Origin: Rhizobium sp. Q54
GTDB taxonomy: Bacteria > Pseudomonadota > Alphaproteobacteria > Rhizobiales > Beijerinckiaceae
Direction of reading: 5' to 3'
Length of the DNA stretch: 64,000 nt
Assembly (NCBI GenBank): GCA_945878875.1
Contig: CAMCUC010000003.1
Span: 9,516-73,515 of the forward strand
The translations under genes and the position numbers were made by a program. The number at the start of each line of letters is the position of its first letter. Position 1 is the first letter of the stretch. The notes beneath the pieces were generated by a model. It was not told the origin of the DNA, ran no database searches, and was given only the letters and a program-made list of their open reading frames with translations. Below are positions 1-64,000 of the stretch, piece by piece.

Positions 1-18
1 CAAGAGCGCGCGGTCCCG

Positions 19-2373
19 TTAGCGGCGCGCCCGCTCAATCGCTTCCCACACGCGCAAAGGCGTGGCGGGCATGTCGATATGGGTGACGCCAAATTCGGCC
101 AGCGCATCGACGACCGCGTTCATGATCGACGTCATCGAGCCAGCGCAGCCAGCCTCGCCGCAGCCTTTGGCGCCCAGCGGATTTGTTTTGGCCGGATCAG
201 GCAGCGAGAGATAGGCAAATGGCGGCGAATGATCGGCGCGCGGCATGGCGTAATCCATGAACGAGCCCGACAGCAATTGCCCGTCGTCGCCGTAATGGGT
301 TTCCTCCATCAGGCATTGGCCAAGCCCCTGCACGACGCCGCCCTGCACCTGGCCCTCGACGATGACCGGATTCACGACATTGCCGAAATCCCCCACCATC
401 GAATAGCGCGCGACCGTCGTGATGCCCGTCTCCGGGTCGATCTCGACCTCGCAGATATGGCAACCGTTGGGATAGGTCGCCGCGCCAGCGCTCCCAACGT
501 GATCGACGTCGAGCGATTGCGGCGCCTCTTCCGGCAGGCCCCCTCCCGCATGTAGCTTTTGCGCCATGTCCATGATCGAGATTGAGCGATCCGTGCCCGC
601 AATCGTGAAGCGGCCCGCCTCAAAGCCGATGTCCTCGACGCCAGCCTCCAGCATGTGCGAGGCGATGATGCGGCCCTTTTCGATCACCTTCGCGCTGGCC
701 TCGACAAACGCGGTCCCTGAACTCATCAGAGACTTCGAGCCGCCCGTTCCCGTGCCGCTGACGAGCTGATCGGAATCGCTCTGCATCAAGCGGATCTTGT
801 CAAACGGAACGCCAAGCTCCGTGGCTACGATCTGCGCAAACGTGGTGCCGTGGCCCTGCCCGTGATCGTGCGAGCCGGTGAGAATTTTCACGCCGCCATC
901 GGCCTCAAAATGCACGCCGCCATATTCGGCCTGCAAGGGCGCGGTGACTTCCAGAAACTGCCCGATGCCGCGCCCGCGCAGCTTGCCGCGCTTTGCGCTG
1001 TCGGCCTTGCGTTTGTCGAATCCATTCCAGTCGGCAAGCTCCAGCGCCTTGTCGAGGATGGCGGGGAAATTACCCGAATCATACGTCGAGCCCGACGGCG
1101 CCTTGTAGGGAATTTGCTCGGGCTGGACATGGTTGCGGCGGCGCAGTTCGACAGGATCAATCCCCATCTCGCGCGCGGCGGTGTCGATCAGCCGCTCCAT
1201 ATAATAATTGCCCTCGGGGCGCCCGGCGCCGCGATAGGCCGTTACCGGCACGGTGTTGGTGAACACGCAGCGCGTGCTCACTTCCACCAGTGGCGTTCGA
1301 TAGCAGGAGTTGACGTGCTTCACGATGTTGAAGGTGGAGAACAGCGGCCCGATCTGCGTCATGTAGCCGCCAAGATCGCCAAAGCCCTTGCAGCGCACGG
1401 CTAAAAACGTCCCGTCTGCGGCCAGCGCAAGCTCGCACGCAAACTCCTGCGCGCGGCCATGATGATCGGACAGGAACGAGTCGGAGCGCGTATCGGTCCA
1501 TTTCACCGGGCGGCCCAGAGCGCGCGAAGCATGCAGCGCGCAGATGTATTCGGGAAACACCGAACCTTTCATTCCAAACGAGCCGCCGACGTTTGTCGCT
1601 ATGAAGCGCACTTTGTCGGGCGTCACCTTCATCATCTCGGCGACATTGGCGCGCGATCCGGTCACGCCTTGCGTGGGGGCCCACAGCGTGAAGCGACCGC
1701 TCGCTGGATCATAATCGGCGACCGCCGCGCGCGGCTCCATCGCGTTGATGACGATGCGGCTGTTGGTGATATGGAGTTTGGTGACGTGGGCGGCATTGGC
1801 AAAAGCCTCAGCCACCTTTTCGCTGTCGCCAAAATGATAATCGAGCGCGACATTGCCCGGCGCCTCGTCGTAGATTTGCGGCGCCTCGGCCTTCACGGCG
1901 TCCGACATGGCGACGATGGCGGGCAGCGGCTCAATGTCGAGCGTCACGGCCTCGGCTGCATCCTGCGCCTGCGCGACTGTTTGCGCGATCACGCACGCCA
2001 CAGGATCGCCGACAAAGCGCACCCTGTCTGTGGCCAGCGCAAAACGCGGCGGCTTTGCCATGGCGGTGCCGCCGCGCCCTTGCAGCGCAACGCGAAACGG
2101 CATAGCGCCATAGCCAGCGATCGCCAGATCGGCGCCGGTATAGATGGCGATCACGCCGGGCATGGCGCGCGCGGCCTCAATATCGATGCCGCGCAAAATC
2201 CCGTGCGCCTGTTGCGACCGCACCATGGCGCAATAGACCTGGCCGGGCCGATTGACGTCGTCGGTATATTGGCCGCGACCCTGCAACAGGCTCGCATCCT
2301 CCACCCGCCGCACGGGCTGGCCGATGGCAAATTTCATGATCGCCAGATCTTCGTCCTTGACGCGGATATTCAT
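19..2373 (-). CDS. Xanthine dehydrogenase family molybdopterin-binding subunit (CoxL/CutL-like, not form I CODH)
   Basis: N-terminal [23 protein letters not shown]; [28 protein letters not shown] and KGCGEAG motifs; GGAGG RBS upstream of 2373. Confidence 0.9.
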
Positions 2374-2471
2374 CGGGCCATCGCCTCCAGATTGCGAACG
2401 CTGTTGTTGAAACAGATATGAACCCGCGCGGGGCGCAGGGGCAAGGCCTTACCGGAAAATGGAGAAACGCC

Positions 2472-3221
2472 TCAAACCTCGGCGAGGCGCTCCAGCCGGG
2501 CCACGTCCAGCAGGCGGACGCCGTCGGGAACGATCACGATGCACTTTTCGCGAGCAAGGCGCGTCATGATGCGGCTCACGGTCTCGACCGTGAGGCCCAG
2601 AAAATCGCCGATATCCTGCCGCGTCATCGGCAGCAGCACATGCACCTGATTGCCGTTCACGCGCATCCAGCGATTGCGCAGGCCGATCAGAAACGCCGCG
2701 ATCCGCTCCTCGGCGGTGCGACGGCCCAAAATCACCATCTGGTCCTGCGCCAGGCTCAGCTCATGGCTGGCCATGGAATGCAGACGCCGCAACAGGTGCG
2801 GTTTGGCGTCCAGATAATCCGAATAGGCTTCGCGCGAGAAGCGGCACGCGGTCGTGGGCGTAATCGCATCGGCGCAAAACACGTTGCGCTCGCTCATTGC
2901 AAGGCCCAGAAAATCGCCCGGGAGCGCAAAGCCCACGACCTGACGGCGCCCGTCGGGGAGCAGCTTGTAGAGCCGCACGGCGCCAGCGGTGACATTGTAA
3001 ACCGAATCCGAGGGCTGATCCTGCTCGAACAAAGTCTGGCGCGCGGCAAAGCTCAAAGTCTGCGACAATCTGTCCAGCTCATGCAATTCATCAGGTTCAA
3101 GCGCATCGCACAGGCTCAACGCCCGCACGCGGCATTGCGCGCATTCAATCGGCCCCTTTGAATTGGGACACAGGCTGAGAGCAGGCGAACCCGCCAAGGC
3201 CTTGCTTGCTGTCGCTTCCAT
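2472..3221 (-). CDS. Crp/Fnr family regulator, O2-sensing FnrN/AadR type
   Basis: N-terminal CAQCRVRALSLC (C-x2-C-x7-C) plus central TTAC Cys; cNMP-binding-like domain; HTH TRQDIGDFLGLTVETVSR. Confidence 0.88.
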   Translation of the reverse strand: MEATASKALAGSPALSLCPNSKGPIECAQCRVRALSLCDALEPDELHELDRLSQTLSFAARQTLFEQDQPSDSVYNVTAGAVRLYKLLPDGRRQVVGFALPGDFLGLAMSERNVFCADAITPTTACRFSREAYSDYLDAKPHLLRRLHSMASHELSLAQDQMVILGRRTAEERIAAFLIGLRNRWMRVNGNQVHVLLPMTRQDIGDFLGLTVETVSRIMTRLAREKCIVIVPDGVRLLDVARLERLAEV

Positions 3222-3351
3222 AGCCGTGATCCCGCAAGAGTTTCAACGAGGGTTACAAAGCGCCAGATCACACTGCACGCGCCCACGATGATTGGCAACC
3301 TGAGAGCTGCTCCAGCCGTCGTTAAAAACAGTCGCCGCTCTTGACCTCGAC

Positions 3352-3365
3352 TTGACCTGCGTCAA
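3352..3365. promoter_or_regulatory. FNR/FixK-type box TTGAC-CTGC-GTCAA
   Basis: Perfect TTGAC-N4-GTCAA inverted repeat in the divergent region between the fnr-like gene and ORF 3399; extra TTGAC half-site at 3341. Confidence 0.75.
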
Positions 3366-3395
3366 TGTGAATATGGGCCGATTGCAGAAATCTGT

Positions 3396-3431
3396 CTCAT
3401 GCGTCCACAAAAACTCATGCGTCCACAAAAA
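3396..3431 (+). repeat. Perfect 18-bp tandem duplication (CTCATGCGTCCACAAAAA x2)
   Basis: Read directly; duplicates the start-codon region (MRPQKL/MRPQKF). Confidence 0.9.
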
Positions 3432-3893
3432 TTCCCGCCGAACGAACCGCCCCTGTTCCACACTGTGACAGTCGACCGGCGCGTTGCGCTGCGGGCGTGG
3501 CCCCTTGTGCAATCGTCACGCCCCGCCGCGCGGCTGGAGGATTGGCGCGCCTATGCTGCGGCGCTGGGCCGGCGCGTCGGCAAATCAGCCGGGCTGGTGG
3601 CGGTGGAGGATGAGCGCGGCTACATCCATGCCCTGTTCGCATGGCATGTTCACCGCGCCATCGGGCGCCCGCGCGAGCTACGCGTGAGCGATGTTGTGGT
3701 GGGCAATCTGCCGGGCCGGGAATTGGCGCAAAGCATCGTGGTCGCCATTCGCCGGGTCGCGACGACGACCCGCGCCGACAGCGTTCTGGTGGAGATCGGC
3801 GACCGCCAGATCGCGCCGGACGCCTTGTTAAGCGATGGTTTCGAGCGGCTGGTGATGGATTGCATGCACACCAATTGCATCGCCCCGCGCTGA
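3399..3893 (+). CDS. Hypothetical protein, possible GNAT-like fold (start may be 3417)
   Basis: 164-aa ORF filling the gap between fnr and nadK; alternating beta/alpha pattern (LVAVEDERGYIHALFAW...LRVSDVVV...IRRVA...VLVEI). Confidence 0.6.
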   Translation: MRPQKLMRPQKFPPNEPPLFHTVTVDRRVALRAWPLVQSSRPAARLEDWRAYAAALGRRVGKSAGLVAVEDERGYIHALFAWHVHRAIGRPRELRVSDVVVGNLPGRELAQSIVVAIRRVATTTRADSVLVEIGDRQIAPDALLSDGFERLVMDCMHTNCIAPR

Positions 3894-3965
3894 GCGCGCT
3901 TTCCCCCGGCCGCGCGGGCGGCTATGTGTGCAAGGCGCGCTGAAGCGGCGCGCGGGGACACGAAC

Positions 3966-4751
3966 ATGAGCGCACCCACAAAGCTCGGCGACGGGCGCAT
4001 CGCCTTTCTCTCCTCCGGCACGCCCGAGGCGGAAGACGCGCGCGTGCTGTTCGTCAAGCGCTACGGCGAGACCGATTGCGCGGACGCCGACGTGATCGTC
4101 GCGCTTGGCGGCGACGGCCTGATGCTGCAAACCCTGCACCGCTTCATGGGCTCGAAAAAGCCGATCTACGGCATGAACCGGGGCTCGGTTGGTTTTCTGA
4201 TGAACGAATATCAGGAAGACAGCCTACGCGAGCGGCTGGCGGCGGCGCTCGCCTCAACCATTCATCCGCTGACGATGAAAGCAACCGACGTGAAGGGCGC
4301 CGTGCATGAAGCGCGCGCCATCAACGAAGTCTCGCTGCTGCGCCAGACCTATCAGGCCGCCAAATTGCGCATATCAATAGATGGTCAGGAGCGGCTGGCT
4401 GAACTCATCGCCGACGGCGTTCTCATTGCAACGCCCGCCGGGTCCACCGCCTACAATCTCTCGGCCAATGGTCCGATCCTGCCGCTCGATGCCCCGCTGA
4501 TGGCGTTGACGCCAATCTCCGCCTTCCGCCCGCGTCGCTGGCGGGGGGCGTTGTTGCCGGACAAGGCCCGCGTCACCATCGACATTCTGGAAGCCGACAA
4601 ACGGCCCGTGTCTGCGGTCGCGGATCACTACGAAGTGCGCAAGGTCGCCAGCGTCGACATCGCGATGGATCATGCGACCGGCTGCATGATCTTGCACGAT
4701 CCCGGTCATTCGCTGGAAGAGCGAATCCTGCGCGAGCAATTTGGCGCTTAA
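3966..4751 (+). CDS. nadK: NAD kinase
   Basis: ALGGDG motif, [10 protein letters not shown] motif, [22 protein letters not shown]; start chosen at MSAPTK with GGGGA RBS. Confidence 0.93.
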
Positions 4752-6127
4752 TGTGCCAGCGCATCCAGAACGCGCGCCCAGCTGCGCGTACCCTTGTGGA
4801 AGGATTTCAGCTCGTACTTCTCGTTGGGCGAGTGGATGCGATCATCGTCCAGCCCGAAGCCGATCATCAAGGCGTCCATGCCCAGGTCGCGCTTGAAATT
4901 GCCGATCACGGGAATCGACCCGCCGCCGCCCGCCATCACCGCCTCAACGCCCCATTCGCGACTGAGCGCGCCGCGCGCCTTTTGCAGATAACTTGAGTCA
5001 AACGGCAACGAGATCGCAGCCGAGGCGCCATGCGAGACGAACGTCGCCTTGCAATCGGCGGGCAGGCGCGCGCGCACGAAGGCGTGGAAGCTCTCCAATA
5101 TTTTGTGCGGCTCTTGTTCGCCCACAAGGCGGAACGAAACCTTGGCGGACGCGCGCGCCGGCAGCACCGTCTTTGTGCCCTCGCCCGTATAGCCGCCGAT
5201 GATTCCGTTGACGTCGCATGTCGGGCGAGACCACACATGCTCCAGAACGCTGCGGCCTTTCTCGCCTGCGGGAACGCTCAGGCCCACTTCGCCCAGAAAG
5301 TCGCTCTCGCTGAAATCAAGCGCGCGCCATTGCGCGGCCACATCCGCAGGCAGCTCCTCCACGCCCTCGTAAAAGCCCGGGAGAGCCACGGCGCCATTGT
5401 CGTCGTGCAAATCGGACAGAATGCGGGTCAGCACGCGGATCGGATTGATCGCGGCGCCGCCGAACAGGCCCGAATGCAGATCGCGCGAGGCGGCGTCGAT
5501 CACCACTTCTTCCAGCACAAGCCCGCGCAGCATTGTGGTGATGGCGGGCGTGTTCCTATTCCACATATTGGTGTCGCACACGAGCGCCACGTCTGCGCGC
5601 AGCTCGTCTTTGTTGGCGGCCAGAAACGCAGGCATGGACGGCGAGCCGCATTCCTCTTCGCCCTCAAACAAAATGGTGACATGGCACGGCAAGCCGCCAT
5701 GATTCATGAAGGCGCGGCACGCCTCAACGAAGGTCATGAGCTGGCCTTTGTCGTCAGCGGCGCCGCGCGCAACGATGCGCTTGTCGCCGCCCTCCTCCAC
5801 CATGTGCGGTGCGAACGGATCGCTGTGCCACAGGCTCAAAGGGTCCACCGGCTGCACGTCGTAATGGCCGTAGAACAACACATGCGGCGCATCCGCCTGC
5901 CTGGCTTTTGCGTGCGCCACCACCATCGGATGGCCCGCCGTCTCGCGCACGCTCGCGTCAAACCCTATGCCTGATAATTGCGCGACCAGCCAATGAGCGG
6001 CGCGCGCGCAATCGTCCCTGAACGCAGGATTGGTAGAGATAGACTTGATGCGCAAAAGATCGAACAGGCGCTCAAGCGAGCCGTCGAGATCGGCGTCGAT
6101 TTGGGCGAGGACTTTGTCGAGGGCCAT
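4748..6127 (-). CDS. M20/M25/M40 family metallopeptidase (dipeptidase, ArgE/DapE-like)
   Basis: [23 protein letters not shown] and IHSPNEK motifs. Confidence 0.92.
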
Positions 6128-6138
6128 GGAATTTTCCG

Positions 6139-7689
6139 CTATCGTTTTCCGCCCAGCATGCCGCCGAGCACGTTGCGCAAAATAGCGCGGGTGATGTGCG
6201 TGCCAATGGAACGCGCGGCCGATTGCGCGGCGGACGCGATGATCTTCTCGCCCATGGATTGCCCGCGCCTGCCCGGCAGCGGCTTGCCAGTGCGCGGATC
6301 AATCTTGGGCGCATCGTTACCGAAGACGCCGCCAAGCATGCCGCCAAGCTGGCCTATGATGCCGCCCTCTTCAACAGGCGGCGCAGCGGCGATCTCGGCG
6401 CGCTTGGCCAGCATTTCAAAGGCTGACTCGCGGTCAATCGTTGTGTCGTATTTGCCACCCAGCGAACTCTTGCGCTGAATGGCGGCGCGCTCATCGCTCG
6501 TAATCACGCCGACGCGGGCGGCGGGGGGCGCAACAAGCGTGCGCGCCACTTCCGACGGCGCGCCCTTGTTTTGCAGCGTGGAGACAAGCGCCTCGCCGAC
6601 TTTCAATTCCATGATCGCTTTGGCCGCGTCAAAACCCGGCTTCTGGCGGAAGGTTTCAGCAGCCGCCTTCACCGCCCGCTGATCACGCGGGGTGAATGCG
6701 CGCAGCGCATGCTGCACGCGGTTTCCCAGCTGTCCCAGAACAGCTTCGGGCACGTCGAGCGGGTTTTGCGTGATGAAATAAACGCCCACGCCCTTCGAGC
6801 GGATGAGGCGCACCACTTGCTCAATCGCGTCGAGCAAAGCCCTCGGCGCATTGTCGAACAACAGATGCGCTTCATCGAAAAAGAAAACCAGCTTTGGCTT
6901 TTCAAGATCACCGACTTCCGGCAGATTCTCGAACAATTCCGACAGCATCCAGAGCAAAAACGTCGCATACAGACGCGGGCTGCGCATCAGCTTGTCGGCG
7001 GCAAGCATGTTGATGACGCCGCGCCCGTCGCGATCCTTGCGCATGAAATCGTTGAGATCGAGCGCGGGCTCGGCGAAGAAAGAACTGGCGCCCTGATTTT
7101 CCAGCACCAGCAGCGCGCGTTGAATGGCGCCAATGGTGGCGGGCGCGACATTGCCGTATTTGGTTTTGATCTCGGCTGCGTTGTCGGAGACAAATTGCAG
7201 CATCGCCCGGAAGTCTTTCAGGTCGAGCAGCAACATGCCGTTATCGTCGGCGACACGGAACGCGATGTTGACCGCGCCTTCCTGCACGTCGTTGCACTCC
7301 AGCAGGCGCGAGAGCAGCAGCGGCCCCATTTCTGAAATGGTGGCGCGCACGGGGTGTCCCTGTTCGCCAAACAAATCCCAGAACACGACGGGAAACTCGT
7401 CCGCCTGCCATTCGAATCCCAGATCCCTGGCGCGCTGCGTAAAATGCGGCTTGGGATCGCCCGCGAACGCAATGCCTGAAAGATCGCCCTTCACGTCAGC
7501 GGCGAACACCGGCACGCCCGCATTGGAAAACCCTTCCGCCAGCACTTGCAGCGTGACGGTTTTGCCCGTGCCGGTGGCGCCAGTCACAAGGCCATGGCGG
7601 TTGGCGAGCGGCAGGTTAATGAATTGAAAGGCGTCTTCGCCTTTGCCAATAAGTATTTTTCCGATCTCGCTGCGCGGATCTGCGGCCAT
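6139..7689 (-). CDS. HerA-like P-loop ATPase (DUF853/YjgR family)
   Basis: Walker A GATGTGKT; DVKGDLSG; FFFDEAHLLF; RLIRSKGVGVYFITQNP; GNRVQHALRAFTP. Confidence 0.9.
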   Translation of the reverse strand: MAADPRSEIGKILIGKGEDAFQFINLPLANRHGLVTGATGTGKTVTLQVLAEGFSNAGVPVFAADVKGDLSGIAFAGDPKPHFTQRARDLGFEWQADEFPVVFWDLFGEQGHPVRATISEMGPLLLSRLLECNDVQEGAVNIAFRVADDNGMLLLDLKDFRAMLQFVSDNAAEIKTKYGNVAPATIGAIQRALLVLENQGASSFFAEPALDLNDFMRKDRDGRGVINMLAADKLMRSPRLYATFLLWMLSELFENLPEVGDLEKPKLVFFFDEAHLLFDNAPRALLDAIEQVVRLIRSKGVGVYFITQNPLDVPEAVLGQLGNRVQHALRAFTPRDQRAVKAAAETFRQKPGFDAAKAIMELKVGEALVSTLQNKGAPSEVARTLVAPPAARVGVITSDERAAIQRKSSLGGKYDTTIDRESAFEMLAKRAEIAAAPPVEEGGIIGQLGGMLGGVFGNDAPKIDPRTGKPLPGRRGQSMGEKIIASAAQSAARSIGTHITRAILRNVLGGMLGGKR

Positions 7690-7802
7690 TGCGATCTCCC
7701 GGCGTTTGAAATGTCGTGGGGTGTTATAGGCGATAGCCGGGCTATGGACCAGCGCCCGTGTGGGCTGCTGATCGCCGCTTTGCGCTCAATGATCCACCCA
7801 CG

Positions 7803-7884
7803 CGTCATGGTCGCGAAGGCGGCCATCTACGGCAGGCCGCCAGCTCGTTGCCTATCGTGGGTCCCGGCCTTCGCCGGGATGACG
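7803..7884. repeat. 82-bp CGTC-footed double-hairpin REP-like element, copy 1
   Basis: CGTCATGGTCGCGAAGGCGGCCATCTACGGC...GTGGGTCCCGGCCTTCGCCGGGATGACG; ends identical to copy at 21051. Confidence 0.85.
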
Positions 7885-7926
7885 CGGAGCGTGACTTCGG
7901 GCTTGCAGCCCAATCTCCAAAAACAT

Positions 7927-10086
7927 TTACGCAGCAGGCTTTTGTGCATAGCCCAATCGTCCGTTCAGCTCTTCCAGCAGCCGCTCAGCGCTGTCGGCCA
8001 CCGGCGTTCCGGGCGGGAAGATCGCAGCGGCGCCAGCCTGGCGCAGCGCTTCAAAATCCTGCTGCGGGATCACGCCGCCCACCACGATCATTACGTCGCC
8101 GCGCCCAAGCTTTTCAAGCTCAGCCTTCAGCTCCGGCACCAACGTCAGATGGCCAGCGGCAAGCGAGGATACGCCCACCACATGCACGTCGTTTTGCACC
8201 GCCAATTGCGCGGCCTCCGCAGGCGTTGCAAACAGCGCGCCCACATCCACCGCAAAGCCCAGATCGGCGAAAGCGGAGGCGACAACCTTCTGGCCGCGAT
8301 CATGGCCGTCCTGACCCACTTTCGCGATGAGGATGCGCGGCGGGCGGCCCTCGTTTTCCGTGAACGCCTGCGTCAATCGCTGCACGCGCGTCACCGCTTC
8401 GCTGGCCTCGCCAGCCTGCGCGCGATAGACGCCCGAGATCGTGTGGATGGTCGCGACATGGCGATTGAACGCATGTTCGAGACTCAGCGAAATCTCGCCC
8501 ACCGTCGCCTTTGCGCGCGCCGCCTTCACCGCCAGATCGAGCAGATTGGCGCCCCCGCGCGCGCCATTGGTGAGCGCCTCCAGGGCAGCGTCAACGTCGC
8601 CCTGATTGCGCTCGGCCCGCAAGCGCCGCAGCTTCTCGATCTGCTGCGCGCGCACGGAGGAATTGTCGACCTTCAACACGTCAATCGGCGCCTCGTCTTC
8701 AACGCGATGCTTGTTGACGCCGATCACCGCTTGCTGGCCTGTATCAATGCGCGCCTGCGTTTTGGCCGCAGCTTCCTCAATGCGCATTTTGGGAATGCCC
8801 GCGTCAATCGCCTTGGCCATGCCGCCGAGCTGTTCAACCTCGTTGATATGCGCCATGGCGCGCAGGGCCAGATCGGCGGTGAGGCGCTCGACGTAATACG
8901 ACCCGCCCCATGGGTCGATGATGCGCGTCGTGCCGCTTTCCTGTTGCAGGAAAATTTGCGTGTTGCGCGCGATGCGAGCGGAGAAATCGGTCGGCAAAGC
9001 CAGCGCCTCGTCAAGCGCGTTGGTGTGCAGCGATTGCGTATGACCCTGCGTTGCAGCCATCGCTTCAATTTGCGTGCGCACCACATTGTTGAACACGTCC
9101 TGCGCGGTCAACGACCAGCCCGACGTTTGGCAATGGGTGCGCAGCGCCAGCGACTTTGGATTTTTCGGCGCAAACGGCGCCAGCAAATTCGCCCACAACA
9201 GGCGCGCGGCGCGCAGCTTGGCGACCTCCATGTAGAAGTTCATGCCAATCGCCCAGAAGAACGACAAGCGCGGCGCAAACGCGTCAATATCCATGCCCGC
9301 CGCAATCCCTGCGCGCACATATTCGACGCCGTCGGCCAGCGTATAGGCCAGCTCCAGATCCTGCGTCGCGCCCGCTTCCTGCATGTGATAGCCGGAAATG
9401 GAGATCGAGTTGAACTTGGGCATATGCGCCGACGTGTAGGCGAAAATATCGGAGATGATGCGCATCGAATGTTTGGGCGGATAAATGTAGGTGTTGCGCA
9501 CCATGAATTCTTTGAGAATGTCGTTCTGAATCGTGCCCGACAATTTATCCTGTGAGACGCCCTGCTCTTCGGCGGCCACGATATAGAGCGCGAGAATGGG
9601 CAGAACCGCGCCGTTCATCGTCATCGACACCGACATGCGATCCAGCGGAATGCCGTCAAACAGCGTGCGCATGTCGTAGATGGAATCAATCGCCACGCCC
9701 GCCATGCCCACATCGCCGGACACGCGCGGATGATCGGAATCATAACCGCGATGGGTCGCCAGATCGAACGCGATGGACAGGCCCTTCTGGCCCGCCGCCA
9801 GATTGCGCCGATAGAAGGCGTTGGAATCCTCCGCCGTCGAGAAGCCCGCATATTGGCGGATCGTCCACGGCTGGTTCACATACATGGTGGGATAGGGGCC
9901 GCGCAGAAACGGCGCGATGCCGGGCATGCCGTCGAGATGCCCCATGCCCTCAAGATCGGCGGGGCCATAGGCGGAGCGCACCGCAATGCCTTCTGGCGTT
10001 AAAAACGGGGCGCCGGAGGCCAGCGCTGCGGGCGCTTGAATATCCGTCAAAGGCTTGTCGGCGAAGGATGGAATGCGCGTCATCAT
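7927..10086 (-). CDS. mutB: Methylmalonyl-CoA mutase, large (B12-binding) subunit
   Basis: [40 protein letters not shown]12-binding GQDGHDRG (DxHxxG); start at MMTRIPSF approximate. Confidence 0.95.
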
Positions 10087-10162
10087 CGGCCCAAAGTAGA
10101 TGTTTCGATCAGTATAGTTTTTAACGACGCTTCCGACCATCCTTCGTTAGGGGGATGGTTTT

Positions 10163-10540
10163 CTAGGATGCGATCCGCTCCGCCTGCCATTGACCCCGGC
10201 AATTGCGCGAGGGTACGTCGAACGAGCCCGACGCCAGATTGCGCTCAACCTTGCCGCGCACGGCGCCGTAATCATCCTGCGTGCGCCCCGAAGCCACCAG
10301 ATGACCGCCGCGCGAGACCGTGAGCTTGTACTTGATCTGCGGCCCCAGTTGCGGCTTGCCGCCGCGCACTTCGCCAATGCGGGTGGTGCTGAAATAGCAG
10401 AACACATGCGGCCCCTGCCCCTCCACCTGCACGCGCCAGCGCCCGTCGGGCAAGCGCGAACGCGGATCGGCGGCGGCGGGAGCGGCGAAGGCAAACGCGG
10501 TTATCGCCGCTGCGAGCGTGAGGGATATGGTCTTGAGCAT
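10163..10540 (-). CDS. Small secreted hypothetical protein (paralog B)
   Basis: Signal peptide MLKTISLTLAAAITAFAFAAPAAA; DGRWRV...C...CRGQWQAER pattern shared with the adjacent ORF. Confidence 0.7.
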   Translation of the reverse strand: MLKTISLTLAAAITAFAFAAPAAADPRSRLPDGRWRVQVEGQGPHVFCYFSTTRIGEVRGGKPQLGPQIKYKLTVSRGGHLVASGRTQDDYGAVRGKVERNLASGSFDVPSRNCRGQWQAERIAS

Positions 10541-10613
10541 GTGCGACCCGAGCTTACGATTGGCGGATTTCATTTTCGCCATCGCACGCGTTTGGTCAAG
10601 CGCCCCTAAAGCA

Positions 10614-10994
10614 TCATGCCAGCTTTTCGGCACGCCAGCGGCCAGCGCAGGAACGGTTGGGCAATACCCAAGCGCCCGAGCCTGTTTTTGCGACGATTGC
10701 GCCCGTGACCGACATCACGTCGGAGCCACGCGCAAGCTGCACGCTGACGCGGCCTGTGCGATCAATGCCGCCATTGGCGATGGCGCCGGGCGCGCCAACC
10801 GCGACGACGCGGCCCCCGGCCACGCCAATGTCCCAGCGGTAAGCGTCGCACCAGCCTTTTTCGGTAACAATCTCGACGGACCATTTGCCGTCGTGCCCGG
10901 GCTCAGCGATTCCCAATGTGGGCAGGACGATTGCAGACACGGCTGTCAAAGGCATGGCGATAAACGTCGCCAGCAAAGCGGTGCGGGTCATCAT
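10614..10994 (-). CDS. Small secreted hypothetical protein (paralog A)
   Basis: Hydrophobic N-terminus; HDGKWSVEIVTEKGWC...GSGAW...CAGRWRAEK. Confidence 0.75.
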   Translation of the reverse strand: MMTRTALLATFIAMPLTAVSAIVLPTLGIAEPGHDGKWSVEIVTEKGWCDAYRWDIGVAGGRVVAVGAPGAIANGGIDRTGRVSVQLARGSDVMSVTGAIVAKTGSGAWVLPNRSCAGRWRAEKLA

Positions 10995-11116
10995 GTACGA
11001 ACTCCGGGGTGGTGCGCCCCGCAGACTCATTGTCCGTGCGCAGCGCGATGAGCGCTATAAAGTGTCAGTTTGCGCCATTTTCAAGTCAGCGCGGACTGGG
11101 CTTTTGCTGCATCAGG

Positions 11117-12892
11117 CTAAACCGAAACCGCTTGCGCGGCCTGCAGCGCAGCCACAACGTCAACGCCCATATAGATGAATTCGCTTACGCCCGCAGCGCG
11201 CAAAGCCGCCTGCGCTTCTCCGCCGCGCCCTGCAAGATACACGCGCTTGGCGCCAGAGCGCACAAGCTCGCGCGCGGTGCCTTCCGCGCCTTGCACATAA
11301 GCCTCGTCCGTCCCGCAAATACAGGCGAGGCTTGCGCCGCAGTCTGCAAATGAAACGCCGACGATTGTCTCAAACCCGCCGGACTCAAAGAAGCCGCGCG
11401 CAAAATCAATGCGGGCGGCTGCCGCCACAGGCGAACCCAGCACAGCCAGAAACACCTGTGGACGTGAGCCTTTTGCCGCCAGCCGGGCATCGCTGGAATC
11501 GCGCAAAAGCTCGAAAGGTTCAGTCAATCGCATCCGCTCAAAAGGACCGGCGCCGCGATGGATCAGCTCCAGCGGCGCGAGCACGCTTTGCTGCAATTCA
11601 TGGAGATCGGGAAAGGCGCTTGTGCCGGTGATCGGCTCCTTGCGGCGGGCGACGTCGTGGGCGCGTGCCTCGCGCGTCTGCCCAATCGCCTCCAGCAGCA
11701 TTGGCTGGGCCAGCTGCAACGAGCCCGCGCGCTCGATTTCCTGAAACAGGCTCCAGGCCTTCTCGCACAGGGCTTTCGTGAGCGCCTCGAACCCGCCCGC
11801 CCCTGCCGCCGGATCGGCGACGGCGCCGATGTGCGCCTCTTGCGCCAGCACCAATTGACTGTTTCGCGCGAGCCTGCGGGCGAACGCATCCGGCAGGCCA
11901 AGCGCCTGCGTGAACGGCAACACGCTGATGGAGTCAGCACTGCCGGCGCCGGCTGCAAAAGCGGCGACGGTGGCGCGCAAAACATTCACCCATGGATCGC
12001 AGCGAGTCATCATGCGCCATGCGGTTTCAGCGTGAACGCGCACCGGCTTTGGCTCCAGCCCGCACGCGCTTTCCACCTGCGCCCACAGGCGACGCAGCGC
12101 GCGCAGCTTGCACATGGAGGCGAAGAAATCTGCATCCACCGCAACTCGAAACGCAATTGCGTCGCGCGCAGCTTCAAGCGTGAATCCCGCACCCTCAAGC
12201 GCACGCAAAGCAGCAATACCTTGCGCCAGCGCATACGCCAGCTCCTGGCCGTCAGATCCGCCAGCGCCATGCACGATGCGCGCGTCCGCTATCGTCAGAG
12301 GTCCCGAAAAGCCTTGCGCGGCAAGGGTTTTTGCACGCACAGCAAAACCTGAATCGGGCGCGCCGTTTTCGTCCAGAGCGCACAGGCCAAACGAGACAGC
12401 GGCACTCCCGGGCGCGATGCCTTGTTGCTGGATGAGGGCCGCGACAGGCAGCGCCATATCCTGATCGGCCAGATCAAGCTCCAGCGCCAAACCTGAAAGG
12501 TCCACGCCCGCCAGCGCCTCTCGCAACGCGCCCGCGTTTGCGGGAAGCCCGAAGCCATACGCGCCGACAGCGCCCGCAAACGCCAGATGCAGCCCGCCTG
12601 CTCCGCCCGCCAAATCCGCCTTCGCCTGCTCATTGGCGAGCTGCGGATCGGCATGGTCGATGCGCGTCAACGCCCGCCAATCGCCCGCCTGCGCGCGCGC
12701 CAGCGGCGGGCCGCCATCGGTGTTGCGGCCATAAAGCGGCTGGATCTCAATGCCGTCGAGCGTGCGCGAAATCAGGCGGTCGAAGGCACCGCCCTTCAGC
12801 GCCTTGTCAACTTGCGCGCGCCATTGCGCCTCGTCGGGCGCCGGGAAGCTCGCCGACAAACTCACCAGATCGTCGCTTTTGGCGTCAGACAT
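11117..12892 (-). CDS. mutA: Methylmalonyl-CoA mutase, small subunit
   Basis: FPAPDEAQWRAQVDKALKG; DPWVNVLRATVAAFAAG; FARRLARNSQLVLAQEA; DPAAG; C-terminal ICGTDEAY with no DxHxxG. Confidence 0.9.
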   Translation of the reverse strand: MSDAKSDDLVSLSASFPAPDEAQWRAQVDKALKGGAFDRLISRTLDGIEIQPLYGRNTDGGPPLARAQAGDWRALTRIDHADPQLANEQAKADLAGGAGGLHLAFAGAVGAYGFGLPANAGALREALAGVDLSGLALELDLADQDMALPVAALIQQQGIAPGSAAVSFGLCALDENGAPDSGFAVRAKTLAAQGFSGPLTIADARIVHGAGGSDGQELAYALAQGIAALRALEGAGFTLEAARDAIAFRVAVDADFFASMCKLRALRRLWAQVESACGLEPKPVRVHAETAWRMMTRCDPWVNVLRATVAAFAAGAGSADSISVLPFTQALGLPDAFARRLARNSQLVLAQEAHIGAVADPAAGAGGFEALTKALCEKAWSLFQEIERAGSLQLAQPMLLEAIGQTREARAHDVARRKEPITGTSAFPDLHELQQSVLAPLELIHRGAGPFERMRLTEPFELLRDSSDARLAAKGSRPQVFLAVLGSPVAAAARIDFARGFFESGGFETIVGVSFADCGASLACICGTDEAYVQGAEGTARELVRSGAKRVYLAGRGGEAQAALRAAGVSEFIYMGVDVVAALQAAQAVSV

Positions 12893-12918
12893 GAGAGGAC
12901 CGCATGAGAGAACCGCAT

Positions 12919-12949
12919 AAAAAAACCCGCAGCGCCCACACGCTGCGGG
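12919..12949 (-). terminator. Rho-independent terminator
   Basis: Stem CCCGCAGCG/CGCTGCGGG with an A7 run (U-tract on the minus strand), downstream of CDS 13007-13399. Confidence 0.7.
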
Positions 12950-13006
12950 CAGATGCCCGTTTTGGCATTGTTTGAGACGGTCTGCCACCCGTCCTTCGTC
13001 GGATGC

Positions 13007-13399
13007 TCAGACGTATTGATCAAGGCCGGGAATGGCGGAGGCGATCTTCTTCATCTGCTCCTCGCCGATCATTTCGTTGCCCTTGGCGAAAATATCCTGC
13101 GCCAGGCCCTGAATGTCGCCCATTCCAAGGCCAAGGTCCTGCAATTGTCCGGCCAGCCCCATCAGTCCACCAGCGCCGCCGCCGCCCATCAGGCCGCCGA
13201 GGGCGCCCATAAGTCCGCCGCCGCCAGCTGCGGGCGCAGCGTCAATCGCTTCCTGCGATCCGGTAAGCTTCTCAAGCAAAGTGCCAGCTTCAGCCGGTGC
13301 ATTTTCCTTCAGGAAGCGCAACACCGCGCCAATAGCCTGCTGCGCGACATCGGGCTCAAGCCCGAGCGATTTGGTGACGCTGGCAATCAATTCATCCAT
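13007..13399 (-). CDS. Conserved Gly-rich hypothetical protein
   Basis: MDELIASV start with AGGAG RBS; helical N-terminus and GGGGLMGALGGL segment, recalled as a common Rhizobiales family. Confidence 0.75.
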   Translation of the reverse strand: MDELIASVTKSLGLEPDVAQQAIGAVLRFLKENAPAEAGTLLEKLTGSQEAIDAAPAAGGGGLMGALGGLMGGGGAGGLMGLAGQLQDLGLGMGDIQGLAQDIFAKGNEMIGEEQMKKIASAIPGLDQYV

Positions 13400-13456
13400 G
13401 GAAATCTCCTCAAGCAAAAATCTCAAGCAAAGGTCGCCAGCATACCTTTGGCTTGA

Positions 13457-13487
13457 GAGGGCCGGGGGATCAAGCCCCTCGGCCCTC
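13457..13487 (-). terminator. Stem-loop downstream of the tctC-like gene
   Basis: GAGGGCCGGGGG...CCCCTCGGCCCTC inverted repeat; weak U-tract. Confidence 0.45.
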
Positions 13488-13509
13488 AAAATCTCGCCTG
13501 CTTTGGCGC

Positions 13510-14541
13510 TCAATAATATTTATTCATGATGACCTGCTTGACCTCTTCCCGGCGCTCCTTCGACAAGCCGCCGCCCAGAATGCGGTTGACGATGGCGCTC
13601 ATGTCTTCGGGCGCCCCATAGAGCGCAGGCTGGTTCCTGGCGGCGAATTCCTTCAGCGCTTCAGGATCGGTGAGAATCTCCTTCATCACCCTGCGCAAAA
13701 TCGTCGCCTTTGCCGGCTCCATATCCGGCGGACCGACCAGAACGCGGCCGACCTTGCGAACGTCTTCGCGGAAATCCAGCCACCACGCAGCTTCTTCGCC
13801 GAGCTTCACGGATTCATAAATGGTGGGAACGTCGGGCATGATTTTCGAGCGTTCGCGCGCCATCACCATCACGCCGCGCAATTGCCCGCCCTGCGCATAG
13901 CGGGCGGCTGAATCTTCAACAAGAATAGTACCGTCCACTTCGCCGCGAATGGCGGCCAACGCAAAATCGGCGGATGATTTGTAGCCGATGGTTATTTTGC
14001 ACGGAATTTTCAGCGCATGGCAGAACATCGCCGTCGTGTCCGACACGCCGTCGACCTTGCCGTTGGATCCGATTTGCAGGGGTTTCTGCGTATTCAGAAT
14101 ATCTGCGACGGTGTTATAGGGCCCCTTGGGATAGACGATCATCACGCGCGGCGCAGTGTTGACGCGCGCGATCATCGTATATTTTGAAAAGTCGAACCGC
14201 AGCGATTGATCGTCCACCAGCTTGGACAGCACGGCGCCTTCGCCCGGCGCCAGCATCATGGTCAGCCCGTCGGGCGGCTGAATCCATGTGTGGTTCATCG
14301 CCGTCATCATGCCAGCGCCAGGCCTCGATTCGACGATCACGGTCGCACCCAGCTTTTTCTCGATCCATGGCGCCAGCATGCGCGAATAAAGATCATAGCC
14401 AGACCCGGCAGCGCCGCCGTTGACAAGCCGCACGGTCTTGCCCTTGTAAAAATCGAACGCTGGATCAGCCGCAGCGCTATTGGCGCAAAGCGCGCCCGCA
14501 AGCGACAGCGCGCATGCGGTCAAAACTGGCCTGAAGACCAT
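13510..14541 (-). CDS. Bug/TctC family tripartite tricarboxylate transporter substrate-binding protein
   Basis: Signal peptide; FYKGKTVRLV, GSGYDLYSR, VESRPGAG, PPDGLT, PDVPT motifs. Confidence 0.85.
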   Translation of the reverse strand: MVFRPVLTACALSLAGALCANSAAADPAFDFYKGKTVRLVNGGAAGSGYDLYSRMLAPWIEKKLGATVIVESRPGAGMMTAMNHTWIQPPDGLTMMLAPGEGAVLSKLVDDQSLRFDFSKYTMIARVNTAPRVMIVYPKGPYNTVADILNTQKPLQIGSNGKVDGVSDTTAMFCHALKIPCKITIGYKSSADFALAAIRGEVDGTILVEDSAARYAQGGQLRGVMVMARERSKIMPDVPTIYESVKLGEEAAWWLDFREDVRKVGRVLVGPPDMEPAKATILRRVMKEILTDPEALKEFAARNQPALYGAPEDMSAIVNRILGGGLSKERREEVKQVIMNKYY

Positions 14542-14627
14542 ATATTCCTCCCATCGCGCTCGAAACGGCGCTTAGGGAACAAGGCTAGTCCGGGTAGCGC
14601 GTTATTGGCAAGCGTTCAGGCAAACCT

Positions 14628-15047
14628 TCATCTGGCCAGATCGCCCATTGGCGCGTGAGTCGGCGACAGCGCCGCCCGAAAGCGTTCCACAAGGCGGGCG
14701 AGATCGTAGGGCTTGGCCACCAGCGGAGCTATGTCGACCAGATCGGGCGGGGCGTCGTCCGGCCGCACGAAGCCGGACGTAAGAATGACGGGCACAAGCG
14801 GCAGATACGCCCGCACATGGCGCGCGATGTCGAAACCATCCAGATCGCCTGGAATCTGCACGTCGGAGAAGACGAGGCTCACAGGTGTTTGATTCAGAAT
14901 CTGGAGCGCCTCCGCCCCGTCGGCGGCCTCGAAGACCTGAAATCCGAATTCACGGAGACCATCCGCAACATCCATCCGGATCATCGGTTCGTCTTCCACA
15001 ACCAGAATGGCGGGAGCGGGAGCGCCGCAATCAAAAGAATCTGTCAT
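14628..15047 (-). CDS. Single-domain response regulator (receiver)
   Basis: ILVVEDE, LVFSDVQIPG (phospho-Asp), LTSG, VAKPY; start could be 15062. Confidence 0.85.
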   Translation of the reverse strand: MTDSFDCGAPAPAILVVEDEPMIRMDVADGLREFGFQVFEAADGAEALQILNQTPVSLVFSDVQIPGDLDGFDIARHVRAYLPLVPVILTSGFVRPDDAPPDLVDIAPLVAKPYDLARLVERFRAALSPTHAPMGDLAR

Positions 15048-15237
15048 GATAGAATTGGCCATTTCCAAAAAATGCAAAAAAAGCGTACCGCAGAAAAACA
15101 AAGTGGTTTGGTTACATAAAACGCATTGCTACAACATCTCAAACTAGCCTGCTTGAGCGTTGGTGCAAAGCAAGATTATCGAATGGTAACGCCACCGTTA
15201 GTTCCCGCCGGGCTACACATTCGCCGAAAGAACGTAA

Positions 15238-16173
15238 ATGAATGAAAACACAGGCGGGGACAGGCCGCAGACGGCCAAAGAACTCGCCCATGACCGCACG
15301 GCGCTGGAGCCGGGGGCTTGCCGAACAGTCTCAAAGCTCGTGCGCCGCATTGTCGCGCCCAATCCCTCGCCGTTCACCTTCACGGGAACCTGCACCTATA
15401 TCGTTGGGGCTGGCGACGTGACCGTGATCGACCCCGGCCCTGAAAACGCCGATCATCTGGCGGCCTTGCTCGCCGCCACGAAGGGCGAACGCATCGTCCA
15501 TATTCTCGTCACCCACACCCACCGCGATCATTCGCCCGCCGCGCGCGCGTTGCAGGCGCTCACTGGCGCAGACATACGCGGCTGTGCGGCCCATGCGCAG
15601 ATTATGGATCATCCCTCCGGCCGCGCGGACACAAGCCACGATCTGGCCTATGCGCCTGATGTTGAAATGCGGGAAGGCGATATGCTGGAGGGCGAGGGCT
15701 ATACGCTGACCGCCGTTCACACGCCAGGCCATGCCTCGAACCATTTGTGCTTTGCCCTGCGCGAGGAGGGCGCGCTGTTTTCCGGCGATCACGTGATGGC
15801 GTGGTCAACGACCGTGGTTGCGCCGCCCGATGGAAACATGCGCGATTATATGGCTTCGCTGGAAAAGCTCGCGGCTCGCAGCGATGTGCTTTACTGGCCC
15901 GGCCACGGCGCGCCGCTGCTTGCGCCCCAACGCTATGTGCGCGGACTGGCCAGCCACCGCAGGCAACGCGAACGCGCCATTCTTGAGCGGATAGCGGCAG
16001 GCGATTCGCAGGTTCCAGCCATCGTCGACAGCGCCTATGCGAGCCTCAACCCAAATCTGCGCAACGCCGCAGCGTTGTCTGTGCTCGCCCATCTGGAGGA
16101 CATGACGGAACGCGGATTGATCGTATCGAACGAGGGCCCGGCGACGCTGGGCGCCCATTACAAACTGGCGTGA
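15238..16173 (+). CDS. MBL-fold metallo-hydrolase
   Basis: THTHRDHS (HxHxDH), TPGHASNH, FSGDHV, PGHG; NPSPFTFTGT N-terminal motif. Confidence 0.92.
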   Translation: MNENTGGDRPQTAKELAHDRTALEPGACRTVSKLVRRIVAPNPSPFTFTGTCTYIVGAGDVTVIDPGPENADHLAALLAATKGERIVHILVTHTHRDHSPAARALQALTGADIRGCAAHAQIMDHPSGRADTSHDLAYAPDVEMREGDMLEGEGYTLTAVHTPGHASNHLCFALREEGALFSGDHVMAWSTTVVAPPDGNMRDYMASLEKLAARSDVLYWPGHGAPLLAPQRYVRGLASHRRQRERAILERIAAGDSQVPAIVDSAYASLNPNLRNAAALSVLAHLEDMTERGLIVSNEGPATLGAHYKLA

Positions 16174-16255
16174 GACCGAAGCCGACAGCGTCAAGCCACA
16201 GCTTGCGCCGTTTTGCGGGCTTCCAGCCCGCATTCTTTGTCCAAGCCCCAGCCGC

Positions 16256-17056
16256 TCACCTTCCGTCGAGCTGCGTCTGCATTTCTCTGGCGAAGGTTTC
16301 GATCCGTTTGGCGTTGACGCCGAAATCGTGGCGGCCATAGCGCGAGACCGAGCGGACGTCGATACGCGTCTGGCCCACGAGCGGGCGTACGCGGATAGCC
16401 AGATCATCTGGAAAGCGCATGACAAGCGTTCGCTGCACGGCATCAATGCGCCCGTCGCTGTCACCGCGACGGGTGCTCGGCGCCACCTGATCGACGACCT
16501 CCCAGCCCAGCGCGCCAGCCGCTTTCAGCACCAGTTGAAACGCCTCGGCGGCCTCAAGATCGAGCGTGATCGGCTGCACGTTTGGATAGGCACGCGCCTG
16601 CTCCCGGCGCAGCTCTTGCCCGATTTCGCCCGGAACATGGCCTTTGCGCGCCGCGAGCGCCTTGGCCGAGCGTGAAAAATAGGGAGGGTCGTTCAGGTCT
16701 GTCGTAACGTCGTTGAGCATCGGCAGGCTGGCCGCCTTAACCACCAGCCAGGTGGGCCACGCCAGCACCAAAGCCGCAAGCGCAATTCCAATTGTCACAA
16801 CGCCCATGCCCCTGCGCCCCGTTCGCCAGATCGTCGCCGCTGCGGCGCCCGCCAATAATACGGCCGCGCACGCCGAAAGGATCGCAAAAGCGAACACGCT
16901 CATGCTGGCCGACAGCTCGGAAGCGCCGCTGCGCACGAGCCCGATCGCGATCACGCCCAGCGCAATCGCGAACAGCGCAAGCCTGCGGCTCCAGATCGCG
17001 GCGGCGGAAAACGGTTCTTCGAGGATTATCCGGCGCATGAGTTTCCTTTCGCACAT
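16256..17056 (-). CDS. DUF1499-like membrane protein
   Basis: Three N-terminal TM segments; NDVTTD...P; FPDDLAIRV; IDVRSVSRYGRHDFGVNAKRI. Confidence 0.85.
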   Translation of the reverse strand: MCERKLMRRIILEEPFSAAAIWSRRLALFAIALGVIAIGLVRSGASELSASMSVFAFAILSACAAVLLAGAAAATIWRTGRRGMGVVTIGIALAALVLAWPTWLVVKAASLPMLNDVTTDLNDPPYFSRSAKALAARKGHVPGEIGQELRREQARAYPNVQPITLDLEAAEAFQLVLKAAGALGWEVVDQVAPSTRRGDSDGRIDAVQRTLVMRFPDDLAIRVRPLVGQTRIDVRSVSRYGRHDFGVNAKRIETFAREMQTQLDGR

Positions 17057-17191
17057 TGGACAGGAGAGCGCACACCCGCGTCAATCCGGTACACTATAGC
17101 GCTTGTGCAAAAGCGCAGCCTTAACGTGATTTTCAGCCCGGACATGGAGAGTGGCGGATGCTTGCGTTCAAAACCCGTGTGGAGAGTTTCG

Positions 17192-17428
17192 ATGATGAGG
17201 CGCCCCGATGCAGCCCCGCAAAATTCGGCCCTGGCGCGGCTTGAAGCCAGCGCTACTCAGGCGCGCGCGGAATTGGCCTCGTTCTACAACGAGGCCGCGC
17301 TTGCGGCAGTCGCCGCCGCCCTGACGCTGGCGCCAGACCAGACGGCACCAGATCCCGCGGATCAAAGCGAGGTTTCAAGCCAGGGACATAATCCCGCCCT
17401 GCTGCGCGACGATCATCTGGCGGCGTGA
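17192..17428 (+). CDS. Small hypothetical protein
   Basis: GGAGA RBS before ATG 17192; fills an intergenic gap; ends ...DHLAA. Confidence 0.4.
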   Translation: MMRRPDAAPQNSALARLEASATQARAELASFYNEAALAAVAAALTLAPDQTAPDPADQSEVSSQGHNPALLRDDHLAA

Positions 17429-17485
17429 GCGCTGCGGCGCAGCCGCCGCCCGATCAGGACCCGCCAAAGAAGTGTGTGCACATAA

Positions 17486-18400
17486 ATGAACCTGACCAGA
17501 CGCGGATTCATCATGCGGGGAGCCGGCGCCATATCGCTGGGCACGCTTGGCCTCGGCGGCTGGACCTTTGTGCTCGAACCGGGCTTCCTGCTCGACGTCA
17601 CTCGCTATTCAGTCACGCCGCCTAAATGGCCCGCCGGGCTTGAACTGAAAATAGCCGTCATAGCCGACGTTCACGCTTGCGATCCGTGGATGCCCGCCGC
17701 CCGCATCCAGCGCATTTGCGAAGCCGTGAACGCGCTCAAGCCCGACGTGATCGTGCTGCTGGGCGATTATTACGGCGGCACGGACGTTATGACGCAGGCC
17801 GTGCATCCCGACGAATGGGGCGAGGCGTTCAGCACCCTGCGCGCGCCCCATGGCGTGTTCGGCGTACTCGGCAATCACGATATCTGGCATGGCCCCTTGC
17901 CCAACATGCCCGGCGACGACGGCGAGACCGTCACCCGCACCTTGCGGCACGCATCAGTGCGCGTGCTCGACAATCAGTCCGTACGGCTGGTGAAGGACGG
18001 AATCGGGTTCTGGATGATGGGGCTTGCCGACCAGATGGCGCATCGCGTTTCACGCGGACGCTTTATCGGCCGCGACGATCTCGATGGCACGCTGGCCAGC
18101 GTCACCGACGATGCGCCCGCCATTCTGCTCGCCCATGAGCCATTCATTTTTCCGCGCGTGCCCGAGCGCGTATCGCTGACCCTGTGCGGACATACCCATG
18201 GCGGACAGGTGGATCTGCCAATCATCGGCAATCCGTTCCTGCACAAGCGCCTGCCGCGCGAACATGTTTATGGTCATGTCAGCGAAGGCGGTCGAAACAT
18301 GATCGTTTCGGCGGGCCTCGGCGTCTCTATTATTCCGGCGCGGTTTATGCGGCCGCCGGAAATCGTACTCGTGACGCTGGGCACACCCGCAATCGCGTGA
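17486..18400 (+). CDS. Metallophosphoesterase (YkuE-like), possible Tat substrate
   Basis: DxH, GDY, GNHD, HEP, GHTHGGQ motifs; N-terminal TRRGFI. Confidence 0.9.
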   Translation: MNLTRRGFIMRGAGAISLGTLGLGGWTFVLEPGFLLDVTRYSVTPPKWPAGLELKIAVIADVHACDPWMPAARIQRICEAVNALKPDVIVLLGDYYGGTDVMTQAVHPDEWGEAFSTLRAPHGVFGVLGNHDIWHGPLPNMPGDDGETVTRTLRHASVRVLDNQSVRLVKDGIGFWMMGLADQMAHRVSRGRFIGRDDLDGTLASVTDDAPAILLAHEPFIFPRVPERVSLTLCGHTHGGQVDLPIIGNPFLHKRLPREHVYGHVSEGGRNMIVSAGLGVSIIPARFMRPPEIVLVTLGTPAIA

Positions 18401-18405
18401 AAACG

Positions 18406-19011
18406 CTAGCGAACGATGACAGTCGCGCCGATGGGCGTGCGATTATACAGATCTACGACGTCGATGTTGCGCATGCGGATGCAGCCTGCCGACGCATTGC
18501 TGCCAATGGAATCAGGTTCATTGGTGCCGTGAATGCGATAGAGCGTGTCGCGATTGCCCTGATAGAGATAGAGTGCGCGGGCGCCGAGCGGATTTTCGGG
18601 ACCGCCCGACATGCCGCCAGCGGCCAGCGTGGGGCGTAGATGGGGCCAGCGTTGCACCATTTCGGCCGGCGGCATCCAGCGCGGCCATTCAGACTTGCGG
18701 GCGACTGTCGCCTTGCCGGTCCAGCCAAGCGCTTCCGTTCCAGTTGCTACGCCGTAGCGCATGGCGCGCTTGTTTTCGAGGACGAGGTAGAGAAAATTCG
18801 CCTTGGTGTCGACGATGATGGTGCCAGGCTTCTCGCCGGTAAGATCATCAATCTCGTAGCGATCATAATTGACGTCGATCAAGTCGAATTTCGGAGCAAG
18901 CGCAATAAATTCCTTGTCGCGCGCAGACAATGCGGGGTCTGGAACGCTTTTGTAATTACAGCCGCCCAATATAGCAGCCAGCGTCACAACCGACGCCAAT
19001 CTGAAAAACAT
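18406..19011 (-). CDS. L,D-transpeptidase (ErfK/YbiS family), lipoprotein
   Basis: Lipobox-like LGGC; NPLGARALYL; YRIHGTNEP; SAGCIRM catalytic His/Cys. Confidence 0.92.
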   Translation of the reverse strand: MFFRLASVVTLAAILGGCNYKSVPDPALSARDKEFIALAPKFDLIDVNYDRYEIDDLTGEKPGTIIVDTKANFLYLVLENKRAMRYGVATGTEALGWTGKATVARKSEWPRWMPPAEMVQRWPHLRPTLAAGGMSGGPENPLGARALYLYQGNRDTLYRIHGTNEPDSIGSNASAGCIRMRNIDVVDLYNRTPIGATVIVR

Positions 19012-19191
19012 AATGCCCCCGAAACCCGATTCGCCGTGTAACCGCTACGCTCTCCTTACCATATGGATTCGGGGCGACAGCCAGTTCGTGAAAAAGTGCT
19101 CAATGTGTGGCGCCGCAGCAACAATCGTGTAAATTACGGCACTGCATGATTACGTTGGCTTGGCAATAATTCGTGAGCCCGGAGACGCGTT

Positions 19192-20145
19192 TTGACGACC
19201 CTTTTTATAAGCCATCCATCCGCCTTGCTGCACGACATGGGGCCCGGCCATCCCGAACGCCCGGACCGGGTGCGCGTCATAGAGCGCGCGCTGGAGGCTG
19301 AAGCCTTTCAGATGCTGGCGCGCGAGCGGGCGGCGCGCGGCGATTTCGAGCAGATTATCCGCTGCCATCCCGAAGCCTATGTGCGCAGCCTTGAGGAGGT
19401 GGCGCCGCAGCACGGCCTGCTGCATCTGGACGGCGACACCTGCATGAATCCAGGCACGTGGGAGGCTGCGCTTTATGGCGTGGGCGCCGCCTGTCAGGCG
19501 GTGGACGAAGTGATGGGCGGCAAAGCGGCCAACGCGTTCGTGGCGATGCGCCCGCCCGGCCACCATGCGGAAATCTCGACGCCGATGGGCTTTTGCTTTT
19601 TCAACAACGCCGCCATCGCCGCCCGTCACGCGCAGGCCGTGCAGAGCGCCACCCGCGTCGCAATTATGGATTTCGACGTTCACCACGGCAACGGCACTCA
19701 AGACATCTTCTGGGCCGACGGTTCGGTGATGTACGCCTCGACGCACCAGATGCCGCTGTTTCCCGGCACCGGCGCCGCCAACGAGATCGGCGAGATGAAT
19801 ACAATCGTCAACGCGCCGCTGCAGGCAGGCGATTCGGGTCCGCAATTTCGTCAAGCGATGGAGATCGCGATCCTGCCCAGGCTCATCGCTTTCCGCCCCG
19901 ATCTCGTGATTATATCGGCCGGCTTTGACGCCCATCGGCGCGACCCGCTGGCGCAGATCAATTTGCTGGAGGAGGACTTCGCCTGGGCGACCGCGCGGCT
20001 GATGGACGTGGCGGACGCAAGCGCCGGCGGCCGGCTCGTGTCGCTGCTTGAGGGCGGGTATGATCTGACCGCGCTGGCCGGCTCCGTCAGCGCCCATGTC
20101 TCAACGCTGATGGGGCGGTCGCCGGGCGCTGCTTCTGGATCATGA
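19192..20145 (+). CDS. Histone deacetylase family (AcuC/AphA-like) protein
   Basis: [44 protein letters not shown]; TTG start. Confidence 0.93.
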
Positions 20146-20162
20146 GACACGTCAAGACTTGA

Positions 20163-20981
20163 ATGCTTTCGAGACTTGTCTTAGGCGATTTCTCCCTATT
20201 AAATAATATCATGGAACAACGCGCGATTTTTCATGCGTTTGCCTTCGTCGCCGCACTCCTGTTTGCGGGGCCTTCAGTGCGCGCACAGACCGGCGCGGTG
20301 CCCGAGCCATGCGCCAATCGCATGTTTGAGGGACGCAACTATCTTGTCTGCGTCGCGCCGCCTAAAGGCGACCTGCGGTTGTTCTTCACCGGCCCGGACG
20401 GAGAGCCCTTTGGCGCGTTCGCCAATGTGCGCGAGGCGCTTGCGCTTTCGGGAGAGCGTCTTGTATTTGCGATGAACGCGGGCATGTACAATCCAGACTT
20501 TGCGCCGTCCGGCCTTTATGTGGAGCGCGGCGTGCAACGCAAGGCCGCCAACCAGCGCCCTGGCGCCGGCAATTTTCACCTGAAGCCCAATGGCGTGTTC
20601 TGGGTCAATCCGGACGGGCAAAGCGGCGTCACGGAGACCGCGCGCTATCTCGCCCAACGCATTCAGCCCGCCTACGCAACGCAATCTGGCCCGATGCTGC
20701 TGATCGACGGCAAGCTGCATCCGCGCATTCGCGAGGACGGCACTTCGCGCAAAATCCGCAACGGGGTCGGCGCCTGCGAGGAAGGCCGCACATCGTTCGC
20801 GATCTCGAACGAGCCGGTGACGTTCCACGAATTCGCGCTGCTGTTCAAAGACGACTTGAAATGCCCCGACGCGCTTTATCTCGACGGCTCGATCTCCGCC
20901 GTCTACGCGCCCTCGCTGGGTCGCCACGACCGCTGGCGCCCGATGGGGCCCATCGTGGGCATGGTGGCGAAGGGGAAGTAG
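20163..20981 (+). CDS. Phosphodiester glycosidase family protein (YigE-like)
   Basis: FAMNAGMY, GNFHLKPNGVF, ATQSGPML, RKIRNGVG, ALYLDGS; start may be downstream (MEQRA). Confidence 0.85.
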   Translation: MLSRLVLGDFSLLNNIMEQRAIFHAFAFVAALLFAGPSVRAQTGAVPEPCANRMFEGRNYLVCVAPPKGDLRLFFTGPDGEPFGAFANVREALALSGERLVFAMNAGMYNPDFAPSGLYVERGVQRKAANQRPGAGNFHLKPNGVFWVNPDGQSGVTETARYLAQRIQPAYATQSGPMLLIDGKLHPRIREDGTSRKIRNGVGACEEGRTSFAISNEPVTFHEFALLFKDDLKCPDALYLDGSISAVYAPSLGRHDRWRPMGPIVGMVAKGK

Positions 20982-21050
20982 TTCGATCTGGACCGCGCCT
21001 GGCCGCGCGCCAGCAACAATGTTTGCAGCTTATCCGCAATACCCAAGCCA

Positions 21051-21132
21051 CGTCATGGTCGCGAAGGCGGCCATCTACGGCAGGCTACGAGCGCGCGGCT
21101 TGCCGTGGGTCCCGGCCTTCGCCGGGATGACG
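21051..21132. repeat. 82-bp CGTC-footed double-hairpin REP-like element, copy 2
   Basis: Same terminal hairpins as 7803-7884 with a divergent central spacer; between convergent genes. Confidence 0.85.
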
Positions 21133-21156
21133 AAAGATTGCGACTTGCAGAAGCAA

Positions 21157-21666
21157 TCAGCCGGAAACCAGCGCGCTCGCCGCTTCGTCCACCTGCATGC
21201 CTGCTGAATCAACAACAGCAGCCAGCGCGTCCACGCGCGCGCCGTCAATCATCCAGTCCGGCGCGATTTCAGCCAGCGGCGCCAGCACGAATGCGCGCTC
21301 GCTCATGCGCGGATGGGGGAGCGTCAGCGCCTCGTCGTCCCAGCGCACGTCGTCATAGGCCAGCACGTCGATGTCGATAAGCCTTGGGCCCCAGCGCTCA
21401 AGGCGCACGCGGCCCGCATCTGTCTCCACGTTCAGACACAGAGCCAGCAGATCGCGCGGGCTCAGCTGCGTCTCCACCAGCACGCACATGTTCAGAAAAT
21501 CAGGCTGGTCGGTCTTGCCCCAGGGCGGCGTGCGCCAGACGTTTGAGCGGGCGACCACGCGCAGGCGCCCGCCCGCTTCAAGAGCTTCAAAAGCCGCAAC
21601 GAATGCGCTTGCGACGTCGCCCATATTGCCGCCCAGCGCCAGCGCCGCGCGATGGATGCTCATCAA
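21157..21666 (-). CDS. folK: 2-amino-4-hydroxy-6-hydroxymethyldihydropteridine pyrophosphokinase
   Basis: ALGGNMGD, PWGKTDQPDFLN, RWGPRLIDIDVL, LPHPRMSERAFVLAPL. Confidence 0.95.
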   Translation of the reverse strand: MMSIHRAALALGGNMGDVASAFVAAFEALEAGGRLRVVARSNVWRTPPWGKTDQPDFLNMCVLVETQLSPRDLLALCLNVETDAGRVRLERWGPRLIDIDVLAYDDVRWDDEALTLPHPRMSERAFVLAPLAEIAPDWMIDGARVDALAAVVDSAGMQVDEAASALVSG

Positions 21667-22040
21667 AGATCGGCGCGTGCGAGCCGCAGGTCTATGCCCA
21701 CGGCTGCTATGCGCTCGGGGATCGGCGGCTTGAGTTTACGCACGCGCACATGCACCGCGACGACGCGCGGAAATTGCGCCAGCAGGCCTCGCGCCAAGGC
21801 AGCCGCAGCAGCTTCCACCAGCTTGTAGCGCTTCTCCACGAACAGCTCGCGCGTGATGCGCACCACGGCGGCGTAATCCAGCGCGTCATGCAGATCGTCG
21901 CTGTCGGCCTCGCGGCCAAGATCGGCCTCAAGTTCAAGATCAACCGTGAACGGCTGGCCGAACTCTTTCTCATGCGCATGCCAGCCGTGATAGGCGTGCA
22001 CTTCAAGCTGTTCGATGATGACGCGTCCCGCTAGTTTCAT
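21663..22040 (-). CDS. folB: Dihydroneopterin aldolase
   Basis: HAYHG...EKEFGQPFTVDL, DYAAV, LVEA, VRKLKPP. Confidence 0.93.
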   Translation of the reverse strand: MKLAGRVIIEQLEVHAYHGWHAHEKEFGQPFTVDLELEADLGREADSDDLHDALDYAAVVRITRELFVEKRYKLVEAAAAALARGLLAQFPRVVAVHVRVRKLKPPIPERIAAVGIDLRLARADL

Positions 22041-22990
22041 GGCCCGCGACCCTTAATGGCTGAAAGAACGTTCAACGCCTGCGCATGTTCTGCGACGTCG
22101 TGAACGCGAATGATGTCGGCACCGTGCATGGCGCCAAACACATGCGCCGCGAGCGAGCCCGCAACGCGCTCTGCTGCAATGCTTTGTCCTGTTGCCGCGC
22201 CGATGCAGCGCTTGCGCGAGGCGCCAAGCAAGACCGGCAGATCAAATGCCGCGCGCAGTTCGGCAAGCCTGCGCATCTGCTCGAAACTCTGCTGATGGGT
22301 GCGGCCAAAGCCGATGCCCGGATCGATGATGATCTTGTCGCGCGCCACGCCCGCAGCCAGCGCGATCTCAATGGAGCGGGTAAGGAACGCACACGCATCT
22401 TCGTAGATGTCGATGGCGGGATCTTCGCTCGCCCGGTTGTGCATCAGCACGCAATGCACGCCTGTGCTCGCGACCACGCGCGCCATGTCGGCGTCAAACT
22501 GGAAGCCCCATACGTCGTTGACGATTGTGGCCCCCGCTTCAATCGCGCGCGCGGCCACGGCGGCTTTCATCGTGTCGATAGAGATCGGCAGCCGCGTTGA
22601 AGCGTTCAATGCGCGAACGACTGGAACCACCCGCGCAATCTCGTCTTCAACGCTGACGGGCGCGGCGCCGGGGCGCGTCGACTCGCCGCCAATGTCGAGA
22701 ATATGCGCGCCTTCGCCCGCAAGCTTCTGGCCATGCGCGATGGCGCGCTCCTGATCGAGATAAAGCCCGCCGTCTGAAAACGAATCCGGCGTGACGTTGA
22801 CCACGCCCATGATCTGCGTCGAGCCGGTCCATTTGAGCGCAATTCCCGGCAAAGCGGGCGCCTCAAGGGCAGGCGCGCGCGGGGTGACGTCGCGGGCTTG
22901 CGCCGGATCGGCGGGCTCGGGCTTGTCGTCGAGCGCGTTCATGGCGCTGCGAACGCCGCGACCCAAAGCAAACATGTATTTATCGAACAT
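22037..22990 (-). CDS. folP: Dihydropteroate synthase with N-terminal extension
   Basis: MGVVNVTPDSFSDGG, DIGGESTRPGA, ISIDT, DPGIGFG, GASRK, IIRVHDV; GAGG RBS before 22990. Confidence 0.93.
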   Translation of the reverse strand: MFDKYMFALGRGVRSAMNALDDKPEPADPAQARDVTPRAPALEAPALPGIALKWTGSTQIMGVVNVTPDSFSDGGLYLDQERAIAHGQKLAGEGAHILDIGGESTRPGAAPVSVEDEIARVVPVVRALNASTRLPISIDTMKAAVAARAIEAGATIVNDVWGFQFDADMARVVASTGVHCVLMHNRASEDPAIDIYEDACAFLTRSIEIALAAGVARDKIIIDPGIGFGRTHQQSFEQMRRLAELRAAFDLPVLLGASRKRCIGAATGQSIAAERVAGSLAAHVFGAMHGADIIRVHDVAEHAQALNVLSAIKGRGP

Positions 22991-23007
22991 GGACCAGCCT
23001 CGCTCGC

Positions 23008-24126
23008 TTAACGCGGGAACGGCCAACGCGGCGCCCCTGCCCCGGTTTGGGCGCGGTGACGCAGGAACGCGTCGGCCAAAACAACGGCCATCATCGCTTC
23101 CCCAACAGGCACGGCGCGGATGCCAACGCAAGGATCGTGACGACCCTTGGTGCGAATATCGACCTCGGCGCCGAAACGATCAACCGAGCGGCGGTGCGTC
23201 AAAATCGACGACGTCGGCTTGACGGCGAAGCGCGCCACGATCTGCTGGCCGGTCGAGAGCCCGCCGATGATGCCGCCCGCATGGTTGGAGAGAAACAACG
23301 GCGCCCCGTCATTGCCCAGCCGCATCTCGTCGGCGTTTTCCTCGCCTGACAGAGCAGCGCTGGCCATGCCGTCGCCGATTTCGACGCCCTTCACAGCGTT
23401 GATCGACATCAGCGCCGAGGCCAGCTCTGCATCAAGCTTGCCGTAAAGCGGCGCGCCCCAGCCGGGCGGCACGCCGTCGGCCACCAGCTCGATCACCGCG
23501 CCGCAGGACGAGCCGGACTTGCGCACGCCGTCGAGATAATCGATCCAAAGCGCAGCAGCTTTGGCGTCCGGGCAGAAGAAGGGGTTCTCGTCCACCTGCG
23601 CCCAATCCCAATTGGCGCGGTCGATTTTGTGCGGCCCCATTTGCACGAGGGCGCCGCGAATGGTCACGCCGCTCATGAGCTTGCGCGCAATTCCGCCAGC
23701 AGCGACCCGCATTGCGGTTTCGCGCGCGGAAGAGCGCCCGCCGCCGCGATAATCGCGGATGCCGTATTTCTCGTCATAGACGTAATCGGCGTGGCCGGGC
23801 CGGTATTGGTGAGCGATCTCGCCGTAATCTTTCGAGCGCTGATCCACGTTCTCGATGATGAGCCCGATGGAGGCGCCGGTGGTGAGCTGGCGCCCGCTGG
23901 CCTCGTCCACCATCACGCCCGAGACGATCCGGACCTGATCGGGCTCCTGGCGCTGGGTAGTGAAGCGCGACTGGCCGGGGCGGCGCTTGTCGAGGTAGCC
24001 CTGGAGATCGGCCTCGCTCAGCTCAACCAGCGGCGGGCAGCCGTCAACGACACAGCCGATCAGCGGCCCGTGGCTTTCGCCAAAGGTAGTGAACCTGAAC
24101 AAATGGCCGAACGTGTTGTGGGACAT
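23008..24126 (-). CDS. aroC: Chorismate synthase
   Basis: [43 protein letters not shown]. Confidence 0.97.
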
Positions 24127-24227
24127 GGAAGGTTCCGCAAAAGACCGCGACCAGCCTGCGCGAGTTTTGAGCGCGCGAGCCGCTTTACATGCAGCTTTTA
24201 CTAGGGGCCGGGCGCGGCGCGGTCAAA

Positions 24228-27200
24228 TCAGGCCGCCGCGCGCCCCTCCTGCTTGTCAGCGGCGAGCGCCGGAACGAACGGCTCGGCTGGAGCGCCAACC
24301 CATTGCGTGTTGCCGGGTATCGCCTCGCCCTTCATCACGACCGTCAGGGGCCCCAATAGCGCCCAGTCTCCGACTACGGAATCATAGAGCACCGTAGCGC
24401 CCGGCCCAACCGTGACGCCGCACCCCAGATGCACGCGACCGACCTTCATGATGCGATCCTCGTAAAGGTGCGTCTGCAGGCAGGACATCATGTTCAGGGA
24501 GCAATAATCGCCCACCGTCACGCAATCGAACTCGGTGACGTCAGTCAGCTCCATCCAGACGCCCTTGCCAATCCGGCAGCCGTACAGCCTGAGCGCCCAC
24601 GGCAAGAAAGGCGTGCCGCGCAGAAACTCGCTCGACGCCTTGCCCACCAGCCCTCCGTAGAGCACGGCGATAGCTTCCGTGCGCATGGCCCAGAACGACC
24701 ACATCGGTTTCATGACCGGCTTGTAAACGCCCATCAGCACCCATTTGATGGAAGCGCAGAACACAATCGCCACTATCGCCATAGCTATTCCAGACGCCAG
24801 GAAATAGGCGATCGCCAGCCCCCAATCGCCTGTCTCCAGAGGCATGGCGATAACGTCGGCGGTGATGTAGGCCATCGAGATGAACAGCGCGGTCGGCAAG
24901 GACGTATGCAGCGCTTCGAACACATACCGGAACGCCTTGAACCACATCGGCGGCTGGTAGGTGAAATTAGCGGAGATCGCCACCTTCTGCCGGTTGGGGA
25001 TCGACATCGCGGGCGAGCCAAACCATGTCTCTTTTTGCCCGACGCGCTTGCCCTCGGGCAGTTTGGACTTCACGCCAATCAGCGCGTCGTCCTCGATCAC
25101 GGCGCCGGCGGAAATGACGCAATCATTGCCAAAGAACACGCGGTCGCCGGTCTTCATTTTTTCGAGAACCATCCAGCCGCGATGCAATTCCTCGTCGCCG
25201 AACACCGCTTCGTCGCCGATGAAATTGTCGGCGCCGATATCCACGAGATCATAACGCCCGGCAAGATTGGTCGAGATTTCACTACCCTTGCCGATCTTGG
25301 CGCCCATCGCGCGATACCAATGGCGCATGTAGAGCGTGGCATAGAGCGACGACAAAGTCTCCAGCGTCACTTCAGTGGCGAGCCCCACAATCCATTTGCG
25401 CAGATAGAAGTTGGAATGGATCGAGTAAACGCCGGTGGAGACGCGCGGCAAAATCATCCAGCGCACGGCGACGATGACGACCATAGCCACCACGACCAGC
25501 GCGAACGCCGTCGGCCACGTCAGCATCGGCAACATCGACCACGGAATCTCGTAATCGACCACGCCTTTGCTGTCGATCCAGTTGTCGAGATTGTAGAGGA
25601 CGTAGAAGGCCGGGAAGATCGGCAACAGCCCCAGCATCAAAATGACGATGTAGGACAGAACGTAAATCACGCCATGGACGGAGCGGCGCAGCGCGCTGGC
25701 CTGCGCCACAGGCGGCAGGGCGGCCACGTCCACCATGCCGGTTTTGCGCGCGGGCGAGCCGTCCCATATCTCGGCGTCAGGTACGATGGTTCCCGAAAGC
25801 AAAGCGGTGAGATCGCCAATTTGCGCGTCACGCCCGATGTGAACGTTGGGGCCAAAAACCGAGCAATTACCGGTATAGGCACCGTCGCCAATCGAGATCG
25901 GGCCGATATGCATCTTGTCGCCGATCACTTGCGTGTTGGCGAACTTGGTCTTCAGCCCGGTCGAAACGTTGTCGCCAATCGTCAAAAGGTCGATGGCGCC
26001 GGCTTCGAACTCGCCGATCATGGAATCTTTGCCTATTTTGGCGCCCAAAGCCCGCATGTACCAGCGCATCAACGGCGAGCATTGCAGGAACTTCAGGGCG
26101 GTGACCTGAACGAGGCGCTGCACAAACCAGACGCGGAAATAATAGACACCCCAAAGCGGGTAAACGCCCGGCTTCGTGCGCCCGATCACCGCCCATTTCA
26201 GCGCGACGACAAGCCCCTTCATCCCGATATTGGTGACGACGTAAACGCCCATCAACGTCGCCATTTCGACCCATATCGACGCGTCTGACGAGACAATCCA
26301 GATCGAGGCCAGAAACAGGCCGAGCCATTGGATGGTCACGAAGCTGAAGATCAGCACGAGAGCTGCGGCCTGCGCAGACCCACACAGAAAACGGCGCATG
26401 AGGGGGGGCGGCGTGAACGAAAGGTCCAGATTGGCGCGCTCGCCCATCTGCGCCGCGCGCCCGTCCAGCACGTTTCCCAGATTGCGCAAAGTGCGCGTCG
26501 AATAAAGCTCCTGAAGGGTGACGGTGGCGAAGGCCGGCGTCTGGCGCAAGATCGAGACGAACCGCGCCGCCAGCAGCGAATGACCGCCCAGATCGGTGAA
26601 AAAGTCAGCGTCGAACGCAATGGCCTGCGGCGGCAGCACCGCTTTTGCCGCCTCCAGCAATTTCGCCTCTGTTTCCGTTCGCGGATCTTCCTGCGCCTCA
26701 AGCGCTTCCTGAACCGACAGCTGGCGCTTCTTCAATTCGTTGCGATTGACCTTGCCGGAGGGCAGGCGCGGCAATTCCGTCAGCGCCTCAAACCGGGCCG
26801 GCACCATGTAGGCGGGCAGAGTCTCGCGCAATTGCGTGCGCAGCGCTTTGGGCTCCAGCTCGCTGGAACCCGCGCCAGGCACGACGAAAGCAACCAATTG
26901 ATCGAGCCCGTCGTCGGTGCGCAGCACAACAGCGACCTGCCCTATGCCCTCCAGGTTGGAGAGCCGCGCCTCGATCTCGCCCAGCTCGACGCGAAAGCCG
27001 CGAATCTTCACCTGATCGTCGATGCGGCCACGGAAAAGAATGTCGCCCTTGTCGTCAAGCGCCACCGCATCGCCCGAGCGATAGAGAATGGGATCGCCGC
27101 CGTTTTGTCCAAACGGATTGGGAATGAACTTCTCAGCCGTAAGGTCTTCGCGCCCAAGATAACCCATGGCCACGCCCGGCCCGCCAATAAGCAATTCGCC

Positions 27201-28376
27201 TTCTTTGCCCGGCACGGCAAGCGTCATGTCCTCGTTGACGACGTAGCAGGTGTAATTGGGAATCGGCTTGCCGATGGTGACTGCCTCGCCAACGCGAACT
27301 TCCGATATGGTCGCCACCACCGTCGCCTCGGTGGGGCCGTAGCTGTTGAAAATCTTGCGGTGGGGCGCGCACCAGCGGGCGCCCAACGAGGGTGGGCACG
27401 CCTCGCCGCCCAGAATGATGATGCGCAAACCCGGAACATCGCGCGACAGCATCGAGAGCAGCGTCGGCACGGTATCGAGCACGGTCACGCCAGCCGCATC
27501 CATCACGTCGGGCAGAGCGTCCGCGTCGCCCATGATCGCGGGCGTGGCGACGAACAGGCTGGCGCCGACGAGATAGGGAACCCAGATTTCCTCCATCGAC
27601 AGATCGAAGGCAACGGAGGCGCCCTGAAACACAACATCGGAGGAGACAAGTTCGTACACTTCGTTTGCCGCGCGCAAATAATGGCAGATATTGCGCCCGG
27701 TAATCACAATGCCCTTGGGCTTGCCCGTCGAGCCGGACGTGTAAATCATATAGGCGGGATGATCGGGCGTGCAGCCCAGCGCGCGCGCGTCGATATCGGT
27801 CGCATCGTCAGGATCGACCAGCGTCTCCGCCATAAGCACGGGGCAAGAAGCGTGCTCTGAAAAAGAAGCATGCTCTGAATTTGCATGGCCCGAGGCCCGC
27901 GCAAAATGATCGGGGCCGACCAGCAAAGCCTTCGCCTGACAATCGACGAGGCATTCTGAGACGCGCTCCACCGGCACGTCGGAATCGAACGGCAGCCAGG
28001 CGGCGCCGGTCTTGGCGATTGCGATCTGGCTGATGAGCAATTCAGGACCGCGCGCCATCCACAGGCCGACGACGCAGCCCGGACCTATCGCATGGCGACG
28101 CAAGCCGCGCGCTAGCGCATTGGCCTTTGCGTCAACCTGCGCATAAGTCAGCCGCTGCTCACCTGAGACGATGCAGATGGAGTCTTTGAAAGCGCTGGCG
28201 CTGGCGGCGAAAATCTCGGCCAGCAATTCATCGCGCAGCAAGTGCGGCATGGCCGGACCGTAAAGGGCGGCTGGAATGGATAAATTCTGGTCAAAAATTG
28301 CGTCATCGCCATCTAGGCCGTCACGCAGTCCGTGAACGTTCGTCATGATAATGTTGCGCCCGGATGTGGAGGGCAT
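24228..28376 (-). CDS. Pls/PosA-type single-module membrane NRPS (A-T-TM-3x left-handed beta-helix-like domains); putative homopoly-amino-acid synthetase
   Basis: A-domain YTSGSTGKPKG, NSYGPTE, YRSGD, GRIDDQVKIRGFRVELGEIE, LPSGKVNR; T-domain FFTDLGGHS; TM pairs alternating with three GAKIG/GCRIG hexapeptide-repeat domains; start may be 28346. Confidence 0.9.
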   Translation of the reverse strand: MPSTSGRNIIMTNVHGLRDGLDGDDAIFDQNLSIPAALYGPAMPHLLRDELLAEIFAASASAFKDSICIVSGEQRLTYAQVDAKANALARGLRRHAIGPGCVVGLWMARGPELLISQIAIAKTGAAWLPFDSDVPVERVSECLVDCQAKALLVGPDHFARASGHANSEHASFSEHASCPVLMAETLVDPDDATDIDARALGCTPDHPAYMIYTSGSTGKPKGIVITGRNICHYLRAANEVYELVSSDVVFQGASVAFDLSMEEIWVPYLVGASLFVATPAIMGDADALPDVMDAAGVTVLDTVPTLLSMLSRDVPGLRIIILGGEACPPSLGARWCAPHRKIFNSYGPTEATVVATISEVRVGEAVTIGKPIPNYTCYVVNEDMTLAVPGKEGELLIGGPGVAMGYLGREDLTAEKFIPNPFGQNGGDPILYRSGDAVALDDKGDILFRGRIDDQVKIRGFRVELGEIEARLSNLEGIGQVAVVLRTDDGLDQLVAFVVPGAGSSELEPKALRTQLRETLPAYMVPARFEALTELPRLPSGKVNRNELKKRQLSVQEALEAQEDPRTETEAKLLEAAKAVLPPQAIAFDADFFTDLGGHSLLAARFVSILRQTPAFATVTLQELYSTRTLRNLGNVLDGRAAQMGERANLDLSFTPPPLMRRFLCGSAQAAALVLIFSFVTIQWLGLFLASIWIVSSDASIWVEMATLMGVYVVTNIGMKGLVVALKWAVIGRTKPGVYPLWGVYYFRVWFVQRLVQVTALKFLQCSPLMRWYMRALGAKIGKDSMIGEFEAGAIDLLTIGDNVSTGLKTKFANTQVIGDKMHIGPISIGDGAYTGNCSVFGPNVHIGRDAQIGDLTALLSGTIVPDAEIWDGSPARKTGMVDVAALPPVAQASALRRSVHGVIYVLSYIVILMLGLLPIFPAFYVLYNLDNWIDSKGVVDYEIPWSMLPMLTWPTAFALVVVAMVVIVAVRWMILPRVSTGVYSIHSNFYLRKWIVGLATEVTLETLSSLYATLYMRHWYRAMGAKIGKGSEISTNLAGRYDLVDIGADNFIGDEAVFGDEELHRGWMVLEKMKTGDRVFFGNDCVISAGAVIEDDALIGVKSKLPEGKRVGQKETWFGSPAMSIPNRQKVAISANFTYQPPMWFKAFRYVFEALHTSLPTALFISMAYITADVIAMPLETGDWGLAIAYFLASGIAMAIVAIVFCASIKWVLMGVYKPVMKPMWSFWAMRTEAIAVLYGGLVGKASSEFLRGTPFLPWALRLYGCRIGKGVWMELTDVTEFDCVTVGDYCSLNMMSCLQTHLYEDRIMKVGRVHLGCGVTVGPGATVLYDSVVGDWALLGPLTVVMKGEAIPGNTQWVGAPAEPFVPALAADKQEGRAAA
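27845..27880 (-). repeat. Imperfect 18-bp in-frame tandem duplication in the NRPS A domain (SEHASF/SEHASC)
   Basis: AAGAAGCGTGCTCTGAAA followed by AAGAAGCATGCTCTGAAT. Confidence 0.75.
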
Positions 28377-28507
28377 AGCTGTTGTTTAATCGCAACAACG
28401 TCCCCCCAGACGATTGCGCGATAAAACTCGCGCTAATGTGGATAGCATAATTGCCGAACTGCGTCTTGTAGCCGATGCACCTGAACGGGATCTGAACGCA
28501 AACAGCG

Positions 28508-29104
28508 TTAAACCCAGTCAAAGCGACCATTCGCGAACACCAACACGCGGCCTTGCCAGATGTCAGCAAGCGCGGCGCGTTCAGTGGCGAGCCCGCCAAG
28601 CATGGCCATCAGCGCGCGTGCGACGCCGCCGTGCGAAACCGCCACCACGTCGCCCTCAAGCGATTCAACCCACGGCAGAAGGCGATCCGCCAACATTGAA
28701 TAGCTTTCGCCATTGGGCGGCGTGAAGCTCCATTTATCGCCCTCACGCCAGGAAGCGGCTTGCGGTGCGCGCGCTTTCACCTCCGGCCATGTGAGCCCCG
28801 CCCAATCGCCAAAGGTCAATTCGGCGATCAGCGGCTCAATCGCATAATCTTGCGGCGCCAGCCCCATCGCCGCGCGGGCAATCTCCATCGTATCGCGCGC
28901 CCGCCCCAGCGGAGACGAGACGAACGAATAGGCGCCCGAGCGAACCGCTTCGGCGCCAAGCAGTTTCAGCACGGTCTTACCCGCCTTCTCCGCCTGAAAA
29001 CGCCCCGTGTCATTGAGCGGAATATCCATCTGCCCCTGAAGCCGCCCTTCAGCGTTCCAATCGGTCTGCCCGTGACGGAGGAAGACGAGGCGATGTTTGA
29101 GCAT
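28508..29104 (-). CDS. Histidine phosphatase (phosphoglycerate mutase) family protein
   Basis: LRHGQTDWN, RLQG, SSPLGRARDTM, PPNGES, VSHGG; start at MLKHRL. Confidence 0.92.
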   Translation of the reverse strand: MLKHRLVFLRHGQTDWNAEGRLQGQMDIPLNDTGRFQAEKAGKTVLKLLGAEAVRSGAYSFVSSPLGRARDTMEIARAAMGLAPQDYAIEPLIAELTFGDWAGLTWPEVKARAPQAASWREGDKWSFTPPNGESYSMLADRLLPWVESLEGDVVAVSHGGVARALMAMLGGLATERAALADIWQGRVLVFANGRFDWV

Positions 29105-29117
29105 GGGGTCCTGTGGG

Positions 29118-29237
29118 GGAGTAGCGAGTAGCGAGTGGCGAATAGGGAAGAAGAGAGAGCCCTCAAAGGTGGCGCGCAAAGCGCGACGGATGAGGGATTT
29201 CTACTCCCTACTCCCTACTCGCTATCCGCTATTCGCT
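29118..29237. repeat. Heptamer-built inverted-repeat element (GAGTAGC-like units / CTACTCC-like units)
   Basis: Left arm GGAGTAG-CGAGTAG-CGAGTGG-CGAATAG; right arm CTACTCC-CTACTCC-CTACTCG-CTATCCG-CTATTCG. Confidence 0.8.
29166..29197 (+). repeat. 32-bp fragment identical to part of the palindromic element at 46013-46064
   Basis: AAGGTGGCGCGCAAAGCGCGACGGATGAGGGA occurs at 29166 and 46033. Confidence 0.85.
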
Positions 29238-30068
29238 GCTAACAACCGAAATATCCGGCGCCGCAGGGTTCTTCATGCCCACCACATGATAGCCAGCATC
29301 CACGTGCAGGATTTCCCCGGTGATGCCGCGCGACATCGGCGACAGCATGAAGGCTGCCGTCTCGCCGACTTCTTCAATCGTGACCGTGCGGCGCAGCGGC
29401 GAATTGTACTCGTTCCACTTGAGAATATAGCGGAAGTCGCCGATGCCTGACGCGGCCAGCGTCTTGATGGGACCGGCGGAAATGGCGTTGACGCGGATTT
29501 GCTTCTCGCCAAGGTCGGCGGCCAGATAGCGAACGCTGGCTTCCAGCGCGGCTTTGGCGACGCCCATCACGTTGTAATGGGGCATCCATTTTTCGGCGCC
29601 GTAATAGGTCAGCGTCAGCAGCGATCCGCCCTCGCTCATCAGCTTCTCGGCGCGCTGGGCGACAGCCGTGAAGGAATAGCAGGAGATCAGCAACGATTTG
29701 GTGAAATTGGCCTCGCTCGTCTCAACATAGCGACCGGTCAACTCGTCCTTGTCGGAGAAGGCGATGCAATGGACGACGAAATCAATCGAACCCCAAAGCT
29801 TTGCCGCCTCGTCGAACACCGCGTCGATGGTCGCGGGGTCGGTCACGTCGCAATGGCCCAGCACATGGGCGCCAAGGCTTTGAGCGAGCGGGCGCACGCG
29901 CTTCTCCAGCGCATCGCCCTGGTAGGTGAAGGCGAGTTCCGCGCCCTGATCATGGGCTGCCTTGGCGATTCCCCATGCTATGGAGCGATTGTTCGCCACG
30001 CCAAGCACAAGGCCGCGTTTTCCTGCGAGGATTCCTGTGGCAGGGGTGTTGGTTATCGGCATAGTCAT
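29229..30068 (-). CDS. fabI: Enoyl-ACP reductase
   Basis: GVANNRSIAWGIA, YNVMGVAKAALEASVRYLA, VNAISAGPIKTLAASGI. Confidence 0.96.
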   Translation of the reverse strand: MTMPITNTPATGILAGKRGLVLGVANNRSIAWGIAKAAHDQGAELAFTYQGDALEKRVRPLAQSLGAHVLGHCDVTDPATIDAVFDEAAKLWGSIDFVVHCIAFSDKDELTGRYVETSEANFTKSLLISCYSFTAVAQRAEKLMSEGGSLLTLTYYGAEKWMPHYNVMGVAKAALEASVRYLAADLGEKQIRVNAISAGPIKTLAASGIGDFRYILKWNEYNSPLRRTVTIEEVGETAAFMLSPMSRGITGEILHVDAGYHVVGMKNPAAPDISVVSSE

Positions 30069-30298
30069 CGGGCTTGTCCGTCGAGGGCTGAAACCGCGGC
30101 CCCCTGGCGCGCGCTGCTCGCCGTTTAAGACGTGCGCTGCGGGAAGGCAAGTTCGTCACGGCAACCGCCGCGGAAGCGAGGCAGGGCTCGATCCGCTTTT
30201 TATCGCCGTTTTGTTCAGAAAAACAGCGGCAAAGCTCGTAAATGACCATTGCCGGAGCCCTCGCGCGCGCTACCCTAGATTAAATAGGGAGACCATTT

Positions 30299-30847
30299 GT
30301 GGTGGCGCGCATCTCCTCGGACGCATTCGACGATCAACTTGAGCTGGGCCTACGACGGTTCGCGCAAGCTGTGGGTTTCGACCCCGGTCAGGTTGACCGC
30401 GCGGTTGAAAGCGGCCTGCACAGAGCCCGGAGCCTGCAAGGCGCGGGCGCCATCACGCGCGAGGAGGGGCGTCCCGTCGCCTATGGCGTCATCGCCCGGG
30501 CGTTTCTGGTCCATGCGGCGGCCCGGCATGCGATGGCCCGGCGACAGACCCCCGCCAGCTGCAAATCCGCGCGGCTGACCCCCGTGACGGTCGACCAGCC
30601 GCCCTGCAGCGAGGTTGAAAGGCTCCGCGTCGGCCTGACCAGCCTGCCGCCGCTGGAGCGCGCGGTTCTGCTGCTCGTTGTGCTGGAGGGTCTGAGCTAT
30701 TCCCAGGCTTCCTCGGCACTGGGAATTGGGCGCGTCGAATGCGCGCAGCTTCTGGCGGCCGCCCGCAGCGGTCTCGCGCTGCGCCTCGAGCCGGCCCGCG
30801 CACGCACGCCCGCTTCTGGGCGACCGCAATTGCGCCTCGTCACATGA
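30299..30847 (+). CDS. Degenerate ECF-type sigma factor-like protein (sigma4 recognisable)
   Basis: LPPLERAVLLLVVLEGLSYSQASSALGI region-4 HTH; region 2 barely recognisable; GTG start. Confidence 0.65.
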   Translation: MVARISSDAFDDQLELGLRRFAQAVGFDPGQVDRAVESGLHRARSLQGAGAITREEGRPVAYGVIARAFLVHAAARHAMARRQTPASCKSARLTPVTVDQPPCSEVERLRVGLTSLPPLERAVLLLVVLEGLSYSQASSALGIGRVECAQLLAAARSGLALRLEPARARTPASGRPQLRLVT

Positions 30848-31200
30848 GCGATTCCGGCAAGCGCGGCCAAGCCCCGGACGCAGACCTCTGCGCCTATCTT
30901 GACGATGAATGCGGCCCGGGCCAGCGCCGCCGCGCCGACAGCGCGCTGACGCAAGACCCCACCCTCGCCCGCAAGCTGGCCGTCTGGCGGCGCAACGATT
31001 CCACTTTGCGCGCAGCCTTCAGCGCCCACCCCTCGCAAGCGCGCGCGCCAAACTCAACAAATCCGCCAATCGGACCACTGGAGATCAGCGGCGCAGGCAC
31101 GCAAAAGCGGCGGATGGATTTAGCGATTGCAGCCGCCTTTCTGGCGGGCGCACTGTCGGCAGGCGGCGCGTTCGTAGTTGTAAACCTGATCGTAAACTAG
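30844..31200 (+). CDS. Short anti-sigma-like membrane protein
   Basis: 4-bp overlap with the sigma-like gene; DLCAYLDDE...RRRADSAL..DP.LA anti-sigma N-terminal pattern; ends right after one TM helix. Confidence 0.6.
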   Translation: MSDSGKRGQAPDADLCAYLDDECGPGQRRRADSALTQDPTLARKLAVWRRNDSTLRAAFSAHPSQARAPNSTNPPIGPLEISGAGTQKRRMDLAIAAAFLAGALSAGGAFVVVNLIVN

Positions 31201-31299
31201 GGGCAGGCTTTACCCCGCCTGAAAACAATGAGAACGTCAGTTGTATTAGCGGCAGATTCGCCACGAAAAATATCGTTAAACGCTTAATTCTGGACTTTC

Positions 31300-31887
31300 A
31301 TGCGCCGCCCGATCCGCCCGTTCACCGTTGAAACAAAAAAAGGCATCCGCCGCGCTGACAAGGCCGAGGGGACCCCGACGCCTTTTCTGGAGCTGGAGCC
31401 CGAACCTGTCGCCGAACGCCGACGCAGCACGCCGCAAATGAAGGCCGCGCAAGCCTTGTTCGACAAGCCCGCGCCTGCCTCCGCCCAGCCAGGCGCTCCC
31501 GAAGCTGGCGCCCGCATTTTGCGTAGCCTCATTGATCCGCCGACGGTTTTGCCGGTCTGTGACGATTTTCCCGGTGAAGCCGTGCGGCCCGGCCGCAAGC
31601 CCGGCTCCAAAAACAAACCGCGCGAGGGGGTCTTGCCCAAAAATCGCGAGCGCCCGCTCTGGCCCGATTTCATGACGAATGGCGACGCAGGCGCGCCCGA
31701 AGCCACGAGCGCGTCCGAAGCCGTTTACGAGCCATCGGCCATATTGACCGCAACGCCGCTGCAATTAACCAGCTTGCTCCGCAAGGGCCGCCTCGCGCGC
31801 GATCAATTTCCGCGCGGTGAGCGCTGGAAGGCGCGGCTGCCGCGTTTTGCGCGCGGCGCCAGCTCGTTCAAACGAGTTCAACGGTGA
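31300..31887 (+). CDS. Hypothetical protein (RPIRPFTVE N-motif, RGERWKARLP C-motif)
   Basis: Terminal motifs recalled from a Hyphomicrobiales hypothetical family; low-complexity middle. Confidence 0.6.
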   Translation: MRRPIRPFTVETKKGIRRADKAEGTPTPFLELEPEPVAERRRSTPQMKAAQALFDKPAPASAQPGAPEAGARILRSLIDPPTVLPVCDDFPGEAVRPGRKPGSKNKPREGVLPKNRERPLWPDFMTNGDAGAPEATSASEAVYEPSAILTATPLQLTSLLRKGRLARDQFPRGERWKARLPRFARGASSFKRVQR

Positions 31888-33052
31888 TCGGATTGTAGGA
31901 ATACAGCCATGTGTTGCGATCGGCGCCCTCGTCCCGCTTTGAGAACGCGGCGCGGATTTCAGCCTGCGACTTGAGGTGAAATAATTCCCGGTTGGCGGTG
32001 GACTGGCGCACGATTCGCGCTGTGCGGTCGATGCGGTTGCGCTGATAAATTTGCAGGCATTCGGACACGTCGTCGGACATGCCCATCGCGCGCGCCAGCA
32101 CCGCTCCATCTTCAATCGACATCGCCGCGCCCTGCGCCAGATAGGGCAGCGTGGGATGGCAGGAATCGCCCAGCAGCGTGACGCGCTTTGTGCTCCAGTT
32201 CATCAAAGGCTCGCGGCGGAACAGCGACCAGCGATAGCACATATCCTTGTCCGCAGTGTCGATGATGGTCTGGATCATCGGATGCCAGCCGGCATAATCG
32301 GCTTTCAGGGCTTCCCAGGGGAACTTCATCGTCCACGATTCTTCCGAAGGCTCGTCCTTTTCGACAAGCCCCACGAAATTGAACAATGAGCCGCCGCGCA
32401 GGTAATAGGCGACCACATGGCCGCCCGGCCCCATGAACACCGACATCACCTGTTCCATCAGCCCCTTGGGCAGACGCTCCGTCGGGATCACCAGACGCCA
32501 TGCGGCGTCGCCGGTGTAGACGGGATTGGATCCGCCCGACATCTGGTTGCGCACGACCGATTTGATGCCGTCTGAACCCACGAGCACGTCGCCGCGCGCA
32601 ACGCTGCCATCGGTGAAATGCACTTCGACGCCGTTCTCGTTCTCCACATAGCCGGTCGCGCGCTTGTTGAGACGCACGACGTCGGGGCGCATTTCCTGCG
32701 CCTTGCTGGCCAATATGTTGTGGAAATCAGCGCGATGCATTTGCGTATAGGGCGCGCCGTTTTTCTGCTCATGGTCTTCCGCCAGCGAGAAGCGCTGAAT
32801 CACTTCGCCCGTGTCGTGCAGGCGGAACACGTAGGCGCCGGGGCGCACGCCAAGCCGGTCGATTTCGGGACCAAGCCCAAGATCGCGCAGGACATGCTGG
32901 GCGTTGGCGCTGATCTGGATGCCGGCGCCGATCTCGCCCAATTGCGCCGCCTGCTCGTAAACCTCGACCTCGTGGCCAGCTTTCATCAGGCACGAGGCGG
33001 CGGAAAGTCCACCAAGGCCGGCGCCGGTGATGATGATCTTGCGCTTTGTCAT
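31868..33052 (-). CDS. FAD-dependent monooxygenase (salicylate / 3-hydroxybenzoate 6-hydroxylase-like, class A)
   Basis: GAGLGG (GxGxxG), GAGIQI, GSDGIKS, LLGDSCHPTLPYLAQGAAMSIEDG; GAGGA RBS. Confidence 0.9.
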   Translation of the reverse strand: MTKRKIIITGAGLGGLSAASCLMKAGHEVEVYEQAAQLGEIGAGIQISANAQHVLRDLGLGPEIDRLGVRPGAYVFRLHDTGEVIQRFSLAEDHEQKNGAPYTQMHRADFHNILASKAQEMRPDVVRLNKRATGYVENENGVEVHFTDGSVARGDVLVGSDGIKSVVRNQMSGGSNPVYTGDAAWRLVIPTERLPKGLMEQVMSVFMGPGGHVVAYYLRGGSLFNFVGLVEKDEPSEESWTMKFPWEALKADYAGWHPMIQTIIDTADKDMCYRWSLFRREPLMNWSTKRVTLLGDSCHPTLPYLAQGAAMSIEDGAVLARAMGMSDDVSECLQIYQRNRIDRTARIVRQSTANRELFHLKSQAEIRAAFSKRDEGADRNTWLYSYNPITVELV

Positions 33053-33157
33053 TGGTCGAGTCCTCAAGTTTGGCGCCGGGTTCAGGCTGCGCAAAGACGC
33101 ATTTTAGCGTCTACTCCGCTCTCCCGCTTGTAGATTTTATTGTGTCAAATTCATGCG

Positions 33158-34126
33158 TTACATGCCCTTGCGCGGATCGTAGGGCTTGTCGGCGCGCCAG
33201 CGTTTCATCAGCGCCTCAAATTCCGGGTCCATAGCCTCGGGCAGCGCGATGCGCGGGGTCACGAACAGATCGCCCGCAGCCTTGTCGCCCGATTTTGGCA
33301 AGCCCTTGCCGCGCAGGCGCAACGTCTTGCCCGCAGATCCGGGCGGCAGCGACAATTCCACCAGCCCGTCGAGCGTGGGCGCCTGCACGCCGCCACCCAA
33401 AGCCGCCTCGTAGAGCGTCACCGGCAGATCAAGCCGCAGGTCGCGACCATCCACCTTGAACGCCGGATGGGGCGCGATTTCGATAGTCAAAATCACGTCT
33501 CCGGGGCGCCCGCCCATGGCGGAGGGCTGGCCCTGCCCGCGGAGGCGGATTTGCTGGCCAGCCTCGACGCCAGCAGGAATCTTCACGTCCAGCGTTCGGC
33601 CCGTGGGCAAAGTGACGCGCGCCTCGCCGCCCTTGACCGCCCGCTGCAGCGGCACGGTGACGACCGCCGTCAAATCCTCGCCTTGAGCTGGAGGATTGGC
33701 GCCGGGACGCGTGCGCCGTCCACCGCCAAACAGATCGGCGAAAATATCGGAAGGATCGAACCCGCCCGCATTGCGCCCGCCCGGAGCGCCCGCCTCGAAC
33801 TCGAAATTGCGCCAATTTGCGCCGGCTCCAGCTCCTGCGCCCGCTCCCGTGGGCCGCCCGCCGGGGCGCGCACCGCCAAAGCCCTCGAACCCGCGCGGCC
33901 TGCCGTCGGCGTCAATCTCGCCGCGATCAAATTTGCCGCGCTTTTCGGCATCGCCCAGAACTTCGTAGGCGGTGTTGATTTCAGAGAACTTGTCCTTGGC
34001 CTTCGGGTCGCTCGTGTTCTGGTCGGGATGGAGCTTTTTGGCCAACCTGCGATAAGCCTTCTTGACGTCGTCCGCCGAGGCCGATTTAGAAATTCCCAGA
34101 ACGCTGTAAGGATCGCGTGTCGCCAT
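33158..34126 (-). CDS. DnaJ-class co-chaperone lacking the zinc finger (CbpA-like)
   Basis: DPYSVLG, LHPD, G/F-rich linker, C-terminal GQQIRLRGQG and LRLRGKG. Confidence 0.92.
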   Translation of the reverse strand: MATRDPYSVLGISKSASADDVKKAYRRLAKKLHPDQNTSDPKAKDKFSEINTAYEVLGDAEKRGKFDRGEIDADGRPRGFEGFGGARPGGRPTGAGAGAGAGANWRNFEFEAGAPGGRNAGGFDPSDIFADLFGGGRRTRPGANPPAQGEDLTAVVTVPLQRAVKGGEARVTLPTGRTLDVKIPAGVEAGQQIRLRGQGQPSAMGGRPGDVILTIEIAPHPAFKVDGRDLRLDLPVTLYEAALGGGVQAPTLDGLVELSLPPGSAGKTLRLRGKGLPKSGDKAAGDLFVTPRIALPEAMDPEFEALMKRWRADKPYDPRKGM

Positions 34127-34280
34127 AATGTATCCGGTCCCGCAGCCGCCCGGCAAGGCGCGGCCGCATGTGTCTCGATGAAACTCGTGTCTGTTCCCAT
34201 TTGGGGAGGTTCGCGCGCTGTTGCAATTGATTTCGCGCACAAGCAGGAGTGGACGAAAGCGTGACCAGACGCAAATTCCT

Positions 34281-34790
34281 CTAGCCGGCGCGGCCAACCC
34301 ACGGCTTCACGTCGCCAAGAACCCACTCGCCAGCCTTGTCGCGGCAGGCGGTTCCCTGAAGCGAACGGGCGGGCGCCGCGCCGCCAATTTCAGCCAGAAA
34401 GGCGCGGCAGATCTTGTCGTCCACCGGCTTGGCGTCTGCCACCGGCGTAAACGCGCCGCGCGCGCGCGAGCGGGGATTGTCCCACGACACCGGCGCCCCG
34501 TTGCCTTGCGGATCAAGCGCCAGCCCCATAGCGCCCTTCGCGCGCCGCCAATCCTCCTGATCGAGGAATGGCGATAACGCCGCCGAAGGCGGCGGAATGG
34601 ATCCGGTCACGTCGTTAGCCGTCCCTATGCCCATAAAAGAAGGCAGCGGAATTGCAGTCGCGCAACCGCCCGCGGCCACTATCATCGCCAGCGCGCAAAG
34701 GCGGGCGCCTCCCGCGACAAGGCGGCGCGGGCGTCCTATATTGCGCAAAATGGTTTGACGGCGCTCAGGCAAAGTGTGACTCACGGTCAT
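34281..34790 (-). CDS. RT0821/Lpp0805-like (17-kDa antigen-like) lipoprotein
   Basis: Lipobox-like AGGC; DVTGSI; W.NP.S.ARG.F...CRAF...LQGTACR. Confidence 0.8.
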
Positions 34791-34818
34791 CGGCGGGCTG
34801 CAATCATCAGCAAACTGG

Positions 34819-35442
34819 ATGAAAGCATTGAATCAGTTAACACAAAGTGACTTCACCGAGACAACGCAGCCCTTCGCGCTGTTCGACGAATGGTTTGCGC
34901 AGGCCCGCGAGAAGGAAATCAACGACCCGTCCGCCATGGCGCTCGCCACGGTGGACAGCGACGGATTGCCTAACGTGCGCATGGTGCTCATGAAAGAGCA
35001 CGACGAGCGCGGCTTTGTGTTCTACACCAACCGCCAGAGCGCCAAAGGCTGCGAGCTGGACGTCAGCTGGCGGGCGGCGATCAATTTTCACTGGAAATCT
35101 CTGCGCCGTCAGGTGCGCGTGCGCGGCATCGTCGAGGAAGTGACAGCAGCCGAATCAGACGCATATTTTGCCTCGCGCCCGCGCGACGCACGAATCGGCG
35201 CCTGGGCGAGCGAGCAATCGCGCGCGCTTGAATCGCGTTTTGCTTTTGAAAAAGCCATTGCGGCGACCGCTTTAAAATATCCGGTTGGCGACGTTCCCCG
35301 CCCGCCCCACTGGATCGGCTATCGCATTCGCCCGGTGGAAATGGAATTCTGGCACGACCGGCCCTACCGCCTGCACGACCGCGTGGTGTTTCGCAGGCCG
35401 GAGCCGGAGGGCGGCTGGACCCGGCATCGTCTGTTTCCGTGA
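34819..35442 (+). CDS. pdxH: Pyridoxamine 5'-phosphate oxidase
   Basis: [48 protein letters not shown]. Confidence 0.96.
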
Positions 35443-35461
35443 CTTAAGCACGAAGCGGCTG

Positions 35462-35935
35462 TTACCCGGCCGTCTTCACGCGCACGATGACGTCGGCGCT
35501 CAGAATCGTCATGCCCTGCGGCGCGTCCGGCATCTTCACAAGACTCAACATCTCTTCCGGGATGTCGAGCAATTGGTCGCGATCCTCATCATAGAAGTGA
35601 TAATGGGGACCGATATTGGTGTCATACCAGATGCGCGAGCCATAGACGGCGATCTCGCGCAGGAGGCCCGCGTCCGAAAACTGCCGCAGCGTGTTGTAGA
35701 CGGTGGCCAGAGACAGCGCGGTATTGCAATTGCGCGCTTCCTCATAAAGATTTTCGGCGGTGACGTGCCGCTCGCCCTTGCCATACAGCAGCCAGCCGAG
35801 CGCCATGCGCTGGCGCGTGGGGCGAAGGCCCGACGATTGCAACCGCTCATGCACATTGCGGAACGAGCAGCCGCCGCCTTCAACGAGCATTCTCGTCGCC
35901 GCAGCCTGTTGCGCAAAGGCGGTCGATCTCGTCAT
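35462..35935 (-). CDS. irr: Fur-family iron response regulator (Irr-like, variant heme motif)
   Basis: GLRPTRQRMALGWLL, RHVTAENL, SLATVYNTLRQF, YDTN; HYH instead of HHH. Confidence 0.8.
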   Translation of the reverse strand: MTRSTAFAQQAAATRMLVEGGGCSFRNVHERLQSSGLRPTRQRMALGWLLYGKGERHVTAENLYEEARNCNTALSLATVYNTLRQFSDAGLLREIAVYGSRIWYDTNIGPHYHFYDEDRDQLLDIPEEMLSLVKMPDAPQGMTILSADVIVRVKTAG

Positions 35936-36045
35936 TGCCGCAGCCTCCAGAATTTATTCTTGAACCCCAACAGAAAGCCTGTTGCGATCTATTCTCATCT
36001 ATGTCGTTCTGTAATACAGCTTGCGCGCGATTGGCGCAAGGCGCC

Positions 36046-36059
36046 TTGATTAAGGTCAA
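36046..36059. promoter_or_regulatory. FNR/FixK-type box TTGAT-TAAG-GTCAA
   Basis: One mismatch to TTGAT-N4-ATCAA, in the divergent irr / NUDIX intergenic region. Confidence 0.6.
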
Positions 36060-36148
36060 GAGTCCGGCACGCCACCAGATAACGAGCCGCCTATCGCGCC
36101 GGACCGGGGAAATGCTAGCGTGCCGTGAAGATGGATTCAGTCCCCAGC

Positions 36149-36601
36149 ATGACGCAAACCGATCCCGATAGCCGCGACTACCCCGCCCGCCCAATTTTAT
36201 GCGCCAGCGCAGCGGTTTTTCGCGCTGGATGCGTATTGCTGGGCGCGCGCCGTAATCCGCCCTACGACCAGATTTTCAGCCTGCCGGGCGGATTGGTGGA
36301 AACCGGCGAATCGCTGGAAGCAGCGGCCCTGCGCGAGCTGGCCGAAGAGACGGGCGTCATTGCGCAGATCGTCGCCTTCAACGGCTGGCGCGAGGTCATC
36401 GCCCATGACGAGGCCGGACGCGTGAAGCGTCATTACGTCATCGCCTCGTTCGTTGCCCGCTGGCTCAGCGGCGAGGGCGAGGCGGGAGAGGAATTGAGCC
36501 GGCTGATCTGGGCGAACGAATTGCAGGCCCGCGACCTGCCGCTGACCGACGGCCTGCCCGCCCTTTTGGCGAGCGCCCGCGTACTGATCGCAAAAACATG
36601 A
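36149..36601 (+). CDS. NUDIX hydrolase
   Basis: Nudix box PGGLVETGESLEAAALRELAEETG; start 36149 or 36125. Confidence 0.9.
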   Translation: MTQTDPDSRDYPARPILCASAAVFRAGCVLLGARRNPPYDQIFSLPGGLVETGESLEAAALRELAEETGVIAQIVAFNGWREVIAHDEAGRVKRHYVIASFVARWLSGEGEAGEELSRLIWANELQARDLPLTDGLPALLASARVLIAKT

Positions 36602-37077
36602 GCGCAAAACGTTTTCCCTCGATGATGGGCGCGCTGGCCATGACGCTGACATTGGTTATGACGCTGGCATTGGGCGCCAACGCGTTCGCGCAGCCTGCAC
36701 AACAGCCCCGTCGCGCGGCGCCGGCTCCTGCCGAAATCCCTGCTCCGGCGTCGCTGGAGACTCCGCCGCCCTATGAGCGGCAATTGCTGCGCCTCTCCGA
36801 GATTCTGGGCGCGCTGGAATGGCTCACCTCGGTTTGCGGCGAGGATTCGGCCGCCAAATCCAGAGGGCAATGGCGCGCCCGCATGGCCGCACTGATTGAG
36901 AGCGAAGGTGCCACAACGCAGCGGCGCGATCGGTTGGCGGGCGGCTATAATCGCGGCTATCGGGGGTATGAGGCCACCTATCGCGCCTGCACGCCCAACG
37001 CGCGCCTCGTCATCACCCGCTTTCTGGACGAGGGCGGACAGATAGCCCGCGACATCGGCAATCGCTACACTGATTGA
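36598..37077 (+). CDS. TIGR02301-like exported protein
   Basis: Signal peptide; PPYERQLLRLSEILGAL..C..WRARM.ALIE.E...YNRGYRGY..YR.CTP. Confidence 0.85.
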   Translation: MSAKRFPSMMGALAMTLTLVMTLALGANAFAQPAQQPRRAAPAPAEIPAPASLETPPPYERQLLRLSEILGALEWLTSVCGEDSAAKSRGQWRARMAALIESEGATTQRRDRLAGGYNRGYRGYEATYRACTPNARLVITRFLDEGGQIARDIGNRYTD

Positions 37078-37152
37078 GCGTTAACTTTTCCCGGTTAACC
37101 TTTCCTTCACGGATTGGTCGCGCAAGCCAGACCTTTTGAATAGGGTCCGCTC

Positions 37153-37404
37153 ATGACGACGAACCTCCTCACCGACGAATTCATGGCCGCCGAAGAGCGC
37201 CGCGAAGCTGTAGCCTACGTGATCGAAGCGTTCACGGAAGCAATGCTGGCCGGCATCGACGGCGACAGCCTCGCCTATGCCGCGCTGGAAGCCGCCCTGC
37301 AGGAACTTGTGGGCGCCCACGGCGAAGACGCCATTGCGCGCATCGTGGAGGAATTGCCGCTGCGCATTCGCCACGGCGAGTTCTCGTTCGCCAGCAGACA
37401 TTAG
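37153..37404 (+). CDS. Small conserved hypothetical protein
   Basis: Helical 83-aa ORF (EAFTEAMLAGIDGDSLAYAAL...IRHGEFS), recalled as a Rhizobiales family. Confidence 0.7.
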   Translation: MTTNLLTDEFMAAEERREAVAYVIEAFTEAMLAGIDGDSLAYAALEAALQELVGAHGEDAIARIVEELPLRIRHGEFSFASRH

Positions 37405-37460
37405 AATTGGTGGTTCGGGTTTGAGCTTGCGCGCCGAACCCGGGCGCGCTCAAATCGCAA

Positions 37461-37973
37461 ATGGCCAAAAAGCCCACGCCCGTTAGCGAGACGATCTCAG
37501 CCCCCTCAACCGATGTGCGCGCTTTGCCGCCGCGCGTACAGGAGATGCGCGAGGCGATTCTGGCCGCCGTGCAGGCGCGCGACATTGAGGCGCTGCGCCC
37601 GGCTATCGAGCGCAACGAAACCCTGCCAATTTTCGCCAGCGGACCACAGCGCCCCAAAACATTCGCGCAAGCCGTGAATTTTCTGAGATCGCGCTCGCAG
37701 GACAAAAAAGGCGCCGAAATTCTGCACGTATTGGAGGCGATCTTCGCGCAACCTTACGTAAAGAGCGCGCGCGGCCAATCTGTGACCTATGTCTGGCCCG
37801 CCTTCACGCTAACGCAAAAAGCGCCTGCGACAGAGGAAGAATTAGCCCAGCAATGGCGTTGCGTAATGTTTTCCAGCCTGGCCGGCAATCTGGACAAGCC
37901 GGTCGCCGTGCAACGCATTGGCATCGGCGCCGATGGAACGTGGCATTATTTTTGGGGCGGGTTGGGGGAATAG
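37461..37973 (+). CDS. Conserved hypothetical protein
   Basis: VQEMREAILAA, YVWP, GIGADGTWHYF pattern. Confidence 0.7.
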   Translation: MAKKPTPVSETISAPSTDVRALPPRVQEMREAILAAVQARDIEALRPAIERNETLPIFASGPQRPKTFAQAVNFLRSRSQDKKGAEILHVLEAIFAQPYVKSARGQSVTYVWPAFTLTQKAPATEEELAQQWRCVMFSSLAGNLDKPVAVQRIGIGADGTWHYFWGGLGE

Positions 37974-38036
37974 GGAGTGGGCAGCAGGAAGTAGCCAGGG
38001 GTATTCTTGCTCCCTATCGCCTATCGCCCACTCCCC
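37967..38036. repeat. Second, degenerate heptamer-built inverted-repeat element
   Basis: GGAATAG-GGAGTGG-GCAGCAG-GAAGTAG ... CTATCGC-CTATCGC-CCACTCC. Confidence 0.65.
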
Positions 38037-38063
38037 CCGCCCCACAAATCTTTCCCTTCCGCC

Positions 38064-38092
38064 CTTTCACAAAACCCTGCGACCGCCTATAT
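38064..38092 (+). promoter_or_regulatory. Putative sigma70 promoter of ssrA (-10 CTATAT)
   Basis: CGCCTATATT just upstream of the tmRNA; weak -35. Confidence 0.4.
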
Positions 38093-38118
38093 TCGGTTTG
38101 TCTTCGCAAGAAGACTAT

Positions 38119-38386
38119 GGCGATAAACGGACATCGTAATAAACCATCCGGACCCGGGGGCGGTACCCGGCGCCTCCACCCCAGCCCGCGCGCGTCGCGG
38201 GTTGCGGCGGGGGCGAAACAGGATCGACGGGGGTGTAAAAGGTGGTCTTTTGCCCGGCATGATACCGCCGTTATCGGGTCAATCCTATAGTTGCCAATGA
38301 CAACTATGCTCCGGTCGCCGTCGCCGCTTAAGCAGCGCCGTCACCGGGAATCAAGTCCTGTTGGTTAGCACTTTCAGGCGGGGCTC
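38119..38386 (+). ncRNA. ssrA: Two-piece (circularly permuted) tmRNA; tag ANDNYAPVAVAA
   Basis: T-arm/acceptor 3' part CCGGGGGCGGTACCCGGCGCCTCCACC (to 38180) precedes the 5' GGGGGCG (38209) with a G3:U pair; tag ORF GCC AAT GAC AAC...GCT TAA at 38293-38331; followed by sspB. Ends approximate. Confidence 0.93.
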
Positions 38387-38420
38387 GGAGGCGCCTGGCA
38401 ACAGAAGCCTCCACTTTTTT
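38387..38420 (+). terminator. ssrA terminator
   Basis: GGAGGC...GCCTCC stem followed by ACTTTTTT. Confidence 0.6.
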
Positions 38421-39024
38421 GAGTCACGACGCTTCTTCCGGATCCCACATGCAGCACGCCATTCGTTACGATCTTCTGGTTCAGGACGCTCTGCGGGGCA
38501 TGGTGCGGGATTTGATGTCGAAGGCCGCCCGCGAGGGGTTGCCGGGCGACCATCATTTCTTCGTGACGTTCAAGACTCATGCGCCGGGCGTGCAATTGTC
38601 GTCGCGCATGAAGGCGCAATACCCCGAAGAGATCACCATCGTTCTGCAGCACCAGTTCTGGGACCTCATCGTCTCGGAGCGCCAGTTCGAGGTCGGACTT
38701 TCGTTCTCCAACATTCCTGAACGCCTCGTCGTGCCGTTTTCGGCGCTGACCGGTTTTCATGATCCTTCCGTTCCCTTCACTATGAAGTTTGAACCCAAGG
38801 AAGAGGATTTGCAGGCGCTGGAGCCTGTGCGCGCGGGTCCGCGCGACGTGGCGGCAGGCCCGGTTCCAAAAGTTGCGCCGCGCATGGCGCAGGAGAAAAT
38901 CGCAGCCGAAAAGCCGGCGCTTCAGGCTGTCCAGGAGCCTGCCGGGGGCGAGACGAAACCGGCCGATGGCGAGCAGAGCGCGACCAAGGTCGTCTCCATC
39001 GACGCCTTCCGCAAAAAGCCCTGA
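38419..39024 (+). CDS. sspB: ClpXP specificity factor SspB (alphaproteobacterial type)
   Basis: IRYDLLVQDALRG, GLPGDHHFFVTF, YPEEITIVLQHQFW, C-terminal VVSIDAFRKK; start may be 38449. Confidence 0.9.
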   Translation: MSHDASSGSHMQHAIRYDLLVQDALRGMVRDLMSKAAREGLPGDHHFFVTFKTHAPGVQLSSRMKAQYPEEITIVLQHQFWDLIVSERQFEVGLSFSNIPERLVVPFSALTGFHDPSVPFTMKFEPKEEDLQALEPVRAGPRDVAAGPVPKVAPRMAQEKIAAEKPALQAVQEPAGGETKPADGEQSATKVVSIDAFRKKP

Positions 39025-39026
39025 GA

Positions 39027-39236
39027 ATGGGCGAGATCGTCAACCTGCGTCGCGCCCGCAAAGACCGCGCGCGCACGCAGGCGAGCGAACAGGCGCAGAT
39101 CAACCGCGCTGCTTTTGGCCGTACAAAGACCGAGCGCAGAACAAGCGCCGCATTCAGCGAGCTTGAGGCGCGCCGCATCGACGGCCACAAGCGCGAACTG
39201 ACCGAAGATGTTTCCATAAACAAAAATGAGCCCTGA
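39027..39236 (+). CDS. DUF4169-like small protein
   Basis: MGEIVNLRRARK...NRAAFGRTKTE. Confidence 0.85.
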   Translation: MGEIVNLRRARKDRARTQASEQAQINRAAFGRTKTERRTSAAFSELEARRIDGHKRELTEDVSINKNEP

Positions 39237-39495
39237 TCCGCAAGCGCAAATTGAAGCCGGCCTGGGCGCGCAAAGCGCGGCTGATCCCACGCGCATGCGC
39301 AAACACTCGCTCGTCATCGCCGGACATCGCACCTCGATTTCGCTGGAAGACGCGTTCTGGTTCGCTCTGCGCGACATTGCTCAGGCGCGCGGCATTCCGT
39401 TGGCGCGGCTGGCGGCGGAGATCGACGCAAAGCGTGGAGAGGGTAATCTTTCCTCTGCGATCCGCGTGTTCGTGCTGAGTACGCTGCGTCGCTAG
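39226..39495 (+). CDS. Ribbon-helix-helix domain protein
   Basis: KHSLVIAGHRTSISLEDAFWFAL...NLSSAIRVFVL. Confidence 0.88.
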   Translation: MSPDPQAQIEAGLGAQSAADPTRMRKHSLVIAGHRTSISLEDAFWFALRDIAQARGIPLARLAAEIDAKRGEGNLSSAIRVFVLSTLRR

Positions 39496-42400
39496 TTCGG
39501 GCTGATGTTCATTGGCAGACCTGAACCGGGCAGACCTGAACCGGGCTCCTCAAGGCTTCGCTGGATCAACGCTTTCAGTGCATCGCTGGCCGCTTTGGCG
39601 CTTTGCGCGTTTTGAATCTCCTGCTCGCGGCGCATGCGCGCTTCTTCCAGACGTTTTGCCTCTTCAATCCGCCGGGCCTCTTCGCGCTTGAAAGCCTCAA
39701 TCTCGACTGCGCGCACGCGTAGCCATTCCTGCGCTTTCCAGCGGCGGTTGAAGGCTGCCCGCTCGCGCATGTCGGCCTCCATTGCGGCGATGCGCGCGGA
39801 TTCGCGCACGATGGCGCGGGTGCTGAGCGTGTTGACAAGCGCCCCGGCTTCGATGCCGCGCACAGGCTTTTCGAGCGGCCCGCTCCATGTCACACGAATG
39901 CGCGGGGAAGCGCCTGACCAATTGGGCAGTGGCGTTCTGCTGGAGATTTCAACGCCAGCATCGAGGCGCTGGTCGCGCAGATCGAGCATGCCCCAGGCGC
40001 GGGCGGAAGCGGCGGCGCCAGCGCCGCCCTCAATTGCGCCCGGTTGCAGCCGCGCCACGCCGCTGGCGATCAGGGTTTCAAAACGCGCCTGCGGCACAAT
40101 GAGAAAACCGCGTTCCAGTTCGCGGCCCAGCGCGGCGACGACGTTGGCCTCATCAACGATAAGGGCGTCTTTTTCGGCAGCCTCGATCACGCGGTCGAGA
40201 GCGCCGGAATCTGTGCGCAGCACCCGCGTGTCGTAAAGGCGCGTCTCACCGCCGCCCGCCAGACTGGCGATCAACGCATTTTCGCTGGTGCCGACGCCCG
40301 CGATTTCAACCGAACCGGCGATCCGCCCTTCAAGGCCAGCGCGCCCACCCGTCGGCGCATCAAAATCAAGCCGTCCCGACAATGAGCCAACGCCCTTGTC
40401 GCGGCGCAAACTCACACGGCCTGCAAGGCTGGCTTGCCCCATGCGCAGGCTCATGTCTTCAAGGTTCACCTGTCCCGGCACAATGGAAAGGCGCATGGAG
40501 GCTTCCTGTCCGCCAGCGCCGCGCACATCAAACGCGCCGATCCGCAAATCAATGCTGGATGAAAACGGATGCGTTGGCGCAGGCGCAAACATCTGCTCCG
40601 ACCACAGCGCGCCAGCCTTTGGCGACGTTGACGCGCCCAGCGCAAATCCTGTGAGGCTCGATAACGACAGCTTGTCCACCAGCAGCGAACCGTTGAGCGC
40701 GAGGCGTCCCCCGCCAGCAGGCCGGGCGAGGCGCAGCGCACCCGAAACGCCTGAGCCAAGAACGTTTCCTGAAAGGGCGCTGAATTCCAGCCGTCCATCG
40801 CGCAGGTCCGTGTTGGCGCTCAAATCCATCGGCGCGGCGCCCGTCAGGTCTGGCGCAGCCAGCCCGAGCGTGCGCAACAAAGGCCCGGAATCGGCAGCGC
40901 GCACACGCGCCTTGCCAACGCTGCTTAAATGCTCGCCCTGCGTATTCAGGCGCCCCTCAAAAGCGATTCCCGAACCCGCGACGTCGCCTGATATGTTGAG
41001 GCCATAGCCTTCCGCAGGCCCGCCCTGCCCGCGCACGATGACGCGGGCGCGCGGCAGGCCGGGAACCGGCGCAGCGTCAAACCCGAACTGCCGCAGCAAC
41101 ATCGACGCATCGGCGGAGGTGAACTCCAGCTCGCCGTCGATACGCGCGCCATCGGGCGCTACGGCGCCGACAATGCGCGTGCCGCGCGCGCTGCCGTCAA
41201 TCTTGAGGCTGCGCAGCGCAAAGCCGCCCGAATCTGGCGCGGCCTGCGCCTCAAATTTCACGCGCGCTGGCGACAAAGCGGTGGCGCGCTCTGAAATCAG
41301 ATCGGCGACGCGCCCCGGCGCAATACGGCGCAAGAGTGCGGCCAGCTCGCCGAGACGCTGGGCGTCCAGCGCCAGCTCGATCCGGGCGCCCGATGAATCG
41401 GCCTGTCCGCTCGCCTGCAAATTGGCGCCGCCAACGTTCTGGATCGACAAGCGCTCAAGCTGCAAAAGGTCGCCCTGGCGCAGCACTTTGGCGCTGATGC
41501 GCCCGGAATCGACCATGCCCTCGCCAATGCGCGCCACCCGCACGGCGCGCGCATCAAACACCAAATTGAGATCGACGCCAGCAGCGGCGCGCGCAGGCCC
41601 GGTCAGGTCAGGCAGGCCTTCAATATCCAGCGCCGACGACGTGAGATCGGCGAACAGGCGCGCACGCTCTGAGCCAAACGCGCGCGTGAAAGCGGCGGCC
41701 CCCGTAAAGGTGGAGCGATCCGCCTTGACCACAAGCTCGCGCGCCGCAATCGCCGCGTGCGATAATTCCACCTTGCCCTCAATGTCGATGGCGCGAAACG
41801 GCATGGCGCGCAAACGCTCCGCCAGATCAACATCGACGCGCCCGACCCAATCGGCCAGACGCGGCAAATCGCGCGCGCTGGCCGACAGGGCGCCGGAGAA
41901 TTGCGCCGCCAGTCCGGATTCGATTTTGCCGTCCAGCGACAGGTGCGAACGGCCCGGCAGGTTCGCCTTTACCGCCAGCGCGCTCCCGGTCAGCGCGTCC
42001 CCGCTGCGCGAGCCAAAGCGCAGGCGAACATCGCCCAGCGTCTCGCCGCCAATCTGGAGCGCAGGCGTTGCGAACTCGAGCTCAAACGGCCAGTCGCCAG
42101 CCCTGAAGCGGCTGGCCAGAGCATCGGCGAGCGCACGGCCCGCCAGCGCGATGGGTTGTTCGGAATCTGGTCCCTCTTGCGCGCCCCCTTGCGCGATCAG
42201 GCGATCAAGATCGAGCCGGGACGCATTGAGCTTCAGGCTCGCAAGGCCGCTCGCTGCATCATAATGGGCGGCGCCCGCCAGCGTCGCGGTCCGCTCCTCC
42301 CCGCCAAGGCGCAACTCCAGGGCATCCAGGCTTGCTCGCCCGGGTTCAATTTGCGCCAGTCCCGCAGCGCGCCATGGCAGCGTCACGCCGCCAGCGCTCA

Positions 42401-43229
42401 TACGCCCCGACAGCACGGCGGCGCCTTCAAGCTGCAAGCGCGTGTTGAGGCCCATGGCTTGCGTCCCAAGCGCACCGTCGAACTCGATGTGCGGGGCAAG
42501 CCCCACCCCGTCCACGGACGCCTTGAGGCGGAGAGCCCCATTTTCCTGCACGCCGCTCCCAAAGCGAAACGCCAGCGCCTGCCCGCCTGTGCGCAACGAG
42601 CCCGCGCCCTTGAAGGGGCCTTGCAGCGACGCAGCTTCCGCATTCATCGTGACGTCGCCGAGCAGCAGCCTTTCGCGTCCCGGCCGCGTGATCTCGATTT
42701 GCCCGCCATGCACTTCGATGCGCTCAAACGCCAATTCCTCCGGCGCATTGGCGGGCGGCCTTGGCAGCGCAAGCCCGCCGTCCTCGCTCAAGGAGAGCGT
42801 CATGCGGGGTTGGTCAAGACGGGCTTCAACGAAACGCACGGCGCCCCGCAACAGCGGCGCCGGCGCCATTTCAAGCCGCAGCCGCTGCGCAAACATTTGC
42901 GGATCGCCGGGCGAGAGTCCGCGAACCGACACCTGACCCAGATCCAGAATCGGCGATGGCAGCAGCTTGACGTCGATAGCGCCGGTGACTTCAACGCGCG
43001 CGCCCAGAGCCTGAGACAGGATGGATTCGACCCAGCCGCGCCGCGCCGTCCAGTCCACGACATGCGGGATCGCCAGCGCCGCGCTCAACGCGACGATGAT
43101 GAGAACCGCCAGAAATGTCAGCGCTTCGCGAAAAAATGCCAAAGGCGGAACGGCTCCGTGCGCAGCAATGATTTGGGGCCAGCATACAGGTTTTTCCAGC
43201 CTGTTTGCGCGGTTCATTTGCAGGAGCAT
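39492..43229 (-). CDS. AsmA-family envelope protein
   Basis: N-terminal TM anchor, PHVVDW..RRGWVE...GAIDVKLLPSP, long beta-rich body, C-terminal coiled coil; start uncertain. Confidence 0.85.
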   Translation of the reverse strand: MLLQMNRANRLEKPVCWPQIIAAHGAVPPLAFFREALTFLAVLIIVALSAALAIPHVVDWTARRGWVESILSQALGARVEVTGAIDVKLLPSPILDLGQVSVRGLSPGDPQMFAQRLRLEMAPAPLLRGAVRFVEARLDQPRMTLSLSEDGGLALPRPPANAPEELAFERIEVHGGQIEITRPGRERLLLGDVTMNAEAASLQGPFKGAGSLRTGGQALAFRFGSGVQENGALRLKASVDGVGLAPHIEFDGALGTQAMGLNTRLQLEGAAVLSGRMSAGGVTLPWRAAGLAQIEPGRASLDALELRLGGEERTATLAGAAHYDAASGLASLKLNASRLDLDRLIAQGGAQEGPDSEQPIALAGRALADALASRFRAGDWPFELEFATPALQIGGETLGDVRLRFGSRSGDALTGSALAVKANLPGRSHLSLDGKIESGLAAQFSGALSASARDLPRLADWVGRVDVDLAERLRAMPFRAIDIEGKVELSHAAIAARELVVKADRSTFTGAAAFTRAFGSERARLFADLTSSALDIEGLPDLTGPARAAAGVDLNLVFDARAVRVARIGEGMVDSGRISAKVLRQGDLLQLERLSIQNVGGANLQASGQADSSGARIELALDAQRLGELAALLRRIAPGRVADLISERATALSPARVKFEAQAAPDSGGFALRSLKIDGSARGTRIVGAVAPDGARIDGELEFTSADASMLLRQFGFDAAPVPGLPRARVIVRGQGGPAEGYGLNISGDVAGSGIAFEGRLNTQGEHLSSVGKARVRAADSGPLLRTLGLAAPDLTGAAPMDLSANTDLRDGRLEFSALSGNVLGSGVSGALRLARPAGGGRLALNGSLLVDKLSLSSLTGFALGASTSPKAGALWSEQMFAPAPTHPFSSSIDLRIGAFDVRGAGGQEASMRLSIVPGQVNLEDMSLRMGQASLAGRVSLRRDKGVGSLSGRLDFDAPTGGRAGLEGRIAGSVEIAGVGTSENALIASLAGGGETRLYDTRVLRTDSGALDRVIEAAEKDALIVDEANVVAALGRELERGFLIVPQARFETLIASGVARLQPGAIEGGAGAAASARAWGMLDLRDQRLDAGVEISSRTPLPNWSGASPRIRVTWSGPLEKPVRGIEAGALVNTLSTRAIVRESARIAAMEADMRERAAFNRRWKAQEWLRVRAVEIEAFKREEARRIEEAKRLEEARMRREQEIQNAQSAKAASDALKALIQRSLEEPGSGLPGSGLPMNISPN
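39514..39543 (-). repeat. Perfect 15-bp in-frame tandem duplication at the AsmA C-terminus (PGSGL x2)
   Basis: GGCAGACCTGAACCG x2. Confidence 0.85.
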
Positions 43230-43337
43230 GACTTGAACGGGAGCGGTGAGGAATTATGTCCTAACTTGATCTCAACCTAAGTGGAAAATTGGCATGACGA
43301 GGACTTTTGTCAGCGCGACGATGCACGGCGGCGGGCG

Positions 43338-44177
43338 ATGATTGCGCTTTCGCAGAGCGATCTTCGTAGCCTGTTCCCCAAAGGCTCACCAGCGCTTCTG
43401 GGCGATATTGCAGAAAGGGCGCCGCTCGTTCTTGGGCCTATCGGCGTTCTCGATAAACCCGAAAGGCTGGCGCATTTTCTGGCGCAGGCGAGCGCGGAAA
43501 CCGGCGGGCTTTCGCGCGTCGTGGAATCGTTGCGCTATTCGGCCAGGCGCATCGTGGAAGTCTTTGGCCCCGGCGTCCATTCGGCGCGCATTGGCGCGGC
43601 TGAAGCGCGCAGGCTGGCGGGCGATGAATATGCTCTGGGCGAGCGCGTCTATGGTTTGGGCAATCCAAAGAAAGCCTCTGAGCTGGGCAATGTGGAGCGA
43701 GGCGACGGCTTTGCTTTTCGCGGGCGCGGCTACATTCAAATCACGGGCCGCTATAACTACGCACGCTTTGGCGACATCATCGGCAAGCCGCTGGAAAATG
43801 ATCCCGATCGGGCCAGCGATTTGGAAACCGCGCTGGAAATCGCCGCCGCCTATTGGTCGGCGCGAGGCATCAACGCGGCCTGCGACGCCGCCGACATTGT
43901 GCGGGTGACAAAGCTGGTCAACGGCGGACGCCAGGGCTTGCGCCATCGCGAGCGGGAATTTGCGCGGCTGGCGCCGCTCATTGGCGCCATTGCCGACAGG
44001 CAGATTGACATGGCGAGATCAGAAACCGCCGACATCATCGCAGCGGCGACCGGCACGCCCGGCGATTACAGCGCCGTGATCGCCGAGCTGCAACAAAAAC
44101 TGGACGCCGCATTCCCTGAAGCCCGGTCCGCGCCCGCCAACGACAACGGGCACGCGAAGGCGCCGGAGCGCGCGTAA
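43338..44177 (+). CDS. Glycoside hydrolase family 19 (lysozyme/chitinase, endolysin-like)
   Basis: LAHFLAQASAETGG, VESL, GDGFAFRGRGYIQITGRYNY, TKLVNGG; start at MIALSQ (43281 possible). Confidence 0.88.
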   Translation: MIALSQSDLRSLFPKGSPALLGDIAERAPLVLGPIGVLDKPERLAHFLAQASAETGGLSRVVESLRYSARRIVEVFGPGVHSARIGAAEARRLAGDEYALGERVYGLGNPKKASELGNVERGDGFAFRGRGYIQITGRYNYARFGDIIGKPLENDPDRASDLETALEIAAAYWSARGINAACDAADIVRVTKLVNGGRQGLRHREREFARLAPLIGAIADRQIDMARSETADIIAAATGTPGDYSAVIAELQQKLDAAFPEARSAPANDNGHAKAPERA

Positions 44178-44300
44178 AGTTCGCTTCCCCGCCGTCATTG
44201 TTCAGGCTAAGCTGCGCGACATTATTTTTTGTTTTGTTGCAGGATTCGCCCCGATGCATTGCCCCTTTGCTTGCTTTCATGCTGGCCGCCGGGCGCCGCC

Positions 44301-46001
44301 ATGCGGATGAACCCTTCGGGCGACGCGCTTTTTTATGGCGACAACCTCGACATTTTGCGCAACCACATCGAGGACGAGAGCGTCGATCTCGTCTATCTCG
44401 ATCCGCCGTTCAACTCGAACGCCAATTACAACGTGCTGTTCAGAGCGCCCGACGGCAGCCAGAGCCAATCGCAGATCGTGGCGTTTGACGACACATGGCA
44501 CTGGACCGATTCAGCGGAAGCGGCCTTCGACGACGTGATGCGCTCGGGCCATTCGGACGCGGCTGAGATGCTGCGCGCCATGCGGGCGGTGCTGAAGGAA
44601 AACGACATGATGGCGTATCTCGCCATGATGGCGGTGCGCCTGATCGAATTGCACCGCGTGCTGAAGCCCACAGGCTCGCTGTATTTGCACTGCGACCCGA
44701 CGGCGAGCCATTATTTGAAGATACTTTTGGATGCGGTGTTTGGTATGAGGAGCTTCCGTTCAGCGATTAGCTGGAAACGCTCGTCCGCGCATAACGACGG
44801 CAAGCAGGGCCGCAGACAATTCGGAAATGTACGCGATGAAATTTTATTTTACACGAAATCGTCAACTTGGATCTGGAACTCGCAATTCACTGATTATTAC
44901 GAGGAATACAAGCGATCAGCTTATCGGCTTCTAGATGAAAATGGTCGGCGCTTTCGTAGAGGTGATTTGACCGCAGCCAAACCCGGGGGCGATGTTTCCT
45001 ATCCTTGGCCTATCAAGAGACCAATTGGCGGGAGCTGGGAGGGCGATCTCAATGACGAATTTCTCACTCCACGCAAGGGATGGGAGTATAAATGTGCCCT
45101 ACCATATGTTGGGCGCTTTTGGGCGTATAGCCGGGAGAACATGGCGAAGTTCGAGCGCGAAGGGCGCATAGCTTATGCCAGTACGGGGACGCCTGAATAT
45201 AAGCGATTTCTTGACGAGATGCCCGGAGTTCAATTGCAGAATGACTGGGACGATGTAGCGCCAGCCTTGGGAAACGAGAATCTCGGCTATCCCACGCAAA
45301 AACCCGTCGCGCTTCTTGAGCGCATTCTCAAAGCATCCTCGAACGAGAACGATCTTGTGCTCGATCCTTTTTGCGGGTGCGGCACGACGATTCACGCCGC
45401 CGAAAAACTCAACCGCCGCTGGATCGGCATCGACGTTACGCATCTGGCCGTCGGCCTTATTCGCGACCGGCTGACAAGCGCGTTTCCGCAAGCGCAGTTC
45501 GAAGTCATCGGCGTGCCACGCGATCTGGCCGCCGCGCGCGAACTGGCGCGAGCGGACAAGCACGAGTTCCAACTCTGGGCGCTATCTATGATCGTTGGCG
45601 CGCAGCCTTTCAAGGGTGGACGCAAGGGCGCCGACGGCGGCGTGGACGGCTACATCTGGTTCCAGCCCGACGGGAAAAAACACGAGAAGGCGGTCGTCTC
45701 CATCAAGGGAGGCGACAATGTGGACGTGAGGATGATCCGAGACCTTATCGCCACGGTTGACCGCGAGAACGCCAAGGTCGGCGTGTTCGTCACGCTCGCC
45801 AAGCCAACGCGCCCGATGATAAGCGAGGCCGCCGCCGCAGGCTTTTATGAAAGCCCGCTGCATGGCCGCGTCGCCAAAATCCAGATTCTCACCATCGAAA
45901 ACCTGTTCGAAAAGCAACAGCCCGACCTGCCGTGGATCGCCCCCTCCTCAAAATCCGCCAAGCGCGAAGCCAGCACAAAACAGATCGGCCTCGACTTTTA
46001 G
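44301..46001 (+). CDS. Beta-class N6/N4 DNA methyltransferase fused to a C-terminal Mrr-like (PD-(D/E)xK) nuclease domain
   Basis: YGDNL, YLDPPF (motif IV), YPTQKP, VLDPFCGCGTT (motif I); C-terminal GADGGVDG...VSIKGG...LIATVDRENAKVGVFVTL. Confidence 0.88.
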   Translation: MRMNPSGDALFYGDNLDILRNHIEDESVDLVYLDPPFNSNANYNVLFRAPDGSQSQSQIVAFDDTWHWTDSAEAAFDDVMRSGHSDAAEMLRAMRAVLKENDMMAYLAMMAVRLIELHRVLKPTGSLYLHCDPTASHYLKILLDAVFGMRSFRSAISWKRSSAHNDGKQGRRQFGNVRDEILFYTKSSTWIWNSQFTDYYEEYKRSAYRLLDENGRRFRRGDLTAAKPGGDVSYPWPIKRPIGGSWEGDLNDEFLTPRKGWEYKCALPYVGRFWAYSRENMAKFEREGRIAYASTGTPEYKRFLDEMPGVQLQNDWDDVAPALGNENLGYPTQKPVALLERILKASSNENDLVLDPFCGCGTTIHAAEKLNRRWIGIDVTHLAVGLIRDRLTSAFPQAQFEVIGVPRDLAAARELARADKHEFQLWALSMIVGAQPFKGGRKGADGGVDGYIWFQPDGKKHEKAVVSIKGGDNVDVRMIRDLIATVDRENAKVGVFVTLAKPTRPMISEAAAAGFYESPLHGRVAKIQILTIENLFEKQQPDLPWIAPSSKSAKREASTKQIGLDF

Positions 46002-46012
46002 GCTGGCCCCTT

Positions 46013-46064
46013 CCTTCTCCCGCGCGCGGGAGAAGGTGGCGCGCAAAGCGCGACGGATGAGGGA
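46013..46064. repeat. Intergenic palindromic element (CCTTCTCCCGC/GCGGGAGAAGG hairpin plus tail)
   Basis: Perfect 11-bp stem; 32-bp tail repeated at 29166; degenerate half at 53671-53695. Confidence 0.8.
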
Positions 46065-46127
46065 ATTGCGCCCCCAAGAAGCGCGCTATGTCGGGCGCGG
46101 TCCAGAGCGGCGCTCTTCTAAAAGCCT

Positions 46128-47072
46128 CTAGTTCAACTTGATCGCCTGATACACCGGCAGCGAATCGTCCAGCGTCCATTCGGCCATTGAGCCGTCGTAC
46201 ATCAGGACCTTCTTGTTGCCGATCACTTCATGCGAGGCGAACCAGCCCAGAGAGGCCCAGTGGCCGGTGTTGCAGAAGGCGATCTGCTCGACGTCGCTGG
46301 CCACGCCAGCCTGACGATAAAGCGAGGTCAGCAATTCCTTCGAGCGCACAGTGCCGCCATTGTTGCCGGTGATCCAGCTCTCGGGCACGTTCTTGGCGCC
46401 GGGGATGGTGCCGGCCTTCTTCACGGTCGGAATGACCGTCGCGCCGACATAATGATCGTTGGGGCGGTTATCGACCAGCGTCACGCCGCGCACGCGGGCG
46501 CTTTCAACGTCGGCGACGGTGATGAGCATTTCCTTGCGCACGTTCGCCTTGAAGGTCTTGGCCTGCGGCGTCACGCCGCCGGAAGCCAGCGGGTTCAACG
46601 GCTTTTTGGTCGCAGCGTCCACGTCCTTCGTCCAGCCGAGCCAACCGCCGTCGAGGATCGACACTTCGTCATGACCCATGACCTTGAAGGTCCAGTACAG
46701 ACGCGTCGCCGCGCCCATGTCGAGCGCCTGACGGCCCATCGGCACGATCACAACGTGGCTCTTGTTGTCGATGCCAAGGGCACCGATCACCTTCTCAACC
46801 TTGTCGGCCGGCGGCAACATGCCAACCACATTGCCAACCTTCTCGCGCCAGCCGTCGTTGGCGTAGTCGGAGAACACGGAGCCGGGAATGTGCTCCTTCA
46901 CGTAATCCTCGCGAACGGCGCCGCCGCCGCTGCGCAGGTCAACGACCACAAGACCCGGCTTGCCGAGATTGTCCTTCAACCAGCTGGAATTAACCAGCGG
47001 CTCAGCCGCCATTGCGGATGCCGATGCGGCAAGGCTGGCGGCGAAAGCAAGGGAGGTGATCCACGAACGCAT
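46128..47072 (-). CDS. Exported tandem rhodanese (sulfurtransferase)
   Basis: Signal peptide MRSWITSLAFAASLAASASAMA; HIPGSV, LDGG, IPGA, active-site FCNTGHWAS, YDGSMAEW; GGAGA RBS. Confidence 0.9.
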   Translation of the reverse strand: MRSWITSLAFAASLAASASAMAAEPLVNSSWLKDNLGKPGLVVVDLRSGGGAVREDYVKEHIPGSVFSDYANDGWREKVGNVVGMLPPADKVEKVIGALGIDNKSHVVIVPMGRQALDMGAATRLYWTFKVMGHDEVSILDGGWLGWTKDVDAATKKPLNPLASGGVTPQAKTFKANVRKEMLITVADVESARVRGVTLVDNRPNDHYVGATVIPTVKKAGTIPGAKNVPESWITGNNGGTVRSKELLTSLYRQAGVASDVEQIAFCNTGHWASLGWFASHEVIGNKKVLMYDGSMAEWTLDDSLPVYQAIKLN

Positions 47073-47091
47073 TCTATTCTCCAAGATATAA

Positions 47092-47138
47092 ATGTTATAT
47101 ATAATAATATACATCCTTTGATGCGATTTGCAAATCGC
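47092..47138. promoter_or_regulatory. AT-rich operator-like segment plus perfect 16-bp palindrome
   Basis: ATGTTATATATAATAATATACAT (47092-47114) and GCGATTTGCAAATCGC (47123-47138) upstream of the rhodanese. Confidence 0.55.
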
Positions 47139-47320
47139 TGGAGTGCTGGCCGTTTTCAGGACTGCGCGCGGCCTCGCGCGCAGTTGTCAGGACCGGGCGG
47201 GGCCTCGCGCGCATGCGGGCTGGAAGCCCGCGGCCCAAAGAGCGGCGTCGTCACCCGCCCAGCGCTCTGATATGTACGGGCGCAGAGCTAACGAGATCAC
47301 CAGCACGTCAGGACTCGACC

Positions 47321-47581
47321 ATGGGCATGTTCAGGCGCATCGGGATTATTTTCGCCGTCCTGACGCTGGCGGCCAGCGCCCGTGCCGACGAGCAGAGCGC
47401 GCCGAAAATGCCTGCGCCGGAGCGGGCCGTCTCAATGCCCGCCTACGCCGACGCCGACCCTAAATGCCTGGAGTGGACGAACGCCTGCAGCGTCTGCGCC
47501 CGCAATGAGGCAGGGGCCCCGCAATGTTCGACGCCGGGGCCAGCATGCTTGCCCAAAGCGATCGTCTGCACGCGGCGGTAA
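47321..47581 (+). CDS. Small secreted 6-Cys miniprotein
   Basis: AGGA RBS; signal peptide; C-x6-C-x2-C-x9-C-x6-C-x6-C. Confidence 0.7.
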   Translation: MGMFRRIGIIFAVLTLAASARADEQSAPKMPAPERAVSMPAYADADPKCLEWTNACSVCARNEAGAPQCSTPGPACLPKAIVCTRR

Positions 47582-47585
47582 GGGG

Positions 47586-47666
47586 CGCCATGGCGGGATT
47601 ACCGCCATCAACGGCAGGAATTGAGCCCACCGCCTGTCGTGGTTCCCCGCCGTCGCGGGGATGACA
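47586..47666. repeat. 81-bp CGTC-family double-hairpin element, copy 3 (divergent)
   Basis: CGCCATGGCGGGATTACCGCCATCAACGGC...GTGGTTCCCCGCCGTCGCGGGGATGACA. Confidence 0.7.
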
Positions 47667-47762
47667 TTGGGGCGGCCCGCAAAAATTCGACATTCTCCGC
47701 CCGCGCCCCCACATTACCCTCGATGATTCGCCTTTCGTTCTAGTTTATGGTCCACAAGCCTC

Positions 47763-50147
47763 GTGACTGATCCGTTTGAGAATTTCGACGAGACTGACCT
47801 GCCTGTCGCCCGCGCTCCGCGCGTCGGGGGCATCGCTGCGCGCGCTCAGGCCGCCATGCAGGCAGGCCTGGCGCCGCCGCGCTACCTTGACGTTTTGAAC
47901 CCCGAACAGCGGGCAGCGGTTGAGGCTATGGACGGCCCCGTGCTGGTGCTGGCTGGGGCTGGCACCGGCAAGACGCGGGTGCTGACGACGCGCATCGCCC
48001 ACATCATCGCCACGGGCCGCGCGCAGGCGCATGAGATTCTCGCCGTCACCTTCACCAACAAGGCCGCGCGCGAGATGAAGGAGCGCATCGGCGCGCTGGC
48101 CGGGCCAGTGGGCGAGGGTATGCCGTGGCTCGGCACGTTCCATTCCATCGGCGCCAAAATCCTGCGCCGTCACGCCGAGCTGGTGGGGCTGAAGTCCGGC
48201 TTCACGATTCTCGATACGGACGACCAGATCCGCCTGATGAAACAGGTGCTGCAAGCCGAAAACATCGACGAGAAACGCTGGCCTGCGCGCCAGCTCTCGA
48301 TCCTGATCGACGGCTGGAAAAATCGCGGTCTTGAGCCCGCGCGCGTGCCCGCCGGAGAGGCCGAAGCGTTTGGCAACGGCAAAGGGCGCCGGCTTTACGA
48401 ATTTTATCAGGAGCGGCTGAAAGCCCTGAACGCGGCGGACTTTGGCGATTTGCTGGTCGAAGGCCTGCGGCTCTTGCGCGAAAACCCGGACGTTCTGGCC
48501 GAGTTTCAGCGTCGCTTCCGCTATATTCTGGTGGACGAATATCAGGACACAAACACGGTTCAATATTTGTGGTTGCGTTTGCTGGCGCAAGCGGCGCGCG
48601 AGGGCGGCCAGCGCAACATCTGCTGCGTGGGCGACGACGATCAGGCGATCTACGGCTGGCGCGGCGCCGACGTCGACAACATCCTGCGCTTCGAGAAGGA
48701 TTTTCCTGGCGCAACGGTTGTGCGTCTTGAGCGCAATTATCGCTCGACCGGACACATTCTGGCCGCTGCCGCCAGCCTGATTTCGCACAACGAAGGGCGG
48801 CTTGGCAAAACGCTGTTCACCGATGGCGAGGCGGGTGAAAAGCCGACCGTTCAGGGGCTTTGGGATTCGGAAGAAGAAGCCCGGGTGGTGGGCGAAGACG
48901 TCGAGCAATTGCAGCGGCGCGGCCATTCGCTTGAGGATATGGCGATCCTCGTGCGCGCCTCGTTTCAGATGCGCGAGTTCGAAGAGCGCTTCATCACGCT
49001 GGGCCTGCCCTATCGCGTCATCGGCGGTCCGCGCTTTTATGAGCGGGCGGAAATTCGCGATGCTCTGGCCTATATCCGCTGCGTGGCGCAACCCACCGAC
49101 GATCTGGCGTTCGAGCGTATTTTCAACACGCCAAAACGCGGTCTTGGCGACGCCGCTCTGGCGCTGATGCACAATTGCTCGCGGCGCGAGGGCGTGCCGC
49201 TGATGCATGCTGCGCGGATGCTGATCGAGACCGAGGAGTTCAAGCCCAAACAGCGGCAGGCTTTGCGCGCGCTGATGGGCGATTTTGACCGCTGGTCGTC
49301 GCTGCTCGAATCCAAACCGCATAACGAGCTGGCGGAAATGGTGCTGGAGGAATCCGGCTATACCGACATGTGGCAGAAGGACCGCTCGGCGGACGCTGCG
49401 GGACGGCTTGAGAACCTCAAGGAACTCGTGCGCTCGATGGAGCAATTCCCGGACCTCGCCTCGTTCCTTGAGCACATCTCGCTGGTGATGGATGTCGGCG
49501 ACGCGAAAGGCGAGGCCAGCATCAGCATCATGACTTTGCATGCGGCCAAGGGGCTTGAGTTCGACACTGTTTACCTGCCGGGCTGGGAGGAGGGATTGTT
49601 CCCCCATCAGCGCGCTTTGGACGAACAGGGCCGCTCGGGCCTCGAGGAAGAGCGGCGGCTTTGTTATGTTGGCGTGACGCGCGCGCGCAAACGGGTGAAG
49701 ATTTACTTCGCCACCAACCGACGCATCCGCGGCCTGTGGCAGACGACGATTCCCTCTCGCTTTCTCGATGAATTACCCCCCGATCATGTGGACGTGGTGG
49801 AACAGGCCAGCGCCAGCTATGGCGGCTATGCGGCCTCGCGGTTCAACTCTGTGGATACGTTCGGCTCGTCCTATTCAACGCCGGGCTGGAAGCGGGCGCA
49901 GCAACGCGGCGACGAGGCGACGAAACCCGCTGGCGGCGCGGGGCCAAAACGGGGTCCGCTGACCATTGAGGGCGAGCTGGTCGCCAAATCCACCGGCGGC
50001 TCGGCCTTCAGGCCGGGCGTGCGGGTGTTTCATCTCAAGTTCGGCAATGGCAAGGTCGCCAGCGTCGACGGCAACAAGCTGACGGTGGATTTCGACAAGG
50101 CTGGCCGCAAAATGGTGCTGGACAGTTTCGTACAAAAGCCGGAATAG
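47763..50147 (+). CDS. uvrD: ATP-dependent DNA helicase UvrD/PcrA
   Basis: AGAGTGKT, VTFTNKAAREM, LVDEYQDTN, VGDDDQAIY, LERNYRS, TLHAAKGLEF, EERRLCYVGVTRA. Confidence 0.95.
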   Translation: MTDPFENFDETDLPVARAPRVGGIAARAQAAMQAGLAPPRYLDVLNPEQRAAVEAMDGPVLVLAGAGTGKTRVLTTRIAHIIATGRAQAHEILAVTFTNKAAREMKERIGALAGPVGEGMPWLGTFHSIGAKILRRHAELVGLKSGFTILDTDDQIRLMKQVLQAENIDEKRWPARQLSILIDGWKNRGLEPARVPAGEAEAFGNGKGRRLYEFYQERLKALNAADFGDLLVEGLRLLRENPDVLAEFQRRFRYILVDEYQDTNTVQYLWLRLLAQAAREGGQRNICCVGDDDQAIYGWRGADVDNILRFEKDFPGATVVRLERNYRSTGHILAAAASLISHNEGRLGKTLFTDGEAGEKPTVQGLWDSEEEARVVGEDVEQLQRRGHSLEDMAILVRASFQMREFEERFITLGLPYRVIGGPRFYERAEIRDALAYIRCVAQPTDDLAFERIFNTPKRGLGDAALALMHNCSRREGVPLMHAARMLIETEEFKPKQRQALRALMGDFDRWSSLLESKPHNELAEMVLEESGYTDMWQKDRSADAAGRLENLKELVRSMEQFPDLASFLEHISLVMDVGDAKGEASISIMTLHAAKGLEFDTVYLPGWEEGLFPHQRALDEQGRSGLEEERRLCYVGVTRARKRVKIYFATNRRIRGLWQTTIPSRFLDELPPDHVDVVEQASASYGGYAASRFNSVDTFGSSYSTPGWKRAQQRGDEATKPAGGAGPKRGPLTIEGELVAKSTGGSAFRPGVRVFHLKFGNGKVASVDGNKLTVDFDKAGRKMVLDSFVQKPE

Positions 50148-50318
50148 AGACGTATGTAACCAGAGCGTGACTTTGGATTCGTCGCCAGCGAGGTGGCGCT
50201 CGCCCCTCGTACAGAGTATAGCAAGCCATCTTTCGGAGTCGGCATCCGCCCCGGCGTCGAAAACAGATCCGCCGCAGCGCTTGCGCGGATTGAAATTCGC
50301 GGCGGCAAGGAGAGCTAA

Positions 50319-50603
50319 ATGACGACCAAGACCAAAGCCGAAGGCGGCGCTGTGAAGAGTGCAGGTTCGGCCCTTCAGCGGCCTGTGACCCCTTCGAAGG
50401 AGCTGGCCGCGGTTGTTGGCGCAGACGCCATTCCCCGCACGCAGGTCGTCAAGAAGGTGTGGGATTACATCAAGGCCAACAACCTTCAGAACGAAAAGGA
50501 CCGCCGCTCGATCGACGCGGACGCCAACCTTGAGAAGGTGTTCGGCAAAAAGCAGGTCACGATGTTCGAGATGACCAAGCTGATCAACCAGCACCTGAAA
50601 TAG
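50319..50603 (+). CDS. SWIB/MDM2 domain protein
   Basis: PSKELAAVVG, RTQVVKKVWDYIKANNLQ, I.AD..L..VFG; AGGAG RBS. Confidence 0.9.
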   Translation: MTTKTKAEGGAVKSAGSALQRPVTPSKELAAVVGADAIPRTQVVKKVWDYIKANNLQNEKDRRSIDADANLEKVFGKKQVTMFEMTKLINQHLK

Positions 50604-50619
50604 GCTTTTCAAGCTTCAT

Positions 50620-50654
50620 AAAAGCCGCGCGCTGCACAGGCGCGCGGCTTTTTT
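50620..50654 (+). terminator. Rho-independent terminator
   Basis: AAAAGCCGCGCGC-loop-GCGCGCGGCTTTTTT. Confidence 0.85.
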
Positions 50655-50722
50655 GTTTGCAAAAAGATGCGGGCTGGAAGCCCGAGGGCCAAGACTAAAA
50701 AGCAAACATGCATCTCTCCGTG

Positions 50723-50804
50723 CGTCATCCCCGCGACGGCGGGGATCTACGGCGGGCTGCCAGCCCAATCCCTGCCTTGGAGGGCGGCCTTCGCCGCCAT
50801 AACG
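50723..50804. repeat. 82-bp CGTC-family double-hairpin element, copy 4
   Basis: CGTCATCCCCGCGACGGCGGGGATCTACGGC...GAGGGCGGCCTTCGCCGCCATAACG. Confidence 0.75.
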
Positions 50805-50872
50805 CGTGCTTGACCTCCAGATCAAACGTCCCCCCGGCTGTCCTTGGCCGCAAAACATGCTAAAGCCCGCCC

Positions 50873-51808
50873 ATGCTCGAAGGTTTGCCCCCCAATAACG
50901 CCGCCCACATGATGTCCCTCGCCTGCCCGGAAGGACAGGCGCGCAACATCGCCGATCTCATCGTCGAAATGTTCGACCCCGCAGAAGCTGCGGCCTCGGC
51001 GTTCGAGCGCGAGCCCCAGACCAACGACTGGTCCACGGGCGAATGGCTGGTGGAGGCCTATTTCGGCTCCCCGCCGGACGAAGCCTATGTGCGCGAACTC
51101 GTCGCCGCAGTCGCGGGACTTGAGGCCGCCGCCGCCGTCATATTCTCGCGCGTGGCCGAGCAGGACTGGATCGCCGCCTCGCTGCACGGGCTGGCCCCCG
51201 TGCGCGCCGGGCGCTTTCTGGTGCATGGCTCGCATGACCGGGACGCCGTGCGCGAGAACGACATTGCGCTGGAGATTGAAGCCGCGCTCGCCTTTGGCAC
51301 CGGCCACCACGGCACCACGCGCGGCTGCCTGCTGATGCTCGATTATGTCCTCAAGCGCCGCCGCCCCTATTCCATTCTGGACGTGGGAACCGGCACCGGC
51401 GTACTGGCCATCGCCGCCGCCAAGGCGCTGCGCCAGCCTGTCGTGGCTGGCGACATTGACGCCATTGCAGTGGACGCCGCGCGCTCCAACGCTATTTTGA
51501 ACGGCGTCGCGCCTTGGGTGCGCCCGGTGACGGCGCCCGGGCTGGAGCATCCCGTTTTGCGCAATGGCGGGCCGTATGATCTCATCTTCGCCAACATTCT
51601 TGCGCGCCCCTTGCGGGCGCTGGCGCCCTCCATAAGCCGCGCCGCCTGCCATGGCGCAGACATTGTGCTCTCGGGCCTGCTCGCGCCAGACGTGCCCGGC
51701 GTGTTGACGGCCTATGGCGCGCAGGGCTTCTCGCTGGCCCGCCGGATTGATCTTGAAGGCTGGGCGACATTGCTCATGCGCGTTGGCGGAGCCGCACCGC
51801 GTCGTTGA
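50873..51808 (+). CDS. prmA: Ribosomal protein L11 methyltransferase
   Basis: AFGTGHHGTT, LDVGTGTG, DID, DLIFANILA, LSGLL. Confidence 0.92.
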   Translation: MLEGLPPNNAAHMMSLACPEGQARNIADLIVEMFDPAEAAASAFEREPQTNDWSTGEWLVEAYFGSPPDEAYVRELVAAVAGLEAAAAVIFSRVAEQDWIAASLHGLAPVRAGRFLVHGSHDRDAVRENDIALEIEAALAFGTGHHGTTRGCLLMLDYVLKRRRPYSILDVGTGTGVLAIAAAKALRQPVVAGDIDAIAVDAARSNAILNGVAPWVRPVTAPGLEHPVLRNGGPYDLIFANILARPLRALAPSISRAACHGADIVLSGLLAPDVPGVLTAYGAQGFSLARRIDLEGWATLLMRVGGAAPRR

Positions 51809-51819
51809 TTGGGGACAAG

Positions 51820-53646
51820 ATGTTTCAGGCCCTGTTCCAATCCTTCACCGAATCCGCCGATCCCTCGCATGGCGCCGCGCGCGCAAAAGCATTGCGCGCA
51901 GAGCTGCAAAGGCTTGGCCTGCACGGGTTTATCATTCCGCGCGCCGACGAGCATCAAAACGAATATGTGCCCGCGAACGCCGAGCGCCTCGCCTGGCTCA
52001 CCGGCTTTACGGGCTCAGCGGGTTTGGCGATTGTGCTGGCCGACCACGCCGCGATTTTCGTTGATGGCCGCTATGGATTGCAGGTGCGCGATCAAGTGGA
52101 CGCGCGCGTGTTCAAGCCGCTCGACAGCGGGCAGGTTTCGCCTGATGCATGGCTTGAAGAGAACCTGCCCAAAGGCGCCATGCTGGGCTTTGATCCGTGG
52201 CTGACGACGCCCGCAAGTCTGGAGCGCTACGCCAAAGCCGCGCGCAAGGCGGGCGCTGATCTGGCGCCCGTTTCCGACAATCCAATTGACGCAATCTGGG
52301 CCGACCGCCCTGCCCCGCCGCTTGCGCCTGTGCGGCTGCACCCCAGGCGCTTTGCGGGCGTGGAGGCGAAGAGGAAGCTGCCAAACATTGCGCGCGCTTT
52401 GGAAGATTGCGACGCCTTGCTCGTCAGCAATCCGCACAATGTGGCGTGGGCCTTCAACATTCGCGGCGCCGACGTGCCGCATACGCCTCTGCCGCTGTGC
52501 TTTGCGTTGATCCGCGCCAATGCAAACCCCACGCTCTATATCGACGGACGCAAGGTGAGCGAGCCTGTGCGCAAGGCCTTGTCTGCGCTGGCTCTGGTGC
52601 AGGAGCCCGGCCAGCTTGCCGCTAATTTGCAAACGCTGGGCGGCGCTGGTGCGCGCGTACGCTTTGACGCTGCAACCGCGCCCGTCAAACTCGTCGAGGC
52701 GCTGAAAAGCGCTGGCGGACAGGCCGATATTGGCGCCGATCCGATCACGCTGATGAAGGCGTGCAAGAACACGGCTGAGATCGCCGGCGCCCGCGCCGCT
52801 CATCTGCGCGATGGCGCGGCGCTCGTGAATTTCCTGTGCTGGTTCGACGCGAACGCGCGCGGCAGCAAGCTGACCGAGGTTGAGGCCGTGCAGGCGCTGG
52901 AGAGCTTTCGCCGCGACACCGGCAAGCTCAAGGAAGTCTCTTTCCCAACAATTTCCGGCGCCGGCGCAAACGGCGCCATCGTGCATTACCGCGTCACCGA
53001 GCGCACGAACGCTAAGATCGGCAAGGGCCTTTTCCTGCTCGACAGCGGCGCGCAATATGAGGATGGCACGACGGACGTGACGCGTACGATCAGCGTGGGA
53101 AAACCAAGCGCAGAGATGCGCGACCGCTTCACCCGCGTGCTCAAAGGCCATATCGCAATTGCGCGCGCTGTGTTTCCCAAGGGCGCGAATGGGGCGCAGA
53201 TCGACAGCTTTGCGCGGCAGGCCTTGTGGGAAGCGGGCCTTGATTACGACCACGGCACCGGCCACGGCGTCGGCGCTTATCTCTCCGTGCACGAAGGCCC
53301 GCAGAACATCTCCAAGCGCGGCGCCTGCCCGCTTGAGCCGGGGATGATCATATCAAACGAGCCCGGCTATTATAAAACCGGCGCCTATGGCATCCGCATT
53401 GAAAACCTTGTGCTGGTTGAAAAGCGTCAAATCTCTGGCGGAGAGCGCGAAACCTACGGGTTTGAAACGCTCACCCTTGCGCCGATTGATCTGGCCTGCG
53501 TCGAGCCAAAGCTGTTAAGCCACGATGAATTGCGCTGGCTCAACGCCTATCACGCGCGCGTGCGCAAAGAGCTGTCCCCGCTTGTCTCGCCCCCGGTGCG
53601 CAAATGGCTGGCGCTGGCGACAAAGCCGCTCACGCGCGGCGCTTAA
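51820..53646 (+). CDS. Xaa-Pro aminopeptidase (aminopeptidase P, M24B)
   Basis: DEHQNEY, WLTGFTGSAG, DSGAQYEDGTTDVTRT, HGTGHGVG, SNEPGYY, GIRIEN. Confidence 0.93.
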   Translation: MFQALFQSFTESADPSHGAARAKALRAELQRLGLHGFIIPRADEHQNEYVPANAERLAWLTGFTGSAGLAIVLADHAAIFVDGRYGLQVRDQVDARVFKPLDSGQVSPDAWLEENLPKGAMLGFDPWLTTPASLERYAKAARKAGADLAPVSDNPIDAIWADRPAPPLAPVRLHPRRFAGVEAKRKLPNIARALEDCDALLVSNPHNVAWAFNIRGADVPHTPLPLCFALIRANANPTLYIDGRKVSEPVRKALSALALVQEPGQLAANLQTLGGAGARVRFDAATAPVKLVEALKSAGGQADIGADPITLMKACKNTAEIAGARAAHLRDGAALVNFLCWFDANARGSKLTEVEAVQALESFRRDTGKLKEVSFPTISGAGANGAIVHYRVTERTNAKIGKGLFLLDSGAQYEDGTTDVTRTISVGKPSAEMRDRFTRVLKGHIAIARAVFPKGANGAQIDSFARQALWEAGLDYDHGTGHGVGAYLSVHEGPQNISKRGACPLEPGMIISNEPGYYKTGAYGIRIENLVLVEKRQISGGERETYGFETLTLAPIDLACVEPKLLSHDELRWLNAYHARVRKELSPLVSPPVRKWLALATKPLTRGA

Positions 53647-53706
53647 TCAGATCGCGAATACTCTTTCTTTCCCTTCTCCCGCAGGCGAGAAAAGGAAGAG
53701 CGCCTC

Positions 53707-55842
<2,136 letters not shown>

Positions 55843-57519
55843 TCAACCGGCCTGCGCGGCCTCGATCAGCCTGCGCGCAGCGGCGCGTGCTTCCTCGGTG
55901 ATCGTGGCGCCGGCCAGCATGCGGGCGATTTCTTCGCGGCGTGCGTCCGGCTCCAGAGGCTCGATGCGGGTGGCTACGCGTTTGCCGCGCTCGGTGGCCG
56001 CTTTCGCGATCCGCAAATGTCCCTGTGCGCGTGCGGCAACTTGCGGCGCGTGCGTGACGGCGAGAACCTGCACGCGCGCGGCCAGGCGCGCGAGGCGCTG
56101 GCCGATGGCGTCAGCCACGGCGCCGCCGACGCCTGTATCAATCTCGTCGAACACCAGCGTCGGCGCTGAGCCGCGATCGGCCAGCACGACTTTCAGCGCC
56201 AGCATGAAGCGCGCAAGCTCGCCGCCGGACGCCACTTTCATCAGCGGGCCGGGGCGCGTGCCCGGATTGGTCTGGACCCAGAATTCCACGCGGTCCACGC
56301 CCTCGGGGCCAGCGTTCTGGGGATCGCTGTTGACCTGCGTCATGAACACAGCGTTTTCAAGCTTCAGCGGCTTCAGCTCGCCGTTCACTTTTTTATCAAG
56401 CGCGGCGGCGGCCTTCACGCGCTTCTTGCTCAGCTCAGAAGCAAGCGCGCGAAAATGCGTATCTGTCTCTTCCGTCGTCTTGCGCAGCTTGATGAGCAGC
56501 GCCTCGCCCGCATCCAGTGCGGCCAAATCCGCATCGTAACGCTCGGCAAGCGCCGCCAGATCGTCAACCGGCACGGAATATTTGCGCCCGGCGGCGCGCA
56601 ACGCAAACAACCGCTCCTCAATCCGCTCCAGCTCGTTGGGATCGAACGCGCAGCCGCGCAGCGCATCGTCAACCACTTGGGAGGCGGTGTCGATGGCGTG
56701 CAAAGCGGCGTTGAGCGCCTTCAGCGAGGGCTCGATCAAATGCGGCGCCTGCTGGGCGCGGCGCTCCAGCCGGCGCATCAAGCCATGGATGATTGGGCCG
56801 GGCGCCTTGTCGCCGGACAGGGCGTTGTCGGCGTCGCGCAATTCGGTGACGACTTTTTCAGATTGCATCATCGCCGTGCGGCGGGTGGCCAGATCTTCCT
56901 CCTCGCGCGGCTCAGGCGCGAGTTTTGTGAGTTCGCCATGGGCGTGGCGCAGCCAATCGGCCTCCTCGCGCGCCTTGGCGATCCGCGCCTCTTCGCTGGC
57001 CAAAGCAAGACGGGCCTCGCGCGCAGCGCCAAACGCGCGCCGCACCGCCAAAGCGTCCGCCTCAAGCCCGCCCGAAGCGTCGATCAGCGCGCGATGCATG
57101 GCCGGATCGACCAGAGCGCGGTCATCATGCTGGCCATGGATTTCAACCAGCGTGCCCGACACAGCGCGCAAGGTCTGCGCGCTCACAGGCTGGTCGTTGA
57201 CGAAAGCGCGGGTGCGGCCGTCCGCCATTTGCACGCGGCGCAAAATCAGCTCGCATTCGGCGTCAATGTCGTTCGAGCGGGCAGCGATAACGGCGGGGTG
57301 ATCGGCAGCCAGCGAGAACACCGCCGTCACCTGCCCCTGCGGCTGGCCCTCGCGCACAAGCGAGCCGTCGCCGCGCGCGCCAAGCGCCAGCGCAAATGCA
57401 TCAAGCAGGATCGATTTTCCCGCACCGGTCTCGCCGGTAAGCACAGTCATCCCGGTCGATGGCTCAAGGTCGAGCCGATCGATCAGAACGATATCGCGGA
57501 TTGATAGCTGAACGAGCAT
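55843..57519 (-). CDS. recN: DNA repair protein RecN
   Basis: TGETGAGKS, HGQH, ASGGELARFMLA, FDEID, THAPQVAA. Confidence 0.96.
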   Translation of the reverse strand: MLVQLSIRDIVLIDRLDLEPSTGMTVLTGETGAGKSILLDAFALALGARGDGSLVREGQPQGQVTAVFSLAADHPAVIAARSNDIDAECELILRRVQMADGRTRAFVNDQPVSAQTLRAVSGTLVEIHGQHDDRALVDPAMHRALIDASGGLEADALAVRRAFGAAREARLALASEEARIAKAREEADWLRHAHGELTKLAPEPREEEDLATRRTAMMQSEKVVTELRDADNALSGDKAPGPIIHGLMRRLERRAQQAPHLIEPSLKALNAALHAIDTASQVVDDALRGCAFDPNELERIEERLFALRAAGRKYSVPVDDLAALAERYDADLAALDAGEALLIKLRKTTEETDTHFRALASELSKKRVKAAAALDKKVNGELKPLKLENAVFMTQVNSDPQNAGPEGVDRVEFWVQTNPGTRPGPLMKVASGGELARFMLALKVVLADRGSAPTLVFDEIDTGVGGAVADAIGQRLARLAARVQVLAVTHAPQVAARAQGHLRIAKAATERGKRVATRIEPLEPDARREEIARMLAGATITEEARAAARRLIEAAQAG

Positions 57520-57552
57520 TGGGAACCCAGAATCAGGCGTTCCCGAACCATA

Positions 57553-58473
57553 TCAGGATTGCGTGGTCGTTCGGAATAGACGTGACATCCACGAGCTGCG
57601 GTTTTCGCTGGGCGCAAGGCCGCCAGTCGCAAGGCGGGCATAGGCGTCCTTGTACCACTGGCTGTCGGGGTAATTGTGGCCCAGCACTGCGGCAGCCGTC
57701 TGCGCCTCATGCGTGATGCCCAGCGCCAGATAAGCCTCGGTGAGGCGGAACAACGCCTCCTCCGAGTGGCGCGTTGTCTGGTACTTGCCCAGCACTTCGC
57801 GGAAGCGATTGACGGCGGCGGTGTAGTTCTTGCGCGAAAGATAGAACCGGCCCACCGACATTTCCTTGCCGGCGAGCTGATCGCGCGCCACCAGAAGCTT
57901 GAACTTGGCTTCTTCGGCATATTCCGACTTCGGGAATTTCTGCACGAGATCGTTGAACACCTTCACCGCCTGCTCGGCGCGATCCTGATCGCGCGAGATG
58001 TCGGGGATCTGGTTATACATCGACATGCCAATCAGATAGAGCGCGTAGGGCGTCTCGGGCGTCGAGGGATAGAGATTGACGTAACGATTGCCTGCGATGA
58101 CGGCGTCGTCGTATTTGGCACCTTCAAAGTTCGAATAGGCCACCATCAGCAGGCCTTTTCGCGACCATTGCGAAAACGGGAACTGCTTTTCAAGCTCTGC
58201 AAATTTCTTCGAGGCGCCCTCGTAATCGCTGCGCTGCAGGCGCGCGAGGCCCTGATCGTAGATCTGCTCGGCCGGCTCGTCGGCCAGCAGCTTGGTCTCG
58301 TACTTCTCTCCGCCGAACGGGTTCAGAGAATCAAGCGTCGCGCATCCCGCAATTGGCGCGATCAGCAGCAGCAGCGCGCAGGCGCGGGAGATTGCGCCGC
58401 CAGCCATGCGGATTTTCGAAGAGCCCGATTGCGGGAAACAGGCTTGCGGGAGAATGGGCTCGACGCGATGCAT
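57553..58473 (-). CDS. bamD: Outer membrane protein assembly factor BamD
   Basis: Lipobox IAGC; TPR helices; EMSVGRFYL, AAVNRF, HSEEAL.RL.E.Y; start may be 58407. Confidence 0.93.
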   Translation of the reverse strand: MHRVEPILPQACFPQSGSSKIRMAGGAISRACALLLLIAPIAGCATLDSLNPFGGEKYETKLLADEPAEQIYDQGLARLQRSDYEGASKKFAELEKQFPFSQWSRKGLLMVAYSNFEGAKYDDAVIAGNRYVNLYPSTPETPYALYLIGMSMYNQIPDISRDQDRAEQAVKVFNDLVQKFPKSEYAEEAKFKLLVARDQLAGKEMSVGRFYLSRKNYTAAVNRFREVLGKYQTTRHSEEALFRLTEAYLALGITHEAQTAAAVLGHNYPDSQWYKDAYARLATGGLAPSENRSSWMSRLFRTTTQS

Positions 58474-58722
58474 TGGACACTCGCCTGAACGTGAGAGCGG
58501 CGGAGGCTGAACCCTCCGGGCCGGAACGACGCAAATTTGATTTGGCTTCTACAACAAAAGCGGCGATCACGCCACTCGCTGAAAACGCCAGGAAAATCGT
58601 CAAGAAGATCGACAGGCGAATCGGCCGACTAGATATGTCCGGCCCTTGGCCTGACTATTATCTTCACCTTGCAATTGTGGCTAAATCCCGTCCGGAGCAG
58701 CCCATGCGGGACATGTCGAGAC

Positions 58723-59667
58723 CTAATTGATCTCTGCCGAGTAAGCCGGCGCCGCCGCAAAAGCGTTCTCGGCGCGGGCGCCAAGGCGGCGCTTGGGGGC
58801 TTCCACGATTTCATAGGCGCTGCGATCGCTGAACAGCGCCTCCAGCACGGCGACATTGGTGCGATGGCCGCCGCAATAGGAACGATACACGCCGATCAGC
58901 GGCAACCCGGCCAGCGCCAGATCGCCGACGGCGTCCAGCGTCTTGTGGCGCACGAATTCGTCGGGAAAACGCAGGCCTTCGGGATTCAGGATGCGGCCTT
59001 CTTCAAGCGCAATCGAATTTTCCAGCGAGGCGCCAAGAGCGAAGCCCGCCTTCCACAACCGCTCCACGTCATGCACGAAACCGAAGGTGCGGGCGCGGGC
59101 GATGTCACGACGGAAGGTCTTGGCGTCTAGGTCGATCACCTTCTTCTGACGGCCAATAACGCCTTGGGCGAAATCGATCTCGACTTCGAGGCGAAAGCCC
59201 GACGAAGCCGGACGCAATTCGGAGAAGGCGCGGCCATGCTCGATGCGCACGGGCTTCAACACCTTGATATAGCGGCGCGGAGCGGAAAGTTCGACGAGGC
59301 CGGCCTGATCAATCGCCTCAACGAAGGCGGCGGACGAGCCGTCCATGATCGGCACTTCCGGCCCATCGACTTCAATGAGGACGTTGTCGACGCCAAGGCC
59401 AGCGAAAGCGGCGAGCAGATGTTCGATGGTGGAGACGGCGCCGGTGGAGGAATCGCCGATGACGGTGCACAATTCGGTGGTGGAGACCTGCGACCAGCGC
59501 GCCTCGATGGAGCGCTCGCGCCCCCCCTCAAGGCCGGTGCGCAAAAACACAATTCCGGAATTGGCTTCAGCAGGATGAAGAACCAGTTGAACGGGGGCGT
59601 TGGAGTGCACGCCGGCCCCGCGAAGAGCGATCTGGCGTTTCAACGTTGTCTGTCGTGCCGGCATCAT
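58723..59667 (-). CDS. lpxC: UDP-3-O-acyl-GlcNAc deacetylase
   Basis: TIEHLLAA, MDGS, ARARTFGF, HKTLDAVGDL, GGH. Confidence 0.96.
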   Translation of the reverse strand: MMPARQTTLKRQIALRGAGVHSNAPVQLVLHPAEANSGIVFLRTGLEGGRERSIEARWSQVSTTELCTVIGDSSTGAVSTIEHLLAAFAGLGVDNVLIEVDGPEVPIMDGSSAAFVEAIDQAGLVELSAPRRYIKVLKPVRIEHGRAFSELRPASSGFRLEVEIDFAQGVIGRQKKVIDLDAKTFRRDIARARTFGFVHDVERLWKAGFALGASLENSIALEEGRILNPEGLRFPDEFVRHKTLDAVGDLALAGLPLIGVYRSYCGGHRTNVAVLEALFSDRSAYEIVEAPKRRLGARAENAFAAAPAYSAEIN

Positions 59668-59942
59668 ATGCTTCTCGCTTTTATTGGCGCAACGTCATGA
59701 CGACCAGCGGCCCGAAGACCGAAAGCCGCACGTAACTGACGCTTACGCTTTCCCTTGAGTGCGCCGACGCTTCCCAACCCCAAAAGGCGGAAAACTGAAC
59801 CTGCGCTCACTTGCGTGATCCGTTCGTTGAACGACGAATCCTAAACTGCATGGTCAATTTACGCCTTGGTTCCGCCACGACAAAATCACGGTTTCTTACG
59901 CCATGTTACAGTCGCTTCTCATATGGAATAATCTGAAATAGA

Positions 59943-59957
59943 TTAATGATTACATAA
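59943..59957. promoter_or_regulatory. Possible CtrA-like site TTAA-N7-ATAA
   Basis: 7/8 match to TTAA-N7-TTAA in the AT-rich ftsZ-lpxC intergenic region. Confidence 0.3.
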
Positions 59958-59960
59958 AGA

Positions 59961-59989
59961 TAAAGCCCGCGCCTTGAGGGGCGCGGGCT
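59961..59989 (-). terminator. ftsZ terminator
   Basis: AGCCCGCGCC/GGCGCGGGCT stem followed by a T-rich tract on the minus strand. Confidence 0.7.
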
Positions 59990-60017
59990 CTTGTCGGGGC
60001 TTGGCTAGCGGCTGACT

Positions 60018-61751
60018 TCAGCTCGACTGACGCCGCAGGAAGGCCGGAATCTCCAGGTGATCGTCCTCCATCGAGCGCGTCGGAGCCGCGCGCCCGTGCA
60101 GGTCGAGCTGCTGCTGACGCGAGGGCGCCGGGGCGACAGGAGCCTGCGGACGGCGGGCGTATTCGGCGTGGGTCGGGCTGGGCGGTAGTTGCGCACGCGC
60201 CGGAGCCGGAGCCGGGGGCGCCATGGAAGGCATGGGCGCGCGCGGACGGGCTTGCACGGGAGCAGGCTCCTCGCTCGCCCTCATGCCGAACGAGGCCAGA
60301 CGCTCCAGCAGGCTGCGGCGTTTGGATTCGGGACCGGCTTCCGCCGGAGCTTCACCGCGCTGGGCTGCCAATTGCTTTTGGATCTGCGGCGGAAACTCGT
60401 CGTGCGTGGGCATGCGCGGGCTGCGCATCACGCGCTCGGGAGCGGGCGGCGTGAACGGGCCGGGGGCATGCTGGGGCGCATAGTCGACCGGTGCGGAAGG
60501 CGGCGTGAACATGGTCGGCGCCGGGCGGGCGCGGAGCTGGTGCTCAAGCTGCACGTCCTCGATCGAGGGCGCAGACGCGTAGGTCGGCGCAGGAGCTGTC
60601 GCAGGAGCTGGCTCGTAATAGGTCGGCGCGGCGGCTTCCGGGGCCTGTTCGGGCTCGGACGCTGCAGGAGCTGCGAACGATTGCGGCTGATAGCGGTCCA
60701 GCTCAGGACGGGCGGCAGCCGCCTGCACGCGCAGCTTCTGCGCAGCTTCGGCGATGCGCGCTTCGGCGGCGTTGATCTGCTTGGCGGGCGTATCGATGCC
60801 GGTGGCGACCACCGACACGCGCACGATGCCCTCAAGGCTCTCGTCGAACGTGGCGCCCAGAATAATGTTGGCTTCCTCGTCCACTTCCTGACGGATGCGG
60901 CTGGCGGCCTCATCCACTTCATAAAGGGTGAGGTCATTGCCGCCGGTGATCGAGATCAGCAGGCCGCGCGCGCCGCGCATAGAGGTTTCGTCGAGCAGCG
61001 GATTGGCGATGGCGGCTTCCGCCGCCAGAATCGCGCGACGCTCGCCGGTGGCCTCGCCGGTGCCCATCATCGCCTTGCCCATTTCGCGCATGATGGCGCG
61101 CACGTCGGCGAAGTCGAGGTTGATGAGGCCTTCCTTGACCATCAAATCGGTGATGCAGGCCACGCCCGAATAGAGCACCTGGTCGGCCATCGAGAACGCA
61201 TCGGCGAACGTTGTCTTCTCGTTGGCGACGCGGAACAGATTCTGGTTGGGGATGACGATCAGCGTATCGACCGACTTTTGCAATTCGGTGATGCCGCTCT
61301 CGGCCAGCCGCATGCGGCGCACGCCTTCAAACTGGAACGGCTTGGTGACGACGCCCACGGTGAGGATGCCCATTTCACGTGCTATGCGCGCCATCACAGG
61401 GGCTGCCCCGGTGCCGGTGCCGCCGCCCATGCCCGCCGTGACGAACACCATGTGGACGCCAGCGAAATGATCACGGATTTCATCCATCGCTTCTTCAGCG
61501 GCGGCGCGGCCGACTTCGGGCTGGGCGCCGGCGCCAAGACCCTCGGTGACCTGCATGCCCATCTGGATGATGCGGTCGGCCTTCGATGAGGTCAGCGCCT
61601 GCGCGTCAGTGTTGGCGACGACGAAATCGACGCCCATCAGGCCGGACGTGATCATGTTGTTGACCGCGTTGCCGCCGGCGCCGCCGACGCCGCAGACCAT
61701 GATGCGGGGCTTCAATTCCCTGAGTTCGGGCGCCTTGAGATTGATCGTCAT
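60018..61751 (-). CDS. ftsZ: Cell division protein FtsZ (long alphaproteobacterial linker)
   Basis: [27 protein letters not shown]-terminal [10 protein letters not shown]. Confidence 0.98.
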
Positions 61752-61850
61752 TTTGGCCTCTCGCTTGTTAGGGGCTGCGCCCGTCTGTCTTGTTTCGTTT
61801 TGCTCTTGTCCGGCGCAGCCTCCGCGCCACGCCGGACAAGAGCGAATTCG

Positions 61851-63167
61851 TTAGAAGTTCGTTTTCAACCAGCGCACGACGTTGCCGACGTAGCCGTCTC
61901 CCGTTCCCGTCGAAAGCATGGGCATGCGACGGGGCTCAAAGAACTCAATGCCTGCATATTGCGGGAATACGACAAGGCCGATCGCGGCGGCGAACGCCGG
62001 ATTTTTTGCAGATTCAGGCAGACCCTGAACGCCAAGCGGGCGACCCATGCGCACCTGGCCTGAAATGATGCGGCGCGCCGCTTCGGGCACGCCCGTCAAC
62101 TGGCTTGCGCCGCCGGTGAGAACGAGGCGCAAGCCTGCTTGCGGCGCATAGCCCGCTCCCGTCAGCCGGTCGCGCACCAGCTCCAGAATCTCTTCAACGC
62201 GCGGCTTGATGATGCGCACGAGATGGGATTTTGGCAGGTGCGTGACATGATTGCCGTCTTCGCCTACCTGGCTCACCGCAATCGTTTCGCGATCATCCGA
62301 CGGCGAAGAGATGCAGGCGCCGTAATAGGTTTTCAGGCGCTCGGCGTCTGACAGGCGCAACGTCAGGCCGCGCGCAATGTCCATCGTCACGTGATTGCCG
62401 CCAACCGCAATGGCGTCCACATGCTCAAGGCGGTTCTCGGCAAACACCGCGATGGAGGTCGTGCCGCCGCCAAGATCTATAACGGCGGTGCCCATTTCAG
62501 CCTCGTCATCCACCAAAGCGGCAAGGCCCGCCGCATAAGGCGTGGCGACGACGGCTTCGACGTCGAGATGGCAGCGTTCGACCGCCAGCATGAGATTGCG
62601 CACGGGCGCAGAATCAATGCTCACGACATGCATTTGCGCACCAAGCTCCTCGCCGATCATGCCGCGCGGATCGCGCACGCCGGTGGCGCCGTCGAGCGCG
62701 AACGAGCGCGGCATCGAATGCAGCACCGCGCGCCCCTGCTGGGCGGTGCGCGAGGCCGCGGCCTCCAGCACACGATGCACGTCCGACTCGCTAACCGAAT
62801 TATCGCCGACGCGCACTTTCGCGCCGTAGAAGCTTGAACCGATGCGCCCGCCGCTGATGCTGACGATGACGCTCTCGACCTGAACGCCAGCCATACGCTC
62901 GGCAGAATCGACGGCGAGGCGGATCGCCTTCTCCGCCTCGTCCATGTCGATCACCACGCCGCCCTTGAGGCCGCGCGAGCGTTGATGGCCGATGCCCAGA
63001 ATACGGCAGCGATGGGTGCGCCCGCGCAGCAGGTCCGATTGCTCGGCGGGCATCAGCCGCGCAATCAGGCAGGCGATCTTTGACGTGCCCACATCGAGCG
63101 CGCACAGGATCGCGCTTTTGCGTGCAGACAGCGGCTTCATGCGGGGCGTGAAATATTGAGCGCTCAT
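61851..63167 (-). CDS. ftsA: Cell division protein FtsA
   Basis: LDVGTSK, IDLGGGTT, VGGNHVT.DIA, LTGGASQL. Confidence 0.96.
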   Translation of the reverse strand: MSAQYFTPRMKPLSARKSAILCALDVGTSKIACLIARLMPAEQSDLLRGRTHRCRILGIGHQRSRGLKGGVVIDMDEAEKAIRLAVDSAERMAGVQVESVIVSISGGRIGSSFYGAKVRVGDNSVSESDVHRVLEAAASRTAQQGRAVLHSMPRSFALDGATGVRDPRGMIGEELGAQMHVVSIDSAPVRNLMLAVERCHLDVEAVVATPYAAGLAALVDDEAEMGTAVIDLGGGTTSIAVFAENRLEHVDAIAVGGNHVTMDIARGLTLRLSDAERLKTYYGACISSPSDDRETIAVSQVGEDGNHVTHLPKSHLVRIIKPRVEEILELVRDRLTGAGYAPQAGLRLVLTGGASQLTGVPEAARRIISGQVRMGRPLGVQGLPESAKNPAFAAAIGLVVFPQYAGIEFFEPRRMPMLSTGTGDGYVGNVVRWLKTNF

Positions 63168-64000
63168 ATTGCGCCTCTGCGAACTGGCTTTTTGGCCTGC
63201 GCCTCGGCGCGCACGCCTGCCGCTTCTTCGCCAAGGCGGGCGGCGATGCGACCGGCCACGCGCATGTCTATCGAGATGATGTCCTTGTCGAGAATCTGCT
63301 GCGTGCGAGCGAGCTTCGCCAGCGATGCGATGGCGCCTTCCGGGTTCAGCTCAGGCAGTTTCACGTCGACGCCGTTGACGAGCTTCACGTTCCAGCGCCG
63401 GTTGGTGACGAGAACGCCAGCGCGGATTTTCGATTTGAAATCTCCGGCGGCGTCCACAATGCGCTGGAATTCGGCGACGCGCTCATTGGCGCCCTCGCCT
63501 ACCACGAAAGGCAGATGAATGAAGCGCTCGTCGCGCAACACGTCAATCGCCTTACCGTCCTGCGCCACAACGAAAATCTGGCCCTCACTCTGCCACAGCG
63601 CAAATTCGTCGCGCTCCGTCAGCTCGATCACAAGCTGGCCAGGATAGAGCTTGCGCACGCGGGCGTCCTTGATAAGCGGCGTCGCCATCAAGCGCTCGCG
63701 CACCGCCAGCGCGTCAAGGAACAGCAGCGAATGCCTGTCGGTGACGGCCGCTGCCGCCAGCGCTTCATCGGCGCTGAGGCTGCGTTGTCCCGAAATCGTA
63801 ATCACATTCACGCCGAATCCCATCGCCTTGGCGAGTACGTCGGCGGGCTCGCCATGGGCGGCCACAAAGCGGTCATATCCGCCTCCGATCATCACGCCAT
63901 ACGCGCCGACCGAACCGAGAAAAACAACAACGAGCAGAGCGCCAAAGCCCCGCCCAAGAATGATAGCGCGCAAGCCCTCGACCAGCCGATTGCTGCGACG
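63164..64000 (-). CDS. ftsQ: Cell division protein FtsQ (5' end truncated by the window edge)
   Basis: TM segment, POTRA domain, RKLYPGQLVIEL.ER, IDMRV; frame open to 64000; overlaps the ftsA start. Confidence 0.9.
   Translation of the reverse strand, partial: RRSNRLVEGLRAIILGRGFGALLVVVFLGSVGAYGVMIGGGYDRFVAAHGEPADVLAKAMGFGVNVITISGQRSLSADEALAAAAVTDRHSLLFLDALAVRERLMATPLIKDARVRKLYPGQLVIELTERDEFALWQSEGQIFVVAQDGKAIDVLRDERFIHLPFVVGEGANERVAEFQRIVDAAGDFKSKIRAGVLVTNRRWNVKLVNGVDVKLPELNPEGAIASLAKLARTQQILDKDIISIDMRVAGRIAARLGEEAAGVRAEAQAKKPVRRGAI

What the first reader, a model, noticed from the sequence alone, without database searches (positions are those of the whole stretch)
24228..28376. Stand-alone Pls/PosA-type polymer synthetase with a basic-amino-acid pocket (DLEDIGSVVK)
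Seen: A domain, T domain (GGHS) and membrane segments alternating with three hexapeptide-repeat domains, with no C or TE domain. Known: this is the architecture of epsilon-poly-L-lysine synthetase and related poly-diamino-acid synthetases. Manual alignment to GrsA pocket positions gives D-L-E-D-I-G-S-V-V-K; acidic residues at 239 and 278 are typical of diamino/basic substrates (Lys/Orn/Dab/Arg). Inference: this alphaproteobacterium may export a cationic isopeptide homopolymer of unknown monomer. Unusually, no PPTase, peptidase or exporter is adjacent, and the gene sits in the same orientation inside the core fabI-phosphatase-aroC-fol run.
Basis: partly seen in the sequence, partly recalled or inferred. 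Interest (0 to 1): 0.72.

Follow-up and report, generated by a model that had tools for sequence, protein, structure and literature searches.

The report
Pls/PosA-type polycation synthetase gene
This is an intact gene for a membrane-bound enzyme of the known poly-lysine/poly-ornithine synthetase family; databases and papers already recognise its branch, which is inherited at one chromosomal spot across a large group of alphaproteobacteria, but nobody has tested which basic amino acid that branch polymerises.

Summary
ORF 24228-28376 (-), 1382 aa, has an adenylation domain, a carrier domain (Ser600 in GGHS) and a C-terminal domain that matches NCBIfam TIGR02353 (Pls/PosA family) end to end at 573 bits (cut-off 423). 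It has three hydrophobic hairpins alternating with three left-handed beta-helices and no C or TE domain.

A gap-free alignment to solved PosA and Pls A domains gives the pocket DLEDIGSVVK.

This branch is already known. Patel & Gulick 2023 list DLEDIGTVVK (Rhizobium) and DLEDLGTVTK (Methylobacterium) as uncharacterised. A Bosea genome note reports an antiSMASH NAPAA cluster with DLEDLGTVVK in all eight complete Bosea genomes. This scan has also met the family, and this branch, on other DNA.

New here:
- The gene is single-copy in 137 of 200 good genomes (40 of 50 genera) of its family, but rare outside it.
- It sits between a histidine phosphatase gene and aroC, with no conserved accessory gene.
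- The pocket is fixed as DLED[ILV]G[ST]VVK in 89 orthologues.
- dN/dS is about 0.1.
- It is the only NRPS in this 2.8-Mb lake bacterium, and an Sfp-type PPTase lies elsewhere.
- Its sister clade carries the exact PosA (ornithine) code.

The monomer remains unknown; I favour ornithine or lysine. Verdict: new member of a known kind.

The parts
24228..28376 (-). Complete Pls/PosA-family synthetase gene (1382 aa; P0001)
   Evidence: ORF list and translation. TIGR02353 scores 573 bits against a cut-off of 423. dN/dS is 0.09-0.10 against close orthologues. A near-identical gene occurs in at least 20 lake-water metagenome runs.
26751..28211 (-). Adenylation domain (residues 56-542) with pocket D258 L259 E262 D301 I321 G323 S345 V353 V354 K542
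   Evidence: Pfam AMP-binding and AMP-binding_C; TIGR01733 over its cut-off. The closest solved A domain is PosA 8G95 at 377 bits, against 241 bits for Pls 7WEW. The pocket was read from a gap-free alignment.
26472..26654 (-). Carrier (T) domain, residues 575-635. The phosphopantetheine attachment Ser600 lies in GGHS (codon 26577-26579).
   Evidence: Pfam PP-binding. GGHS is invariant in 89 orthologues.
25722..26378 (-). Polymerisation-domain unit 1: TM hairpin (about 667-726) plus left-handed beta-helix (about 787-885)
   Evidence: Hydropathy; LbH match to PDB chains; AF2 model. It is 35% identical to unit 2, E 8e-22.
24999..25685 (-). Polymerisation-domain unit 2: TM hairpin (about 898-981) plus beta-helix (about 1028-1126)
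24249..24899 (-). Polymerisation-domain unit 3: TM hairpin (about 1160-1219) plus beta-helix (about 1267-1376). It carries most family-invariant residues, including Q1301-T-H1303-L-Y-E1306-D and M1348-K-G-E.
   Evidence: The invariant columns come from alignment A1, 32 sequences of four code classes. A catalytic role for H1303 or E1306 is inference only.
28508..29179 (-). Histidine-phosphatase-family gene, the conserved upstream neighbour (context, not a partner)
   Evidence: Pfam His_Phos_1. It lies upstream of the synthetase in 52 of 69 related loci. It also sits between fabI and aroC in families without the synthetase.
29229..30068 (-). fabI (context)
   Evidence: NF006019 scores 513 bits against a cut-off of 452.
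23008..24126 (-). aroC, the conserved downstream neighbour (context)
   Evidence: TIGR00033 and NF003793 over their cut-offs. It lies downstream on the same strand in 36 of 49 related loci.

Best explanation
The gene encodes a functional, membrane-anchored, single-module NRPS-like enzyme of the Pls/PosA family.

Proposed steps, all inferred from characterised relatives:
1. An Sfp-type PPTase encoded elsewhere in the genome converts Ser600 to the holo form.
2. The A domain adenylates one basic amino acid. Its alpha-amine is held by D258 and its side-chain amine by E262, with D301 possibly helping.
3. The amino acid is loaded as a thioester on the carrier domain.
4. The C-terminal domain is a pseudo-trimer of three beta-helices sitting on six membrane helices. 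It lets the side-chain amine of a free monomer or oligomer attack the thioester, repeatedly, giving an isopeptide-linked cationic homo-oligomer that is released without a TE domain.

My estimate for the monomer: L-ornithine about 40%, L-lysine about 25%, and another basic amino acid (Dab, Arg or a modified one) about 35%.

Shown here: family membership, intact motifs, pocket residues, purifying selection and distribution.
Inferred: every chemical step, the monomer and the polymer.
For: Family membership and fold:
- TIGR02353 matches end to end over its cut-off, and the A and T motifs are intact.
- Three TM hairpin/LbH units are seen by hydropathy, internal similarity and a confident AF2 model.
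- Fold search finds only trimeric LbH acyltransferases, as expected for this domain.

Pocket:
- D235 and E239, the two pocket residues conserved in all characterised family members (PMC10522769), are present.
- E239 plus D278 also occurs in canonical Lys and Orn domains, DGEDHGTVVK and DGEDHGTVTK (PMC12283262).
- The pocket is fixed as DLED[ILV]G[ST]VVK in 89 orthologues that are only 57-75% identical overall.

Selection: dN/dS is 0.09-0.10, against 0.05-0.08 for aroC.

Activation: the gene is the only amino-acid adenylation domain over the cut-off in the genome, and a 236-aa Sfp/HetI-like PPTase is present.

Lean towards ornithine:
- The branch is sister (SH-aLRT 98) to a clade with the exact PosA code.
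- PosA is by far the closest solved A domain.
- Position 236, the proposed chain-length ruler (Phe = Dap/Dab, Met = Orn, Ala = Lys), is Leu here, similar in size to Met.
- No EctB or Dat over the cut-off was found to supply Dab.
Against: - No member of this code class has been assayed; Patel & Gulick list it as uncharacterised.
- Four of ten pocket positions differ from PosA, including S331V, which removes a residue that hydrogen-bonds the ornithine delta-amine in PosA.
- Two to three positions differ from Pls.
- The tree held no lysine-type anchor and is unrooted.
- The genome is 92.8% complete, so a missing Dab-supply gene is weak evidence.
- No degrading peptidase or exporter is conserved nearby, so the fate of the product is unknown.
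Confidence: 0.8

Rival explanations
1. It is an epsilon-poly-L-lysine synthetase: same mechanism, with L-lysine as the monomer.
For: The code differs from Pls (DAESIGTVVK) only at positions 236 (A to L), 278 (S to D) and 322 (T to S). Position 322 is also Ser in codes that Patel & Gulick read as Lys. DGEDHGTVVK is a lysine code in canonical NRPSs.
Against: Leu at position 236 fills space that Ala leaves free for the longer lysine chain; in PosA the M218A change was needed to raise lysine activation. The A domain is much closer to PosA than to Pls: 377 against 241 bits over the whole domain, 126 against 78 bits over the pocket segment.
Confidence: 0.25
2. It makes a polymer of a monomer not yet known for this family (for example arginine, Dab or a modified basic amino acid). 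The invariant second acidic residue D278 would be the determinant.
For: L236 and D278 are invariant in 89 orthologues. They are absent from all six characterised codes. The authors of the PosA study flagged the class as a candidate for new polymers.
Against: No dedicated precursor-supply or tailoring gene is linked in any of 80 loci. No EctB or Dat was found in this genome. This favours a monomer from central metabolism. In PosA, position 278 does not touch the substrate.
Confidence: 0.25
3. It is not a polymerase. The C-terminal acyltransferase-like domain transfers the carrier-bound aminoacyl group once to a membrane or envelope acceptor (lipid, glycan), which would explain near-core, vertical inheritance among housekeeping genes.
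For: The gene is present in 137 of 200 good genomes and 40 of 50 genera of the family, at a fixed locus and without any secondary-metabolite neighbours. It is retained as the sole NRPS in a 2.8-Mb genome. The LbH fold is that of acyltransferases.
Against: All seven characterised enzymes with this architecture make homopolymers. TIGR02353 matches end to end, and the branch nests inside polymer-making clades. No evidence points to any other acceptor.
Confidence: 0.08
4. It is an inactive relic or an assembly artefact.
For: None, beyond the weak ribosome-binding context upstream of the first ATG.
Against: The reading frame is uninterrupted, the motifs are intact and dN/dS is about 0.1. The same gene is assembled independently from at least 20 lake metagenomes.
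Confidence: 0.02

Closest known systems
PosA, delta-poly-L-ornithine synthetase of Acinetobacter baumannii (Patel & Gulick 2023, PMC10522769; A-domain structures 8G95-8G98)
   Same: Same A-T-(TM hairpin + LbH)x3 architecture and the same NCBIfam family. It is the closest solved A domain (377 bits; gap-free pocket alignment). D235, E239, G301, V330 and K517 are shared. The clade with PosA's exact code is the sister group in my tree. PosA is also stand-alone in a Gram-negative host.
   Different: The pocket differs at positions 236 (M to L), 278 (H to D), 299 (N to I), 322 (T to S, conservative) and 331 (S to V). The substrate is untested. Here the gene is a vertically inherited, near-core gene of a whole alphaproteobacterial family.
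Pls, epsilon-poly-L-lysine synthetase of Streptomyces albulus (Yamanaka et al. 2008, as cited in PMC10522769; A domain 7WEW)
   Same: Same architecture and presumed mechanism. The pocket is identical at 7 of 10 positions (DAESIGTVVK against DLEDIGSVVK).
   Different: A236L and S278D are fixed differences. The A domain is more distant (241 bits). The host is an actinomycete, and the product there is an established secreted antimicrobial.
The 'uncharacterised' DLEDIGTV[T/V/I]K class of Rhizobium hainanense and Methylobacterium (PMC10522769 Supplementary Table 2), and the NAPAA cluster with code DLedLgTVvK in all complete Bosea genomes (PMC10508160)
   Same: This is the same branch. Orthologues from Bosea, Camelimonas, Alsobacter, Methylocystis and others are 57-65% identical, carry DLED[ILV]G[ST]VVK and share the locus.
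   Different: This copy has Ser instead of Thr at position 322. That was the commoner state among the orthologues I collected (59 of 89 carry exactly DLEDIGSVVK).
Trimeric left-handed beta-helix acyltransferases (galactoside, maltose and serine O-acetyltransferases, LpxD)
   Same: Each of the three C-terminal units has this fold (Foldseek probability 1.0, TM-score 0.5-0.6 on the target). The three units pack as a pseudo-trimer, as the subunits of those enzymes do (PMC10522769).
   Different: Here there is one chain instead of three subunits, each unit is preceded by a membrane hairpin, the acyl donor is a carrier-bound aminoacyl thioester and the acceptor is an amine.

Membership tests
Pls/PosA family (cationic homo-poly(amino acid) synthetases; NCBIfam TIGR02353) | C-terminal domain of about 700 aa matching the family model over its curated cut-off | tested here: met
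   573.1 bits against a cut-off of 423.1, model positions 2-695 of 695; the genome search gave 575.6 bits.
Pls/PosA family | A single N-terminal amino-acid adenylation domain with intact core motifs | tested here: met
   TIGR01733 scores 382.7 bits against 317.4. Motifs A3, A5, A8 and A10 are present.
Pls/PosA family | Carrier domain with a phosphopantetheine attachment serine | tested here: met
   PP-binding 575-635. GGHS with Ser600 is invariant in orthologues.
Pls/PosA family | No condensation or thioesterase domain | tested here: met
   The Pfam scan at E <= 0.01 lists only AMP-binding, AMP-binding_C, PP-binding and LbH families.
Pls/PosA family | Six transmembrane helices in three pairs, alternating with three tandem soluble (C1-C3, LbH) domains | tested here: met
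   Hydropathy, LbH matches, internal repeats and an AF2 model with pLDDT 86 and pTM 0.88.
Pls/PosA family | Pocket Asp235 and Glu239, which bind the alpha-amine and the side-chain amine | tested here: met
   D258 and E262 align without gaps to PosA D217 and E221.
Pls/PosA family | Produces an isopeptide-linked homopolymer | not testable with these tools
   Needs enzyme assay and mass spectrometry.
PosA-type (delta-poly-L-ornithine) subgroup | Specificity code DMEHNGTVSK | tested here: not met
   The code is DLEDIGSVVK. Positions 236, 278, 299, 322 and 331 differ, although the clade is sister to the exact-code clade.
Pls-type (epsilon-poly-L-lysine) subgroup | Specificity code DAESIG[TS]VVK | tested here: not met
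   A236L and S278D are fixed across 89 orthologues.

The most novel reading that the evidence does not exclude
The DLED branch is not an occasional antibiotic gene. It is a vertically inherited, near-core gene of a whole family-level group of Hyphomicrobiales. It makes either a polymer of a monomer not yet known for this enzyme family, or a polycation with a physiological role in the cell envelope or surface rather than in competition.
Probability: 0.25. Interest if true: 0.6.

Novelty: new member of a known kind. Interest (0 to 1): 0.3.

Why it matters
Only seven polymers of this enzyme family are known, and several are useful antimicrobials or cell-penetrating carriers.

This branch is one of the largest untested ones. 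It is present in most genera of its family, including cultivable and genetically tractable relatives such as Bosea, Methylocystis, Camelimonas and Alsobacter.

Its fixed pocket and fixed chromosomal position mean that one assay in any member would settle the product for hundreds of species. Its near-core, partner-free inheritance raises the question of what a polycation does for the producer itself.

For this particular window, the finding is an ordinary, correctly read member of an annotated family.

Tried and rejected
1. The profile-free search of protein representatives with residues 183-1382 was swamped by giant multi-module NRPSs. Only one Pls-type representative appeared, at 60% identity. 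It therefore gave no diverse anchors. I classified clades by published specificity codes instead, using loci from genome searches.
2. No lysine-type (DAESIG) sequence turned up in the Pseudomonadota sample, so the tree cannot place Pls itself.
3. I looked for a riboswitch or other RNA upstream that might name the substrate and found none.
4. The promoter and terminator scan across 21800-30500 gave counts at or below chance, so the operon structure is unresolved.
5. I looked for a conserved accessory gene (peptidase, exporter, PPTase, precursor supply) in 80 related loci. Only fabI, the phosphatase and aroC recur. The variable gaps between the synthetase and aroC hold unrelated insertions: PIN and ParE toxins, PPK2, a TPR protein and a flavin reductase.
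6. I considered the phosphatase as a functional partner and rejected it, because it sits between fabI and aroC in families without the synthetase.
7. I searched for the Dab-supply genes EctB and Dat. Only generic class-III aminotransferases below the cut-off were found.
8. The PDB holds no solved C-terminal domain of the family.
9. A search of public sequencing runs (kind 'any') returned only DNA metagenomes. No RNA-specific search was run and no reads were laid, so expression is untested.
Full report
**What is there.** Window 24228-28376 (-) is one uninterrupted ORF of 1382 aa.
- Pfam finds AMP-binding (56-407), AMP-binding_C (467-542), PP-binding (575-635) and hexapeptide repeats, and no condensation or thioesterase domain.
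- NCBIfam TIGR02353, the model behind NCBI's product name 'Pls/PosA family non-ribosomal peptide synthetase', matches residues 668-1364 over its whole length at 573 bits (cut-off 423). The amino-acid adenylation model TIGR01733 is also over its cut-off.
- The A-domain core motifs and the GGHS carrier serine (Ser600) are intact.
- Hydropathy shows six hydrophobic segments in three pairs.
- Each pair precedes a left-handed beta-helix stretch that matches hexapeptide transferases and gamma-carbonic-anhydrase-like chains in the PDB.
- The three units are recognisably repeats of each other: units 1 and 2 are 35% identical (E 8e-22), and units 2 and 3 align at E 4e-7.
- An AlphaFold2 model of residues 650-1382, built on 32 family members, is confident (pLDDT 86.3, pTM 0.88). 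It shows a helical hairpin, short helices and a beta-helix three times over.
- Foldseek finds only trimeric LbH acyltransferases, one unit at a time. No solved structure of this domain exists.

**The pocket.** HMMER aligns residues 238-357 without gaps to the solved A domains of PosA (8G95-8G98) and Pls (7WEW).
- Read against their published codes, DMEHNGTVSK and DAESIGTVVK, the ten positions here are D258 L259 E262 D301 I321 G323 S345 V353 V354 K542.
- D235 and E239 are the two residues that hold the alpha-amine and the side-chain amine in PosA, and they are conserved in every characterised family member. Both are present.
- A Glu239/Asp278 pair also occurs in canonical lysine and ornithine domains, DGEDHGTVVK and DGEDHGTVTK (PMC12283262).

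**Already known.** Patel & Gulick (2023, PMC10522769) list Rhizobium hainanense DLEDIGTVVK and Methylobacterium DLEDLGTVTK as 'uncharacterized binding pocket'. They mention the class in Rhizobia, Methylobacterium and Archaea.
- A Bosea genome announcement (PMC10508160) reports an antiSMASH NAPAA cluster with code DLedLgTVvK in all eight complete Bosea genomes.
- NCBI already names orthologues from Alsobacter, Camelimonas, Enterovirga, Microvirga and Bosea as Pls/PosA family synthetases.
- I found no paper that assays a member of this class.
- Earlier reports of this scan met the family many times. They include this alphaproteobacterial branch and the same code, and reached the same verdict.

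**Context in the window.** All on the minus strand lie fabI (29229-30068), a histidine-phosphatase-family gene (28508-29179), the synthetase, aroC (23008-24126), folP, folB and folK.
- Further out are an ECF-sigma-like gene, an FAD monooxygenase, a DnaJ/CbpA-like gene, pdxH, a NAGPA-family gene, a deacetylase-family gene and an L,D-transpeptidase.
- There is no PPTase, peptidase or exporter.
- Elsewhere in the genome (2.84 Mb, 91 contigs, 92.8% complete) there are an AcpS-type PPTase and a 236-aa Sfp/HetI-like PPTase.
- The synthetase is the only amino-acid adenylation domain over the cut-off.
- No riboswitch lies upstream. Promoter and terminator consensus hits are at chance.

**Distribution.** The gene was found in 22 of 24 genomes of the same genus; the two without it are 57-58% complete.
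- It was found in 137 of 200 good-quality genomes and 40 of 50 genera of the same family, almost always as one copy.
- In an order-level sample outside the family, roughly one genome in eight has a family member.
- In a phylum-level sample the figures are 14 of 14 inside the family against 17 of 386 outside.
- The members found in the rest of the order and phylum carry other codes: DFEALGTVTK, DMEHNGTV[ST]K, DFECLSAVTK and others.
- The named relatives fetched from genome records are lake and soil Hyphomicrobiales. By NCBI family they are Beijerinckiaceae, Methylocystaceae, Methylobacteriaceae, Alsobacteraceae, Lichenihabitantaceae, Rhodoblastaceae, Chelatococcaceae and the Bosea group, at 57-75% identity. 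The nearest are lake MAGs at 91-95%.
- The gene itself is present nearly unchanged in at least 20 lake-water metagenome runs.

**A fixed locus.** In the 80 related loci, the counts are taken among loci with enough flank.
- The phosphatase gene is directly upstream in 52 of 69.
- fabI is upstream in 46 of 62.
- aroC is downstream on the same strand in 36 of 49.
- In five complete genomes of other families of the order that lack the synthetase, aroC is present and four of them still show the phosphatase (three also fabI) beside it. A gap of 0.5-3.3 kb between phosphatase and aroC holds other genes or none.
- The simplest reading is one insertion between the phosphatase and aroC in an ancestor of the family, then vertical inheritance with some losses. 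The phosphatase is a bystander.
- In genera where the synthetase and aroC are further apart, the gap holds unrelated insertions: PIN and ParE toxins, PPK2 and a TPR protein.
- No accessory gene is conserved.

**Selection.** Across 89 orthologues the pocket is DLED[ILV]G[ST]VVK, with eight of ten positions invariant, and GGHS is invariant.
- dN/dS against the two closest orthologues is 0.09-0.10, close to aroC at 0.05-0.08.
- The gene is clearly in use.

**Relationship to characterised enzymes.** A maximum-likelihood tree was built from 39 sequences over residues 250-1370 (IQ-TREE quick search, LG+G4, SH-aLRT support).
- The DLED branch is one clade (support 100).
- Its sister (support 98) is a clade with the exact PosA ornithine code. 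Another Orn-like clade lies just outside, and the Dap/Dab-like DFE codes are on the far side.
- I left out seven rows where my ORF picker took the wrong frame.
- No lysine-type sequence was in the sample, and the tree is unrooted.
- The PDB search agrees: PosA's A domain scores 377 bits against 241 for Pls, and 126 against 78 bits over the pocket segment.

**Mechanism and monomer.** By analogy with Pls and PosA, I expect four steps: priming of Ser600, adenylation and thioesterification of one basic amino acid, then repeated attack by the side-chain amine of a free monomer or oligomer in the membrane-associated pseudo-trimeric LbH domain, and release of oligomers of mixed length.
- Family-invariant residues cluster in the third unit (Q1301, H1303 and E1306 in QTHLYED; M1348-K-G-E). 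This suggests one main catalytic site there, which is inference.
- For the monomer I weigh four things. Position 236, the proposed chain-length ruler, is Leu, about the size of PosA's Met. The sister clade has the ornithine code. No linked or detectable precursor-supply gene exists, which points to a central-metabolism amino acid. No EctB or Dat was found.
- Against ornithine, Ser331, which binds the delta-amine in PosA, is Val here as in Pls, and Asp278 is a fixed novelty.
- My estimate: ornithine about 40%, lysine about 25%, something else about 35%.

**Verdict.** The gene is a new member of a known, automatically annotated family, in a branch already flagged in print as uncharacterised.

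That makes the branch a good, cheap target for one decisive assay, but it does not make this window surprising.

Noticed in passing
window 38061-38415 (+): An alphaproteobacterial two-piece (permuted) tmRNA gene: Rfam RF01849 at 299 bits, and RF04321.
   Followed up: no
window 19192-20145 (+) and 20163-20981 (+): A histone-deacetylase-family gene (Pfam Hist_deacetyl, E 1e-87; could be an acetylpolyamine or acetyl-lysine amidohydrolase) sits directly upstream of a NAGPA-family phosphodiester glycosidase gene. The NAGPA gene also recurs downstream of aroC in many related loci.
   Followed up: no
window 22037-23131 (-): The longest folP ORF (TTG start) overlaps aroC by 124 bases, but the Pterin_bind and DHPS matches begin only at residue 105-108. 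The real start is probably well downstream of 23131.
   Followed up: no
L066:12318-12764, L062:12893-13546, L048:12083-16158: In other genera the short stretch between the synthetase and aroC is an insertion spot. It holds a PIN-domain gene (Bosea), a ParE-toxin gene (Methylocystis) and a PPK2 polyphosphate kinase, a TPR protein and a flavin reductase (a Methylobacteriaceae MAG).
   Followed up: partly
L121:3909-5879: In a related family without the synthetase, the same phosphatase-aroC gap holds a 656-aa alpha/beta hydrolase (Abhydrolase_10). The gap is therefore variable across the order.
   Followed up: partly
window 24249-24899 (-), residues 1295-1364: Most residues invariant across four code classes of the family lie in the third beta-helix unit (N1295, Q1301, H1303, E1306, K1311, M1348-K-G-E, W1359). 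This hints that only one of the three pseudo-symmetric sites is catalytic.
   Followed up: partly
L108:1090-1800 (G000 contig 1): A 236-aa Sfp/HetI-like PPTase in a genome whose only NRPS is this synthetase. It may be the dedicated activating enzyme although it is unlinked. Its neighbours are a zinc alcohol dehydrogenase and a DUF4112 protein.
   Followed up: partly
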